Positions 1-64,000 of a stretch of 64,000 nt of DNA are shown here, in pieces. The notes beneath the pieces were generated by a model. The model made no database searches. It was not told the DNA's origin and worked only from the letters and a program-made list of their open reading frames with translations. The translations under genes were made by a program, and so were the position numbers. Within the stretch, counting starts at the first letter, position 1, and every line of letters begins with the position of its first letter. Source of the DNA: Eledone cirrhosa (taxonomy: Eukaryota); contig OZ024741.1 in assembly GCA_964016885.1 (NCBI GenBank), positions 311,922,001-311,986,000 of the forward strand. The letters run 5' to 3'.

Positions 1-207
1 GCTTGTTTGTTTATTTTATTTTGTCTTCTTTGCGCATGCGTTTGCGTGTGTGTATAGTGTTACGTTTGCTGTGTGATGGGTGACTAGTGTGTGTTTATGT
101 GCTTGTTGTTATTGTGCTTGTGTATGTATTTATTTATTTATCTTATTTTATATACTTATTTATACTTCTCTTAGGTCAGAGTTGTTTGTTTGGGTGTTGT
201 TGTTATT

Positions 208-1710
208 TCATTCATTCTTTCTGTTTAGCTTTGGTCTTCTAATTTCTATTTCACTGGCCTCTCTGATTTGCCTATCTGCTGGGTCATTTCTATGTTTAGA
301 TATTATTCTAATTTCTATGTTGTCTATGTTACCGTCATGTTGTTGTCTAGCATGTTCGTATAGTACTGACCCGTTTTTTCGTCCTTTTAGTTCCCCCCAG
401 TGTTGGTCTATCCTTTCACCTATGCTACGAGCTGTCTCACCTATGTATGTTGTTGTCATGTTTCTGCATGAACCCTCTGTACATCTTATGCTATAGACTA
501 CGTTTCTAGTTTTACAGTTTATCCGGGGGTTCACCTTACATATGATACATTTCCTATTGGTACAGTGGGTTTTCTTAAAAGGGTAGGTTTTGCTGATCAG
601 GGATTTTATGGTGGTTCCTGGCTTTTCTACCACCTTTATTTTTAAGTGGGTCTTTCTCAGGGCCTTTCTACACTGGTTAGCTAATTGCCCTCCAGGGGTG
701 GCGTCCACAAACATGACACTCTGGTATCTCTGGTTGTCGTACCATGAGGTGGCTTTCCCTATCTTATGTCTAGCCCTATCTAAGCTATTCCATGATTTGC
801 TCCTGTATAATGGGCACATTCCTTTCATGTCCAGTTCTATGAGGGTCTTATACTTTTCCATGGCTCCTTCGTATACTCTGACTCTGTCTCTTTGGTTGTA
901 GCCAGAGAACTGCATGCGGTTGATGAAGTGTTGGATGTATCTTTCCATTTCTGTTGGGTCGCACATACGGGACACATTCTTCATCACTCGTACCAAATCT
1001 GCGATCAGAATATTAAACTTAGCACTACTGGACATTGCTGAGATTTTGAGTATCAGGTATTTGGAGGCCATGGGTTTAGCATAGTGTGAGTGCAGAATTT
1101 GGGCTCTCTCGTCTATAGTGTTAATCCAGAGTTCTGTGTCTAATACAGGTAGTCTATTGTTAGGGTGTTTCGAAGGGAAGTCGATAGTTACAGTTATACT
1201 CTGGTGTATGGAATTAGCTATCTGCTGGATGATTTCCATCGTGCTACGTTCTAAATCAAACTTGTTAGTGCTCTCTAGTGGGGGTGTTCTTATAACTATA
1301 TTGATATCGTGTACATAACGAGAGTACATGATGAGGTCTATGGAGCTTTCATTAAGGAGATCTTTAAGTCTCCTTTCCCACCATACCATGAAAAGGTTGG
1401 CAACATCACCAGCTATGCTGACGCCGATGGCTGCTCCCTCATTTTGGGTGTAGATTTTCTCATTGAACTTAAATATGTGGCCCTTTAGGGTAGTTTTGAT
1501 ACTAGCCCCTATTGCATGTGCGACCATTTTTCTTACCTGATCATTGTTTTTGGGGGTCCGTATAGCTTTGGTCCACCCAATCCACCTTCCCATGGGAGTC
1601 TTTTTTGCCATTGAGTTTATGGTGGGGGGTCTACCTCTTATAGGTCTACTAAGGCAGAAACATCTAAGGTCATGGCTGTCTAGGTAGTCAGTGTCGTAGG
1701 TAAGTCTAAG
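208..1710 (-). mobile_element. Penelope-like element, 5'-truncated RT plus C-terminal GIY-YIG endonuclease (ORF 208..1611)
   Basis: RT motifs EGAAIGVSIAGDVANLFM, YSRYVHD (catalytic YVDD changed to YVHD) and LPVLD; Cys linker CTNRKCIIC; GIY-YIG VVYSIRC...YIGETAR...H...H...IRE. The 3' UTR runs off the window start. Confidence 0.9.
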
Positions 1711-2205
1711 TAGGAAGTGTGTGTGTATGTGTATATAATATCATCACACAAAACTAAACAACATGATCTATTAGTTAAGAATCGACAAGATATGGTTTAT
1801 AACTTGGTTATATGCTGAACCATGGTGGATTATATGATAGACCCGTGGTCTATATATATTGCGTCTCATGGATTATGTGAGTGGTGGTCTGCGCGAAGAC
1901 AGTGGTACTGTTTTGCCTAAGCTATATTATGTTTTATAATATGTTTGATATTTTTGATATTTTGGTGTTTCTCTACATTCGGGATTGTATATCATACAGG
2001 TGTATGCGAAAACATGACTTAACAATTCAGATCAAATAATAATATCGATTGCCTGCTTCAACTGCCTGACCCTGCAAGTAACAATCTGCCGCATTCTAAT
2101 CCTGTATAAATAAGACACGCGTGCATGCTACACGTGAGATTGTTTCATACACTGACTACTCTAAACTTTCCTCTTGCTTTATCTTCATAAACTGCCAATG
2201 CTTCA

Positions 2206-2612
2206 TTTTTATTTTTATTTTTATTTTTATTTTTATTTTTATTTTTATTTTTATTTTTATTTTTATTATTTTTATTTTTATTTTTATTTTTATTTTTATT
2301 TTTATTATTTTTATTTTTATTTTTATTTTTATTTTTATTTTTATTTTTAATTTTATTTTTATTTTTATTTTTATTATTTTTATTTTTATTTTTATTTTTA
2401 TTTTTATTTTTATTTTTATTTTTATTTTTATTTTTATTTTTATTTTTAATTTTATTTTTATTTTTATTTTTATTTTTATTTTTATTTTTATTTTTATTTC
2501 TATTTTATTTTATTTTTATTTTTATTTCTATTTTTTTATTTTTTTTTATTTTTTTTTTATTTTTTATTTTTTTATTATTTTTTTTTTATTATTTTTTATT
2601 TTTTTATTTTTA
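2206..2612. repeat. (ATTTTT)n hexanucleotide microsatellite
   Basis: Direct reading; source of the spurious poly-IF ORF. Confidence 0.95.
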
Positions 2613-2754
2613 TTATCCTTTAACCTTTATATGTAAATTGCCATGCTATATCATTTTGATGGATGTCATCCCACTGTGGGTCAATATGTGCATATGTTTT
2701 TATATGTCTCTTGTGTTGAAAAGGAGGTCAAGTATGTTATAGATCAGTAAATAG

Positions 2755-2803
2755 TTGCTCCGAAGAAACCAAACCTCGGTTTGGAGGAAACAATTGTAAG
2801 CAA
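2755..2803 (+). ncRNA. Minimal type-I hammerhead ribozyme motif (U4C variant) in a probable PLE pseudo-LTR
   Basis: TTGCT-CCGAAGA-[CCAAACC/GGTTTGG stem II]-GAAA-CAATTG-TA^AGCAA. Perfect 5-bp stem I, palindromic loop III, AATAAA immediately downstream. Confidence 0.7.
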
Positions 2804-3009
2804 ATAAATGATTTAAACTGAACTTTGATTATTGTAATCTCTATATAACTGCTCTGTAAAACAACCGATGTTATTACATTGAGCTATTTATCTTACTGGT
2901 AATAAGATAGTAATTAATGACTATCTTTCACTATTTAGGATTTGTTTAAAAAATATATAACCATAAAAGGTTTTATTACATACATAACCATAAATAGTAT
3001 CCTTAATAC

Positions 3010-3115
3010 TATGTATATATGTATACATTTGTGTATATATATATGTATATATTTGTATGTGTGTTTGTATATATATATATGTATGTGTGTATGTGTGTAT
3101 GTATGTATGAATATT

Positions 3116-3148
<33 letters not shown>

Positions 3149-3205
3149 ATGTATGTGTATATGTGTGTTTGTATGTATATATGTATATGTGTATGTGAGT
3201 GTATA

Positions 3206-3258
<53 letters not shown>

Positions 3259-3333
3259 ATATATATGTGCGTGTGTGTGTGTGTATATGTATATATATAT
3301 ATATGTATATATATGTATATCTTTATATATATG

Positions 3334-3388
<55 letters not shown>

Positions 3389-3840
3389 GTATATGTGTAT
3401 ATATATATATGTATGTTTGTATATGTATGTATATATATGCATGTGTGTGTATGTATGTGTATATTTATATATTTATATATATATATATATATATGTGTGT
3501 GTCTATATATATGTATGTGTGTGCGTATATGTGTATATATGTATATGTATATATATAAATATATATATATATATGTGTGTATGTGTGTATGTATGTGTGC
3601 GTATGTATACATACATATGTGTGTGTGTGTTTGTGTGTATATGTGTGTATATATGTATGTATATATGTCTATATATGTGTATGTATGTATATATATGTGT
3701 ATATGTGTGTATATATATATAAGTGTATATATAGAATAGAATGAAACGAAATTTCATTTCTCACTCTTAGTACTGCACTTACTTAAATCTAAGTATGTAT
3801 GTATACGTACATACATATATGTATACAGACGTACAGTAGC

Positions 3841-3881
<41 letters not shown>

Positions 3882-4246
3882 CAGGCACACATATATATAT
3901 GCACGTATCAGTTTACCGAACATTTATTATAATGTCCCCTTTGTTCGTTTGTAAACAAACGAACAGCCTGATTTAGACCGTACAGTGTTCGGGCAACCAC
4001 GTGACCTTTTTGTTCAACACTGACACAGGAACGATGTACTAGTTTCAAGCTTATTAGCTATCGTCAGCACCGTATACCTTTCTGCCAGATGGTTGAACGT
4101 TCGAAAGTATATACTTTCCTTATGAAAATTAACGGCTGGGCAGCCTAATTTGCATATCAGGCTGTTCGTTTGTTTACAAACGAACAAAGCGAACATTATA
4201 ATAAATGTTCGGTAAACTGATTCGTGCATATATATATGTGTGCCTG

Positions 4247-4303
<57 letters not shown>

Positions 4304-4517
4304 ATGCTACTGTACGTCTGTATACATATATGTATGTACGTATACATACATACTTACATTTAAGGGTATATATATATATATATATATATATATGCATATG
4401 TATGTATATGTATATATATGTGTATATATTATGTATATATATGTGTGTGTGTAATTATATGTGTGTGTATATATATATGTATGTATATGTATTTATGTGT
4501 ATATGTATGTATATATT

Positions 4518-4575
<58 letters not shown>

Positions 4576-4775
4576 TATATGTATATGTGTGTGTATGTGT
4601 ATATATATATGTATATATGTATATATTTATATATATATATGTGGATGTGCGTATATATATGTATGTATATGTGTATATGTATGTATATATATATATATAT
4701 AGGTGTGTGTGTATGTATATGTATGTGTGTATATACATTTATATTGTATGTGTATGTATATATATGTGTTGCGTT

Positions 4776-4818
<43 letters not shown>

Positions 4819-5143
4819 ATGTGTGTGTGTATATATTTATATATATATGTATATGTTTACATATATATATGTGTGTATGTGTGTGTATATGTATATATGT
4901 ACACATGTGTATATATATATATATATATATGTGTGTGTATGTGTGTATATGTGTATATATATGTATGTGTGTATATATATATATATGTGTGTATGTATAT
5001 ATATATATATATATATATTTGTGTGTATATGTGTATATATATATGTGTGTACGTATGTGTATATGTGTGTATGTATATATATATATATATATGTGTGTGT
5101 GTATATGTGTATATATGTATGTGTGTATGTATGTGTGTATATG

Positions 5144-5182
<39 letters not shown>

Positions 5183-5330
5183 AAATATATGTATATATAT
5201 ATATATGTATGTATATATATGTATATATATATATTTATATATGTGTGTGTATATATATATGTGTATATGTGTATGTGGGTGTGTATATGGGTGCGCGCGA
5301 GTGTGCGAGTGAGTGTGTTTTGTGAATGTG
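3010..5330. repeat. Compound (TA)n/(TG)n microsatellite fields (3010-3735, 4365-5330)
   Basis: Direct reading. Confidence 0.95.
3783..4363. repeat. Foldback with ~190-205 bp inverted arms (3783-3972 / 4156-4363) and a ~180-bp unique spacer
   Basis: ...ttgttcgtttgtaaacaaacgaacagcctgat versus atcaggctgttcgtttgtttacaaacgaacaa...; the arms include microsatellite blocks. Confidence 0.85.
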
Positions 5331-5751
5331 TCTGTTGATTTTGGCATATAGTTGAATAGTTTAAGAGAAATTTGAGGACAATTGTAAGATATGCACTCAA
5401 TATTTTGCATTTGTCTACAGAATTCTCTAAACCTTTGTCACTTAGTAAAGAATTTAGCTTTTAAAGAATCTCCCTTTCCTTTAAATCTATGTACTATGAC
5501 TGACCCCCACTGATTTTATACACACCTGTTAGCTTAATAGATACTTAATAATAAGGATTGGCATGCCATCCTGAACCTGTTTATAGAATACTCTCTGCCT
5601 TTGTTACTCTAAAAATAAAAATAACCTATAGCTTTGTAGAATTAGCTTTTAATGAATTCTACCAACCAATGACCTACACCCATCCCACTCCCCACCCTCT
5701 CCGACCACTTGTAGAGACCTATATTATACCATACTTATTTTTTGATACCCA

Positions 5752-5790
5752 GATTCCTGATGATTTCTAAAGAATGAAACAGTACTAGTC
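5752..5790 (+). ncRNA. Hammerhead motif (family with U10.1-U11.1) in a PLE 3' end/pLTR remnant (about 5390-5885)
   Basis: gattc-CTGATGA-T-TTC TAAA GAA-T-GAAA-cagtac-tagtc. Downstream pLTR sequence is homologous to 33207-33332, 34485-34585 (-) and 43520-43580. Confidence 0.6.
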
Positions 5791-5884
5791 CTGTAGAATC
5801 TTATCTATATTAAAACTGTTATACTCTGCTATGTATTGAGTACCTTACTTACTGTGGTTACCTCCGATTCAACCCGGAATAACG

Positions 5885-5988
<104 letters not shown>

Positions 5989-5989
5989 A

Positions 5990-6700
5990 AGTGGTACACA
6001 ACAGTTAGTTCACCAGACTGAGAATTGTTTCACCTTAGCGGATCTTCAGCTCGTAATGGACATGGTTATACGGAACAGAAAAGACAACCGTACGAACGCG
6101 CATGCGCAGAAACGGTCACTTCACTCAGGCAATACTAAATTGCGTGCGAGAGCTGTAAGGGAGATAACTGCGAAAGTCCGAAAGTTTCTAGTTGATAGGA
6201 AAATTAGGATGTTGTTGTAATTCAATCCGGAGATTTGTAGTTATGTAAGAGGTGTTTCCAGACGTGTGTACAACGTGTGAAGAATACATTTCTTGTGTTT
6301 CTGCAATCGCTATTGCGTAATCTCTTTAGAATATTTATTCGTTCATCAATGGCTTGAACCTTTCATTGAATGTAGTAGTCTATACTTGAGTCCTTGAGGG
6401 ACCACACGTGACTGGCGAGTTTTGTGAATGAACGTCAGTTCGGGTACCTAAAGGTCGACTGCTGGTTGAGGAAGCGTTCCTAAATCGGCCCTTCGCCATA
6501 CCCACATAGGATTTGACCTCCTGTTGTTGATTTGGTCGGTTGGAAGTGACCACAGTTTCGGGTAAATATTTCATTTATTTTGTTTGACCTGTTTAGCTTG
6601 CCTCGTCTTTTTGGCTTAGGTGGTTGATAGCTTCTTAACCGCCATCTCAATTTGTTTGCCCCTTATAACCTATGTTTACTGCTCTGGTCTCTTTTTGGTC
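5990..6700 (-). mobile_element. Decayed PLE 3' fragment (GIY-YIG remnant) with hammerhead at 6019-6053
   Basis: SYVGMAKGRFR GIY-YIG-like motif; minus strand cgag-CTGAAGA-T-CC gctaa GG-T-GAAA-caattc; same pLTR family as 56460-56612. Confidence 0.65.
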
Positions 6701-6702
6701 CA

Positions 6703-6961
<259 letters not shown>

Positions 6962-7289
6962 GAAAAAGAAAGAGACAGACTAAAAGAGGCGAATAGCGGG
7001 TGAGAGAGACGGAGAGCGACATACACTGTGTTTGATACATGACAGTGGATGAGGGGAAGGATAGCTATGACTAATTAACACGTGTGCGTGTGTGTGTGCG
7101 TGCGCGTCTGTGTGTGTGTTCATGCAGCGTTCCACTCAGAGTTAAATCTATTAACGTGTGTGTACGTGCACACGTGCGTGGGTGAGTTTGCGTGCGTTTG
7201 AGCGTTTGCGTGCGTGAGTGTATGTGTGTGTACGTGCGTGTGGCGTTTCACTTACGCCATTTTTTTCAGTGACAGTAGTTGTTGTATAA

Positions 7290-10200
7290 GATAATTTATT
7301 CAGATTGGCCGCGATAATGGAGACTGGTCGACTGTGCTACATAAGATTAAACCAGACAAAACTATGCTGCGACGATTACATTCACCTACGTGATGGAATG
7401 AACAATAATGAAAACAGATAACATTGGAAAGGTTTGCATTTTACCTTCAACCTTCGAAGGAAGTCCCCGTTGTGTGCATTCAAGAACCCAGGACGGGATG
7501 ACGTATGTGCGCGAGTACAGAAAACCAGACCTATTTATTACTTTTACATCCAATCCTTCGTGACAAGAAATTGCCCATGAACTCCTTCCAGGGCAACAGC
7601 CCAGCGGTCGCCATGACCTCCCATCCAGAGTCTTCGAGCTAAAAGTATACAAACTAATGGACCTTATCACAAAGGGCCAGGTATTTGGATGTGTGCAATG
7701 TTACATGTACACAATTGAATGGCAGAAGCGGGGACTCTCCCATGCTCACATTCTTTTTGGGTTGTCGACAAAAATCAGTGCAGACGACATCGACAAGATT
7801 ATATCCGCAGAGCTTCCAAACCCGCAAACTGACAAAATCCTATTTGACAGGGTTACGGCGCACATGGTTCACGGTCCTTTTGGAAGTTGCTTCAAATCTA
7901 ACTCCCCGTATTTGAACAACGGTATTTTCTCCAAAAAATACCCAAAAGCCTTCCTTCGCGAAACTCAAACTGCTGATGACGGATACCCATCATACAGACG
8001 AAGAAGCCCTGAGGACGGAGGATTAACAGCACTGGTTGGAAAACATGTAATTGACAACCGATGGATTGTACCGTCCTGCCCATTACTACTCAAGGTGTTC
8101 AACTCCCACATAAATGTGGAAAGGTGCAACTCTATTAAATCAATCAAATATGTCTGCAAGTATATAAATAAGGGCCCGAATGCCGTCATGCTCGGGCTTA
8201 AAGAAAAAACAACCGGGAGGAAGTTGCACAGTACCAATCAGCACGAAATATAATTACCAGCGAGGCCTTTTGGTGAATTTACCGTTTCTCAATGCACAGA
8301 AGATACCGTGCCCTCCAACACCTTGCTGTGCACCTGAAAAACGGCCAAAGCGTGTACTATACAAGACAAACAGCTTTTCTGAGGGCTCTGCAACCAAGGA
8401 ACACAACTCTTACTGCATTCTTTCAACTATATCAAGGCGGCGCATTCGCTCGCACTTTGCTGTATCTCCCAAGTCCCCTCTTTCTACAAATGGGAAAAGT
8501 ATTCATGGAAGCCAAGAATCAAGGGTGAAAGCGTTGATGGTCATCCAGATTTTAACTTTGATAGCTACGTAGCGCGAGTTTACACAGTGCCCCCCATCTA
8601 CCAAGAATGTTACTACCTGCGTATTCTTCTCAATGTCGTAAGAGGACCAACCAGTTTTCAACACGTAAGAACTGTTGATGGCCAAATTGGCGACACGTAC
8701 AGAGAGACCTGCCTCAGGCGTGGACTACTGGAAGATGGTCCTCAGTGGGATGGCACTTTGGCAGAAGCAGTTGTTTCACAACTGCCACACAGCCTTAGGA
8801 AGCTTTTTGCTGTCTTACTGTACATTTGTTAATTGCCCGGTCCTTCCTTCTTGTGGCTTAAGTACAGACATGACCTGTCTGAGGACTTCAGCCATCAAGC
8901 ACAATTACAACTTCCTGACATGGAAGTAGGCTTCACAGATGAAATCTACAACAAAGCACTTATTAAAATTGAAAATATGATTGCTGCCATGGGTGGGAAT
9001 GCTCTGCAGACATATGGCCTGCCCCAAACCAACAGAACAGGCTCCGACGTCATTTCCGCAGAAATACTTCGGGAACTATCCTACGACACTGACAGCTTGG
9101 CTACATATGTCACTGAATATGAACCAAATGCTGCTGCAGGAACAGGAACGAGCATATAACAATATTGCTGACTGTGTCCACCTTCGTACGGGAGGAATCT
9201 TTTTCTTGGACGCCCCTGGAGGCACATGGAAGACTTTTGTCATACGGCTTCTCCTTGCCAAGGTTCGACAACACAGACACATAGCACTTACTGTTGTGTC
9301 TTCCGGTATTGCAGCAACCTTGCCTCCTGGGGGAAGGACAGCACATTCAACCTTCAAACTCACCCTCAATATGACAGCAAATGACACACCCTGCTGTAAT
9401 ATTACCAATGGATCAGAAAAGGCAGAACTGCTTAAAAGGTGTGAACTTATAGTTTGGAACGAATGTACCATGCCTCATAAAGGAGATTTGGAGGCACTGG
9501 ACCGGGCTTTAAGAGAAATAAGAGACTCCCAGGATCCCATGGTATGCGTCCTTTTATCCGGAGATTTTAGACAAACCCTCCCTGTTATTCCTAAAGGAAC
9601 AAGGGCTGATGCTATTTGAGCATGCTTAAAGTCATGTCAGCTTTGGCGTTATGTCACAACATTAACGCTCTCTACGAACATGAGAGCTCGGATGCTTGGT
9701 GACCAAGTGTCATCAGATTTTGCTACCAGCCTATTTACACTTGGGAACGGTAAAGTGCCACTTGATGAAGATGAAAAAATCTCCCTCGAACAGGTCTGCA
9801 CTTTAGTCGACAGTGCTGACAACTTGACAGATGCAGTATTCCCTGAGTTGAGCCCTAACTACCAATATCCAAACTGGCTGTGCGAAGGGCAATACTGGCT
9901 CCGGAAAATGAGACTGTCGACAACATCAACAGACAACTGCTTAAGTCTCTTCCTACAGCTTCGTGTACATACAAGTCTATCGATACAGTCACAGAACCTA
10001 TTAACTACCCAATTGAGTTTCTTAATCTATTGCACCCCTCTGGGTTGCCATCTCATCGATTGGAACTTGAGCAAAGATGCCCAATTATGCTTTTGAGGAA
10101 TCTACACCCTCCAAAACTCTGCAACAGCACCTGCCTTACGATAAAGAAACTAACGCAAAACTTGATCGAGGCGACAATTCTCTCGGGGTGTGGAAAGGGG

Positions 10201-10480
10201 AAAAGTATTTTTATCCCAAGGATTCCCCTGTGTCCGTCAACATCAGAGATCCTCTTTTCATTTAGGAGGCTCCATTTTCCAGTTCGTTGTAGTTTCGCTA
10301 TGACGAAAAATAAGTCTCAGGGGTAAACATTGTCCGCCGTGGGAATAAACCTAGTAGAGCCATGCTTTTCGCACAGTCAGCTATACGTTGGATGTTCACG
10401 AGTAGGAAGCAAAAGAAACCTTTATGCATTTGCTCCAAACGGTAAAACTACAAACATTGTGTACCAAGAAGTTCTGTAAT
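7290..10480 (+). mobile_element. Helitron RepHel pseudogene (HUH Rep plus Pif1-family helicase), frameshifted
   Basis: ILPSTFEGSPR, EWQKRGLSHAH (HUH), KYVCKYINKG (Y2), DAPGGTWKT (Walker A), SSGIAATL, GGRTAHS, SGDFRQTLPV, FAMTKNKSQG; many stops and frameshifts. Confidence 0.93.
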
Positions 10481-10599
10481 CAACACTGCGACACAAACCG
10501 TCTTCTAACGATCAAATACCTCGCTGCTTTCAATAATTACAAAATTGTAGAAATACTGCCTTTTTGAAATTCATAATACCATACTTTTAGACTGTAACC

Positions 10600-11260
10600 G
10601 TTGTGACCACTTTGAGCTGCACGGTATTGAAATGCACGTTCCCCTCTGGTCGGTTGAGCCAGTTTTCCATGGATACACCAGCGCGTGCAGCAGACGTTGA
10701 TTCACATGTCTTTGCTGCCGCAGTTGACGCTGTGTTTAGGTTGATACAGCTCAAGCAGCAGACGTTGACTCACAGTTCTTTGCTGCCGCATTTGAGGCTG
10801 CGTTTCGGTTGAAGCAGCTCAAGCTGCGGAAGTTGATTCCCATTTCTTTGCAGCCGCAGTTGACGCTTTGTTTCGGTTGATGCAGCTCGAGCTGCGGAAG
10901 TTGCCTCAGCCTTTCTATGCCGCCGTAATGAACGCTGTGGTTCGTTCTCTGCATCTCTTGCAATAGACGTTGCCTCAATATTTGCTTTCAGTCGCAGTGA
11001 GAGAATCGTTTTCTGTACCTCAAGCAGCAGTTGCCGCAGCATATATTTGCTGTCGTATCGAACGTTGTGTTTCGTTTTCTGCATCTCGTGCAATAGAAGT
11101 TGTTTCAGCATTTTTTCTTTTGGTGTAATAATCGCAATTCGTTATTCTCTGTCACTTTTGCAATCGAGGTTGGTGCAGAATTTGTGTTGAGGAATTTTGA
11201 GCGTCCCTCATGTCTGGTCTATGTCACTGCAATCAGTCTAAGGAAAGCAACGTCACAGTT
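10600..11260 (-). mobile_element. Probable Helitron RepHel N-terminal fragment with ~66-bp (22-aa) tandem repeats
   Basis: Repeated AARAASTETxRQLRxQRxxESTS-type units, similar in period and composition to the N-terminal repeats of the Helitrons at 42650-42930 and 48310-48600. Confidence 0.55.
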
Positions 11261-11507
11261 TCTATTGGCAGCCACAACTATACAGAATGGTAAGCATTTC
11301 AAACTACATAAAACATTAGAATGCATACATATACCGAATGCATAACGAAAAAGTTACATGTTTCTACTGTAGCAAACATATGGCACCCCTCCCCCTCATT
11401 TGTAACTTCCATTACATGGCTATTTGTTCCTTTTGTGTATGTATGTATATATATATATTCATGCGTTTGTCTGGTTTTTTTTTTTCTGTTATTCCAGACA
11501 AACACAG

Positions 11508-11558
<51 letters not shown>

Positions 11559-11574
11559 CATACACAAAAGGAAC

Positions 11575-12497
11575 AAACAGCGATGGGAACTGAAGTAACC
11601 CCAACATATGCAACACTCATCATGGGTCACCTACAGCTGCAGGAAACATTCAGTCACGACTTTGCCACCTACATTAATAACAACTGGAAATGTTACCTAG
11701 GCGACTGCTTCAACTTCTGTAATAGAAGCCAAGGAGACCTGCAAAGATTAAATTCCATCAAAAACAGGCTTCATGAGAGCAAAACGATTTACCATGGATT
11801 GAAACAAAAAGGAACGACTATTTTGGGATATCATTATCAATAAAGAAGGGGAAAATATAAAACAGACCTATTTTATAATCCAACAGACACACACCAGTAC
11901 TTGAATTTCCGATCAGCACATCACTCACATACCAAAAGGAACATTGCCTTTGATATGGCAAAACGAATTTGAACCATAGTAATACCACCCACACTATAGG
12001 AAAAAATATTATATGAATATCCCAGTGACAAAATTGAGAAAAACATACCAACAAAATAAAAGGGAAAAAGCAGTTATCCCTTTTATCGTCACTTACAATC
12101 CAAGGAACTTCAACATTGTGAAAGCCGCTAAACAACTTTTCCCGATTCTCAAGAAGTCCCCCAAAATGAAAGCACTCATAAAAGACTCACAAATACTATA
12201 TAGTAGACGCCAAGCACCTAACTTTAAAAACGCTGCTTATTCGTGCGAAATTGACGTCTGAAAATGAAACAATGCAAGTTAAGAAATGATACGGAACTTG
12301 CTAATATGGAACTTGCTAATTCATTGAAGAGAGTGGGCAAATCTTTAGAAACAATGGCATTTTCAAATTTAAGGCAAATTGAATTGCAAAACAAAAACCT
12401 TAATTTATTATGTGACCTGCCCACAATGTGAAGAATACTTTGTCAGAAACGCCACATGCAGTGAACACTTCGCATCATGCGGGAAGGGGAAATTCAG
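11575..12497 (+). mobile_element. Decayed Neptune-like PLE (RT plus GIY-YIG), cut at its 3' end by an RTE LINE
   Basis: TAMGTEVTPTYATL, WKCYLGDCF, IPFIVTYNP, NCKTKTLIYYVTCPQCEEY; homologous to 25637-27075. Confidence 0.8.
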
Positions 12498-13170
12498 TTT
12501 AGTGCCTACTTCTCCTGATGACTTCAGCATCTCAAAAACTATCCCCGATGTTCCAGCGGCCTTACCATTTTTCATTTCCTTAATTGCCTCTTGGACCCTG
12601 TATTCGTCAATCTCAATAGCTGGTCCCTCTGTCGGGTCTACTGGGGTTAATTTCTCTCTCACCCATTCGTTCTCCGCATTCATCAGTCTCTAATAATGAC
12701 ATTTCCAGGCCTCCTTTTTTCTGATCATTCGTGACACTAAGTAGACCAGCATCATTCCGGACACACTTATCTCCAACAACATCCTGATTTACACTGACAC
12801 CCAGCCTTACAATGCGGAACACCCAACGTCTCTAATCTTCCCGTTGCAGAACATTGGCAAACCTCCTACACTCAGACTCCCTCTGTGTTAAGTACACCTG
12901 ACATCTAGCTACTCTCTTAGCGGCTGTGTATCCTTCTCTACTCTCACCATTTTCCCAAGCGTTCCATGCTAGTCTGTTGTCTCTAATGGCCCTATCTATC
13001 GTGCTGTTCCACCACCAGGTCACTCTCTGTCTGGTTAGAGCTCTGCTCCAGCCACACGTTTCTTCAGTAGCCGGCAGTAAGTTGTCACGTAAACAATTCC
13101 AATTATCATCTATGTCATACGACTCTAGATCGTCATTTTTTCGTCATACACAATTTGAAGGGCTTTCCAT
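12498..13170 (-). mobile_element. Inverted 5' segment of an RTE-clade LINE
   Basis: RVTWWWN, DVVGDKCVRNDAG, EAIKEMKNGKAAGTSGIVFEMLKSSGEVG; protein continues in the + strand piece from 13234. Confidence 0.85.
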
Positions 13171-13233
13171 AATTTATATATATATATTTATATATTTATA
13201 TATATAATCGGTACAGTAATATATATGAATAAA

Positions 13234-14757
13234 CAGGTTGCACGCATCGTCAATCAAGCTATATATGGCGGAGTCATACCCAAAGACTGGTGCATCAGTA
13301 TTCTCATAAATTGCTAAAAAGGTAAAGGGGATGCTCTGGAGAGGAGCAGTTATAGGAGAATGTTAGGTTATGAAAGTGGCAGAAAGAATATTTGTTCAAT
13401 TAATCAGAGAAAGGGTCAAATTAGATGAGATGAAATTTGGTTGTGTGCCTGGAAAACGTACAACAAATGCCCTCTTCTTAGTGAGACAACTACAAGAGAG
13501 GTTCCTAGAGAAGAATAAGCCACTATACTTGGCTTTTGTTGATCTAGCGAAGGCCTTTGATAGGGTACCCCGATCTGTCATCTGGTGGTCCCTAAGGAAA
13601 CTAGTTGTAGAGCAATGGCTCGTGAGGACAGTGCAAGCTATGAACAGGGGTGCTGTCAGTAAAGTGAGGGTAGGAATGGAGTTTAGTGAGGAATTCCAGA
13701 TACAAGTAGGAGTTTATCAGGGTTCGGTCCTCAGCCAAATCTTGTTCATTATAGTCCTCCAAGCCATAACAGAGGAGTTTAAGACTGGCTGTCTATGGAA
13801 ACCTCTCTATGCTGACGATCTGGTACTGATAGCAGAATCAGTAGAGGAGCTAGAGAATAAATTATGGATATGGAAAACGCATTTGTAATCAAGAGGACTG
13901 AGAGTGAACATATCTGAAACAAAAGTGTTGGTGAGTAGAAAAGAGGACAACACTCTGATTCGATCAGGAAAATGGCCATGTTCCACATATAGAAAAGGAT
14001 CTCGTATAATTTCTACAAAATATACACAAGAATGCACATCTTGGGTACACAAGAGATGTAGTGGGATAGCAGGAAATGTAACAGGTAGGGAAAACTACGT
14101 ATGCAGTAGATGAACAGGAAAATTTGTCACTAGAAATCACAGTAATAAACACATTTCTCAAATGCAGGTGGGATTCTAAAGAAGTGGTTGATAGCTTCCG
14201 GTGCGTAGGTTATCAGATTAGCATGGATGGGGGTGTTCCTGGGCCATCGTATCTAGAATAAGAACGGGTTGGAAGAAATATAGGGAGCTGATTCCTCTGT
14301 TGACAAAGAAGGGTTTCTCCCTGTGTACCAAAGGCCGGTTATATGATGAACGCGAGATGCACGATGCTGCATGGTAGTGAGATATGGGCAGGAACTACGG
14401 AGGATATGAAGCAAGCATGCTCCGTTGGATGTGCAATGTGCGTGAACACCAAGCATAGATGAGTTGAGCGAGAAACTGTATAAGAGTGATCAGTTGTAGT
14501 GGGCAGGTCAGAAGACAGCGATGGCATGGACGCATAGACATTGACTGGTGGGTAAAGAAGTGCCAAGAAATCCCAGTAGACGGAAGACGCAGTAGGGGAA
14601 GACTACGAAAAACATGGGCTGAGTTGGTGAGAGCAGTCCTCAGATCGCTGAAGCTCACGGAGCGGATGTCGAAGGGTCGTGACAAGTTGAGAGATGCTGT
14701 GCTGAATAGGACCCGTCCCACGCTTGCAAGCAGGGAAAAGCGGACGTAAAATGATTA
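13234..14757 (+). mobile_element. RTE-clade LINE, RT and 3' end (decayed)
   Basis: IPKDW, AFVDLAKAFDRVPR, GVYQGSVLS, LYADDLVL, Cys/His-rich insert (WPC...WVHKRCSG), GRRSRGRLRKTW; 3' tail ...gcggacgtaaaatgattat. Confidence 0.9.
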
Positions 14758-14858
14758 TATACACACACACACACCCACACATATATATATGCATTTATAT
14801 ACATACATATATATATACATATATATGTACATACTTATAATATATATAATACATTTAT

Positions 14859-14944
<86 letters not shown>

Positions 14945-15059
14945 GAGAGGTATAGAGATTGTTTTAGCAAGAAGCTAACGGCATTCTATAACATATATGC
15001 GACTATAACGTCAAGATGGGAAAATATATATATATATTAGGAAGTGAGGGTTTTTTTAC

Positions 15060-15640
15060 AAAATGAAAAATAACCGAGGTGTCCTACACGAGTGAAAGTA
15101 TAAAGAAAAAAAAATGAAATGAAAATGCAACTGGAGTCTTATTTTTAAAAAAAATGTATTTATTTGGTTCCTTTACCGGTTTTGCAGTTTTTTCTGCTTT
15201 TCAAAAGTAGAGTTGAGATGGAGGGTCTGTGGGTTTTCTCTCATCTGGTTGGTCTCTGAATGTTACTTGTTTTATATGGAAAAAAGTGGCTTGAAATGCC
15301 AGGTTTTTAGAGAAGTAATTTGATTAGTTGGTCAATAATTATAATAAATTTCGCGCCAGTTCGCGTTACAAAGTCCTTCAAACCAGGGGGCGGGGGGGGG
15401 GGGGGGGAAGAGGTTGTTTTCTCATATATGAGTGTTTGAATTTCTTTTTACTTAAAGAAAGTGGCTCACGAAGGCTTTTTTTTAATAAATGTAATTTGAT
15501 TGGTTATAAATGAAATTATCACTATCACGTGAACATGTTTTCATTAAATTTTCGCGCCCTTATTTGGAATCTATTCTGTAGCCTTTTTAGAAAATGTTAT
15601 GACAAGCAAAAGATAATGGTCACGAGAAATGGGATGGGAG
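15060..15640 (-). mobile_element. Solo Neptune-like pLTR remnant with variant hammerhead at 15171-15207
   Basis: Similar to 24590-24920; minus strand CTT-TTGAAAA-GCAG aaaaaa CTGC-AAAA-CCGG-TA^AAG. Confidence 0.55.
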
Positions 15641-15645
15641 AATTG

Positions 15646-15691
<46 letters not shown>

Positions 15692-15693
15692 TA

Positions 15694-16484
<791 letters not shown>

Positions 16485-16485
16485 T

Positions 16486-16539
<54 letters not shown>

Positions 16540-16559
16540 TATTTTATATAGATATATAT

Positions 16560-16782
16560 TCCGAGATTGGTGATTATTTCAAAAGCATCATTATTGATAT
16601 TCACTAGATCTTCAGCCGGGGCCTTTCTATAATTCTTTCTCAATTCCTTTAAAATGATCATGCATCAATTTATGTATTTTATCTGATGAGGACGTACTTA
16701 AAAAACAGCTCAGTACCTCCGAAATATATATAATAAAACATATATTTTGATTACGAAAATGTATCCATATATTAATATTTTG

Positions 16783-16790
<8 letters not shown>
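16560..16790. repeat. Inverted copy of 20581-20811 (pLTR/ORF junction of PLE 'B')
   Basis: About 230 bp with about 8 mismatches by eye against the reverse complement of 20581-20811. Confidence 0.9.
16671..16742 (+). ncRNA. Minimal type-I hammerhead ribozyme with canonical core
   Basis: tatgtaTTTTAT-CTGATGA-GGAcGTACT...AGTACcTCC-GAAA-TATATA-TA^ATAAAAcata. Further copies at 20628-20699 (-) and 24083-24154 (+). Confidence 0.85.
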
Positions 16791-16854
<64 letters not shown>

Positions 16855-17552
16855 GGATTAACAAATAATAGTTAAATGCAGTCCACTTAGGTGAAGTCCA
16901 GTTATGGTATTCCAGGTAGTGGATGATATTAACGCTTGGCTTGGTTTGACTCAACAAGGCGTTTTCATAGTGATGCTGCGGGTATGCTGTAATTCCTATG
17001 TTGTAAACACTTGGAGTAATAATAAATCAGGAAAGAAGGTTTACATGGTTTGCTATACAAAAAAGTTTTTAATCACATAGCTTACATTTGTTTCACTGAA
17101 CTGGTATGTCTAGAGATCGCTATCCGCCTAATTTTGCGTCACTCGATCGCCAATACAGAATTATAACCAGTCAGATCTTCGGAGCATGCGAGAATGAAGA
17201 AAATACACAGGCAAGAAAATAAAAGAAAATATGGAGTAGTTATGGCATTCAATTAGAACAATAACAACAACAATTATTACAACAATGCTATCAATAAACT
17301 ATTTAAGGAGACCCTGACATTACTTAGGTGGGGGGTATATAGTGTATCTAATGTTACGGCATGAAAACCAGCTGTCATAAGGCAAAAAGTATCGTAGTGT
17401 GTATCAATTTTAAATTATAAAGATAAGCTAGTTTTTACAGTCTTTCTCTTCATCTTCAACCGTATACATGAGTGGGACCACTGTCAAAGCTCAATAGTTG
17501 TAGAGTTAATACAGAGGTTAACGAATTAATATACGCATATATCTACGCACGC

Positions 17553-17649
<97 letters not shown>

Positions 17650-18178
17650 AGTATAAATACATATACACATATATGTGTACATAGACACATACATACACAT
17701 TAATATACACTCGTACAAAAATATACATACATGCAAAGAGAAAAGCGTGCTAATTGTAATATGGCAAAAAGAAGGTAAAGTAACATTGTAGTAGTGAAAT
17801 GAGAAAAACTAGGATCTAGGATCAAATGATTGCAGCAGCTGAGAAGGAGTAAGATTGTTGGTAGATGAGGTATTTACAGACTATTGTGTGGTATAGACTT
17901 GTGAAGGAAATAGTATACTTAATGAATATATATTTTTTGTGGGTAGTAGGTATCCTAATTTAAAACTATGTTATGTTGGTTCGATTCACGGAGGTTTGAA
18001 TCTTATGAATTTAGTGGCTATTCTATGTCTGCAGAAGATAGATCTTTCTAACTTATTATTAAGTAGCCTTTTAACATTTCTAAGGATATACAATAGCTCA
18101 AGATCACACAGCCCGCAATAGGACATACCTGTACTATAGGTTTTAGCAGCCGACAACTTCGACCAGATTACAGATATC

Positions 18179-19573
18179 GTGGGGCTATTCATAGCACACA
18201 ACCTACATAAGGAATTCAGTAACCTCCAAGGAGGAATTTATAGGGACGACACGTTACTTATAGCTAGGAACCTAAACAACCAGAGCATGGAAAGACTAAG
18301 GAAAAATATTAGAATATTCTTCAAAAAACTAGGCCTAAGTATTACCTACGAACTAAACCATAAGAAGGTAAATTTTCTAGATGTAACTCTAAATCTAAAT
18401 ACTGGATTAATAGAACCTTTCCACAAAAATAATGAAAATCTTGCCTACATTAGTTACAACTCAAATCACCCCAAATCCATAATTAAATCCATAGCACGGA
18501 GTATATCCCTCCGAATATCCCGCCTATCCTCAAACCTAGAAATCTTTAACGAGCATGCTGACTATTATAATGCAGCATTAAGTAGGGCCGGTCATAAAGA
18601 TAAACTACAGTATATAGTGAATAAGGACAACATAAACAATCCTAGTAATTTCTACTCCAACCGCTCACATAATAATAGGAATAGCTTGACTAGACATAGG
18701 GTTAGACATGTAACACCTAGAGTAAACGGCCAAAACACTAATAACGTAAACCCTAGAAACAATAGAAGAAACAGACAAAGAAAATACCTATGGTTCAACC
18801 CAATATTCAACTCCTCTATAAAAACTAGACTGCCCTCTATATTCTTTAAACTAATAGATAAACACTTCCCTATCTCGCATAGATATCACAAACTACTCAA
18901 TAGATCTACTATAAAACTCTCTTTTTCAACAGCAGCCAACATAGAATCACACATACGCAAGATCAACCGCAGAAATATCTCAAGTAAATCAATTGCACCT
19001 ATACATAAGCACAAACTCATCACAACGTCACAACCACAAGCGCATACAAACGCGCAGCAGCAAAACCCCATTGGGCACATATCACAACCCACTTATAACA
19101 GGGTACTAAATAGGAATGTAAAAGCTGCACATAATAGCGCCTCAAACTGCAACTGTCACCTCCCAGATAGGTGCCCATTGGCGAATAGATGTCTCGATTC
19201 GAGCCTGGTGTACATGTGCACTGTCATCTCGGGTAACTCCACTTGGAATTACATAGGATCCACCGCGGGTTCTTTTAAGAAAAGATGGTATGTGCACAGG
19301 CACTCGATGAAAAACCGAGCTCTTATGGGTTCCACCACCCTCGCCAGGAAAATATGGGAATTAAAGGACAGCAACGCTAGCTACACTATCAACTGGTCGA
19401 AGTTGTCGGCTGCTAAAACCTATAGTACAGGTATGTCCTATTGCGGGCTGTGTGATCTTGAGCTATTGTATATCCTTAGAAATGTTAAAAGGCTACTTAA
19501 TAATAAGTTAGAAAGATCTATCTTCTGCAGACATAGAATAGCCACTAAATTCATAAGATTCAAACCTCCGTGA
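18179..19573 (+). CDS. PLE RT C-terminal half plus GIY-YIG endonuclease (5'-truncated, uninterrupted, 464 aa)
   Basis: GIYRDD, VNFLDVTLNL, SNHP, WFNP, CNCx5Cx5C linker, LVYMC...YIGSTAGSFKKRW, CGLC, CRH. Confidence 0.88.
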   Translation: MGLFIAHNLHKEFSNLQGGIYRDDTLLIARNLNNQSMERLRKNIRIFFKKLGLSITYELNHKKVNFLDVTLNLNTGLIEPFHKNNENLAYISYNSNHPKSIIKSIARSISLRISRLSSNLEIFNEHADYYNAALSRAGHKDKLQYIVNKDNINNPSNFYSNRSHNNRNSLTRHRVRHVTPRVNGQNTNNVNPRNNRRNRQRKYLWFNPIFNSSIKTRLPSIFFKLIDKHFPISHRYHKLLNRSTIKLSFSTAANIESHIRKINRRNISSKSIAPIHKHKLITTSQPQAHTNAQQQNPIGHISQPTYNRVLNRNVKAAHNSASNCNCHLPDRCPLANRCLDSSLVYMCTVISGNSTWNYIGSTAGSFKKRWYVHRHSMKNRALMGSTTLARKIWELKDSNASYTINWSKLSAAKTYSTGMSYCGLCDLELLYILRNVKRLLNNKLERSIFCRHRIATKFIRFKPP

Positions 19574-19909
19574 ATCGAACCAACATAACATAGTTTTAAA
19601 TTAGGATACCTACTACCCACAAAAAATATATATTCATTAAGTATACTATTTCCTTCACAAGTCTATACCACACAATAGTCTGTAAATACCTCATCTACCA
19701 ACAATCTTACTCCTTCTCAGCTGCTGCAATCATTTGATCCTAGATCCTAGTTTTTCTCATTTCACTACTACAATGTTACTTTACCTTCTTTTTGCCATAT
19801 TACAATTAGCACGCTTTTCTCTTTGCATGTATGTATATTTTTGTACGAGTGTATATTAATGTGTATGTATGTGTCTATGTACACATATATGTGTATATGT
19901 ATTTATACT

Positions 19910-20010
<101 letters not shown>

Positions 20011-20374
20011 GCGTGCGTAGATATATGCGTATATTAATTCGTTAACCTCTGTATTAACTCTACAACTATTGAGCTTTGACAGTGGTCCCACTCATGTATA
20101 CGGTTGAAGATGAAGAGAAAGACTGTAAAAACTAGCTTATCTTTATAATTTAAAATTGATACACACTACGATACTTTTTGCCTTATGACAGCTGGTTTTC
20201 ACGCCGTAACATTAGATACACTATATACCCCCCACCTAAGTAATGTCAGGGTCTCCTTAAATAGTTTATTGATAGCATTGTTGTAATAATTGTTGTTGTT
20301 ATTGTTCTAATTGAATGCCATAACTACTCCATATTTTCTTTTATTTTCTTGCCTGTGTATTTTCTTCATTCTCG

Positions 20375-20487
20375 CATGCTCCGAAGATCTGACTGGTTAT
20401 AATTCTGTATTGGCGATCGAGTGACGCAAAATTAGGCGGATAGCGATCTCTAGACATACCAGTTCAGTGAAACAAATGTAAGCTATG
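20375..20487 (+). ncRNA. Hammerhead motif with ~80-nt extended stem II (inverted copy at 17076-17188)
   Basis: catGCT-CCGAAGA-T-CTGACTGGT...ACCAGTTCAG-T-GAAA-CAAATG-TA^AGCtatg. Confidence 0.65.
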
Positions 20488-20535
20488 TGATTAAAAACTT
20501 TTTTGTATAGCAAACCATGTAAACCTTCTTTCCTG

Positions 20536-20580
<45 letters not shown>

Positions 20581-20627
20581 TATTATTCAAAATATTAATA
20601 TATGGTTACATTTTCGTAATCAAAATA

Positions 20628-20699
20628 TATGTTTTATTATATATATTTCGGTGGTACTGTGCTGTTTTTTCAGTACGCCCTCATCAGATAAATTACATA
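20628..20699 (-). ncRNA. Hammerhead motif in the inverted 5' pLTR of PLE B
   Basis: Reverse complement reads CTGATGAGGGCGTACTG...CAGTACCACC-GAAA-TATATA-TA^ATAAAAC. Confidence 0.75.
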
Positions 20700-23183
20700 A
20701 ATTGATGCATGATAATTTTAAAGGAATTGAGAAAGAATTATAGAAAGGCCCCGGCTGAAGATCTAGTGGATATCAATAATGATGCTTTTGAAATAATCAC
20801 CAATCTCGGAATTGAAAGGAGGACATAACCTTTCATAACAAGGCAATCACGGATACATTTTAAAGACCATAAATGAAATTTCGAAGAAGACTTGCCTATT
20901 AGAATTATCGCAACTTCGAAGTCAGACATTGGAATAATTAGTAAAAACATAATAGATAGGATTTTGCCAACATTAACTTATGGAAGGGCGCTAGTGAAGT
21001 CATAGATTGGTTTAAGAACATTGAAAATAAGAAATATCATAAATTCATTCAAACTCGTAACCTTTTGAATAAGGCACTTTCATACGCATATAAACACACT
21101 GATCTATCTAGTGAGGAAATTAATATTATTTTAACGGCTAGGCGAACCTTGTTTGACTTTAATAATGATTTTTGGACTCGTTCGGATAGACAGAAACATT
21201 TCGACATTACTATGGGATCGTCCGATTCTGTGCAAGTTACCGATCTTCTGGGAATGTTCAACCTTAATATGATAAATGAGAAAACTGCCAGAGATTACCC
21301 GTGGTTTATATAGAGATGACATATTATTTAATGTAGTTAAACATTATAATAGTGAATTAAATAGAGTAAAGAAAGTAATTGTAGAATTCTTTAAAAATTA
21401 CGAACTGAAATTAGAAGTAGAAAATAACAGTAAAATATTTAACTTTTAAGCCGTAACCCTTAATTTAAACTCAGGCCTATATTACCTCTTCCATAAGCCC
21501 AATGAAAACCTAAATTATGTTAGTTCTTATTCTAATCATCCTAAATGTGTTAAAAATGCAATAGTTAATAGTGTTCAACAACGTATATCCAGATTATCTG
21601 CTAACAAATCTATTTTTGATAGTAAAGCAGGATATTATCATGAAGCGTTACATAAAGCAGGATATAAAAATAATATAGAATATGTAGAAAATAATAATAG
21701 TAATTATAAACAAAATATTCATAATAATAGGAATAATATAAATAAAACTGTAAAAATAAAAATAAAAATATAATAAAAATAACAATTTGGAGAATAAATT
21801 GGTGAAAAAATTAGAAATAGATCTATTATTTGGTATGCCCCACCAGCATCTTTAGCTATTAAAACCCCTTTAGCACATTTATTTTTCAAATCCTTAGATA
21901 AATGTTTCCCTAGAACACATAAGTATTACTCTATCTTCTCTAGACACACGGTTAAACTTTCGTACTCAACAACCATGAATATGGCTCAAAATATTGCAAA
22001 AATTAATAGCAGAATTCTTAATTCAAACCAACATATAATTAGCGATAAAAACAATAGTAATAATAATAATACAATATTTATTGAGAATAACAATAATTTA
22101 AACACATATTGTAGAACACCTACTAATATTAACAATGATAATATGAACAGATTAGATTATAGAAATACCATGAAATTGAACTGTAACTGTAGAAGGAAAT
22201 CCGAATGCCCTTTACAAAATAACTGCCTTGATAACAATTTAGTTTATAAATGTACCATTAAAACAAATATTAATATTACTTATAACTACATAGGTGCAAC
22301 TTCGTCGAACTTTAAACTTAGATTTTCTAATCATAAACATTCTTTTTCTAATCCAGATAAAACAGTTTCCACTTCCTTATCACAATTAATATGGTCTTTA
22401 AAAGAGAAAAATATGAAATACTCAATTTCTTGGATTAAGATTAAAACTCAGAATCTTATCGGAACCATTCCATTTCACCTATCTGCAATCTTTGCAATTT
22501 TGAAACTCTATTAATAATTGCTAATTATGGTAATTTAATTAATAAAAAAAGTGAATTATTTTCAAATTGCCTCCATAAACCTACAAAAATATTTCAAGCA
22601 TCATATAAATTTAGGAAAAAACATTGACTGAGTGTGAAAAGATATTGACTTTTATTAATAATTCTTGTTTTTATTAGTATTTCTAAAATGTTTTACCTCA
22701 CCTTAGGAAATGCATATGGTTTCTTTTATATAGTAAGTTAATCTCTTGATTGACTAAATACCTTTAGTTTGATTTTTAAATCCTCATTTTATGTCGTGAA
22801 TTTTCTATATTTGAAATCTGAAACACCTTCAGGCTTTAAAACTTTTAGTTAATTTAAAAGTTTAGATATATTATACGGAGCTTTTGTTTACATTTATCGT
22901 GTATAATTTTTCATTTTATCCAAATTGATTAATAATCTGTATTTAACTTAACCTATAGCATTGAATACAATAAGATTTGGTTAAATCGAAATAATAATAC
23001 TTTCAGGAGTTAATATAACTAATAATTCATCCTATATGTAATTGATAACTATTGTTTTAAATAGTATTATTTATAATATTTATAATTCTAAACATTATAT
23101 AAAATGCATATACAGATGTTGATATGCAATTAAGTTATGATAAAACTTCTCATACTTATTTACTATACATATCATTGATATTT

Positions 23184-23377
23184 AATAATTGTTTCTACAA
23201 TAGGCAAAATGCCAGCAATTATCCCAGTGTATTATTGGTACTTTATTTTATCGATTCCGTTAGGATGAAAGGCAAAGTTAACCTCGACGGAATTTGAACT
23301 CAGAATGGCAAGGGCCGTAAGTCTATGCGTCAAAGCATGGCGTCCGAACCTCAACCGATACTGCCAATTCACCGCCC
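23184..23377 (-). mobile_element. tRNA-derived SINE with a Meta-domain-like core
   Basis: A box TGGCAGTATCGG, B box GAGTTCAAATTC, core GCCTTTCATCCT..CG.GTCGATAAAATAAAGTACC; nine copies in the window. Confidence 0.85.
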
Positions 23378-24082
23378 TTTATTTAATAATATTTCAGACT
23401 TTGAATTTTGTAACTAAATATTGAATATATTTATTAATTTAACTATGCTCCTGATTATCATTGAAAAATATTTTATATTGTTTAATTTAGATATAATATA
23501 ATATTATAATTTGCTTAAATAAAACCGAATACAATAAATTAAAACTTCACGGTATTTAATTGATCGCTTCTACCTGACTTAATATTTGAAAAAATAAAAA
23601 CGGTCACGCATCATGTCTCTTTCTTCTTTCTTTCTTTGTTTCTTTGTTTCTTTCGTTCTTTCTTTCTTTCTTTGTTATATTTTTACCTCTTTTCCTTATC
23701 CAGTTATATATTCTATCATCTCTATCTCCCACACCCTTCCTTTTATCTTTATATCTTTTTCTCTTTTATCTCCTATTTAGCTCTCTCTCTCTCTCTCTCT
23801 CTCTCTTGTCTTTTTCTGTAACACAGATATTTACATATTTAAATATTTAAAACTTTTATACTTATGTGTTTAATTAATTATTTATTTATTTATTTATTTA
23901 TTCTTTACTTTCTCCTACTCACCCATTCCTATTACTTATATCTCGCTACTTATCCCTCTCCATAATATTTAGTTTGTCACACTTTTACTTGTGGTATATA
24001 AATATTGAGTTTTGTTGTAATAAATCACTGCCAAGATTGGAATTGAACCATCAGCACGGTTGAGGTATGTTATGCATCAACT

Positions 24083-24154
24083 TATGTATATTATCTGATG
24101 AGGACGTACTGAAAAAACAGCACAGTTCCTCCGAAATATATATAATAAAACATA
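24083..24154 (+). ncRNA. Hammerhead motif in the 3' pLTR of PLE B
   Basis: TTAT-CTGATGA-GGACGTACTG...CAGTTCCTCC-GAAA-TATATA-TA^ATAA. Confidence 0.8.
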
Positions 24155-24321
24155 TATTTTGATTATGTGAATGTATCCATTTATTAATATTTTCAATAAT
24201 ATTAATAACACCAGAAAATGTCATTGTTGAGTGCTTTTAATCTATTGTAAAACTGTATTCATTGAGTAATCAATGAACGTTGTTTAACATTTGTTTATAT
24301 ATATATATATATATACATATA

Positions 24322-24447
24322 TAAAGGAACTGCAGCGTGTGTTTCTTATTGGCAACATGACCCTCCCAAAGTATAACAAATATCGGTTTCAACACACGTT
24401 TTCAGTTGAAAATCTTGCTAAACAAATTCAGAAACGATACATATATG
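24322..24447. repeat. ~125-bp repeat X in (TA)n; direct copy at 28269-28390, inverted copy at 29459-29573
   Basis: aaagg(a/t)actgc(a/t)gcgtgtgtttcttattggcaacatgaccctccc...cagaaacgata is present three times. Confidence 0.9.
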
Positions 24448-24473
24448 TATAACTATATCTATCTATCTATCTA

Positions 24474-24545
<72 letters not shown>

Positions 24546-24920
24546 TAAACGGAATAGAAAATGCTGACAAATTGTTCACAGTGAAAAATAGTTTAATTAG
24601 GAATAAATGAGAATTAGTAATTGTATTGGTTAGTATTCAGTTTTGGTTTTAAGTTTTTACCGGTTGCGCATTTCTAAATGCTTTTCAAAAATAATTTTGA
24701 GATAGAGCATCCATGATGTTTGCTCTGATCTGATTAGTTTTGGGAATTCTACCTGTTTTTATGTTAAAAAATTGGCTCGAGCGCTATTAAAATTGCTTTT
24801 GCGCCAATTCGTGTTGCAAAAATTCTTGTGGTCAAAACAATTTTGATTGGTCGGTAGAGGTCATGTGAATGTAAAAAATTGATTTTGCGCCAAGACTGAG
24901 AAATGACTCTTTCACAACAA

Positions 24921-24954
<34 letters not shown>

Positions 24955-25636
24955 TAGTAGTAAAGTGTTCGTTGTTGTGATAATGGTTAGCAGGTATGTG
25001 TGTGCGAACAGCAGTCTGTTGGCAGTTAAAATGCCTATTAAGATAAGTGTGTGTGTATAGCAGAGTAATTCGTGGTATAGGGATGGTTAGTAGTAATGTG
25101 TCTGTAAGTGAGTGAGGGATATTTTAACATGTTAAAATATATTTTTCAGCTCTTGACTTATACGGAGAAGTGTGTGTGTGTGTGTGTAGCAGAGTAATTC
25201 GTGGTAGAGTGATGGTCAGTAGGAATGTGTCTGTAAGTGAGTAGGGGATATTTTAACATGTTCCACTTTGGAAAACGAAACATACTACGAAAAGGCTGAA
25301 CACTACAATCAACAGAAAATTATGAGAAACCTAAACACTCTAATCAACCAATAGAAAGAAGGACTCACTAAGAAGGAATTCAGCTTCATCACAGACTTCA
25401 GAAGTAAATCCAGCCTTTTCTACGGTATCCCTAAAGTACATAAAAGCGAATTAATAAGTAAGGCATGCAAGGAAGCCACAGACATAGTCATCAATGTCCC
25501 CTCACCCAATCATCTCAAATTAAGACCTATAATAGCAGGCCCCGCTTGCGAAACCCACCGCTTTAGCAACTTCATTGATACCCTTCTCAAGCCCTTTCTC
25601 AAACACATCAAAAGCTATATAAGGGACGACCTAGAT

Positions 25637-27075
25637 ATGCTCAATCACATCCCTAATATGCCACTTTCTGAACAAACCCTACTAGTGACGTTCGATGTAG
25701 TCAACCTATACTCCAACATCCCCCACAACCTAGGAATAGAAGCTATCCAATTCTGGCTGGATAATTACCACAATGAACTCCCACAACGCATCAAAATAGA
25801 ATTCGTGATAGAGGGACTCAAATTTATCTTGGAGAACAATTACTTCGTTTTCAATAACAAACCCTACAGGCAGAAATCTGGGACCGCTATGGGAACGAAA
25901 ACAACCCCCACTTATGCCAACCTAGTCATGGGATACATGGAAATCACCCTCTTCACTAAAGTCCTAAACAAATTTGGAAACACTCTCCACTTACACATAG
26001 AAAGAAACTGGAAGAGATATCTAGATGACTGCTTCATCCTTTGGCACGAAAACATAGAAAAACTTAAAGAATTTCACACCCTTATAAATGAGCTCAACAC
26101 GAATATTAACTTCACGATGGAATACAGCCATCAACAACTCCCCTTCTTCGACATCCTCATTAAGATCCATAACAAAAAAATAGAAACAGACATATACTAC
26201 AAGCCCACAGACTCAGGGAAATATCTTCCTTTCAACTCTTGCCACCCTAGACACGTTAAAATTAATATTCCCTACAACTTAGCCAAGAGAATCTGTACTA
26301 TAGTCTCCAATAAAAACACCTGCTACTTACGGCTACAAGAACTAAAGGACACACTGATAGGCAGGGACTACCCTGCATCACTAATTGACAATGTAATCCA
26401 ACGTGCCCTAAAACTCAGTACCCAGGACCTTAGACACTCTAAAGTAAATCAACCGAAACTAAAAGCTCTTCCATACATCTCCACACACAACCCCCTCAAC
26501 AATGAGGCCTTTGACACCATCCTCCAGAACATCCCTGTGTTGAAAAAGGACCATAGAATGAACCAAATCCTACGAACACACGATATCATAAGAGCAAAAG
26601 ACAATCTAAGTCAATGAAAAACATCCTAACACATGCCAAAGTACTGCCAACCACAACAACGAAACCCACATTCAAAAAATGCGATAGACCCAACTGTGGC
26701 ATTTGCATCAACCTAATAGAGGGTTCAGAATTCTATTTCAAAGGACAACGTTTTATAGTAAAACACAATTTCACATGTGCATCGGAAAATGTAATATATA
26801 TATTAACTTGCTCAGGTTGTCGAGAACAATACATAGGCCAGACCAAAAACAGCCTTCGCCAACGCATGACCGTCCATAGATCCCAAATTAAAATACGGGA
26901 ATACAGGAAAATACCACTGAGTGAACACATTGATACCTGTGCTGCCCCAAATCATCCCAACTTCAGAATCTTTCCCCTCTACAAATTTAAAGATAATGCC
27001 ACCCACACGCAGCGCATCAGCAAGGAATCTTACTTTATTAACAAATACGGACCTCCTCTAAACACTTCTCCCTAA
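25637..27075 (+). pseudogene. PLE RT plus GIY-YIG split into ORFs 25637-26617 and 26614-27075
   Basis: Contiguous PLE protein motifs across a single frameshift. Confidence 0.88.
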
Positions 27076-27315
27076 GACGAACCCACAACATACACACGTC
27101 AACATACATGCCTACATCAGCACACATCTCTACCCACATATAAACACAATGACATACGTAAACACACATGTTCTATGGTACAATACAATATATGGTGAAT
27201 ATCATTTCACACCTTTTATTGTTAAGGTTTTTGATGTTCTATTGAGAAAATCGATTTTACTGATAATATCGAATAATGTACACCATTTTACCAGGGAGAA
27301 AAATACTGGTCCACC

Positions 27316-27347
<32 letters not shown>

Positions 27348-27653
27348 TACACACGCGTACATTAACAGACAAAGAGACTTATACACACACACACACACAC
27401 ACACTTCTCCGTATAAGTCAAGAGCTGAAAAATATCTTTTAACATGTTAAAATATCCCCCACTCACTTACAGACACATTCCTACTGACCATCCCTCTACC
27501 ACGAATTACTCTGCTACACACACACACACCCACACATACACACTTCTCCGTATAAGACAAGAGCTGAAAAATATATTTTAACATGTTAAAATATCCCCCA
27601 CTCACTTACAGACACATTCTTACTGACCATCCCTCTACCACGAATTACTCTGC

Positions 27654-27690
<37 letters not shown>

Positions 27691-28051
27691 ACATACACTT
27701 GGTCTTAATAGGCATTTGAACTGTCAACAGGCTGCTGTTCGCACACACATCCCTGCTAACCATTATCACAACAATGAACACTTTACTACTACTACTACGC
27801 ACACACACACACACACACATATTTGTTGTGAAAGAGTCATTTCTCACTCTTGGCGCAAAATCAATTTTTTACATTTACATGACCTCTACCGACCAATCAA
27901 AATTGTTTTGACCACAAGAATTTTTGCAACACGAATTGGCGCAAAAACCAATTTTAATAGCGCTCGAGCCACTTTTTTAATATAAAAAACAGGTAGAATT
28001 CCCAAAACTAATCAGATCAGAGCTAACATTACGGACGCTCTATCTCAAAAT

Positions 28052-28092
28052 TATGTTTGAAAAGCATTTAGAAATGCGCAGCCGGTAAAAAC
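28052..28092 (+). ncRNA. Variant hammerhead motif (U3:A8, A13C); copies at 24654-24693 (-) and 59252-59290 (-)
   Basis: TTGAAAA-GCAT ttagaa ATGC-GCA(A/G)-CCGG-TA^AAAA. Confidence 0.55.
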
Positions 28093-28419
28093 TTAAAACC
28101 AAAACTGAATACTAACCAATACAATTACTAATTCTCATTTATTCCTAATTAAACTATTTTTCACTGTGAACAATTTGTCAGCATTTTCTATTCCGTTTAC
28201 CAATATATAATAACTTGTGTGTTACACCTCTATTCAGTTAACTATATATATATATATATATACATATATAAAGTAACTGCTGCGTGTGTTTCTTATTGGC
28301 AACATGACCCTCCCAACGTATAACAATATCGGTTTCAACACACGTTTTCAGTTAAAAATCTTGCTAAACAAATTCAGAAACGATACATATATGTATATAT
28401 ATATATATATATATATAGT

Positions 28420-29385
28420 GAAAAATTGAACAGGAACAAAACAGAGAGGCAGTACGAACAAAGGTTTATTAATTTCACGCTCTTGAGAGTGGGGTGGTGG
28501 TGGGGAACGACGTTTCGGGCATAAGCCCTTCTTCAGGTGAAAAGTGTGTGGGAAGAGAGTTCAAAGGGTGTGTAGGTGAGTGGTGGATAGACATATAGCA
28601 AAAAGGGGGTGAGAGGAAACGGTGTAAATAAAATAAAAAATAAAGGCATTATCAAAATAAAATTAAAATGGGGTAAAACAGGTGGTGGAAGGGTGTGGGG
28701 CGTGTAGGGGTGGTGGCGGATGGAGTGGGGAGAGGGAGACGGGGTGACCAAGCGGGGAGGGCTGAAGGTGGTGTGTGTGTGTAGGTGTACGTGTGTGTGT
28801 GTGTATGTGAAAGCAAGGGTTGGGGGAAGAACGGGGTTGCATGTTCAGGAAGAGGTGTGTGTGGGGTGGGGTGTAGGTCGGAGTGTGTGTGCGTATGTGG
28901 ATAGAGGGGTGGGGCGAGAGGATTCCGGAGGCTGAATGTGTAAATATGTTGTGGTACGCATGTGTGTGGTGTTTATGCGTGTTGTGGATGTAGGTGGCGT
29001 GTGGGAAAAAAAATGTTGTGTGTGTGTCTGGGGTGAGTCTTAAAGATAATTCCGTAAAAAGATGTGGTGGAATGCTGAGTAAAATCCTGGGATGCGGTAG
29101 ATTCTCGGGATCAAGGTTCACATATGTGTAATCCGTGAAGAGATTGGTCGGAAGAGGGGAGATGTAGGGTGCGCGCGCAACAGGAAGTGGTCAGAGGGTC
29201 AAGGCAGGAGGAGGGTTGTGTGTCTGTGTGTGCGGGGAGGTGGTCAGAGGCATAGCCGCAGTAGGGTAGAATGGTAAGTGAAGGTGTGTCAGTGTGTGCG
29301 GAGGTGCGGTGGACAGGGGAGAGGATGGGTAGGTGTGAAAGTTGGAGTGAGGAGGGGGGTGTATTAGTAGAGGTGTTAGTGGGAT
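28420..29385 (-). mobile_element. PLE 3' fragment with hammerhead at 28505-28540
   Basis: Minus strand CTGAAGA-A-GGGC ttat GCCC-GAAA-CG-TC, then AATAAA about 35 nt downstream; possible decayed GIY-YIG tail near 29040-29200. Confidence 0.7.
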
Positions 29386-29389
29386 ATAC

Positions 29390-29444
<55 letters not shown>

Positions 29445-29639
29445 TATATATATATATATATCGTTTCTGAAATTGTTTAGCAAGATTTTTAACTGAAAAC
29501 GTGTGTTGAAACCGATATTGATATACTTTGGGAGGGTCATGTTGCCAATAAGAAACACACGCAGCAGTACCTTTCACTCCAATTTATTATGAATTAAATT
29601 TATAAATTTCCGGTTGGTTGGTTCCACAACCGGACGGTT

Positions 29640-30480
29640 GTTCATATATTGTCAAAGTTCTTTCGTCACACATTATGTGACCTCTTCAGTAACTGGGGAT
29701 TCTTCTCTTTGTTTTGTGCCTCTCCTTTGTTCTGTCCTACGCCATCTTGTTTTTGTGAGTGTTGTGTGTTAAGTTTGCGCATGTGTTACATCCGGGTGTC
29801 TGTGTGTGTTTTTACTTGATTATTTATTTGTTTATTTACATGTTACTGGCTGGTTGTTTGTTCTATGTGTGTGTGTGTTTTCATGTTGTTCTTAATTGTA
29901 AGTTGTGATGTTGCTATTCCATTCATGTTTTCTATTCAATTTTGGTTGGAGTTCATTTATGTTTATTGCCTCTGTGATTTGTCTAAACATTGCGTCTTTT
30001 CTGTGTGTAGATTTTATTTTTATTTCTATGTTCTCTAATTTGTCCTTATGTTCTATTTTAACATGTTGGTGGAGTACTGATGAATCTTTTCTATCTTGAA
30101 GCTCTCGCCAGTGTTCATTTAATCGTTCTCCTATACTACGAACTGTCTCACCTATGTACACTATATTCTTATCTTTACATTGTCCTTCAGTACATCTTAT
30201 GCTATATACTATGTTTCTAGTTTTACAGTTAATATGGTGTCTTAGTCTACAGATTAGTAATACATACCCTTTTCAAAGATCCCCCTGTATAGATAAGAAA
30301 TGCATAATCTGTAAACTAAGCCCCCATATTAACTGTAAATCTAGAAACATAGTATATAGCATAAGATGTACTGACGGACAATGTAAAGATAAGAATATAG
30401 TGTACATAGGTAAGACAGCTCGTAGTATAGGAGAACGATTAAATGAACACTGGCGAGAGCTTCAAGATAGAAAAGATTCA
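29640..30480 (-). mobile_element. PLE GIY-YIG 3' fragment (related to 208-1611) with a 175-bp fold-back (30081-30255 / 30306-30480)
   Basis: NCKTRNIVYSIRC...YIGETVRSIGERLNEH on the minus strand and a near-identical copy on the plus strand. Confidence 0.85.
29651..29693 (-). ncRNA. Hammerhead motif downstream of the GIY-YIG fragment
   Basis: GTTA-CTGAAGA-g-GTCACA taatg TGTGAC-GAAA-gaac-TT^TGAC. Confidence 0.75.
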
Positions 30481-30904
30481 ATATGCATAACGGAGTTTAA
30501 TAAACCTGAATCAACTGAATATAACCTCCGATCTTTTATTAATATATATATGATAGCTGCAACTCGATTTAGAATAAAGCCATCGCTTGATACTAAAGCA
30601 TGTGCATCACGGACATGGATTTTCAATTATACTAGGGACTTGCCTATCGCCAGCAATACCATGCAACACAAAAAATGGCACTTAACAAGCGACGCCTGTG
30701 CTTGAAGCTATTTTAAGCGACGAAAGGCTTTGCACGGAGCCAATCCAACTCTCTGAACTTCGAATGCATTTGACCAAAACGTAGAACTGTTCTACATCAT
30801 TCGCAGGGTTTATATCAGAGTGACCTTCTCCCAGGGAGATGTCTTAATGAAGACTAGGAGTCTCTCGATCTCTTATATATATATAGAGAGAGAGAAAGAG
30901 AGAA

Positions 30905-31103
30905 CGAAGGAAGTGCAGTAAGTAACCATGTGGACCATAACGCACCCGAGTACTCAATACTTTGGGTAGTAGAGTGTGTAATAGGAAAAGGTTCAGGACC
31001 CCGACGGCATTGCTCAAGCTGTTTCGACGGCTATTTCAAGTATTGCAGAAATAGCCGTCGAAACGGCTTGAGCCCTGCCGTCGTGGTCCTGAACCTTTTC
31101 CTA
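30905..31103. repeat. Asymmetric hairpin element (55-bp arms, 30981-31103) next to (TA)n; homolog at 58888-59108
   Basis: taggaaaagg...tttcgacggctatttc / gaaatagccgtcgaaa...ccttttccta plus a shared ~75-bp tail. Confidence 0.8.
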
Positions 31104-31106
31104 ATG

Positions 31107-31139
<33 letters not shown>

Positions 31140-31145
<6 letters not shown>

Positions 31146-33050
31146 AATGAGTTAAGAATAATATGGATAGGCTGGACAATAGTGTTTTTTCGAAGAATTA
31201 ACAAACGTATCATTAGTCCGGTGTGTCTAAAAACCGCTAATCGAAGTATGCCACCGCACCCGATTTCAATTACAATTGACACGAGACCAAATTTTCAAAA
31301 TACTGATTCTATATGTATTATAGAGTGCGCTAGTGTTTATAGATACATCAAAAATAACAAGAATAATGATAAGGAAAGTATAGTGAAGAGGATAATATGA
31401 GGATAAAGGCATGAAAACAGTAATAATAATTGCTTCAACTTTTGGCACAAGGCCAGCGTGGTGTGAAAAGATAATATAAGGAAAATGATATAAAAGTACA
31501 AAAAACAACAGAGATAGTAACAAAATAAAAAATAATAAAAAATACCGGTAGAGTTGAAAGTATAGATGGATAGTGACGGTACAAAGTAACTGGACAGTGT
31601 AATAAAATGGGATGAGATGAAACGAAAGGATACAGATAACAGTGTATAAAGTGGGATAAGATGAAATAAAAAGATAAAACAAAAAATATAAAACAAAGAG
31701 ATAATGATAAAAGATGTGTAATTAGGATTGGGGGTATTTTGAAAAGTGTAATCTTAATGGGTAGAGGTGAAGATTGATGGTGATGTTGACTATGAAGGGT
31801 GATTGATGCTGTATGTGAGGGAAGGGATTTGAAGGGAAGTGTCTTTAAAGAAAAAAATATTTAATCACCGTGGAAGTGCCGGTTAATCTTGCTTTCTATT
31901 AGTTGTTGGTGTAACTTTTGAAGTGTTAAAGAAAGCTTGTGCTCGTACATGATTAACCGTTAACTGTGGAAAGAAGTGGTTAATGTGGTTCGTTGGCGCC
32001 AATTTTGCAGACACTATAAAACCAGGAAGTGTATTGTTTACATGGATAATGAGGTTGCTGGATCGATCTTGTTTATCTTGGTTTGTAATTCTAAAATTTA
32101 CTAGCGGCTTTGTGCCTACAGAAAATTGTCCGCTCGATTTTGTTGTTTAGTAGCTTCTTATTATACTGTAGAATATAGAGTAATTCCATATTCCTTAATC
32201 CGCATTGGGACATCACGTTTGTGTAGGCTTTTGCATTCGATAATATCAACCAGCTAATTTTATATCCTTGATTATTGTCCTTAAGCTGCCAGAATTTATT
32301 ACCCAGCGTCGTTGGGTTACTGTGCCTCCGGACTTTTATAGAGTGCTGATACAGACCATCGTTTTTAGTAGTCACCAGCCGTAGAACTTATGCAATACCA
32401 CATATTGTTGCCACACTAAATAGTGCACAGATATACTATAAATTAAACTTAATTCCACTTCTCGTGTTCATGAGGTCGAGTTCAAAAGCCTCAAGCTGGG
32501 GGTTACTTGGTGGCTTTTTGCGAGATTTAAATCCGTATTTCTCTTTAGTGTTTCCCTCAGAATCAATTGTGTATCCTTTGTCGTAATGATATCCTTTCCA
32601 TCGGATTCGATGGTTAAAATCACTGGTGCGCTGTATCACACCGAGTGTATAATCCCTGTTTGGAGGTATAGGCAACATTCTAGTGACATGCCTATGTTGT
32701 GCTTTTCCACGTTAATGCCTGGTGTTAAAATTCTTACTCAACTTGGTTGGAGCTAATCATATAAGGTAACGAGGTATCGTTTAAGGTAATCCAAGTAGAG
32801 GTTATGAGTACTCCTTTATCAGGGATAGTTTAACGTTCGGCGTTGTTTCACTTAGCAAGACATTTACTTAGTTGTGGTGTTCGGGTGGCATATTCAAGAC
32901 ATTTCCTAGGGAAGCGATTCCTGGAGTATTAATAATAAATGAGTGAAGAATAACATAGATCTGCTGTACGATAGGGGTTATTCGAAGTATTAACAATGTT
33001 ACATTAGTCCGGTGTGTCTAAAAACCGGTATTCGTAGTATGGTAGAGAGG
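31140..33050 (-). mobile_element. Internally deleted Hydra-like PLE (N-terminus fused to GIY-YIG, RT missing) between ~110-bp direct repeats
   Basis: PIPP..DY...RIRWKGYHY..EKYGFKS..PP..LEAFELDL..IKF (32436-32678) abuts YLCTI...STAG...PTTLGNKFWQLK...CRHK (32091-32435); repeats at 31140-31250 and 32933-33041. Confidence 0.75.
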
Positions 33051-33079
33051 CGCACTGTAAGTGCGAAAAGATACGTTTT

Positions 33080-33332
33080 CCCCGGGTTCAATCGGGGGAA
33101 ACCACAGTAAATAAGGTAGTGAATACATAGTAAAGTATAAATATTTAATATAGAAATGGCTTCTACAGTACTTGAACAATTTCATTCGGGAGAAATCAGC
33201 AGGAATCCTCTGATGATTTCTCCCCAATGAAACAGTTCAAATCCTGCAGAAGACATTCTATTTTAAATATTTATACGTTGCTATGTATTGACTACCTTAC
33301 TTACTCTCGCTACCCCCGATAGAACCCGGGCT
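33080..33332. mobile_element. ORF-less pLTR palindrome with two divergent hammerhead motifs at its centre
   Basis: Arms 33080-33204 / 33206-33330; plus strand CTGATGA-T-TT ctcccc AA-T-GAAA-cagttc (33210-33238) and minus strand CTGCTGA-T-TTC tccc GAA-T-GAAA. Confidence 0.75.
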
Positions 33333-33657
33333 AAACTTACATATATATATATTACATAATATATATATATATATATATATAGCTACTAGATTTTCCAACT
33401 TCAAACCACCATGATTTGAACCAGTAATCCCAAAATTAATACTGAACCACCTAGATTTTAGCATATAGAATAAACACTATCGCACCACGGCTATCAAACT
33501 GCCAACTGATCACTGGACCATAAAACACTGTACACTCCTTCCACCCTCTCTCCATCAACCTCATTAAGATAGAACAATCAACAAAACATCTACAACAAAC
33601 GTTTATCAAACCCCCTGTCATGACATAAGTATCATACATTAATCAATCTCTAATTTA

Positions 33658-33850
33658 GGGCGGTGGATTGACAGTATCGGTAGAGGATCGAACACCATGA
33701 TTTCCAGCATATTTAAGCCCCTTTACGGTCTGAGTTCAAATCCCGTCGAGGTTAACTTTGTCTTTCATCCTTACGGGGTCGATAAAATAAAGTACCAGTA
33801 ATGCACTGGGTATTTGCTGGCTTTGTGCCTAAAGTAGAAACAATTATTAC
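33658..33850 (+). mobile_element. tRNA-derived SINE
   Basis: Same family as 23184-23377. Confidence 0.85.
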
Positions 33851-34029
33851 TTTTTAATGTACCCTATTTTATATTTTACTTTTTTATATCTGTAACTTCT
33901 CTATCTATTTACCATACATGTTTTACTATTGATGTTATTGTTTTATTTAAACGTTATTTTATTATTGATGTTATTGTTTTGGTGTTACTCTAATTTTCTA
34001 TATACGTCTTGCATTCGAGTGAACTATTT

Positions 34030-34345
34030 TCATATCTACGTGCTCTGATGTGTTGACCTGTTGTAAATAATATATTGGAGATCGACTGACGCAACCACAA
34101 GCGATTAGCGAATTCTACACAAACCTGATAAATGAGACAATTGTCAGTACATTAAATAAAGCCCTTATTGTACAGCCAACCATGTTACTCTTCTTTCTTT
34201 AACTATTATTACTCCAAGTATAATCTGCATAGAAATTACCGCGGACTCGCTGCATAAATATGAAAACATCTTTTTGAGTCAAACAAAGCCGTACGTTAAA
34301 ACTATCCACGACGCGAAGTACTCTAACTGGATTACCTATAACGAC
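34030..34345 (+). mobile_element. Old solo pLTR related to PLE A, with a decayed long-stem-II hammerhead (34040-34150)
   Basis: GTGCT-CTGATGT...GAGA-CAATTG-TC^AGTAC; downstream sequence aligns with the reverse complement of 16860-17070. Confidence 0.65.
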
Positions 34346-34356
34346 AACTTGTTATC

Positions 34357-34417
<61 letters not shown>

Positions 34418-34602
34418 ATAAGGTATAATTTTAGGCTCAAAATGTCGACTTGTATATATAGGGCAACTATATATATATATAAGTTTATCTCGCCTTCAAT
34501 CGGGGGTTGCAACAGTAAGTAAGTTAGTCAATACATAGCAGAGTATAAATATTTAATATAGAAATGTCTTCTACAGGACTTGATTTGATTCATTTATATA
34601 TT

Positions 34603-34790
34603 GGATTGGCAGTAAAGGTAGAGGGTTGGATACCAGGCTTAGCAGCAAAGAGTTACGGCCCCTTATGGTATGAGTTCAAATCTCGCCGAGGTTAACTTTG
34701 CCTTTCATCCTTTCAGGGTCGACAAAATAGAGTACCAGTAATGTACTGGGTATTTTCTGGCCTTGTGACAAAAGTAGAAACAATTATTAT
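34603..34790 (+). mobile_element. tRNA-derived SINE
   Basis: Same family. Confidence 0.85.
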
Positions 34791-35086
34791 AATCTCTAAG
34801 TTAAACAGAAATAATTGTGATGGGCTGGTAGAGTTATGGTGTACAACAAGTGTTAGACAGCTAGTTTCACTGTTTAACCGTTAGTGGTAAAGGTTCCTAT
34901 TTCATATTCGGCAGACAAGTCGACCCCTGCTTTTGGATAGATATTTTAGTTAGATGTAAAATAGAAACCTTTACCACTGATTGTTAAACAGTGAAACTGG
35001 CTGGCTAACACTTGTTGTACACCACTTACCATAACTCTAGCAGCCCATCACAATTTCTGTTTAAGTCAGTTTAACGTAGAGATTAT
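34789..35086. repeat. Foldback/MITE-like element with ~120-bp imperfect arms
   Basis: gtacaacaagtgttagacagctagtttcactgtttaac versus gttaaacagtgaaactggctggctaacacttgttgtac. Confidence 0.8.
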
Positions 35087-35212
35087 AATAATATCAATGA
35101 CTTTCCGTAGCTTAGAGGGTAGGGTACCATAGGTTGGTTAAGTTTAAGCTAGAGTGATATCCTTAGTCAGTTAGAACTCACTTCCGACTGAAGTGTTAGA
35201 AGATGTGCCTTA

Positions 35213-35685
35213 GAATTATCTAAACTATCGGAAAACTTATGGTAATTTCCCCACGAAAAAGAATGTCCGAAAGTAAAAATGTATCGCCATTTAATGCTGA
35301 TAAACTAAGGATAAGGACATTTTAGGTTTTTAAAATTAACGCGTATCAAGTAATGGTGTGGTAGCAGGTTGTTTACTAATAAAACAGTTCAGTTAAATCA
35401 TTTTGTTAACTGTAAAGTCCATTTTACAAATAGTATTTACTTCATATGCACTTTTATTTTACAACTATTTAGTGTTTATTTCCATATTTTATATTTTGTG
35501 CAAATAAACAACGGCAAGCATATCTACGGCTGGGGAGATGGTAATGCCTTTTATGGGGGATGGGGGGTTATGGGTGGTGGGGGGTTCGTCTTATGCGCCG
35601 TATAGAGGCCTAAACCTGAATTAGACCTCATAATTTCAGGGGTCAACCTATGCGCCGGATAAACATGTAGCCGTCATATACGGTA
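35213..35685. mobile_element. Non-autonomous DNA-transposon fragment, possibly a pogo/Tigger-like right end; second copy at 53552-53998
   Basis: ~470-bp dispersed repeat ending ...atatacggTA, with subterminal (cgtct/caacc)tatgcgccg repeats. Confidence 0.55.
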
Positions 35686-35707
35686 TATATGCATAAATGT
35701 ATGTATG

Positions 35708-35749
<42 letters not shown>

Positions 35750-35871
35750 CTAAGAATAATGAGTTCTAAACTCAAGCAGTCCTTTACAATCTAGCTAACT
35801 TAGTCATTTACAATACAAACACTTATATGTTGGTATTTGTGTTTTATCATATATATTAATTTATATTAACT

Positions 35872-35919
<48 letters not shown>

Positions 35920-35942
35920 TGTATATACATACATATATATAC

Positions 35943-35997
<55 letters not shown>

Positions 35998-36054
35998 TAT
36001 ATACACACTAATAATAGTATTTTTACTTTTATATGAGTTATATATAATTATATA

Positions 36055-36239
36055 TGTTTCTACTTTAGGCACAAGGCCAGCAAATAACCAGTGTATTACT
36101 GGTACTTTATTTTATCGACCCCGTAAGGATGAAAGGCAAAGTAAACCTCGGCGGAATTTGAACTCAGATTGTAAAGGGACGTAACTATGCTGGAAAGCAT
36201 GGTGTCCGACTCGCTACCGATACTGCCAATCCACCGCCC
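36055..36239 (-). mobile_element. tRNA-derived SINE
   Basis: Same family. Confidence 0.85.
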
Positions 36240-36414
36240 TCATATATATATATAATTATATATATGGAAGGATAGCATGCTGCGCCACACAATTAGAAAA
36301 TTCAAATTTTTTTCTCTATCATAGCTTTATAGTGCAAAGCTATGTATAAAGTTTATACATATAATCTCTATGTGTATCTGTATTTTGGATATCTAGCGAC
36401 ATGCGGTTTGTTTA

Positions 36415-37065
36415 TCTATCTATATATATATTAATAAAAGTCTGTGATTTCTTGCTTGCTTGTCTGTAATACAATGCAGCCAAAAGGGCGAATAATTGGA
36501 AAATAATTTGAATAGAAGTTGAACCTGCAATGGAAATAGAAATGGAATAAAACAAGTTTCGCGTAAATCGGAAAACGGGTTCCCGAGATATGGGGGTTTT
36601 CCGGGTACCTTCCTAAACAAAGAGAGAGAAAGAGAGAGAGAAAGAGATAGTGGTTGTGACAGAGTAGATTCAAAGAAAGACATATAGAGAGGGAGAGGAG
36701 ACAGAAAAGGAGAATGGAAGAGAGATGGTGGTGTTGTTGTATATATATGTGTGTGTGTCTATGTATGTGTATATCTGTGTGTGTGTCTATGAGAAATGCA
36801 TATAGATCACATACATCCATATATATATATGCAGACATATACATATATATACATATATATATACATATATATATATATATGTATATATATACACATATAC
36901 ATACATATATATACGCACACGTATATGAATGGGCCTTCCAATAGCATTTTACATTATATACATGTCGGTGTATACTTTAGTTATCTAAAAATCATTTTTA
37001 AGTGAACGTGATTTTTCAAAAATTACTTGAAGCGTACGTGATCCAACGGCTCACGGGTGGTCTAG
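36415..37065 (+). mobile_element. Non-autonomous Helitron, copy 1
   Basis: 5' A|TCTATC..., 3' hairpin CGTGA...TCACG then CTAG. Confidence 0.75.
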
Positions 37066-37689
37066 TCTATCAATATAATAATAAAAGTCTGTGATTGCTT
37101 GTTTCCTTGTCTGTAATGCAATACAGCCAAAATGGCGCAGGGAAGATACTTTGAGATGAACTTGACCCTGAAATGGGAATATAAATGGAATAAAACAAGT
37201 TTCGCGTAAATCGAAGCATGCCTTCCCGAGGTATGGGATTTTTCCAGGTATCTTTATAAATAGCCAAAACGGTGCATGATGGAAAAATACTCCGAAAGTA
37301 ACATAACCCTGCAAACCTTCATAAAAAGCCAAAACGGTGCATAATGGGAAAATATTCCGATATTAAAATTACCCTGAAATGGGATTATAAACGGAATAAA
37401 ACATGTTTGGCGTAAATCGGTACACGGGTTCCTGAGATATGAGGGTTTTCCGGTTACCTTCATCAATAGATAGAGTGAAAGACAGAGAGAAAGAGATAGT
37501 GGTTGTAAGAGAGTAGATTGAAAGAGGGACATAGAGAGAGGGAGTGGAGACGGCGCAGGAGAATGAAGCAGGTGGCGTTGTTGTGCATATATATATGTGA
37601 GTGACTGTATATATACATCTATATGTGTGTGTTATATTTGTGTGTATGTCTATGACCTGTGTATATAGTTCACAGACACCCACATTTAT

Positions 37690-37736
<47 letters not shown>

Positions 37737-37745
37737 AATATATAT

Positions 37746-37824
<79 letters not shown>

Positions 37825-38012
37825 TACACAAACATTTATATACAAACATACACACACGTATATATATATATATATAGACCTTCCGGTTTAATTTTACATT
37901 ATATACATGTCGGTGTATATTCTAATTATTTAAAAATTATTTTTAAGTGAACAGGATTTAAAAAAAAAAATTTTGAAAGTGAATGTGACCCTATAGGCCA
38001 CCGGTGATCTGG
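37066..38012 (+). mobile_element. Non-autonomous Helitron, copy 2 (head-to-tail with copy 1)
   Basis: Starts TCTATC directly after CTAG; homologous body with an internal duplication; ends CTGG|T. Confidence 0.72.
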
Positions 38013-38172
38013 TGAATAATATTAATAAACAATTGAAAGTCTTCAGCTATGAATGGAGGCTGATGAGGAAGAGTCATCTAACGGATTCCAACAGAGGTAA
38101 GGGAGAATAAATCTCAACGATCATCGTTTATGACTCTGGTGGCTATTAAGACAGTGCTCCCTTATATGTATA

Positions 38173-41100
38173 CTAGCTGACGTACCCAGCTTCGCCCGGG
38201 TAAACAGATGATAAGAGAAGACAGGTAAAAGAGAAAATGACTGTATTGGATGTTTGTCTGGTTACAGTATGAGGCGAGTCCGTGGTGTCTGTATGATACA
38301 AAATCTTTTTTTTTAAATCTTCCAGTTATACCAGATTCTTCGTTGTACCGTTTGTGCATAGTATATGATCAATTCTAGGTGCTCCCACCTAGAATAGTGA
38401 CCTCCAAGGGATGGTTCATATTCTGCCTGACTGTAAAACGTGTATCATTGCATAGACGTGGTTGTTCCACGTTTCTCAAAAGGATGATGGAAGTTCCAAT
38501 ATTTTATATTATATGTAGATATAGATATAGATAATTAATAGAAAAGATGTCCGTCAATGTAAAAAAGGTCCCTATTTACTTGAAATGGTTTATACAAATG
38601 CCAAATTAATATGGATATGGATAACATGCTTTTCTATAAGTGGTCAGCTACAAAAATAAAACAACAAATTATAAGACAAAAATTTATTCAGTAATTTCCA
38701 GGCTCTTAGCCACTGAGTAATAGACTGTCAATATTGCCCAGAATTCAACTCGGGGAGGTGGCCTGGTTTGAACTCCAAATGGCGAATCCTTCTACTTCGA
38801 AAATAGAATCGTTTTTCAATATTACTCTAGCCCTGGCCGGCCATAGGATCCAACCTTTTTGCCCGACTCAGCATGTGAAGAGGTTTTATTATAACCGCAA
38901 TCAGAATCGATACATTTGAAGGCAATTTTGACCAATACTTGTTGGTTTTTATTGCTCATTATCGACAATAAATGATATTGAACAGAAATGATAACTCTGT
39001 CAAAGCTCAGAATACTGATCAATGGACATCAATGTCTGAATCATTTACGTCGAATATTCAGAGTAGTGAAGGCAATTTCTACCAATACTTGTTGGTATTT
39101 ATTGCGCAACATAGCCGTGAAATCAATCTTTAGCAATACTTGTTTGTTTTTATTGCTCATAACAACATTAAATGACATTGAACTTAAATGAAAACTCTGT
39201 CAAAGCTCACAAGACTGATCAAAGGACACCAATGTCCGAATCATTTACGTCGCTTATTGATAGCATTAAAGATATGCAAAAATCAGCTCAAAGCTTCATT
39301 ATAGACAATATTCAGGGTTGTTCTTCTGTTAGTGTATCAATTGCAAATGTTATACCATCAGGATCGCACACTCGAGATGCAGCAACATACAGTTTCCCAT
39401 AGCTGAATGCTGGACCATTCAAATAGACACCGACTCGCTTGAAAGTCTGTCCCTGTGACTTGTTGACAGTCATGGAGAAGGCCAAATTGACGGGAAACTG
39501 TCACCTTTGCTAAATGAATGGCAGCAAATCTTCTCTTGGTCTCAGCATGATCCTCGGAATAAGAAATCGATTCCTCTCTGCCTAGGAGTGTAGCTTCTAA
39601 ATCACTCCCGTTAACCAGTCTCTCAACTATCAATCTGGTACCATTGCAAAGACCCATTTTATGATTGATATTTCTAAGCAATATAATCGGCATACCCTTT
39701 TTCAACCTCAAAATATGTGGGGGAAATCCGGGTATTTGAAGTGAATTCAGATACTCAGTCGGAACATCCATATTGTTCTGCTGATTAGGCTCCATTGCAT
39801 CTGCACTGACGGTCAACTATTCCTCTCCGGGAAACATTCCGGCTACTTGTGAATTTATTTCATCGACCGTTGCATTCGTATGAGTTAGAATAACGCGTTC
39901 CGATATCCAGGAGATATTCTGCCGAAAAGCATTCAATTTATGGAACACCCAGTCAATCAATGCTTGACGGTCCAGTGGGATGACCAAATAGTCTGGGATT
40001 GTTATAGTCTGATTATCACCAATGTGAAGCAATTAATCGTTTCCCAACTGCATCAACCATCGGCCATATATCTCAGCCTCTTCGTTTTGCCCGAACATAT
40101 GAAGTCGCATATCATCGTGTAATCGCAAAACTCTGAATTGGCGCCACAAAAGGGACATTTTCAGACATGGATCGACAATTTGCGCCCTTTGAGCATTCCT
40201 AACAATTGGTAGCACCTATCTGAAATCACCACCAAGAACGATAGTCTTACCACCTAATGGCAGGTCACTACGGCAGATATCTCTCAAAGTTCTGTCAAAT
40301 GCCACCAGCAAATATCTGTGTGCCATTGGAGCCTTGTCCCAAACAATCAGAGACGTATTGCGTATAAGGCCCGCGAGTTCAGTTTGTCCTGTAATGTTAC
40401 AGACACTCAACTCATCCGGAGTCAATAGAGACTTGAAGCATGAGTGGCAGGCCCTTCCACCACTCAACAAAGTGGCAGCGATCCCACTGGTGGCCACAGG
40501 GAGAGCAATCTTCCTCTGAGCTCTGACTGCCAATAACATAGTGTTGAAACAGAATGTCTTTCCGGTGCCTCCTTGAACATCTAGGAAAGCATAAAGATGC
40601 TCATTAGTGGAAGCGAGTGGAGAACGCCATCGACCAATTCTCTCTGAGATTGGGTCAACATTGTCATACGTTCATCCACAATACGTTGCTGTTCTAGTGG
40701 ATCAAACTGGAATAGTTCCCTCCGATCGAGTGGCAACCGTCTAAGCTGCGATCTCATGTTCAATACTAAGACACGTTGCCGCATTTCTTCATCAGGAATT
40801 GGCAAATTCAAATCTGTTAAACATTTGAAATTAACTTCAAGCAGTTGCTCAATATTAAGCAAAACAATAGCTTTCATCAAATTTTCATCATCTACCTGAA
40901 GAATTATGCCTAAAATCATCAGCCATAATTCCACAATGGCGTTCAAATAACTCACTTGGACCTGCAGGATTGCAGAACCCTAGAATCGTGACAAACAACT
41001 GCCTTATTTGAGCTGGCATCTGTGTTGTTCCTGCAGCTTCCATGGCGTTATTCCATTCAGCGTATTCCTGAAGGAGTCCCAGATGCTGACACACAGCCTG

Positions 41101-43420
41101 GTATGTTTCATATTCCACTCCATTGATTGTTTTCAGATCAGCGAAGCTCTGTTTATCTCTCGAAAAATCATTATGCAACAGAATTAGGAGATAAAACACA
41201 TCACCAGATGCTGGATGGACATTACAAGCCCGTTCAATAGTCATGAATCTCAGCTTTTGTTTTCTATCATTCCATTTCTTTCCCTTCTTATCCCACATAT
41301 AGTGCAAAGGGAACTCGCAGTAGAGTTGCCTTTTATCCTGGTTCAAAGCATGTTGCCTATTATGCTTGAACCACTCAGTCAATTCCGTCTTAGGAGGTGG
41401 TGCGTTAGTAATTCTTTCAACACATCTGTTAGTCTCCGGAAAACATACCATTTGCCTATTTTCTAAGTGAACCGTCAGTTTCTGAACGCTGGGTTTGCGT
41501 TCATACATCTCAGGCCGCCGATGAACGACGATGGCAAAATAATGCGTCGTCCAATTTGCTTGTAATTGGCATCATCAGCTGTTAACACATCCTGTATATT
41601 AGTATGCAAATCAGCACTGATATGTTGCTGATGTGCAGCTATATAATTAAGCCTTTGATTTTCGATCTTTGCGAATACCATACACCAGTATTCCTGGAAC
41701 AATCTGCTGGCTTGAAATAGTGCATTTCTCTGTTGATTCCTCTCGTTCAAATGGAACGCGTAAAAGTCGTGAATCGAATTATTGTGTCTATTGCCGCCTC
41801 CCTGTTAAAGCTGATTCTTATGATCATCTAAATAAACAGACATGTTCCATCCATTTTCACCTTTTGGGAATAAAAGAACATAATACAATGGATAGTCTTA
41901 AGACATAATACAGTGATAGTCTTGAGACCACAATCACTGCGATTGAAGACGATATTGATTCCTTGGCACTACGTCAGCCTTAATTACCAATGTTAGCTGC
42001 TGAAGATTTTGCAGTTCAGCCACCAACATGAAATCCATAACATAAGGATTACACTGTCTAAGCAATGATCGAAAAATCACGGGTCAAATCATTTAACCTT
42101 TGCCGTTCAAGTTCAGTTATAATTCACAGCAACTTCATCCAACCGATCCTGATATCCTCCTCCGATTCACTATAATCTGGATCGTTAACGTAAATTTGAG
42201 CGAATCGAGGCCTCTCTCCTGGAGTAACTTCTAAATTACCGATACAATGATACAAACGGTCTTGAATGATTACATTCGGTTGCCATGCTCCACTGTCAAA
42301 CATCTCACTAACTCTCTGCGATGCTAAAGCTAATGAATTGTTAATTTGCCGCGAATATTTGCGCAATAATCTACCTCGGTCTCCTTGTCCACCCCACATA
42401 CTTAGTATTTTAAACTCCGGTGACTCCTCATCATCCAGCATTCGCAAGGGTTCTAGTTGAACTGCTCCTTTATGACCCCACATTGTGGTCCACGTCTTTT
42501 CGTGCCTCCAAATCAATGCTCCACAATGTGGACACCTTGCTCGTCCACCAATCTGAAAATGACACGGTTGCCATGATCCATTTTTAATATCATTCGTTCG
42601 CCTTCTAGCCTCTTTACTGGAATGAGGAGCACATTGGCGACACATTCTCTGAACTTCTGTATTGCGCTGGCGTTGATCAGCCAGATCCTCTTCATCAATC
42701 GCAGCACTCCGTTGCTGCTGAATTCCGGCCTTTTGCTGATGATGCTCAGCTAGTTCGTCTTCAACCATCGCAGCACGCCGTCGCTGCTTGGTTCCAGTGT
42801 TTCGTTGGCGTTGTTCAGCCAGTACGTCTTCATGACGGCGGCACCACTCCGCCTCCGAAGTTCGGCGTCCCGATGGCGCTGTTCGGCCCGTTTTTCTTCA
42901 TTCCTGGCTTCAAGCCGTCGCCGCTGTGGTTCACTGTTTGATAATGTCAAATTGTTTTTATTATCAGTATTCATTTCGAGCAATTGTCAAAATATGGCAC
43001 AATAATAAATATGAAAGATGTCCGTCAATGTAAAAAAAGGTCCCTATTTACTCCCTTGACAACTCTGTGTATGTTAGACGGACAGACAGGCACACAGACA
43101 CATACAAATAAACTGCGTGGCGATTGTGGAACGCCACACATATACACGCATGGAAACGCGCACACGCACGCAAACTTACACATGTTAATAGTTATTGCTT
43201 TCCTTCCGTTCTTATTTCCAGACACATCACACACATACATCTCTCTACACATATACATAGTGTATCCAACACAGCGTTCACACTCTACCCTCTCACTCCC
43301 TCATTGGCTTTATGCATATTAATTTCAGCTTGGTGTTGTTGAAGTGGGCGGAATCATTTGAAACCTATGAACTAATGACAATCGAGAATTATGACACACG
43401 GAATACTGACATTGTTCATA

Positions 43421-43422
<2 letters not shown>
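38173..43422 (-). mobile_element. Helitron with decayed RepHel (Rep core deleted, helicase present)
   Basis: 3' hairpin CCCGGGC gaa GCTGGG plus CTAG|T at 38173; CPHCGA zinc finger, PRFAQIY, LPSSFIGG, GGTGKT, ATSGIAATLL, GGDFR, PPHILRLKKGMPIILLRN, GLCNGTRL. Confidence 0.92.
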
Positions 43423-43470
<48 letters not shown>

Positions 43471-43481
43471 TTTAGAACTAT

Positions 43482-43582
43482 TAGAACTATTTCATTCAAA
43501 TGAAATCATCAGGAAAGCCATTTCCAGATGATCTCTTTGGATGAAACCTTTCCAGTCCTGTAGGAGCGGTTTCTATATTAAA
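43482..43582. ncRNA. Tiny inverted pair of hammerhead motifs (5752/33210 family)
   Basis: Minus strand CTGATGA-T-TTC attt GAA-T-GAAA (43490-43512); plus strand CAGATGA-tctctttggat-GAAA-cctttc-cagtcctgtag (43525-43563). Confidence 0.6.
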
Positions 43583-43738
43583 CATCATATGTACACACAT
43601 ACACACACAAACACACACACACACACACGCAAATATATATATATGTATGTGTCTGTGTGTGTGTGTGCGTGTGTGTGTATGTGTGTATGTGTGTGTGTGT
43701 GTGGGGGGTAGTAAATACGTAACAAGTTTTTGATATAC

Positions 43739-43873
43739 CTTGTTGGCAATCTTCACCAGTATAACCTGCAGAACATCCATCTGAACATGTTCCATTTTGC
43801 TCGTCACAGTTCGTGTTATTGAGACAATGGCATTTCCCTGTACAATTACCACCAAAGTTTCCTATTCGGCATT
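43739..43873 (-). CDS. EGF-like repeat exon (8 Cys, laminin/MEGF type), 135 bp, phase 1-1
   Basis: ttcAG|AA TGC...CAA CAA G|GTA; ECRIGNFGGNCTGKCHCLNNTNCDEQNGTCSDGCSAGYTGEDCQQ. Confidence 0.85.
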
Positions 43874-44054
43874 CTGAAATATATATAAGATTTCTATATT
43901 AAACATCATATTTACACACACACACACACAAACGCATGCACGCAGACACCCGCACTTCCCCACACCCACACACACAAACTCACACACATGCATATATATA
44001 TATGTGTTGTGTATATAGTAATTATTGCCATTACGTAACAAGTTTATGATATAC

Positions 44055-44186
44055 CTTGGCAATTCTCACCAGCATAACTTGCAGAACATCCATCTGAACA
44101 TGTTCCATTCTGCTCGTCACAGTTCGTGTTATTGAGACAATGGCATTTCCCTGTACAATTACCACCAAAGTTTCCTATTCGGCATT
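44055..44186 (-). CDS. EGF-like repeat exon, 132 bp, phase 1-1
   Basis: AG/GT sites; ECRIGNFGGNCTGKCHCLNNTNCDEQNGTCSDGCSASYAGENCQ. Confidence 0.85.
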
Positions 44187-44363
44187 CTGAAATATATATA
44201 AGATTTCTATATTAAACATCATATTTACACACACACACAAACGCATGCACGCAGACACCCGCACTTCCCCACACCCACACACACAAACTCACACACATGC
44301 ATATATATATATGTGTTGTGTATATAGTAATTATTGCCATTACGTAACAAGTTTATGATATAC

Positions 44364-44495
44364 CTTGGCAATTCTCACCAGCATAACTTGCAGAACATCC
44401 ATCTGAACATGTTCCATTTCGCTTGTCACAGTTCGTGTTATTGAGACAATGGCATGTCCCATCACAAGCAACACCAAACTTTCCTACTGGGCATC
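44364..44495 (-). CDS. EGF-like repeat exon, 132 bp, phase 1-1 (multiple-EGF-domain protein, MEGF10/11-CED-1-like repeat type)
   Basis: AG/GT sites; CPVGKFGVACDGTCHCLNNTNCDKRNGTCSDGCSASYAGENCQ. Confidence 0.85.
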
Positions 44496-44803
44496 CTGAA
44501 AATATCAATATATATGATAATGTTGAAGATATCATTAATTACATACAGATATCAATGATACAATTCCATACCAATTTTTAAGATTTAAGTGGCCTTGTGA
44601 TAAACATATGAACGTTTATACTTATTGAATATTATATCGATCCTCTATAATATATACATGGATTTTTAGTTCAGTTAAATGCAATGTTAAACATATTATA
44701 CAAGAAACAAACAATACCATAAGAAAAATAAACATATAATCCTACAAAATCTTACCATATTCTAACAGTTGCTACGATATGTATTTGCGACATTCTTATA
44801 TAT

Positions 44804-44862
<59 letters not shown>

Positions 44863-44922
44863 ATATATAGTGTATATATATAACTGCATACATACATACA
44901 TACATCCATACATATATACATA

Positions 44923-47235
44923 CAGGCAAGTGTTCAAGGGAGATAAACTTATACCAGAATGGTTGACATTAGCACAAACAATACTGGTCCTCAAGAACAA
45001 ATACACCCACTTGGCAAAAAACAACCGACCCATTGCATGCCAGAACCTGATGCATAAGGTGTATACAGACTGCCTGAACCTATTCATCCAAGATCACTGT
45101 GAAAATAATCACATCATCGCAGATGAACAAGCAGCTGGAAAGAACGGGGTTTTGTGGTGTGATGTACTATTCCTAATAAACAAAACTGCGATGTAGGAGC
45201 TGGGACAACTTAGGAGGAATATGGATACAGTCTGGCTGGACTACAGGAAAGTTTCGATTCTGCTCCTTCTTCTTGGGCTACTATCCTAAAGTTAAAGACA
45301 GAGAAGGAGGACTCTATTTTCACTGATAAAATAGAATATCACAGAGGTATATTTCAAAGAGACAGTCTCTCTGTGATAATATTTATCCCGTCATTAAACT
45401 CTTTGTCTTTTCTGCTCAAGAAATGTGAAGTATACATCATTGGCTCACAGGAAGACAGAAATACGAGCCTAGTCCATAATTTCTTTGTGGATGGTCTGAT
45501 ACTCTACGCCAAGAATATAAATGGGATAAAGAAAAATCTTGACCTGGTTACAACATTCTCAAAGGATATAGGAATGGAGTTTGGTCAAGATAAATGTTCA
45601 TATATGACTGTAAAGTAGGGAAAAACAACAACCCAATACAGCAACATTGACATCAATGGCCTAACTGTTTTCACCGATATCTGATGAGGATTGTTACAGA
45701 TACCTGGGGATAGATGAGAACATATCCTATAATTGATCTGTAATAAGGAACGTGTAACCAGAGAATATTACAAACGATTAAGAAACATATGGTCATCGGA
45801 ACTCAGTGGCTAATAATGTGTTTGCTGTGCCAGTCCTAACACCAACGTTTGGAATACTCAATTGGACAATAGACGAAATCCGAGCAATTGATGTTAGAAC
45901 TCGAAAAATACTAAACAACACCGGAAACTTCCACATTACCAGTGACATAGACAACCTTTTCTTGAAATGTAAGCATGGAGACAGCATTTGAATGTCGCAT
46001 CATATCCCTCCCAAAACATCTACCAACCTCAAAGCGTAGGAACCCGTCTCTCGAGCAAATCTATCTTCATGAAACAAATAAGATCATGAGAGTTGGGAAG
46101 GAACGTCTCGAAAGATATTCCCTGTGTGATAATGAAAAGCTCACACGCAGAGAAGTCGCTAAGCAGTAGCGCAGTAAATCCATGGATGGAAAACTGCATG
46201 CTTATCAGCAAAAAAATCATGCATGGATATGTTGCCAGGAAGCTCCAGAAGGAGAGTAATATAGGGAAAGAAAGTAGTCTATCTTGGATCAACAACTGCT
46301 ATATTGCTACCATTGTGAAGGATACGCTTTTGTAATCCAAGAACAGGAAATCAACACGAAAAGAGATAGAAATGCAGGCAAAATACCTAGATGTGATAAC
46401 AAGTACAGACTCTGCAGAATTAACATCGAAGATGTCACCCATCTCATAAGCAGCTGTCCAAAGATGTCATCGCGGTACTATCTACTTATGAGGTATGATG
46501 TAGTGGCCAAATCACTGTACAATGCAATCCGTAGAAAAGATAGCCCCGATAATAAACACATCAAAAACTACACACAATGTGGAAGGCATACATATACATA
46601 ATATGAAATAGTACTGGTGTAATGTTCCTGTAAAACCCCCATTAAAATGCAGGCACAACAGACCAGATATAATGATATGGGACAGGGAAAAGAAGGCAGG
46701 CGCAGTAGTGGAAGTTAGTTGCACAGCAGATGCCAATATAATATATAAGATTAGCAAAAAGGACAATATTTATGCAGAACTAATGAGAAATCTGCTGATA
46801 TTCCACCCTGATTATACCTTCAGATATATACCTGTGATCATTGGGACACCGGGATATGTTAGTAACTGCCTCAATACAAATCTTGAGAAGCTGGGATTCA
46901 CAGGAACGAAAAGAACACAAGTACAATCCGTTAAAGGAACAGTAAAAATATGTAAAACATTCCAAAAACTTTGCATCTAATAACTGCATCTAATAACTGC
47001 ATATACGCAGGTACAGATACAAAGCGTATACACATGCACATACATGCAGCTCAAACATACAATAACATCCACACATACAATAACGTCCATACTTACACCT
47101 GCATGCATGCAGACATGCAGACATATCTACCTAGTTGATGTTGTGTAAATTCCAATGAGAGGTTCTTGTAACTAAGTTACAAACCGCCTCTCTCTCTATT
47201 GGCAAACATTTGTGAAATTATAAAACCAGAAGAAC
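44923..47235 (+). mobile_element. R4/Dong-like non-LTR retrotransposon (RT, CCHC, restriction-like endonuclease), 5'-truncated and decayed
   Basis: PEWL...RPIAC, WLDYRK, RGIFQRDSLS, HNFFVDG, FGQDKC, YRYLG, RLCRINIEDVTHLISSC, RHNRPDIMIWD, VEVSC, PVIIG; lies within a CATA/TA microsatellite. Confidence 0.85.
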
Positions 47236-47254
47236 ATACATATATATATATATA

Positions 47255-50200
47255 TCTAAACTATAATAAAGTAAGTCTGCGGAACTGCGTACGGTTTATT
47301 TCTTATAATTCTGTTAGTAAAATAAGTTAGATTACTTTGAATAAATAATTAATGAACATTACATAATTTATGTTATAAAAACACAAATAATTTAAAATTG
47401 ACTCCTTTTCAAATGTTCATTCACATTTCTACACTTCCTGTATAGTGTCAACACCACCACCCACTTCAGCTACCATATATATTGAAAGAGAGAGTGTGTG
47501 ATGAGAGAGATAGAGAGATTATGATTTTCTACACGCTGACGCGTATGAGTGTGCACATACATACTTCTATATGTATGAGTATATAACTATTATGAGTATA
47601 TAATTATAATCGAGCAAACAAAAAATACACGCTCACATACATTCACACAAATACACATACTTTCACACAAACATACATACATTCACACATATACATTTAC
47701 AAAAACACACACATACAATCATGATAACAGCGTTCGGTGAATTGTAAATGGGAGGGTAAAACAAGTATAACGATTTATTTATTCATTAAAACTCATATCT
47801 ATTTATTAATTTCAAGAACGTCAGTATTCCGTGTGTTATAATTCTTGATTATCATTGGTTCACAGGTTTCAAACGACTCAGCCCACCTCAACGACGCTAA
47901 ACTGAAATTAATATGCATAATGCCAATGTGGGAGTGAGAGGGGATGGTCTGAACTATTAACATGTGTGCATGTATATGTACGTTCGCGTATTTTATGTGT
48001 GTTTGCGTGCGTACAGCATTCCACAGAAAGTAAAAACTATCGACATGTGTAAATGTGTGCGTGTGTTAGTTTGCGTGCGTGTGCGCGTTTCCATGCGTGT
48101 ATGTGTGTGGCGTTCCACAATCGCCACGCAGTTTATCTGTCTGTGTGCCGGTCTGTCAGTCTAACATACACAGAGCTGTGAGAGGAGTAAATAGGGACCC
48201 TTCTTTACATTGCCGGACATCTTTTATATATATGATCGTGTCATTTTTGGACAATTGCTCGAAATGAATACTGATATTACAAGCAATTCGACTTTATCAA
48301 ACAGTGACCTACGGCGGCGACGGCGTGCAGCCAGGAATGAAGAAAAACGGGCCGAACAGCGCCATCGGAACGCCGAACTTCAGGGCGAAGAGGTGCCGCC
48401 ATGAGTGAAGACGAACTGGCTGAACAACTCCAACGAAACACTGGAGCCAAGCAGCGACGGCGTGCTGCGAGGGCTGAAAACGAAGTGGCTGAGCATCATC
48501 AGCAGATTGCGAGAATTCAGCAGCAACGGCGTGCTGCGATGGATGGAGTGGAGCTGGCCGAAGCGCGCCAGCGAAATACAGAAGTTCAGAGAATGTGTTG
48601 CCAAAGTGCTCCTCATTCCAGTAAAGAGGCTAGAAGGCGAACGAATGATATTAAAAATGGATCATGGCAACCGTGTCATTTTCAGATTGGTGGACGAGCA
48701 GAGTGTCCACATTGTGGAGCATTGATTTGGAGGCACGAAAAGACGTGGACCACAATGTGCTGTGATAAAGGAGCAGTTCAACTAGAACCCTTGCGAATGC
48801 CGGATGATGAGGAGTCACCGGAGTTTAAAATACTAAGTATGTATGGTGATCAAGGAGACCGAGGTAGATTACTGCGCAAATATTCGCGGCGAATTAACAA
48901 TTCATTAGCTTTAGCATCGCAGAGAGTTAGTGAGATGTTTGACAGTGGAGCATGGCAACCGAATGTAGTCATTCAAGGCCGTTTGTATCATTTTATCGGT
49001 AATTTAGAAGTTACTCCAGGAGAGAGGCCTCGATTCGCTCAAATTTACGTTAACGATCCTGATTATAGTGAATCGGAGGAGGATATCAGGATCGGTTGGA
49101 TGAAGTTGCCTGGAAATATAACTGAACTGGAACGGCAAAGATTAAGTGATTTGATCAGTGATTTGCTATCATGGTTTAGGCAGTGTAATCCTTATATTAC
49201 GGATTTAATGTTTGTGGCTGAACTGCAAAATGTTCAGCAGCAAACATTGGTGACTAAGGCTGACGCAGTGCCAAGGAATCAAAACGAACGTTGATATAAT
49301 GCCCCTGAAGGATTTCGTGAAGTTGCAGTGATGATGGACGATAAGCCTGGATCAAGAGATATCGTCCTCAGTCGCAGAGATGGTGGTCTCAAGACTATCA
49401 ATGAGTTAAATGCGGCATACGATCCATTGCATTATCTTCTTTTATTCCCCAAAGGTGAAAATGGATGGACCATGTCTCTTCATTTAAATGATCATGAGAA
49501 TCAGCATCAACAGGAAGGTGGCAATAGACACAATAATTCGATATAATCCATATTCGATTATAAAATATCGTTGTCATATTAATGTGGACATTTGTAGTTG
49601 TAGCTCAGTGAAAGCTTGCAAATATCTATTCAAATATGTTTACAAAGGGCATGATCGGGCAATAATCAATGTCAGGTATGAGGAAGCGAACCAAGGATAT
49701 GAAGTTGGCAGGTTCCAGGTTGTTCGCTCGATTTGATCTAGCGAAGCTTGCTGGAGATTGTTCGATTTTGATCTCAATGAACGCAAACCCAACAATCAGA
49801 AACTGACGGTTCACTTAGAGAATAGACAAATGGTCTGATTTCAGGACACTAGAAGAGGTATCGAAAGAATTGGTAACGCACCACCTCCTAGGACCGAATT
49901 GACTGAGTGGTTCAAGCATAATAGGGAACATGCTTTGAACCCGGTTTCAAAGGCAACTCTACTGCGATTTCCCTTTGCACTATACGTTGGATAAAAAGGG
50001 AAAGAAATGGAATGATAGAAAACAAAAGTTGAGATTCATGACTATTGGACGGGTTTGTAATGTTCATCCAGCATCTGGTGATGTGTTTTATCTCCGAATT
50101 CTGTTGCATAATGATTTTTCGAGAGGTAAACAGAGCTTCGCTTATTTGAAAACAATCAATGGCGTGGAATATGAAACATACCAAGCTGTGTGTTAGCATC

Positions 50201-51311
50201 TGGGACTCCTTCAGGATGACGCTGAATGGAATAACGCCATGGAAGCTGCAGGAACAACACAGATGCCAGCTCGAATAAGGCAGTTGTTTGTCACGATTCT
50301 AGGGTTCTGCAATCCTGCCGGTCCAAGTGAGTTATTTGAACGCCATTGAGGAATTATGGCTGATGATTTTAGGCATAATTCTTCAGGTAGATGATGAAAA
50401 TTTGATGAAAGCTATTGTTTTGCTCAATATTGAGCAACTGCTTGAAGTTCATTTCAAATGTTTAACAGATTTGAATTTGCTAATTCCTGATGAAGAAATG
50501 CGGCAACGTATCTTAGCATTGAACATGAGATTGCAGCTTAGACGGTTGCCACTCAATCGGAGGGAACTATTCCAGTTTGATCCACTAGAACAGCAACGTA
50601 TTGTGGATGAACGTATGACAATGTTGACCCAATCTCAGAGAGAATTGGTCGATGGCGTTCTCCACTCGCTTCCACGAATGAGCAACTTTATGCTTTCATA
50701 GATGTTCCAGGTGGCACCAGAAAGACATTCTGTTTCAACACTATGTTATCCGCAGTCAGAGCTCAGAGGAAGATTGCTCTTCCCGTGGCCACCAGTGGGA
50801 CCGCTGCCACATTGCTGAGTGGTAGAAAGACCTTCCACCCATGCTTCAAGGCTCCATTGGCTCCGGATGAGTTGTGTGTCTGTAACATTACAGGACAAAA
50901 TGAACTCGCGGGCCTTATAAGAAATACATCTCTGATTATTTGGGACGCGGCTCCAATGGCACACAGATATTTGCTGGAGGGGGCAGAATTTTGACAGATA
51001 TCTGCGGTAGTGACCTGCCATTTTGAGAAACGTGGAATAACCACGTCTATGCAATGATACACATTTTACAGCCAGGCAGAAGATGAACCATCTCCGACAG
51101 GTCATTATTTTAGGTGGAAGCACCTAGATTTGTTCAGATACTATGCACAAACGGTACAACGAAGAATCTGGTATACTGTTTTTTGTATCACACAGACACC
51201 ACGGACTCGCCTCATACTGTAACCAGACAAACATCCAATACAGTCATTTTCTCTAATACCTGTCTTCTCTTATCTTCTGTTTACCCGGGCAAAGCTGAGT
51301 ACGCCATCTAA
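47255..51311 (+). mobile_element. Helitron of the same family as 38173-43422, opposite orientation, different internal deletions
   Basis: Probable 5' A|TCTAAACTATAATAAAG; ORF 48401-49294 (22-aa repeats, CPHCGA..CC), YDPLHYLLLFP, KYLFKYVYKG, partial helicase; 3' CCCGGGC aaa GCTGAG...CTAA|T. Confidence 0.9.
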
Positions 51312-51350
51312 TTTAATATAATTGTTACAGAACGAAAGGATTAACAAATA

Positions 51351-51738
51351 CAATTGTTTCTACTAGGCCAGCAATGGGTACAAGGCCAGCAATTATCCCA
51401 GTGTATTACTGGTACTTTATTTTATCGACCCCATAAGGATGAAAGGCAAAGTTAACCTCGGTGGGATTTGAACTCAGATCGTAAATGGCCGTAACTCTAT
51501 GCTGCCAAGCATAGCATCCGACCCTCTACCGATACTGCCAATCCACCACCCTTTTAATAATTGTTTCTACTTTTGGAACAAGGCCAGCAATTATCCCAGT
51601 GCATTACTGGTACTTTATTTTATCGACACCGACAGAATGAAAGGCCAAGTTACCCTCGACGCGATTTGAACTCAGACCGTAAAGAGACGAATCTATGCTG
51701 GAAAGCATGGCGTCCGACCCACTACCGATGCTGCCAAT
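51351..51738 (-). mobile_element. Two tandem SINE copies (51351-51551, 51556-51738)
   Basis: Same SINE family. Confidence 0.85.
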
Positions 51739-51904
51739 TGAATATCATACAAAGGGAAAGGAAACAAAAAGAAAGAGAAAAATTATACAAGACATCTTAG
51801 ACTACATAGAACAAATTGCAGGCGAAGGAGTAGTTAAAAAAAAAGAGCCGCTACCAGAGCAAAAGATAGCATTAGAGCGAGGAGCACTGGCAAACCTCTC
51901 AAAC

Positions 51905-52335
51905 AATTTTTGAGGCAGGCCACCACGCTCGCAGCGTTGCCTGAAGTGAAGGAGACGCTGAGGTGCTGGAACATACAAGTCCCTTCATGAACATCACCAT
52001 TACTTCTGTTTGGCGAGCCGCCAGTGAAGATAAGAATCTCGCTATCAGTAGCCCGACTCCCCCAAACGCCTCGAAGGCCATACGCTCTATAATGTAGTTA
52101 ACTGAGAGAACACGGTAATTTAGGGTCTTGTTCCGTTCAGCTGCGGATGCTGTATCTCTCGCCCTTACCGCTGCATCCAGTATGTGTGAAGAAGCAAAAG
52201 AGTCACTAACTGTGACGTCCCAGATAAGGCAACTGCCTCTTGACCAGGAGCACAGAGTAAGACCGTTAGGTCTTTCCCATCAATTCAGGACATCCTAGAT
52301 GGTTCCAAAATTGAGGGGATGTTTGCACGGGCCAA
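51905..52335 (-). mobile_element. CRE-like non-LTR retrotransposon 3' fragment (restriction-like endonuclease)
   Basis: Minus strand translates DGKRPNGLTLCSWSRGSCLIWDVTVSDSFASS...AAERNK...MAFEAFGGVG. Confidence 0.7.
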
Positions 52336-52554
52336 AGCTCTAAAGTGGTAATAGGACAGTATGTGCGCGCGCGAGATTTTGTCGGAGTTCTTAAATCAGG
52401 GACACGTGTGTGTGTATCACTGTTTTTAAGTTAGACATATATATGTGTGTATACTTTCCTTCCTTTTACACACACATACATTCGCACAAACACACAAACA
52501 CATTGCGTGATGGACGGGGACAAATGTCCCTCAAATTTATACACATATGCTTGT

Positions 52555-53185
52555 AGTTCTACTGAAGCAGTTAGAGAAGTTCAAGTATCTTGGAACCGTG
52601 TTCATCAGTGATGGAATGCAGGAGGCTGAATTAAGTGCAAAAATTGCAAAAGCTGATGCAGTAATGCGCCAGCCTCAACAAGAAGATGTAGGGGTAGGTG
52701 TAAAAGCCAAACTCGATGGTTTCCTGGTAATCCCGCCAACTCTTACTGAGGATCATGAATCTTGAGTAATGACCAAAATAATACAATTGCAAATAAAATC
52801 GGCAGAAATGGGATTCCTCCGAAGAGTCTTTGGAGTAAGGTTATTCGATAAAGTGCATAGCTTAGAGACCAGAGAGTCATTCCTGGTAGAGCCGCTACCT
52901 CCCCAAATTTAGAGAGCACAACCCCAATATTATGAACATGTGGTTAGAATGTCTCAGTAAAGAATCGCTGGACACATTTTACAGGCAAAACCAACCGGCA
53001 AAAGACCAAGAGGTTGAAGCTGAGCAAGATAGTTGGATAGCATCCATGTGCTTGGCTGGTCACGCTTTGGGATCCAGCTGGATCTGTTGGAGATGTATAC
53101 TACTGACAGATTCGCTGGAAAGGAGTGTTTGAGAAGGACTCTGCCCTCACAACCCTCTCAGAAATAAGTGGGTGGAGAAAAAGAT
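52555..53185 (+). mobile_element. RTE-clade LINE 3' fragment
   Basis: LKQLEKFKYLGTVFISDG, (W)VMTK...AEMGFLRRV, HVVRM...AKPTGKRPRG. Confidence 0.75.
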
Positions 53186-53329
53186 ATTGTCAATTAACTA
53201 TTCAATTTACATATATCTTTATGCATATATATTTGCGTATAATACCAAAATGTACACTACATATGCTAGTTGAAAACCTCACGTGGGGCGGTTTTTCTGT
53301 TAGTATATATAATGTTAGTATTAATATTA

Positions 53330-53515
53330 TGGATTGGCAGTATCGGTAGAGGGTCAGACACCATGGTTTCCAGCATAGTTACGTCCCTTCACAATCTGAG
53401 TTCAAATCCCGCTGAGGTTGACTTTGCCTTTCATCCTTACGGGGTCGATAAAATAAAGTACAAGTAATGCACTGGGTAATTGCTGGCCTTGTGTCTAAAG
53501 TAGAAACAATTAATA
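53330..53515 (+). mobile_element. tRNA-derived SINE
   Basis: Same family. Confidence 0.85.
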
Positions 53516-53551
53516 TTATAGTTATAATATTAATGGTATACTGATTCACTG

Positions 53552-53998
53552 AATTATCTAAACTATCGAAAAAACTACGGTAATTTCCCCACGAAACAAA
53601 ATACGTCGAAAGCAAACATATTCCCCATGTAACGTTGATTCACAGAGGTTTAGGAATATTTAGGTTTTGAAAATTACCGCGTATCAAGTCATGGTGTGGT
53701 AGTATTTTGTTTACTAATAAAACAGTTCACTTATATCATTTTCTTAACTGAAAATTAAATTTTATAAATTTTACTTTCCTCACATGCATTTTTATTTTAC
53801 AACTATTTAGTGTTTATTTCTCTTTTATATTTTATGCAAATAAACAACGGCAAGCAAATCTACGGCTGGAGAGATGGTAATGCCATATATTTGGGGTGTC
53901 GTCTCAACCGGCGTATATAGGCCTAAACCTGAATTACACCTCAGAATATGATGAGTCGACCTATGCAGCGGATGAAATTTTACACCGGCATATACGAT
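53552..53998. mobile_element. Second copy of the 35213-35685 element
   Basis: gaattatctaaactatcg...ccggcatatacg is homologous throughout. Confidence 0.7.
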
Positions 53999-54133
53999 AT
54001 GGTTGGTTTTCACTTCTGTATCTTTTATATCAATTAATTTTTTGGGTCCTCAATGTTAACCAGCGACGATACGGATCACCCGCCAGCTCGGGGCCCAACG
54101 TCATGTCAACCGTTCCGAATATTATCGTCTAGT

Positions 54134-54562
54134 GAAAGAAATGGAAATTTATTTTTCCAAGCACTCCAAGAATGTAACTGTCTTAAGCGTCGGGTGTGTT
54201 AGCGGGAAGTTCGCCACCGACGGCTGGCCATCCTATATACCAAACGATTACTAGTTATTCACACTGGAGGGGGATTTAGTTAAGTGCTAGTAGGAGGAGG
54301 CATGATAAAGTTAAAAGTTATGATTAAGACTAGAATTTAAAGGTACTGTTTGGCGGTCAATAACCGGTGGCGCGGCGGGTTCCAAGTCTGACAGGGCCCC
54401 AGGGCGAAGCAGCTGCTCAAAGTAATTTCGTTTGCCGAAAGAAGGAGAAATTTATTTTTCCAAGCCCTCTAGGAAGGCTGATCGACCCGAGCCCCTGGCG
54501 TGCAGTCTGGAAAACGCCATATTCGTCGGATCATCCCGTGTACCAAACGATTATTAGTTACT
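54134..54562. repeat. Diverged ~125-bp direct repeat (54134-54258 / 54438-54562)
   Basis: gaaagaa.g..aaatttatttttccaagc...taccaaacgatta.tagtta occurs twice. Confidence 0.7.
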
Positions 54563-54731
54563 AACACCCGTGATGTGAAGTTGAAAGTGGTAAACTCTGA
54601 TGAAATGTGCAAATAGACTATATTTAGTCCCCAGTTAGTCCGGGTTATATGTAGTGTGATTCTTGGGTGAATAAAGATGAACAGATACAAGGGTACATAG
54701 AGTAATATTCTAGGGACGTGTGCTAAGTATA

Positions 54732-54922
54732 TAATTGTTTCTACTTTTGGCACAAGGCCAGCAATTACCCAGTACATTACTGGCACTTTATTTTATCGAC
54801 CCCGTAAGGATGAAAGTCAACGTTAACCTCGGCGAGATCTGAACTCAGATCATAAAGGGACGTAACTCTATGCTTCAAAGCATGGCGTCCGATTCTCTAC
54901 CGATACTGCCAATCCACCGCCC
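54732..54922 (-). mobile_element. tRNA-derived SINE
   Basis: Same family. Confidence 0.85.
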
Positions 54923-55504
54923 TTTATAAGTATATCATGATAAGTATATAATGAGAGTAAAGCGAGTAAATAAATACATAAATAAAAACATAAGTAAAAT
55001 ACATAAATATAATGCAGTCATAACTAGGGTGGTGATGAAGGGAGTAAAGAGGAAGTATATAAGAACATATCGAAGAAATAAAAATACAGGAGAAAAACAA
55101 TACAGATCAGGTGCAGTTGGAGAATACAAGGCTATACATATAGAATAGAGGATGAAAGAGTTGGAATGGTATCAGGTGATACCTAATGTATGTCCGAGTC
55201 CAAATTGTCAATGTGAATCCCAAAAGCCCTGAAATATAGAATAGATAATTCAGTCAATACAATACACGGTATAGTAGAATATGCAGACTCCATGATGTCT
55301 GACGGAACCTGAATATATATTCCCGACTGGGAAGCAGCAGTGCATGTTCCAGGTTGGCGGTAGACAAAGCCCAATGCAACCAAAATCCGAGTGGTGTGTA
55401 GTTAGTCCCATGTTGGTGATAGGTGTACACTGGAATCAGTGCCGCTGTTCATTATTACATCTGAAAGCGTTCGACATTTCCTGGAGGATTATTTATTTAG
55501 GTTT

Positions 55505-55696
55505 GGTGAATTGGCTGTACCGGTAGAGGGTCGGTCGCCATGCTTTGCAGCAAAAAAGAGTTATGTCCCTTTATGGTCTGAGTTCAAATGCCGCCGAGTT
55601 TAACTTTGCCTTTCATGCTTACGGGGTCGATAAAATAAAGTACAAGTAATACACTGGGATAATTGCTGGCCTTGTGCCAAAAGTAGAAACAATTAT
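55505..55696 (+). mobile_element. tRNA-derived SINE
   Basis: Same family. Confidence 0.85.
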
Positions 55697-56463
55697 TTAT
55701 TTAGGTTTGTTGGTTTACCACTGGATAGAACTGGTCATTCCGTATGGTCAACCTCGATGTAATATTATGGAAAGCACTCAACGTAATGCAACTCACCCGC
55801 CTTCCTTTGTGTAGTATATAGTGCGAGTACGGAGTTAATTATTATAAAATAACAGGAGGATAGACTGGTGTACTTCCTTGAAAGGTTTATTATACTATGA
55901 TCGTTTGAATGACCGGGTTCAGTATGAATCCGATGACATCATCAGGTATTTGAAATATAACAAAGGAATATAATAGACAAAATCCATGTGGCTGAAAGTC
56001 AGAGACATGAGGGCACACTAACATTTAGCATCTTCTACCCCGCTGTTCGTTGTTTTGTATATCAATATTCAAAACAAGATATTCAAAACAACGAACAGCG
56101 GAGGACACGTTTCGCACCTTTCCGACAGATAACCTCCCCCCACCCCGGAAAAAAACCCCAGTTGATGGATGTGAATCCGAAATATATAGGGATAATTAAA
56201 TCTCTCCCAAGGTAACACTATCTCGTGTTATTTTTATTTTTTTCGCTCTTTCCTACGTCCTTCTACACACTATACATCTCATTCTACATTTACTTACATC
56301 TCTCTCTTCACCACCGGATCTTGTTACACGGAGAATTACCCATCTGCATTGTTGAGGCTTCCAAACCGACCTAAGGAAAATATATTTATATATATATATA
56401 TATAGTGGTATTTATCCGTAGTGGTAGAGCACTCAGTCCATGGGACGAGTTAGGTAGAACTTG

Positions 56464-56610
56464 TTACACAACAGTTAGTTCACCATACCGAGAACAATTG
56501 TTTCACCTTGGCGGATCCTCAGTCGTAATGTATAATCATGTCCATTACGAGCTGAGGATCCACTAAGGTGAAACATTTGTTCTCGGTATGGTGAAATAAC
56601 AGTTGTGTAA
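56464..56610. ncRNA. Divergent inverted pair of hammerhead motifs (56489-56525 minus, 56548-56585 plus) between (TA)n tracts
   Basis: CGAG-CTGAGGA-T-CC actaa GG-T-GAAA-CATTTG-TT^CTCG with a perfect stem I; the mirror copy has loop CAATTG. Confidence 0.8.
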
Positions 56611-56612
56611 CC

Positions 56613-56673
<61 letters not shown>

Positions 56674-56856
56674 AATCCAGCTAGATCTACCTATAAACAT
56701 ACATGATCTGAAGGATTCTTCGGGTGAATCGCTTAATCTCAAGTTTGGTTTCCTAAAATCTATACCCAACTCATCATTTAGACTCAGTGCTCTACTATTG
56801 TTGGATATAACCTCCCGTTTTTTACCACTATATATGTATATATATATATAAAATTA

Positions 56857-56937
<81 letters not shown>

Positions 56938-57599
56938 GAGAGAGAGTATTGTATGCAGATAGATGACCAGTTAGGACAGTGCATCAACACCACTCCTACA
57001 GTACTCGAACTGCTAGACCTCGAATTATGTAGCAATAAGCACCCAACCGAAGCATTTCAGATTTCATCTGGTGGTAGACAGCCTATATACATTCAAGAAT
57101 AAGTATGTATAAATGGTTTATATATCAAATTCTCCGCAACATTTTCATTGCCTGTGTTTCAAGGGGTTTGATGACTATGCATAGTGTTGTTTCCTTAGCA
57201 TACATCTGGTCTCTTCAGATTAGTTTATCCACAACTGTTTCTATGGAGAACCAGGTGTGCACAGTTAGTGGAGCTGATAATATTAATTTTTTTTCCTCTC
57301 GAATATCAGCCACCCTCTCAAGTGGTGACCACATCAATACCTATTTATAGAATCATAGGGACGTTACCCGAGCACCACCAACACACATACAGGCTACTAG
57401 TCTTCCGTAGCATTCCATAGAACCGGTGCTGGATAGATTAATGTTCGGCAGACCATCTGAAGAGAGCCGGTTGATGCTAGAGAGAAAACTTTGCATAGTG
57501 GTCAAAACAGTCGAAACAATTGTAATGGAATATTTCCGAATAAATTTATGTAAAAGCCTATTGTCTTTCAATATACATTCATACATACATATACATACA

Positions 57600-57648
<49 letters not shown>

Positions 57649-57972
57649 AATAAGTAGCATGTTTATGATATGATATAACTCGCTGGCAATTAGAACCATG
57701 ATATACAAAGTTAGTAACTAGAGATTTCCTGTTCTTTAATTTTAACTGTTACCTTTCTTTTATTAATGTTACACTTAACTGCACACCCAACCCACAAACT
57801 GACACAAGCACGTGTCTGAGTGTGTGTTGCTGTCGGTGTTTGAGTATATTTATGTGTGATTGATATATTTTATGTATGAAAGGTTATGATAAGCACTCTC
57901 ACACACACCAAGACACACGGAAACACACACACACACGCACACAGCCACACACACACACACAAACACACACAA

Positions 57973-58007
<35 letters not shown>

Positions 58008-58012
<5 letters not shown>

Positions 58013-58871
58013 AGATAAGCAGAATAAGCAAAATTCAAACAATTTTAAAAAAAATATAATTTAAATATTTACTCACCCCAGAGCTCTTACTGATCAGTTT
58101 CACTTCACAAAACATTAAAAATCCATAGGATCTCCAATGGAAAAGAGAAGATCTTCGGAAAGTATTTTCCTTTCCTAGGGCAAGAAGTCCAAGGAACGGC
58201 AAAATATATTGCCTTCTACTAGTTAGTACAGGGTCGAAAGAGGCCGAAATTTGACCTATACATGAACCAGTCCGTAGCAAAAGCGGAAGTAAACATAGAC
58301 GTGTTGTCTGTCTCACCACTAAAAATAGCAGGTAAATAGAACAGCAGATGTGTTCTCTACATAACGGACAATATTAAATGAAGTTAATATGCCCACGGGT
58401 ACTAAGTACCCCTGGAAATATATAGGGTGTCTATGAAACAGGGTTGTTCAATGGTATACTTTGACATACCAGAACTATAATATTGAGATAAGCAGAATAA
58501 GCAAAATTCAAACAATTTCTTTTAAAAAATGTTAAAATATATAATTTAAATATTTACTCACCCCAGAGCTCTTACTGATCAGTTTCACTTCACAAAACAT
58601 TAGAAATCCATAGGATCTCCAATGGAAAAGAGAAGATCTTCGGAAAGCATTTTCCTTTCCTAGGGCAAAAAGTCCCAGGAACGGCAAAATATATTGCCTT
58701 CTACTAGTTAGTACAGGGTCAAAAGAGGTTGAAATTTCACCTATACATGAACCAGTCCGTAGCAAAAGCGGAAGTAAACATAGACGTGTTGTCTGTCTCA
58801 CCACTAAAATTAGAACAACAGATTTGTTCTCTACATAACGGAGAATATTAAATGAAGTTAATATGCCCACG
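58008..58871. repeat. Tandem duplication of a ~390-bp unit (58008-58397 / 58480-58871)
   Basis: Near-identical units beginning tattgagataagcagaataagcaaaattc. Confidence 0.9.
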
Positions 58872-58887
58872 GATATATATATATATA

Positions 58888-59106
58888 TAGGAAAAAGTAT
58901 GACCCCTACGGAAGAGCTCAAGCCGTTTCGACCGCTATTTCTGGAATAAATTAGAACAAAATTCTAATTTAGTCCAGAAATAGCCGTCGAAACGCCCTGA
59001 GCTCTGCCGTCGAGGTCATACTCTTTCCTATTTCCCACTCTACTACCCTAAGTATTGAGTACTCTAGTGCGTTATGGTCCATCTGGTTCCTTACCACAAT
59101 TCTTTT

Positions 59107-59108
<2 letters not shown>
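58888..59108. repeat. Asymmetric hairpin element, homolog of 30905-31103
   Basis: Arms 58888-58955 / 58963-59030 plus the shared tail; flanked by (TA)n. Confidence 0.8.
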
Positions 59109-59139
<31 letters not shown>

Positions 59140-59141
<2 letters not shown>

Positions 59142-59331
59142 TAAAAAGGAAAAGAAAATGCTGAAGAACTTTTCCCAGTGAAAAATAGTTTAATTAGGAA
59201 TAATTATAAATTAGTACTAAGTATTAGTTAGTATTCAATTTTAGTTTTAAGTTTTTACCAGTTGCGCATTTCTTATGCTTTTCAAAAATAATTTGGAGAT
59301 AGAGTGCTCGTGATTTTTGCTCTAATCTGAT
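59140..59331 (-). mobile_element. Solo Neptune-like pLTR fragment with variant hammerhead
   Basis: Homologous to 24541-24735. Confidence 0.8.
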
Positions 59332-59343
59332 ATATATATAAAA

Positions 59344-59408
59344 GTTAATGTTGTTGATGCAATGACATGTCTCGTTACAATCTGATCCAAAATTTCCTGC
59401 TAGATATT
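59344..59408 (-). pseudogene. Truncated EGF-like exon paralog
   Basis: ttcAG|EYLAGNFGSDCNETCHCINNIN, then cut by (TA)n and the pLTR; first Cys changed to Tyr; upstream intron resembles 44496-44580. Confidence 0.75.
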
Positions 59409-59693
59409 CTGAAATTATCAGTATAGATAATAATGTTGCAGATATCCATATGTACTTACAGGTATAAATGAGATAACAATTATACAATTTTATACCATAT
59501 CAATATTTTTGAGATTATGACAAACGAATGAAACTGAATACGCCTAGGGAGGTAATGTTCCGAAAACATATGGAAGTAACAATCAATATAAATTGCAAAA
59601 TTACGTTCACAAATAGTAAATCTTTTACACTACTTATCAGTTTCTGCGTTATTTATCACTGATATTAATAAATAACGACAATAAATAACTGTA

Positions 59694-59860
59694 TCTATAT
59701 ATATAAAACTGATGTTGTCTGTGTGTGTCCTCATTTTTGCATAGTCTATACAAATCCACATTTCTACTCCGATTGACTTCAAACTTGTATGTATATATTC
59801 CTTGCGGTCTAAAGATACTAACTGCCGCTTTTCTTTTTCAATTTTCTACAGTTAAAGGGG
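59694..59860 (+). mobile_element. Possible Helitron 5' end
   Basis: A|TCTATATATATAAAACTGATGTTGTCTGTGTGTGTC; no matching 3' terminus identified. Confidence 0.4.
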
Positions 59861-60401
59861 TGTTAGGTGCCGGTTATCGATCGCCGTCGAGTCCTTATAA
59901 TATCTGTCTGTATATCTGGCGAGGACCTTCTTGTTACAATTTTATTTATTACATTTTTCTTACTCGATTTATATGTAAATCCCCCGGCCATGTACATGTC
60001 CCTTTCTTGTGTGCCCTCGTGGCAAATAAACAGAAATTCGTCTGATTAACGACATTCTGACGAACACGTCATTGCTGACGTATTATCTTCGCTACATTCA
60101 CCTTACACACACACATATATACATATATACTTATATATACATATATATATATATATACACATATATACACATATACATATACGCACACATATAAACACAT
60201 ACATATATATATATATATACATATACAAACATATACACATATATAGATGTACACATACACACATATATAAATATACACATAAAAATATATGTATATACAC
60301 ACACACATATATAAATATACATATATACTTACACAGACACATATATATATATATATGCATACAGACACACACACACACACATATATATATATAAATTTGT
60401 A

Positions 60402-60461
<60 letters not shown>

Positions 60462-60568
60462 TTTACATATACACCAATTAAACAAAGTCACAGATATATA
60501 TGTGTTTTAGTAACCATTCACGATGTGGCTCAATGAAAAATTAATAAATTAAATAATCAGAGCAAAAT

Positions 60569-60940
60569 ACTATAAAGTAAAGCATGTCCATATAATCATT
60601 TGATAATATATATACATCATTTCTTCTCCCATCTATCATAATTAACTACACAAAAACTCAATTAGACCAGGCTATAAGATTAAAAGGCACCTATGAAGAA
60701 ACAGTAAATAAATAAACGATAGCAGCGTCTTCGCGGCCAACCGCTACAGAATAGTTACCCAGCATTTCAACAGCACGTGGAAATTAATTAAATATACGGT
60801 CAACCATACGCAATTAGGTGTAAAATTAAAGTTTGACATGCTTATATACATACCATCGTGTGGTTAATTATGCTAGTTGGGAGAAGAAATGATGTATATA
60901 TATTATCAAATGGTTCTATGGACATGCTTTACTTTATAGT
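60569..60940. repeat. MITE-like element with ~82-bp terminal inverted repeats
   Basis: actataaagtaaagcatgtccata...taattaactaca versus tgtggttaatta...tatggacatgctttactttatagt. Confidence 0.8.
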
Positions 60941-61924
60941 ATATATATATATATATATATATATCCTAAACGGACGGTAGTCCGTTTAGTAATTTTGTTG
61001 TGGTCGTGTTTTCGTTGGCAATCGTCTGTTTACGACAGTACAGCGCGGCTCTACTTTATTTAACTGAGATAAAACTTATATGAGAATCAACAGTAGATCA
61101 TTAGGCATCTTTTGGCTTAACAATCTAGAAATTTGGTCCAGCGGGAAAAAGTTTATAATCAAAGTTTGCTGATAAATCTTGTGTTCAAGTGAGTGAGTAG
61201 TAAGCGTGACGCTAGGGGAGGTAATTACGAGGTAATTACAAAGGGAGGTAATCTAATATATATCAAATTGTATTTTTAACTAAATTCATTTATCATAGTC
61301 TAATATTTTAAAAATAGGTGAGTGCTCCACGATGATGACCCTTGTCCCCGCCATGTGGAGGGGATGTTTAGGAACCATCCAGATATCATGTGACCATTTT
61401 TGGTTCGCGGTGTCCACATGATATCTGGATGGCCCTTTATACTAATTAGTCATTTATCTGCATAAAAATTATACCAGATCATTCTGATTATTGGCTTGAA
61501 ATCTTTTACAAAATTACTATGAGCAACTAAGAGGTCATCAATAGAAATAGAATTACTTTTTGAAGTTTTCATGCACAGCATTTTTGGGGATTTTAAATAA
61601 AAGTTAATATCATAATTCTTATTTTGTATACCCACATTGCAGATACAGAGAAACATGACAATCCTATATAAAGGTCGTAGACAGCAGTATCAGTTTTTAT
61701 CCGTAACACCATTGAAATGCACAAGTTTCACCAATTCACTATTATGCACTAATCATCTCAAATGCATTCATGATTTACTAGCTTTGTCATTAAGCCAGTT
61801 GCCTCAACTAGATTGCAATTATACTCAAAAGAACTTTAAAATGTCAATCACTTGTCAGTAATTCACTATGATCTTTTAATTATTGGATAGTTGTTGCTTG
61901 CATTGCCTTAAAAAATAGTAGACC

Positions 61925-62947
61925 AGATAGAAAAATGCGTACAGCAAAAAAAGTAATATTGTTGGAATATAAACCTTTAAACATACAGGACAAGAAACTA
62001 AAATAAAACTTTAAAAGAATATAGGACAAGAAACTAAGATAAAACTTTAAAGAATTGGACAAGAAATAAAAAATTTTACAATAATATAAATGGCAAAACT
62101 TTTGTATTCGTTTCCTGTGCTATGCCCCAGTATCTTCTTGATTAGTGCATAATAATTGTCATGCTCTCATTGTGCGTTGCCCCTGAGCGGTTGGTTCTGG
62201 TTGGGGTTGGCTGGCTGAGAAGTTCTGCTCCGTCAGAATGACCAGTGCAAGAAGAATTGGCCGATGCAGCTGCAGGTCTCCTCCAAGAATGCACTTCTGG
62301 TCCCGCAACACCAGACGAAGATGGAGAAGACGACCGGGACAAGATGTCGACTCTGACCACCAACTACGGCACCTCCCTCAACCACCGGTCCTCCCTCCCT
62401 CTGTCCCGTCATCCCTCCAGTCCACCTGCTCCCCCTTCCTGTACCAGAAAGCTGTGGCACGCATTCATCTGGACTGCCGGACTTGAACTCAAGGACAAGA
62501 TGCAAGAAGAAGATGGACAGGTTGGTCAAGATCAAGGATGAGCGGGATGACAAGACCGTCCGCTGCTGCTCAAGATCTGTGCTCATGGGCCCATGGGTCC
62601 ATTCACATTATGCATGACACATGAGGCGTGTCGCCGAATGATGAAATAGGGGTATGGTTATGGCCCAATTGGTGTTCAAACCAGGATCAAATGATCCCCC
62701 CTGTCTGACGACGACCTCTGAATGTGGAACCCAGAGCCTATGAATGTGGAACTCGATTTTTTACCAATAAAAATTTTGCCACTAATATTATTGTAAAATT
62801 TTTTATTTCTTGTCCAATTCTTTAAAGTTTTATTTTAGTTTCTTGTCCTATTCTTTTAAAGTTTTATTTTAGTTTCTTGTCCTGTATGTTTAAAGGTTTA
62901 TATTCCAACAATATTACTTTTTTTTTGCTGTACGCATTTTTCTATCT
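61925..62947. mobile_element. DNA transposon derivative with ~175-bp TIRs containing ~33-bp subrepeats and a GC-richer, decayed coding-like core (possibly MULE)
   Basis: TIRs 61925-62100 / 62770-62947; ggacaagaaa..aaaataaaactttaaa x3; internal TTNYGTSLNHR...RHPS weakly resembles the MULE TNNxxExxH...HP motif. Confidence 0.65.
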
Positions 62948-63265
62948 AGTATATATATGTACAGATACATTGTAGGTTGCTTTAAGCCGTCTTTTATTAT
63001 TCAAAAAACTTCTTGCCAATAAACATTAACCCTTTGTGCACCATTCATCTAATTGTAGATCAACAAATATAAAAAAAACGGAGCGTTGACAAGAACGACG
63101 GCTAATGAATGTTCGAGATAAGAAATTTCCTCTCAAGCTGTTAGTTCACGCGGGATTCTCTGCTACACCTTTTCGTAATAATACCGAACAACGTACTGCT
63201 GGTCACTCCTTCCTCCAAAAGCCGTACAAAGCATCTCTCTCTCTCACCCTCTCACTCTCTCTCTA

Positions 63266-63354
<89 letters not shown>

Positions 63355-63424
63355 ATATCTATATTTCTCTCTCTCTCTCTATATATATATAAATATATAT
63401 ATCTCCCTATATATATATATATTA

Positions 63425-63855
63425 TAGACGTATTATCTTCGTTTTTTCCGTTCATTGCCAGAGAACGTCTTCACGAACCAACTAATAGAATATTAGTCTA
63501 CGATTTCATTTATCCCATGAACGTGGTTTTGTCTTTGCGTGTAATTATTTTCACCGCTCCAAATAATGATGTTGTTTTCCCGTTCTTTGCCAGGGAACGT
63601 TTCCACGAACCAAAGTATCGTCTTCCTGTCTTCCTTCGGTTGCAACGTTTTTCGAAATATTTACTTCTGTGTTCACAGATTTCTTTTTTTAGTTTCAGAA
63701 GATCCCGTTAAGGGTGAAAGCGGTGATACTTTGCTTAAACTTTAATCTGTTATTTTAATAAATATTCGCTGTACAGTTCTTATATATTTGATATATATTT
63801 ATCCTTATCGAGCCCTCTTTGGATTTTAGTCTTCAAATTTCTCATTATTACTATA
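63425..63855 (+). mobile_element. Copy of the 15798-16230 pLTR-like family with a hammerhead-like core at 63696-63719
   Basis: Reverse-complement homology; CAGAAGA-T-CCC gttaa GGG-T-GAAA. Confidence 0.7.
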
Positions 63856-64000
63856 TATATATATTCGAAAAGCGTAAAATATCGGTATTTCAGAAAATAA
63901 TACGCAGCAAATAAAGTGACGATTTCGTCGTACCACACAACTTTACTGTCCGCAAAGTCAGTACGTCCCACACTTATGCAAAACATTACTTCTACCTATT

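What the first reader, a model, noticed from the sequence alone, without database searches (positions are those of the whole stretch)
56464..56610. ORF-less mini-palindrome made of two divergent hammerheads
Seen: a ~150-bp palindrome between (TA)n tracts whose arms are only the HHR plus a short pLTR tail; the plus copy has a perfect stem I (CGAG/CTCG) and a GUU site. The same architecture recurs in other families (33080-33332, 43482-43582, 15892-16408). Inference: either extreme truncation products of PLE fold-back integration, or a class of non-autonomous, retrozyme-like hairpin elements that put a ribozyme on both strands. The retrozymes I know of have HHRs in direct tandem, not inverted.
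Basis: partly seen in the sequence, partly recalled or inferred. Interest (0 to 1): 0.75.

Follow-up and report, generated by a model that had tools for sequence, protein, structure and literature searches.

The report
Head-to-head Penelope retrotransposon stub
This palindrome is two short pieces of a common jumping gene (a Penelope-like retrotransposon) joined head to head in a TA repeat, one of many such stubs with different joints, likely made in one insertion event and predicted to keep both ribozyme motifs folded shut, so it is a known kind of insertion rather than a new self-copying RNA.

Summary
The palindrome and both hammerhead (HHR) cores are real, but the element is 56405-56616 and asymmetric: the left arm carries a ~70-nt tail. 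It is a 5'-truncated head-to-head insertion of a Hydra-type Penelope-like element (2.6-kb unit; 5,351 exact core hits). Its junction occurs once in the genome. In a position-sampled set, 50 of 89 insertions are head-to-head, 42 of 50 pair a short with a long 3' end, and centres differ. The most repeated centre I followed (8 copies) has the tail on either side, so it recurs by convergence. Each strand has one HHR, buried in a hairpin by ~65 kcal/mol: not a retrozyme. Opposite-strand HHR pairs in truncated PLEs are in print (PMC4209133). By-product: 95 of 130 arms end within 65 nt upstream of the HHR's GAAA box, and an extra G marks one end site (138/312 vs 17/100 control), consistent with two-strand priming and run-off at a capped RNA start. 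No RNA data. The scan noted the same in other families of this genome.

The parts
56405..56530 (-). Left arm: PLE pLTR fragment from family position -27 to +119 (0 = G of the GAAAC box); includes the tail, with a 14-nt internal deletion
   Evidence: alignment to a natural copy; family ends at +50 and +119
56405..56453 (-). Tail (family +50 to +119), present on this arm only; in full-length copies it runs on into the ORF
56489..56525 (-). Minus-strand minimal type I hammerhead motif (core at 56522; predicted cut between 56493 and 56492); stem I broken by a 1-nt deletion
56530..56530 (.). Junction: one base (G) shared by both arms; this junction occurs once in the genome
56530..56616 (+). Right arm: pLTR fragment from family position -40 to about +50 (short end, no tail)
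56548..56585 (+). Plus-strand minimal type I hammerhead motif: stem I 56548-56551/56582-56585, core 56552-56558 and 56570-56573, predicted GUU cut after 56581
56380..56404 (.). (TA)n target tract, left
56616..56668 (.). (TA)n target tract, right
5985..6700 (-). Second, single-armed copy of the same family in the window; short (+50-type) end and a longer 5' part (far boundary approximate)

Best explanation
The palindrome is two short pieces of the hammerhead-bearing end repeat of a Penelope-like retrotransposon joined head to head in a TA repeat, likely written in one insertion event in which both ends of a DNA cut primed reverse transcription, and it is likely a dead-end copy. Shown: parent element, arm anatomy, paired +50/+119 ends, unique junctions, pile-up of 5' ends. 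Inferred steps: the element's endonuclease cuts (TA)n on both strands; one end primes at the +119 start site and the other at the +50 start site of the same RNA or of RNAs from one source locus; both cDNAs stop just upstream of the hammerhead, likely because many templates begin there (capped start near -26/-32); the two cDNA ends are joined with 0-6 nt of microhomology or a short filler. Any transcript across it is predicted to form a ~70-bp hairpin that buries the single hammerhead on that strand.
For: Parent: L105 holds HHR-tail-ORF-pLTR-HHR in a 2,600-nt unit with an inverted tail piece at its head; natural frames carry RWR, DKT, YRDD, CxCx5C, CxxC-E and N..CxH, matching the Hydra description (PMC8557442 section 11). 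Position-sampled set (99 of the first 100 exact hits; one duplicated locus dropped): 50 of 89 insertions head-to-head, 42 of 50 short+long (p 1e-6 against 0.5). Two RT start sites defining the tail, with both strands cut and extended, are shown in vitro for another PLE (PMC11167929). Junction single-copy; 297 exact mini-palindromes, first 50 listed nearly all different; 21 distinct centres in 22 best matches, the repeat being one tandem duplication. Arms of a pair share variants (32 vs null mean 5.3, max 14 of 2,000; 71 pooled pairs) and have correlated 5' ends (median difference 13 vs 32 nt; both beyond -100 in 7 pairs). 95 of 130 arms end in (-65,0], 7 in (-130,-65]; unconditioned tail-primed partner arms: 4 of 24 end before 0, 16 of the remaining 20 within the next 65 nt. 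Non-native base before A(-26) is G in 138 of 312 vs 17 of the first 100 of 143 at the next position (hand count; p 5e-7). Untemplated 5' G is read as cap copying in LINE-1/SVA (PMC4859970 passages); D. virilis Penelope starts transcription in its pLTR 46 nt before an intron that ends at the HHR (PMC2377424 and PMC4209133 passages). HHR fold costs 68 and 64 kcal/mol against the hairpin.
Against: No RNA evidence for a start site. 5' ends spread over ~60 nt, not one base. Of 30 G-junction loci checked, the G is explained by the partner arm in 11 and by a plain substitution in 2; 17 are unexplained; the control position excludes A rather than C, so the two counts are not a perfect match. ORF-bearing copies rarely end in the same zone (3 of 23; p 7e-8), so a simple 'all RNAs start here' model fails and full-length copies need another template (these 30 loci are the best matches to one subfamily). 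Shared variants between arms could come from later arm-to-arm conversion, and part of them are subfamily markers. Pfam found no RT or GIY-YIG hit in the L105 frames; no phylogeny against named Hydra proteins was built. The in vitro data are from a Poseidon-clade element with a 30-40-nt tail, against ~70 nt here.
Confidence: 0.8

Rival explanations
1. Same PLE origin, but the arms stop at an RT barrier (HHR helix or nearby structure) or are trimmed during repair, not at the RNA start.
For: 5' ends are spread over -5 to -60, some at local palindromes such as -14 and -20; no RNA start was measured.
Against: Only 3 of 23 ORF-bearing copies stop there; excess G at -27 and G in 3 of 3 arms starting at -32 is not expected from a barrier.
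Confidence: 0.3
2. Snap-back/self-priming: one cDNA (or an antisense template, as proposed in PMC3846280) folds on itself and the second arm is a copy of the first.
For: Shared variants and correlated ends between arms; some perfectly palindromic centres; tail arm reaches further in 25 of 43 pairs, equal in 7.
Against: The tail-less arm reaches further in 11 of 43 pairs, and some pairs barely overlap (L096 -16..50 with 50..119; L105), which copying of one arm cannot give; both outer ends sit at fixed family positions.
Confidence: 0.12
3. A non-autonomous hairpin retrozyme that moves as a unit and uses a ribozyme on each strand.
For: About a fifth of sampled insertions (18 of 89) have this compact form; one centre recurs 8 times; both HHRs look intact in 17 of 71 pooled pairs.
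Against: This junction is single-copy; the recurring centre has mixed tail polarity and locus-private variants in both arms; one HHR per strand cannot release a monomer; the antisense arm is transcribed first and pairs with the core (unpaired probability 0.0); this copy's minus HHR is broken.
Confidence: 0.03

Closest known systems
EN+ Penelope-like element insertions with an inverted 5'-truncated copy and one-sided tail (PMC8557442 passages and Fig. 2 legend; PMC3846280 passages)
   Same: Head-to-head inverted pLTR pieces, tail on one end only, microsatellite target, HHR in the pLTR.
   Different: Here both halves are cut down to 80-150 nt with no ORF; tail ~70 nt rather than 30-40; this stub form is about a fifth of sampled insertions.
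Hydra clade of PLEs (PMC8557442 section 11)
   Same: Unit under 3 kb, single ORF, DKT, CxCx5C linker, CxxC and CxH around E and N, (TA)n target, HHR.
   Different: RWR instead of RWK; placement not tested by tree.
Dual minimal HHRs on opposite strands, 100-700 bp apart, in Schistosoma PLE remnants (PMC4209133, Results read)
   Same: Two minimal HHRs close together on opposite strands, ascribed to truncated PLEs; short helix I; palindromic loop 3 in most copies.
   Different: Cores here are only ~30 bp apart; helix II is 2 bp over U-U instead of 7-8 bp with G10.1-C11.1.
Animal non-LTR retrozymes (PMC7229834 passages; bioRxiv 10.64898/2026.07.22.740005 abstract, introduction, part of methods)
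   Same: Non-coding, type I HHR, PLE-derived.
   Different: Retrozymes are direct tandem repeats with at least two HHRs on one strand giving circular RNA; this has one HHR per strand and no shared unit.
LINE-1 twin priming (PMC4859970 passage; original paper not read)
   Same: Two primers at one insertion site give an inversion.
   Different: LINE-1 inverts without duplicating (recalled); here the two arms overlap, from two fixed start sites.

Membership tests
EN+ PLE insertion | Sequence is the pLTR of an element with an RT + C-terminal GIY-YIG-type ORF | tested here: met
   L105, L230: YRDD RT motif and YVG..R..E endonuclease motif by inspection; 499 homologues at E<=1e-20. Pfam gave no RT/GIY-YIG hit.
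EN+ PLE insertion | Inverted 5'-truncated copy at the 5' end | tested here: met
   50 of 89 sampled insertions
EN+ PLE insertion | Tail on one end only | tested here: met
   42 of 50 pairs +50/+119; window copy
Hydra clade | Unit <3 kb, DKT, RWK, CxCx5C linker, no CCHH, CxxC/CxH at E and N | tested here: met
   2,600 nt; DKT; RWR (variant of RWK); CSCRKPEAC; CGLCIDE; N..CPH. Absence of CCHH judged by eye.
Hydra clade | (TA)n target | tested here: met
   (a minority now abut (CT)n or other repeats)
Hydra clade | Groups with named Hydra RTs in a tree | not tested
   No reference Hydra sequences fetched
Minimal type I HHR of PLEs | Core boxes, helix I 4-5 bp, helix III with NUH | tested here: met
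   Plus copy yes; minus copy lacks stem I
Minimal type I HHR of PLEs | Stable helix II with G10.1-C11.1 | tested here: not met
   2 bp over U-U; a U-U base is described for a weak axolotl HHR (PMC7229834 passage)
Minimal type I HHR of PLEs | Self-cleavage | not testable with these tools
   Needs an assay
Non-LTR retrozyme | Two or more HHRs in direct tandem on one strand | tested here: not met
   One per strand
Non-LTR retrozyme | Propagates as a defined unit | tested here: not met
Non-LTR retrozyme | Monomeric linear/circular RNA | not testable with these tools
   No RNA run listed

The most novel reading that the evidence does not exclude
These stubs are run-off copies of the capped 5' leader of the PLE mRNA: because PLE reverse transcription starts internally near the RNA's 5' end, two RTs primed on the two ends of one cut copy only ~80-150 nt, read the cap as an extra G and are joined. 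That would explain the head-to-head inversions and one-sided tail of PLEs, turn palindrome centres into a genomic map of PLE start sites, and imply that full-length copies need a different (read-through or circular) template.
Probability: 0.55. Interest if true: 0.55.

Novelty: new member of a known kind. Interest (0 to 1): 0.3.

Why it matters
As an object it is ordinary transposon debris, and it warns that opposite-strand hammerhead pairs in invertebrate genomes are usually PLE insertions. The family statistics matter more: how PLEs make inverted ends and tails is called unresolved in PMC8557442, and the fixed +50/+119 pairing, the end pile-up and the extra G give a cheap, testable model. 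Roughly 1,000 such hairpins in this genome (extrapolated from 18 of 89 and 5,351 hits) could also be a source of double-stranded RNA; that is untested.

Tried and rejected
Rfam scan: no hammerhead family hit, only microsatellite-driven miRNA noise. The repeat finder was swamped by (TA)n. RNA: no RNA holder listed; laying four contig sets of unknown type gave family-wide pile-ups and nothing locus-specific; neither is evidence on expression. HHR cleavage as the source of the 5' ends: rejected, only 1 of 50 partner arms starts within +8..+16 of the cut at +12. Exact-extension mapping of 5' ends has an artefact peak at -6 from a subfamily indel, so only its -26/-32 rows were used; gapped alignments were used for distributions. 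The centre-counting pattern was mis-spaced and was redone, whose position-sampled list includes a few chance matches. The 30 best BLAST loci are size-biased and were not used for frequencies. L066 was dropped as a duplicate of L065, L042 of L041. PMC1142468 (LINE-1 5' junctions) is not held, so cap-G rests on a review passage. Literature searches for a two-primer model in PLEs: 'Penelope + twin priming + inverted' (2 papers, listing only, neither on PLE mechanism by title) and 'Penelope-like/pLTR/head-to-head/mechanism' showed none; subscription papers and supplements were not seen, including the Hydra sequences in the supplement of PMC8557442. Look-up of earlier findings by sequence gave nothing.

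Full report
Observation. The window holds an inverted repeat at 56455-56619 (84% over 166 nt) that folds far better than shuffles (z -15.1). Both arms carry an exact CTGAGGA...GAAA hammerhead core facing outwards (56552 +, 56522 -). The element is larger than reported: the left arm continues through a tail to the TA tract at 56405. With 0 set at the G of GAAAC, the left arm covers -27 to +119 (14-nt deletion) and the right arm -40 to about +50, sharing one G at 56530.

Family. A 31-nt core occurs 5,351 times in the 3.0-Gb genome. Locus L105 shows the parent: inverted tail piece, HHR, tail, ORF, pLTR, HHR, (TA)n, in a 2,600-nt unit. Natural frames carry RWR, DKT, YRDD, CxCx5C, CxxC-E and N..CxH, the marks listed for the Hydra clade of Penelope-like elements (PMC8557442 section 11). 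Pfam did not recognise the L105 frames, and no tree was built, so the clade call rests on motifs, size and target.

Does it move as a unit? The window's junction occurs once. An exact two-anchor pattern finds 297 mini-palindromes; the 50 listed differ in nearly all centres, with a few repeated two or three times. The 22 distinct best-matching loci give 21 centres, the repeat being a local tandem duplication. I sampled 99 of the first 100 core hits by position and dropped one duplicated locus: 50 of 89 insertions have a head-to-head partner, 18 of 89 are compact double-HHR stubs with 17 distinct junctions, and 42 of 50 pairs join a +50 end with a +119 end. The centre repeated most often has 8 copies genome-wide; the tail lies left in 4, right in 3, unclear in 1, and four of them carry private variants in both arms. 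Recurrence is therefore convergent.

Could it work as a ribozyme RNA? Each strand has one HHR, preceded by its own antisense. The core is fully paired in the ensemble and forcing the HHR fold costs 68 (plus) and 64 (minus) kcal/mol. Retrozymes need two HHRs in direct tandem (PMC7229834 passages; bioRxiv 10.64898/2026.07.22.740005 first part). Minimal PLE HHRs cleave poorly even as dimers (PMC4209133). No RNA run was listed, so expression is untested.

Mechanism. For an Anolis PLE, both target strands are cut and extended and RT starts at two internal sites that bound the tail, with uncleaved RNA as the main template (PMC11167929 main text). The paired +50/+119 ends here fit that directly. Snap-back of one cDNA is disfavoured because the tail-less arm reaches further in 11 of 43 pairs and some pairs hardly overlap. 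The two arms seem to share a template: shared variants 32 vs 5.3 expected and correlated ends, though arm-to-arm conversion could add to the first. 5' ends pile up just upstream of the HHR whatever the priming site: 95 of 130 arms end in (-65,0] and 7 in the next 65 nt; tail-primed partner arms, which were not selected on the core, cross 100 nt with 4 of 24 stops and then stop in 16 of 20 cases. Only 1 of 50 partners starts at the HHR cut. Where an arm starts at A(-26), the foreign base before it is G in 138 of 312 against 17 of 100 listed at the next position (counted by hand; p 5e-7); 17 of 30 checked G junctions are explained neither by the partner arm nor by substitution. Such a G is read as cap copying in LINE-1 and SVA (PMC4859970 passages), and Penelope's start site lies in its pLTR shortly before the HHR (PMC2377424, PMC4209133 passages). 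The window's left arm ends at this site (-27). Against a simple model: ORF-bearing copies end in this zone in only 3 of 23 cases, so they need longer or circular templates, or belong to a subfamily that behaves differently.

Comparison with what is known. Inverted 5'-truncated copies with a one-sided tail are standard for PLEs (PMC8557442; PMC3846280), and dual minimal HHRs on opposite strands 100-700 bp apart were reported and ascribed to truncated PLEs in 2014 (PMC4209133). I found no paper in the held library giving a two-primer, start-site run-off model for PLEs, but earlier unreviewed notes of this scan reached it for other families of this genome. My two-end priming reading was on record before that look-up; the idea of looking for a cap mark came after reading note e1-9550100, and I then tested it here.

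Verdict. Real feature, known kind: a likely dead head-to-head stub of a Hydra-type PLE. The hairpin-retrozyme reading has about 3% left. The interest lies in the family statistics as a handle on PLE insertion, which needs RNA 5'-end data. Interest 0.3.

Noticed in passing
window 17022-20541 (ORF 18140-19573 +): Large inverted repeat (676-nt arms, 96%) around a PLE ORF fragment 29% identical to this family's protein; another Hydra-like family.
   Followed up: partly
window 58887-59031: 145-bp palindrome (86%) next to (TA)n with an unpaired extension on the right; no HHR core within one mismatch. Probably the same insertion type from another family.
   Followed up: partly
window 5757 (+), 33210 (+), 43512 (-): Related CTGATGA-type HHR cores of a second PLE family group; 5757 has a 6-bp stem I.
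   Followed up: partly
window 25355-27075 (+) and 208-1740 (-): Further PLE ORF pieces; 25355-27075 hits Pfam RVT_1 (below cut-off) and GIY-YIG.
   Followed up: partly
window 7564-10326, 39358-41571, 42124-42897, 48341-49294: ORF pieces that look like Helitron Rep/helicase by eye (recalled motifs, not searched).
   Followed up: no
L177-L206: Upstream pLTRs of ORF-bearing copies have widely spread 5' ends (-600 to +88), unlike the stubs; fits a circular or read-through template.
   Followed up: partly
G000:C3:56662527-56662571: Palindrome in which both arms start at A(-26) with an extra G, separated by a short filler.
   Followed up: no
window 56200-56400: Left flank is itself a repeat (89% to L079 over 200 nt; high contig depth), so the stub sits at the edge of another element.
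   Followed up: no
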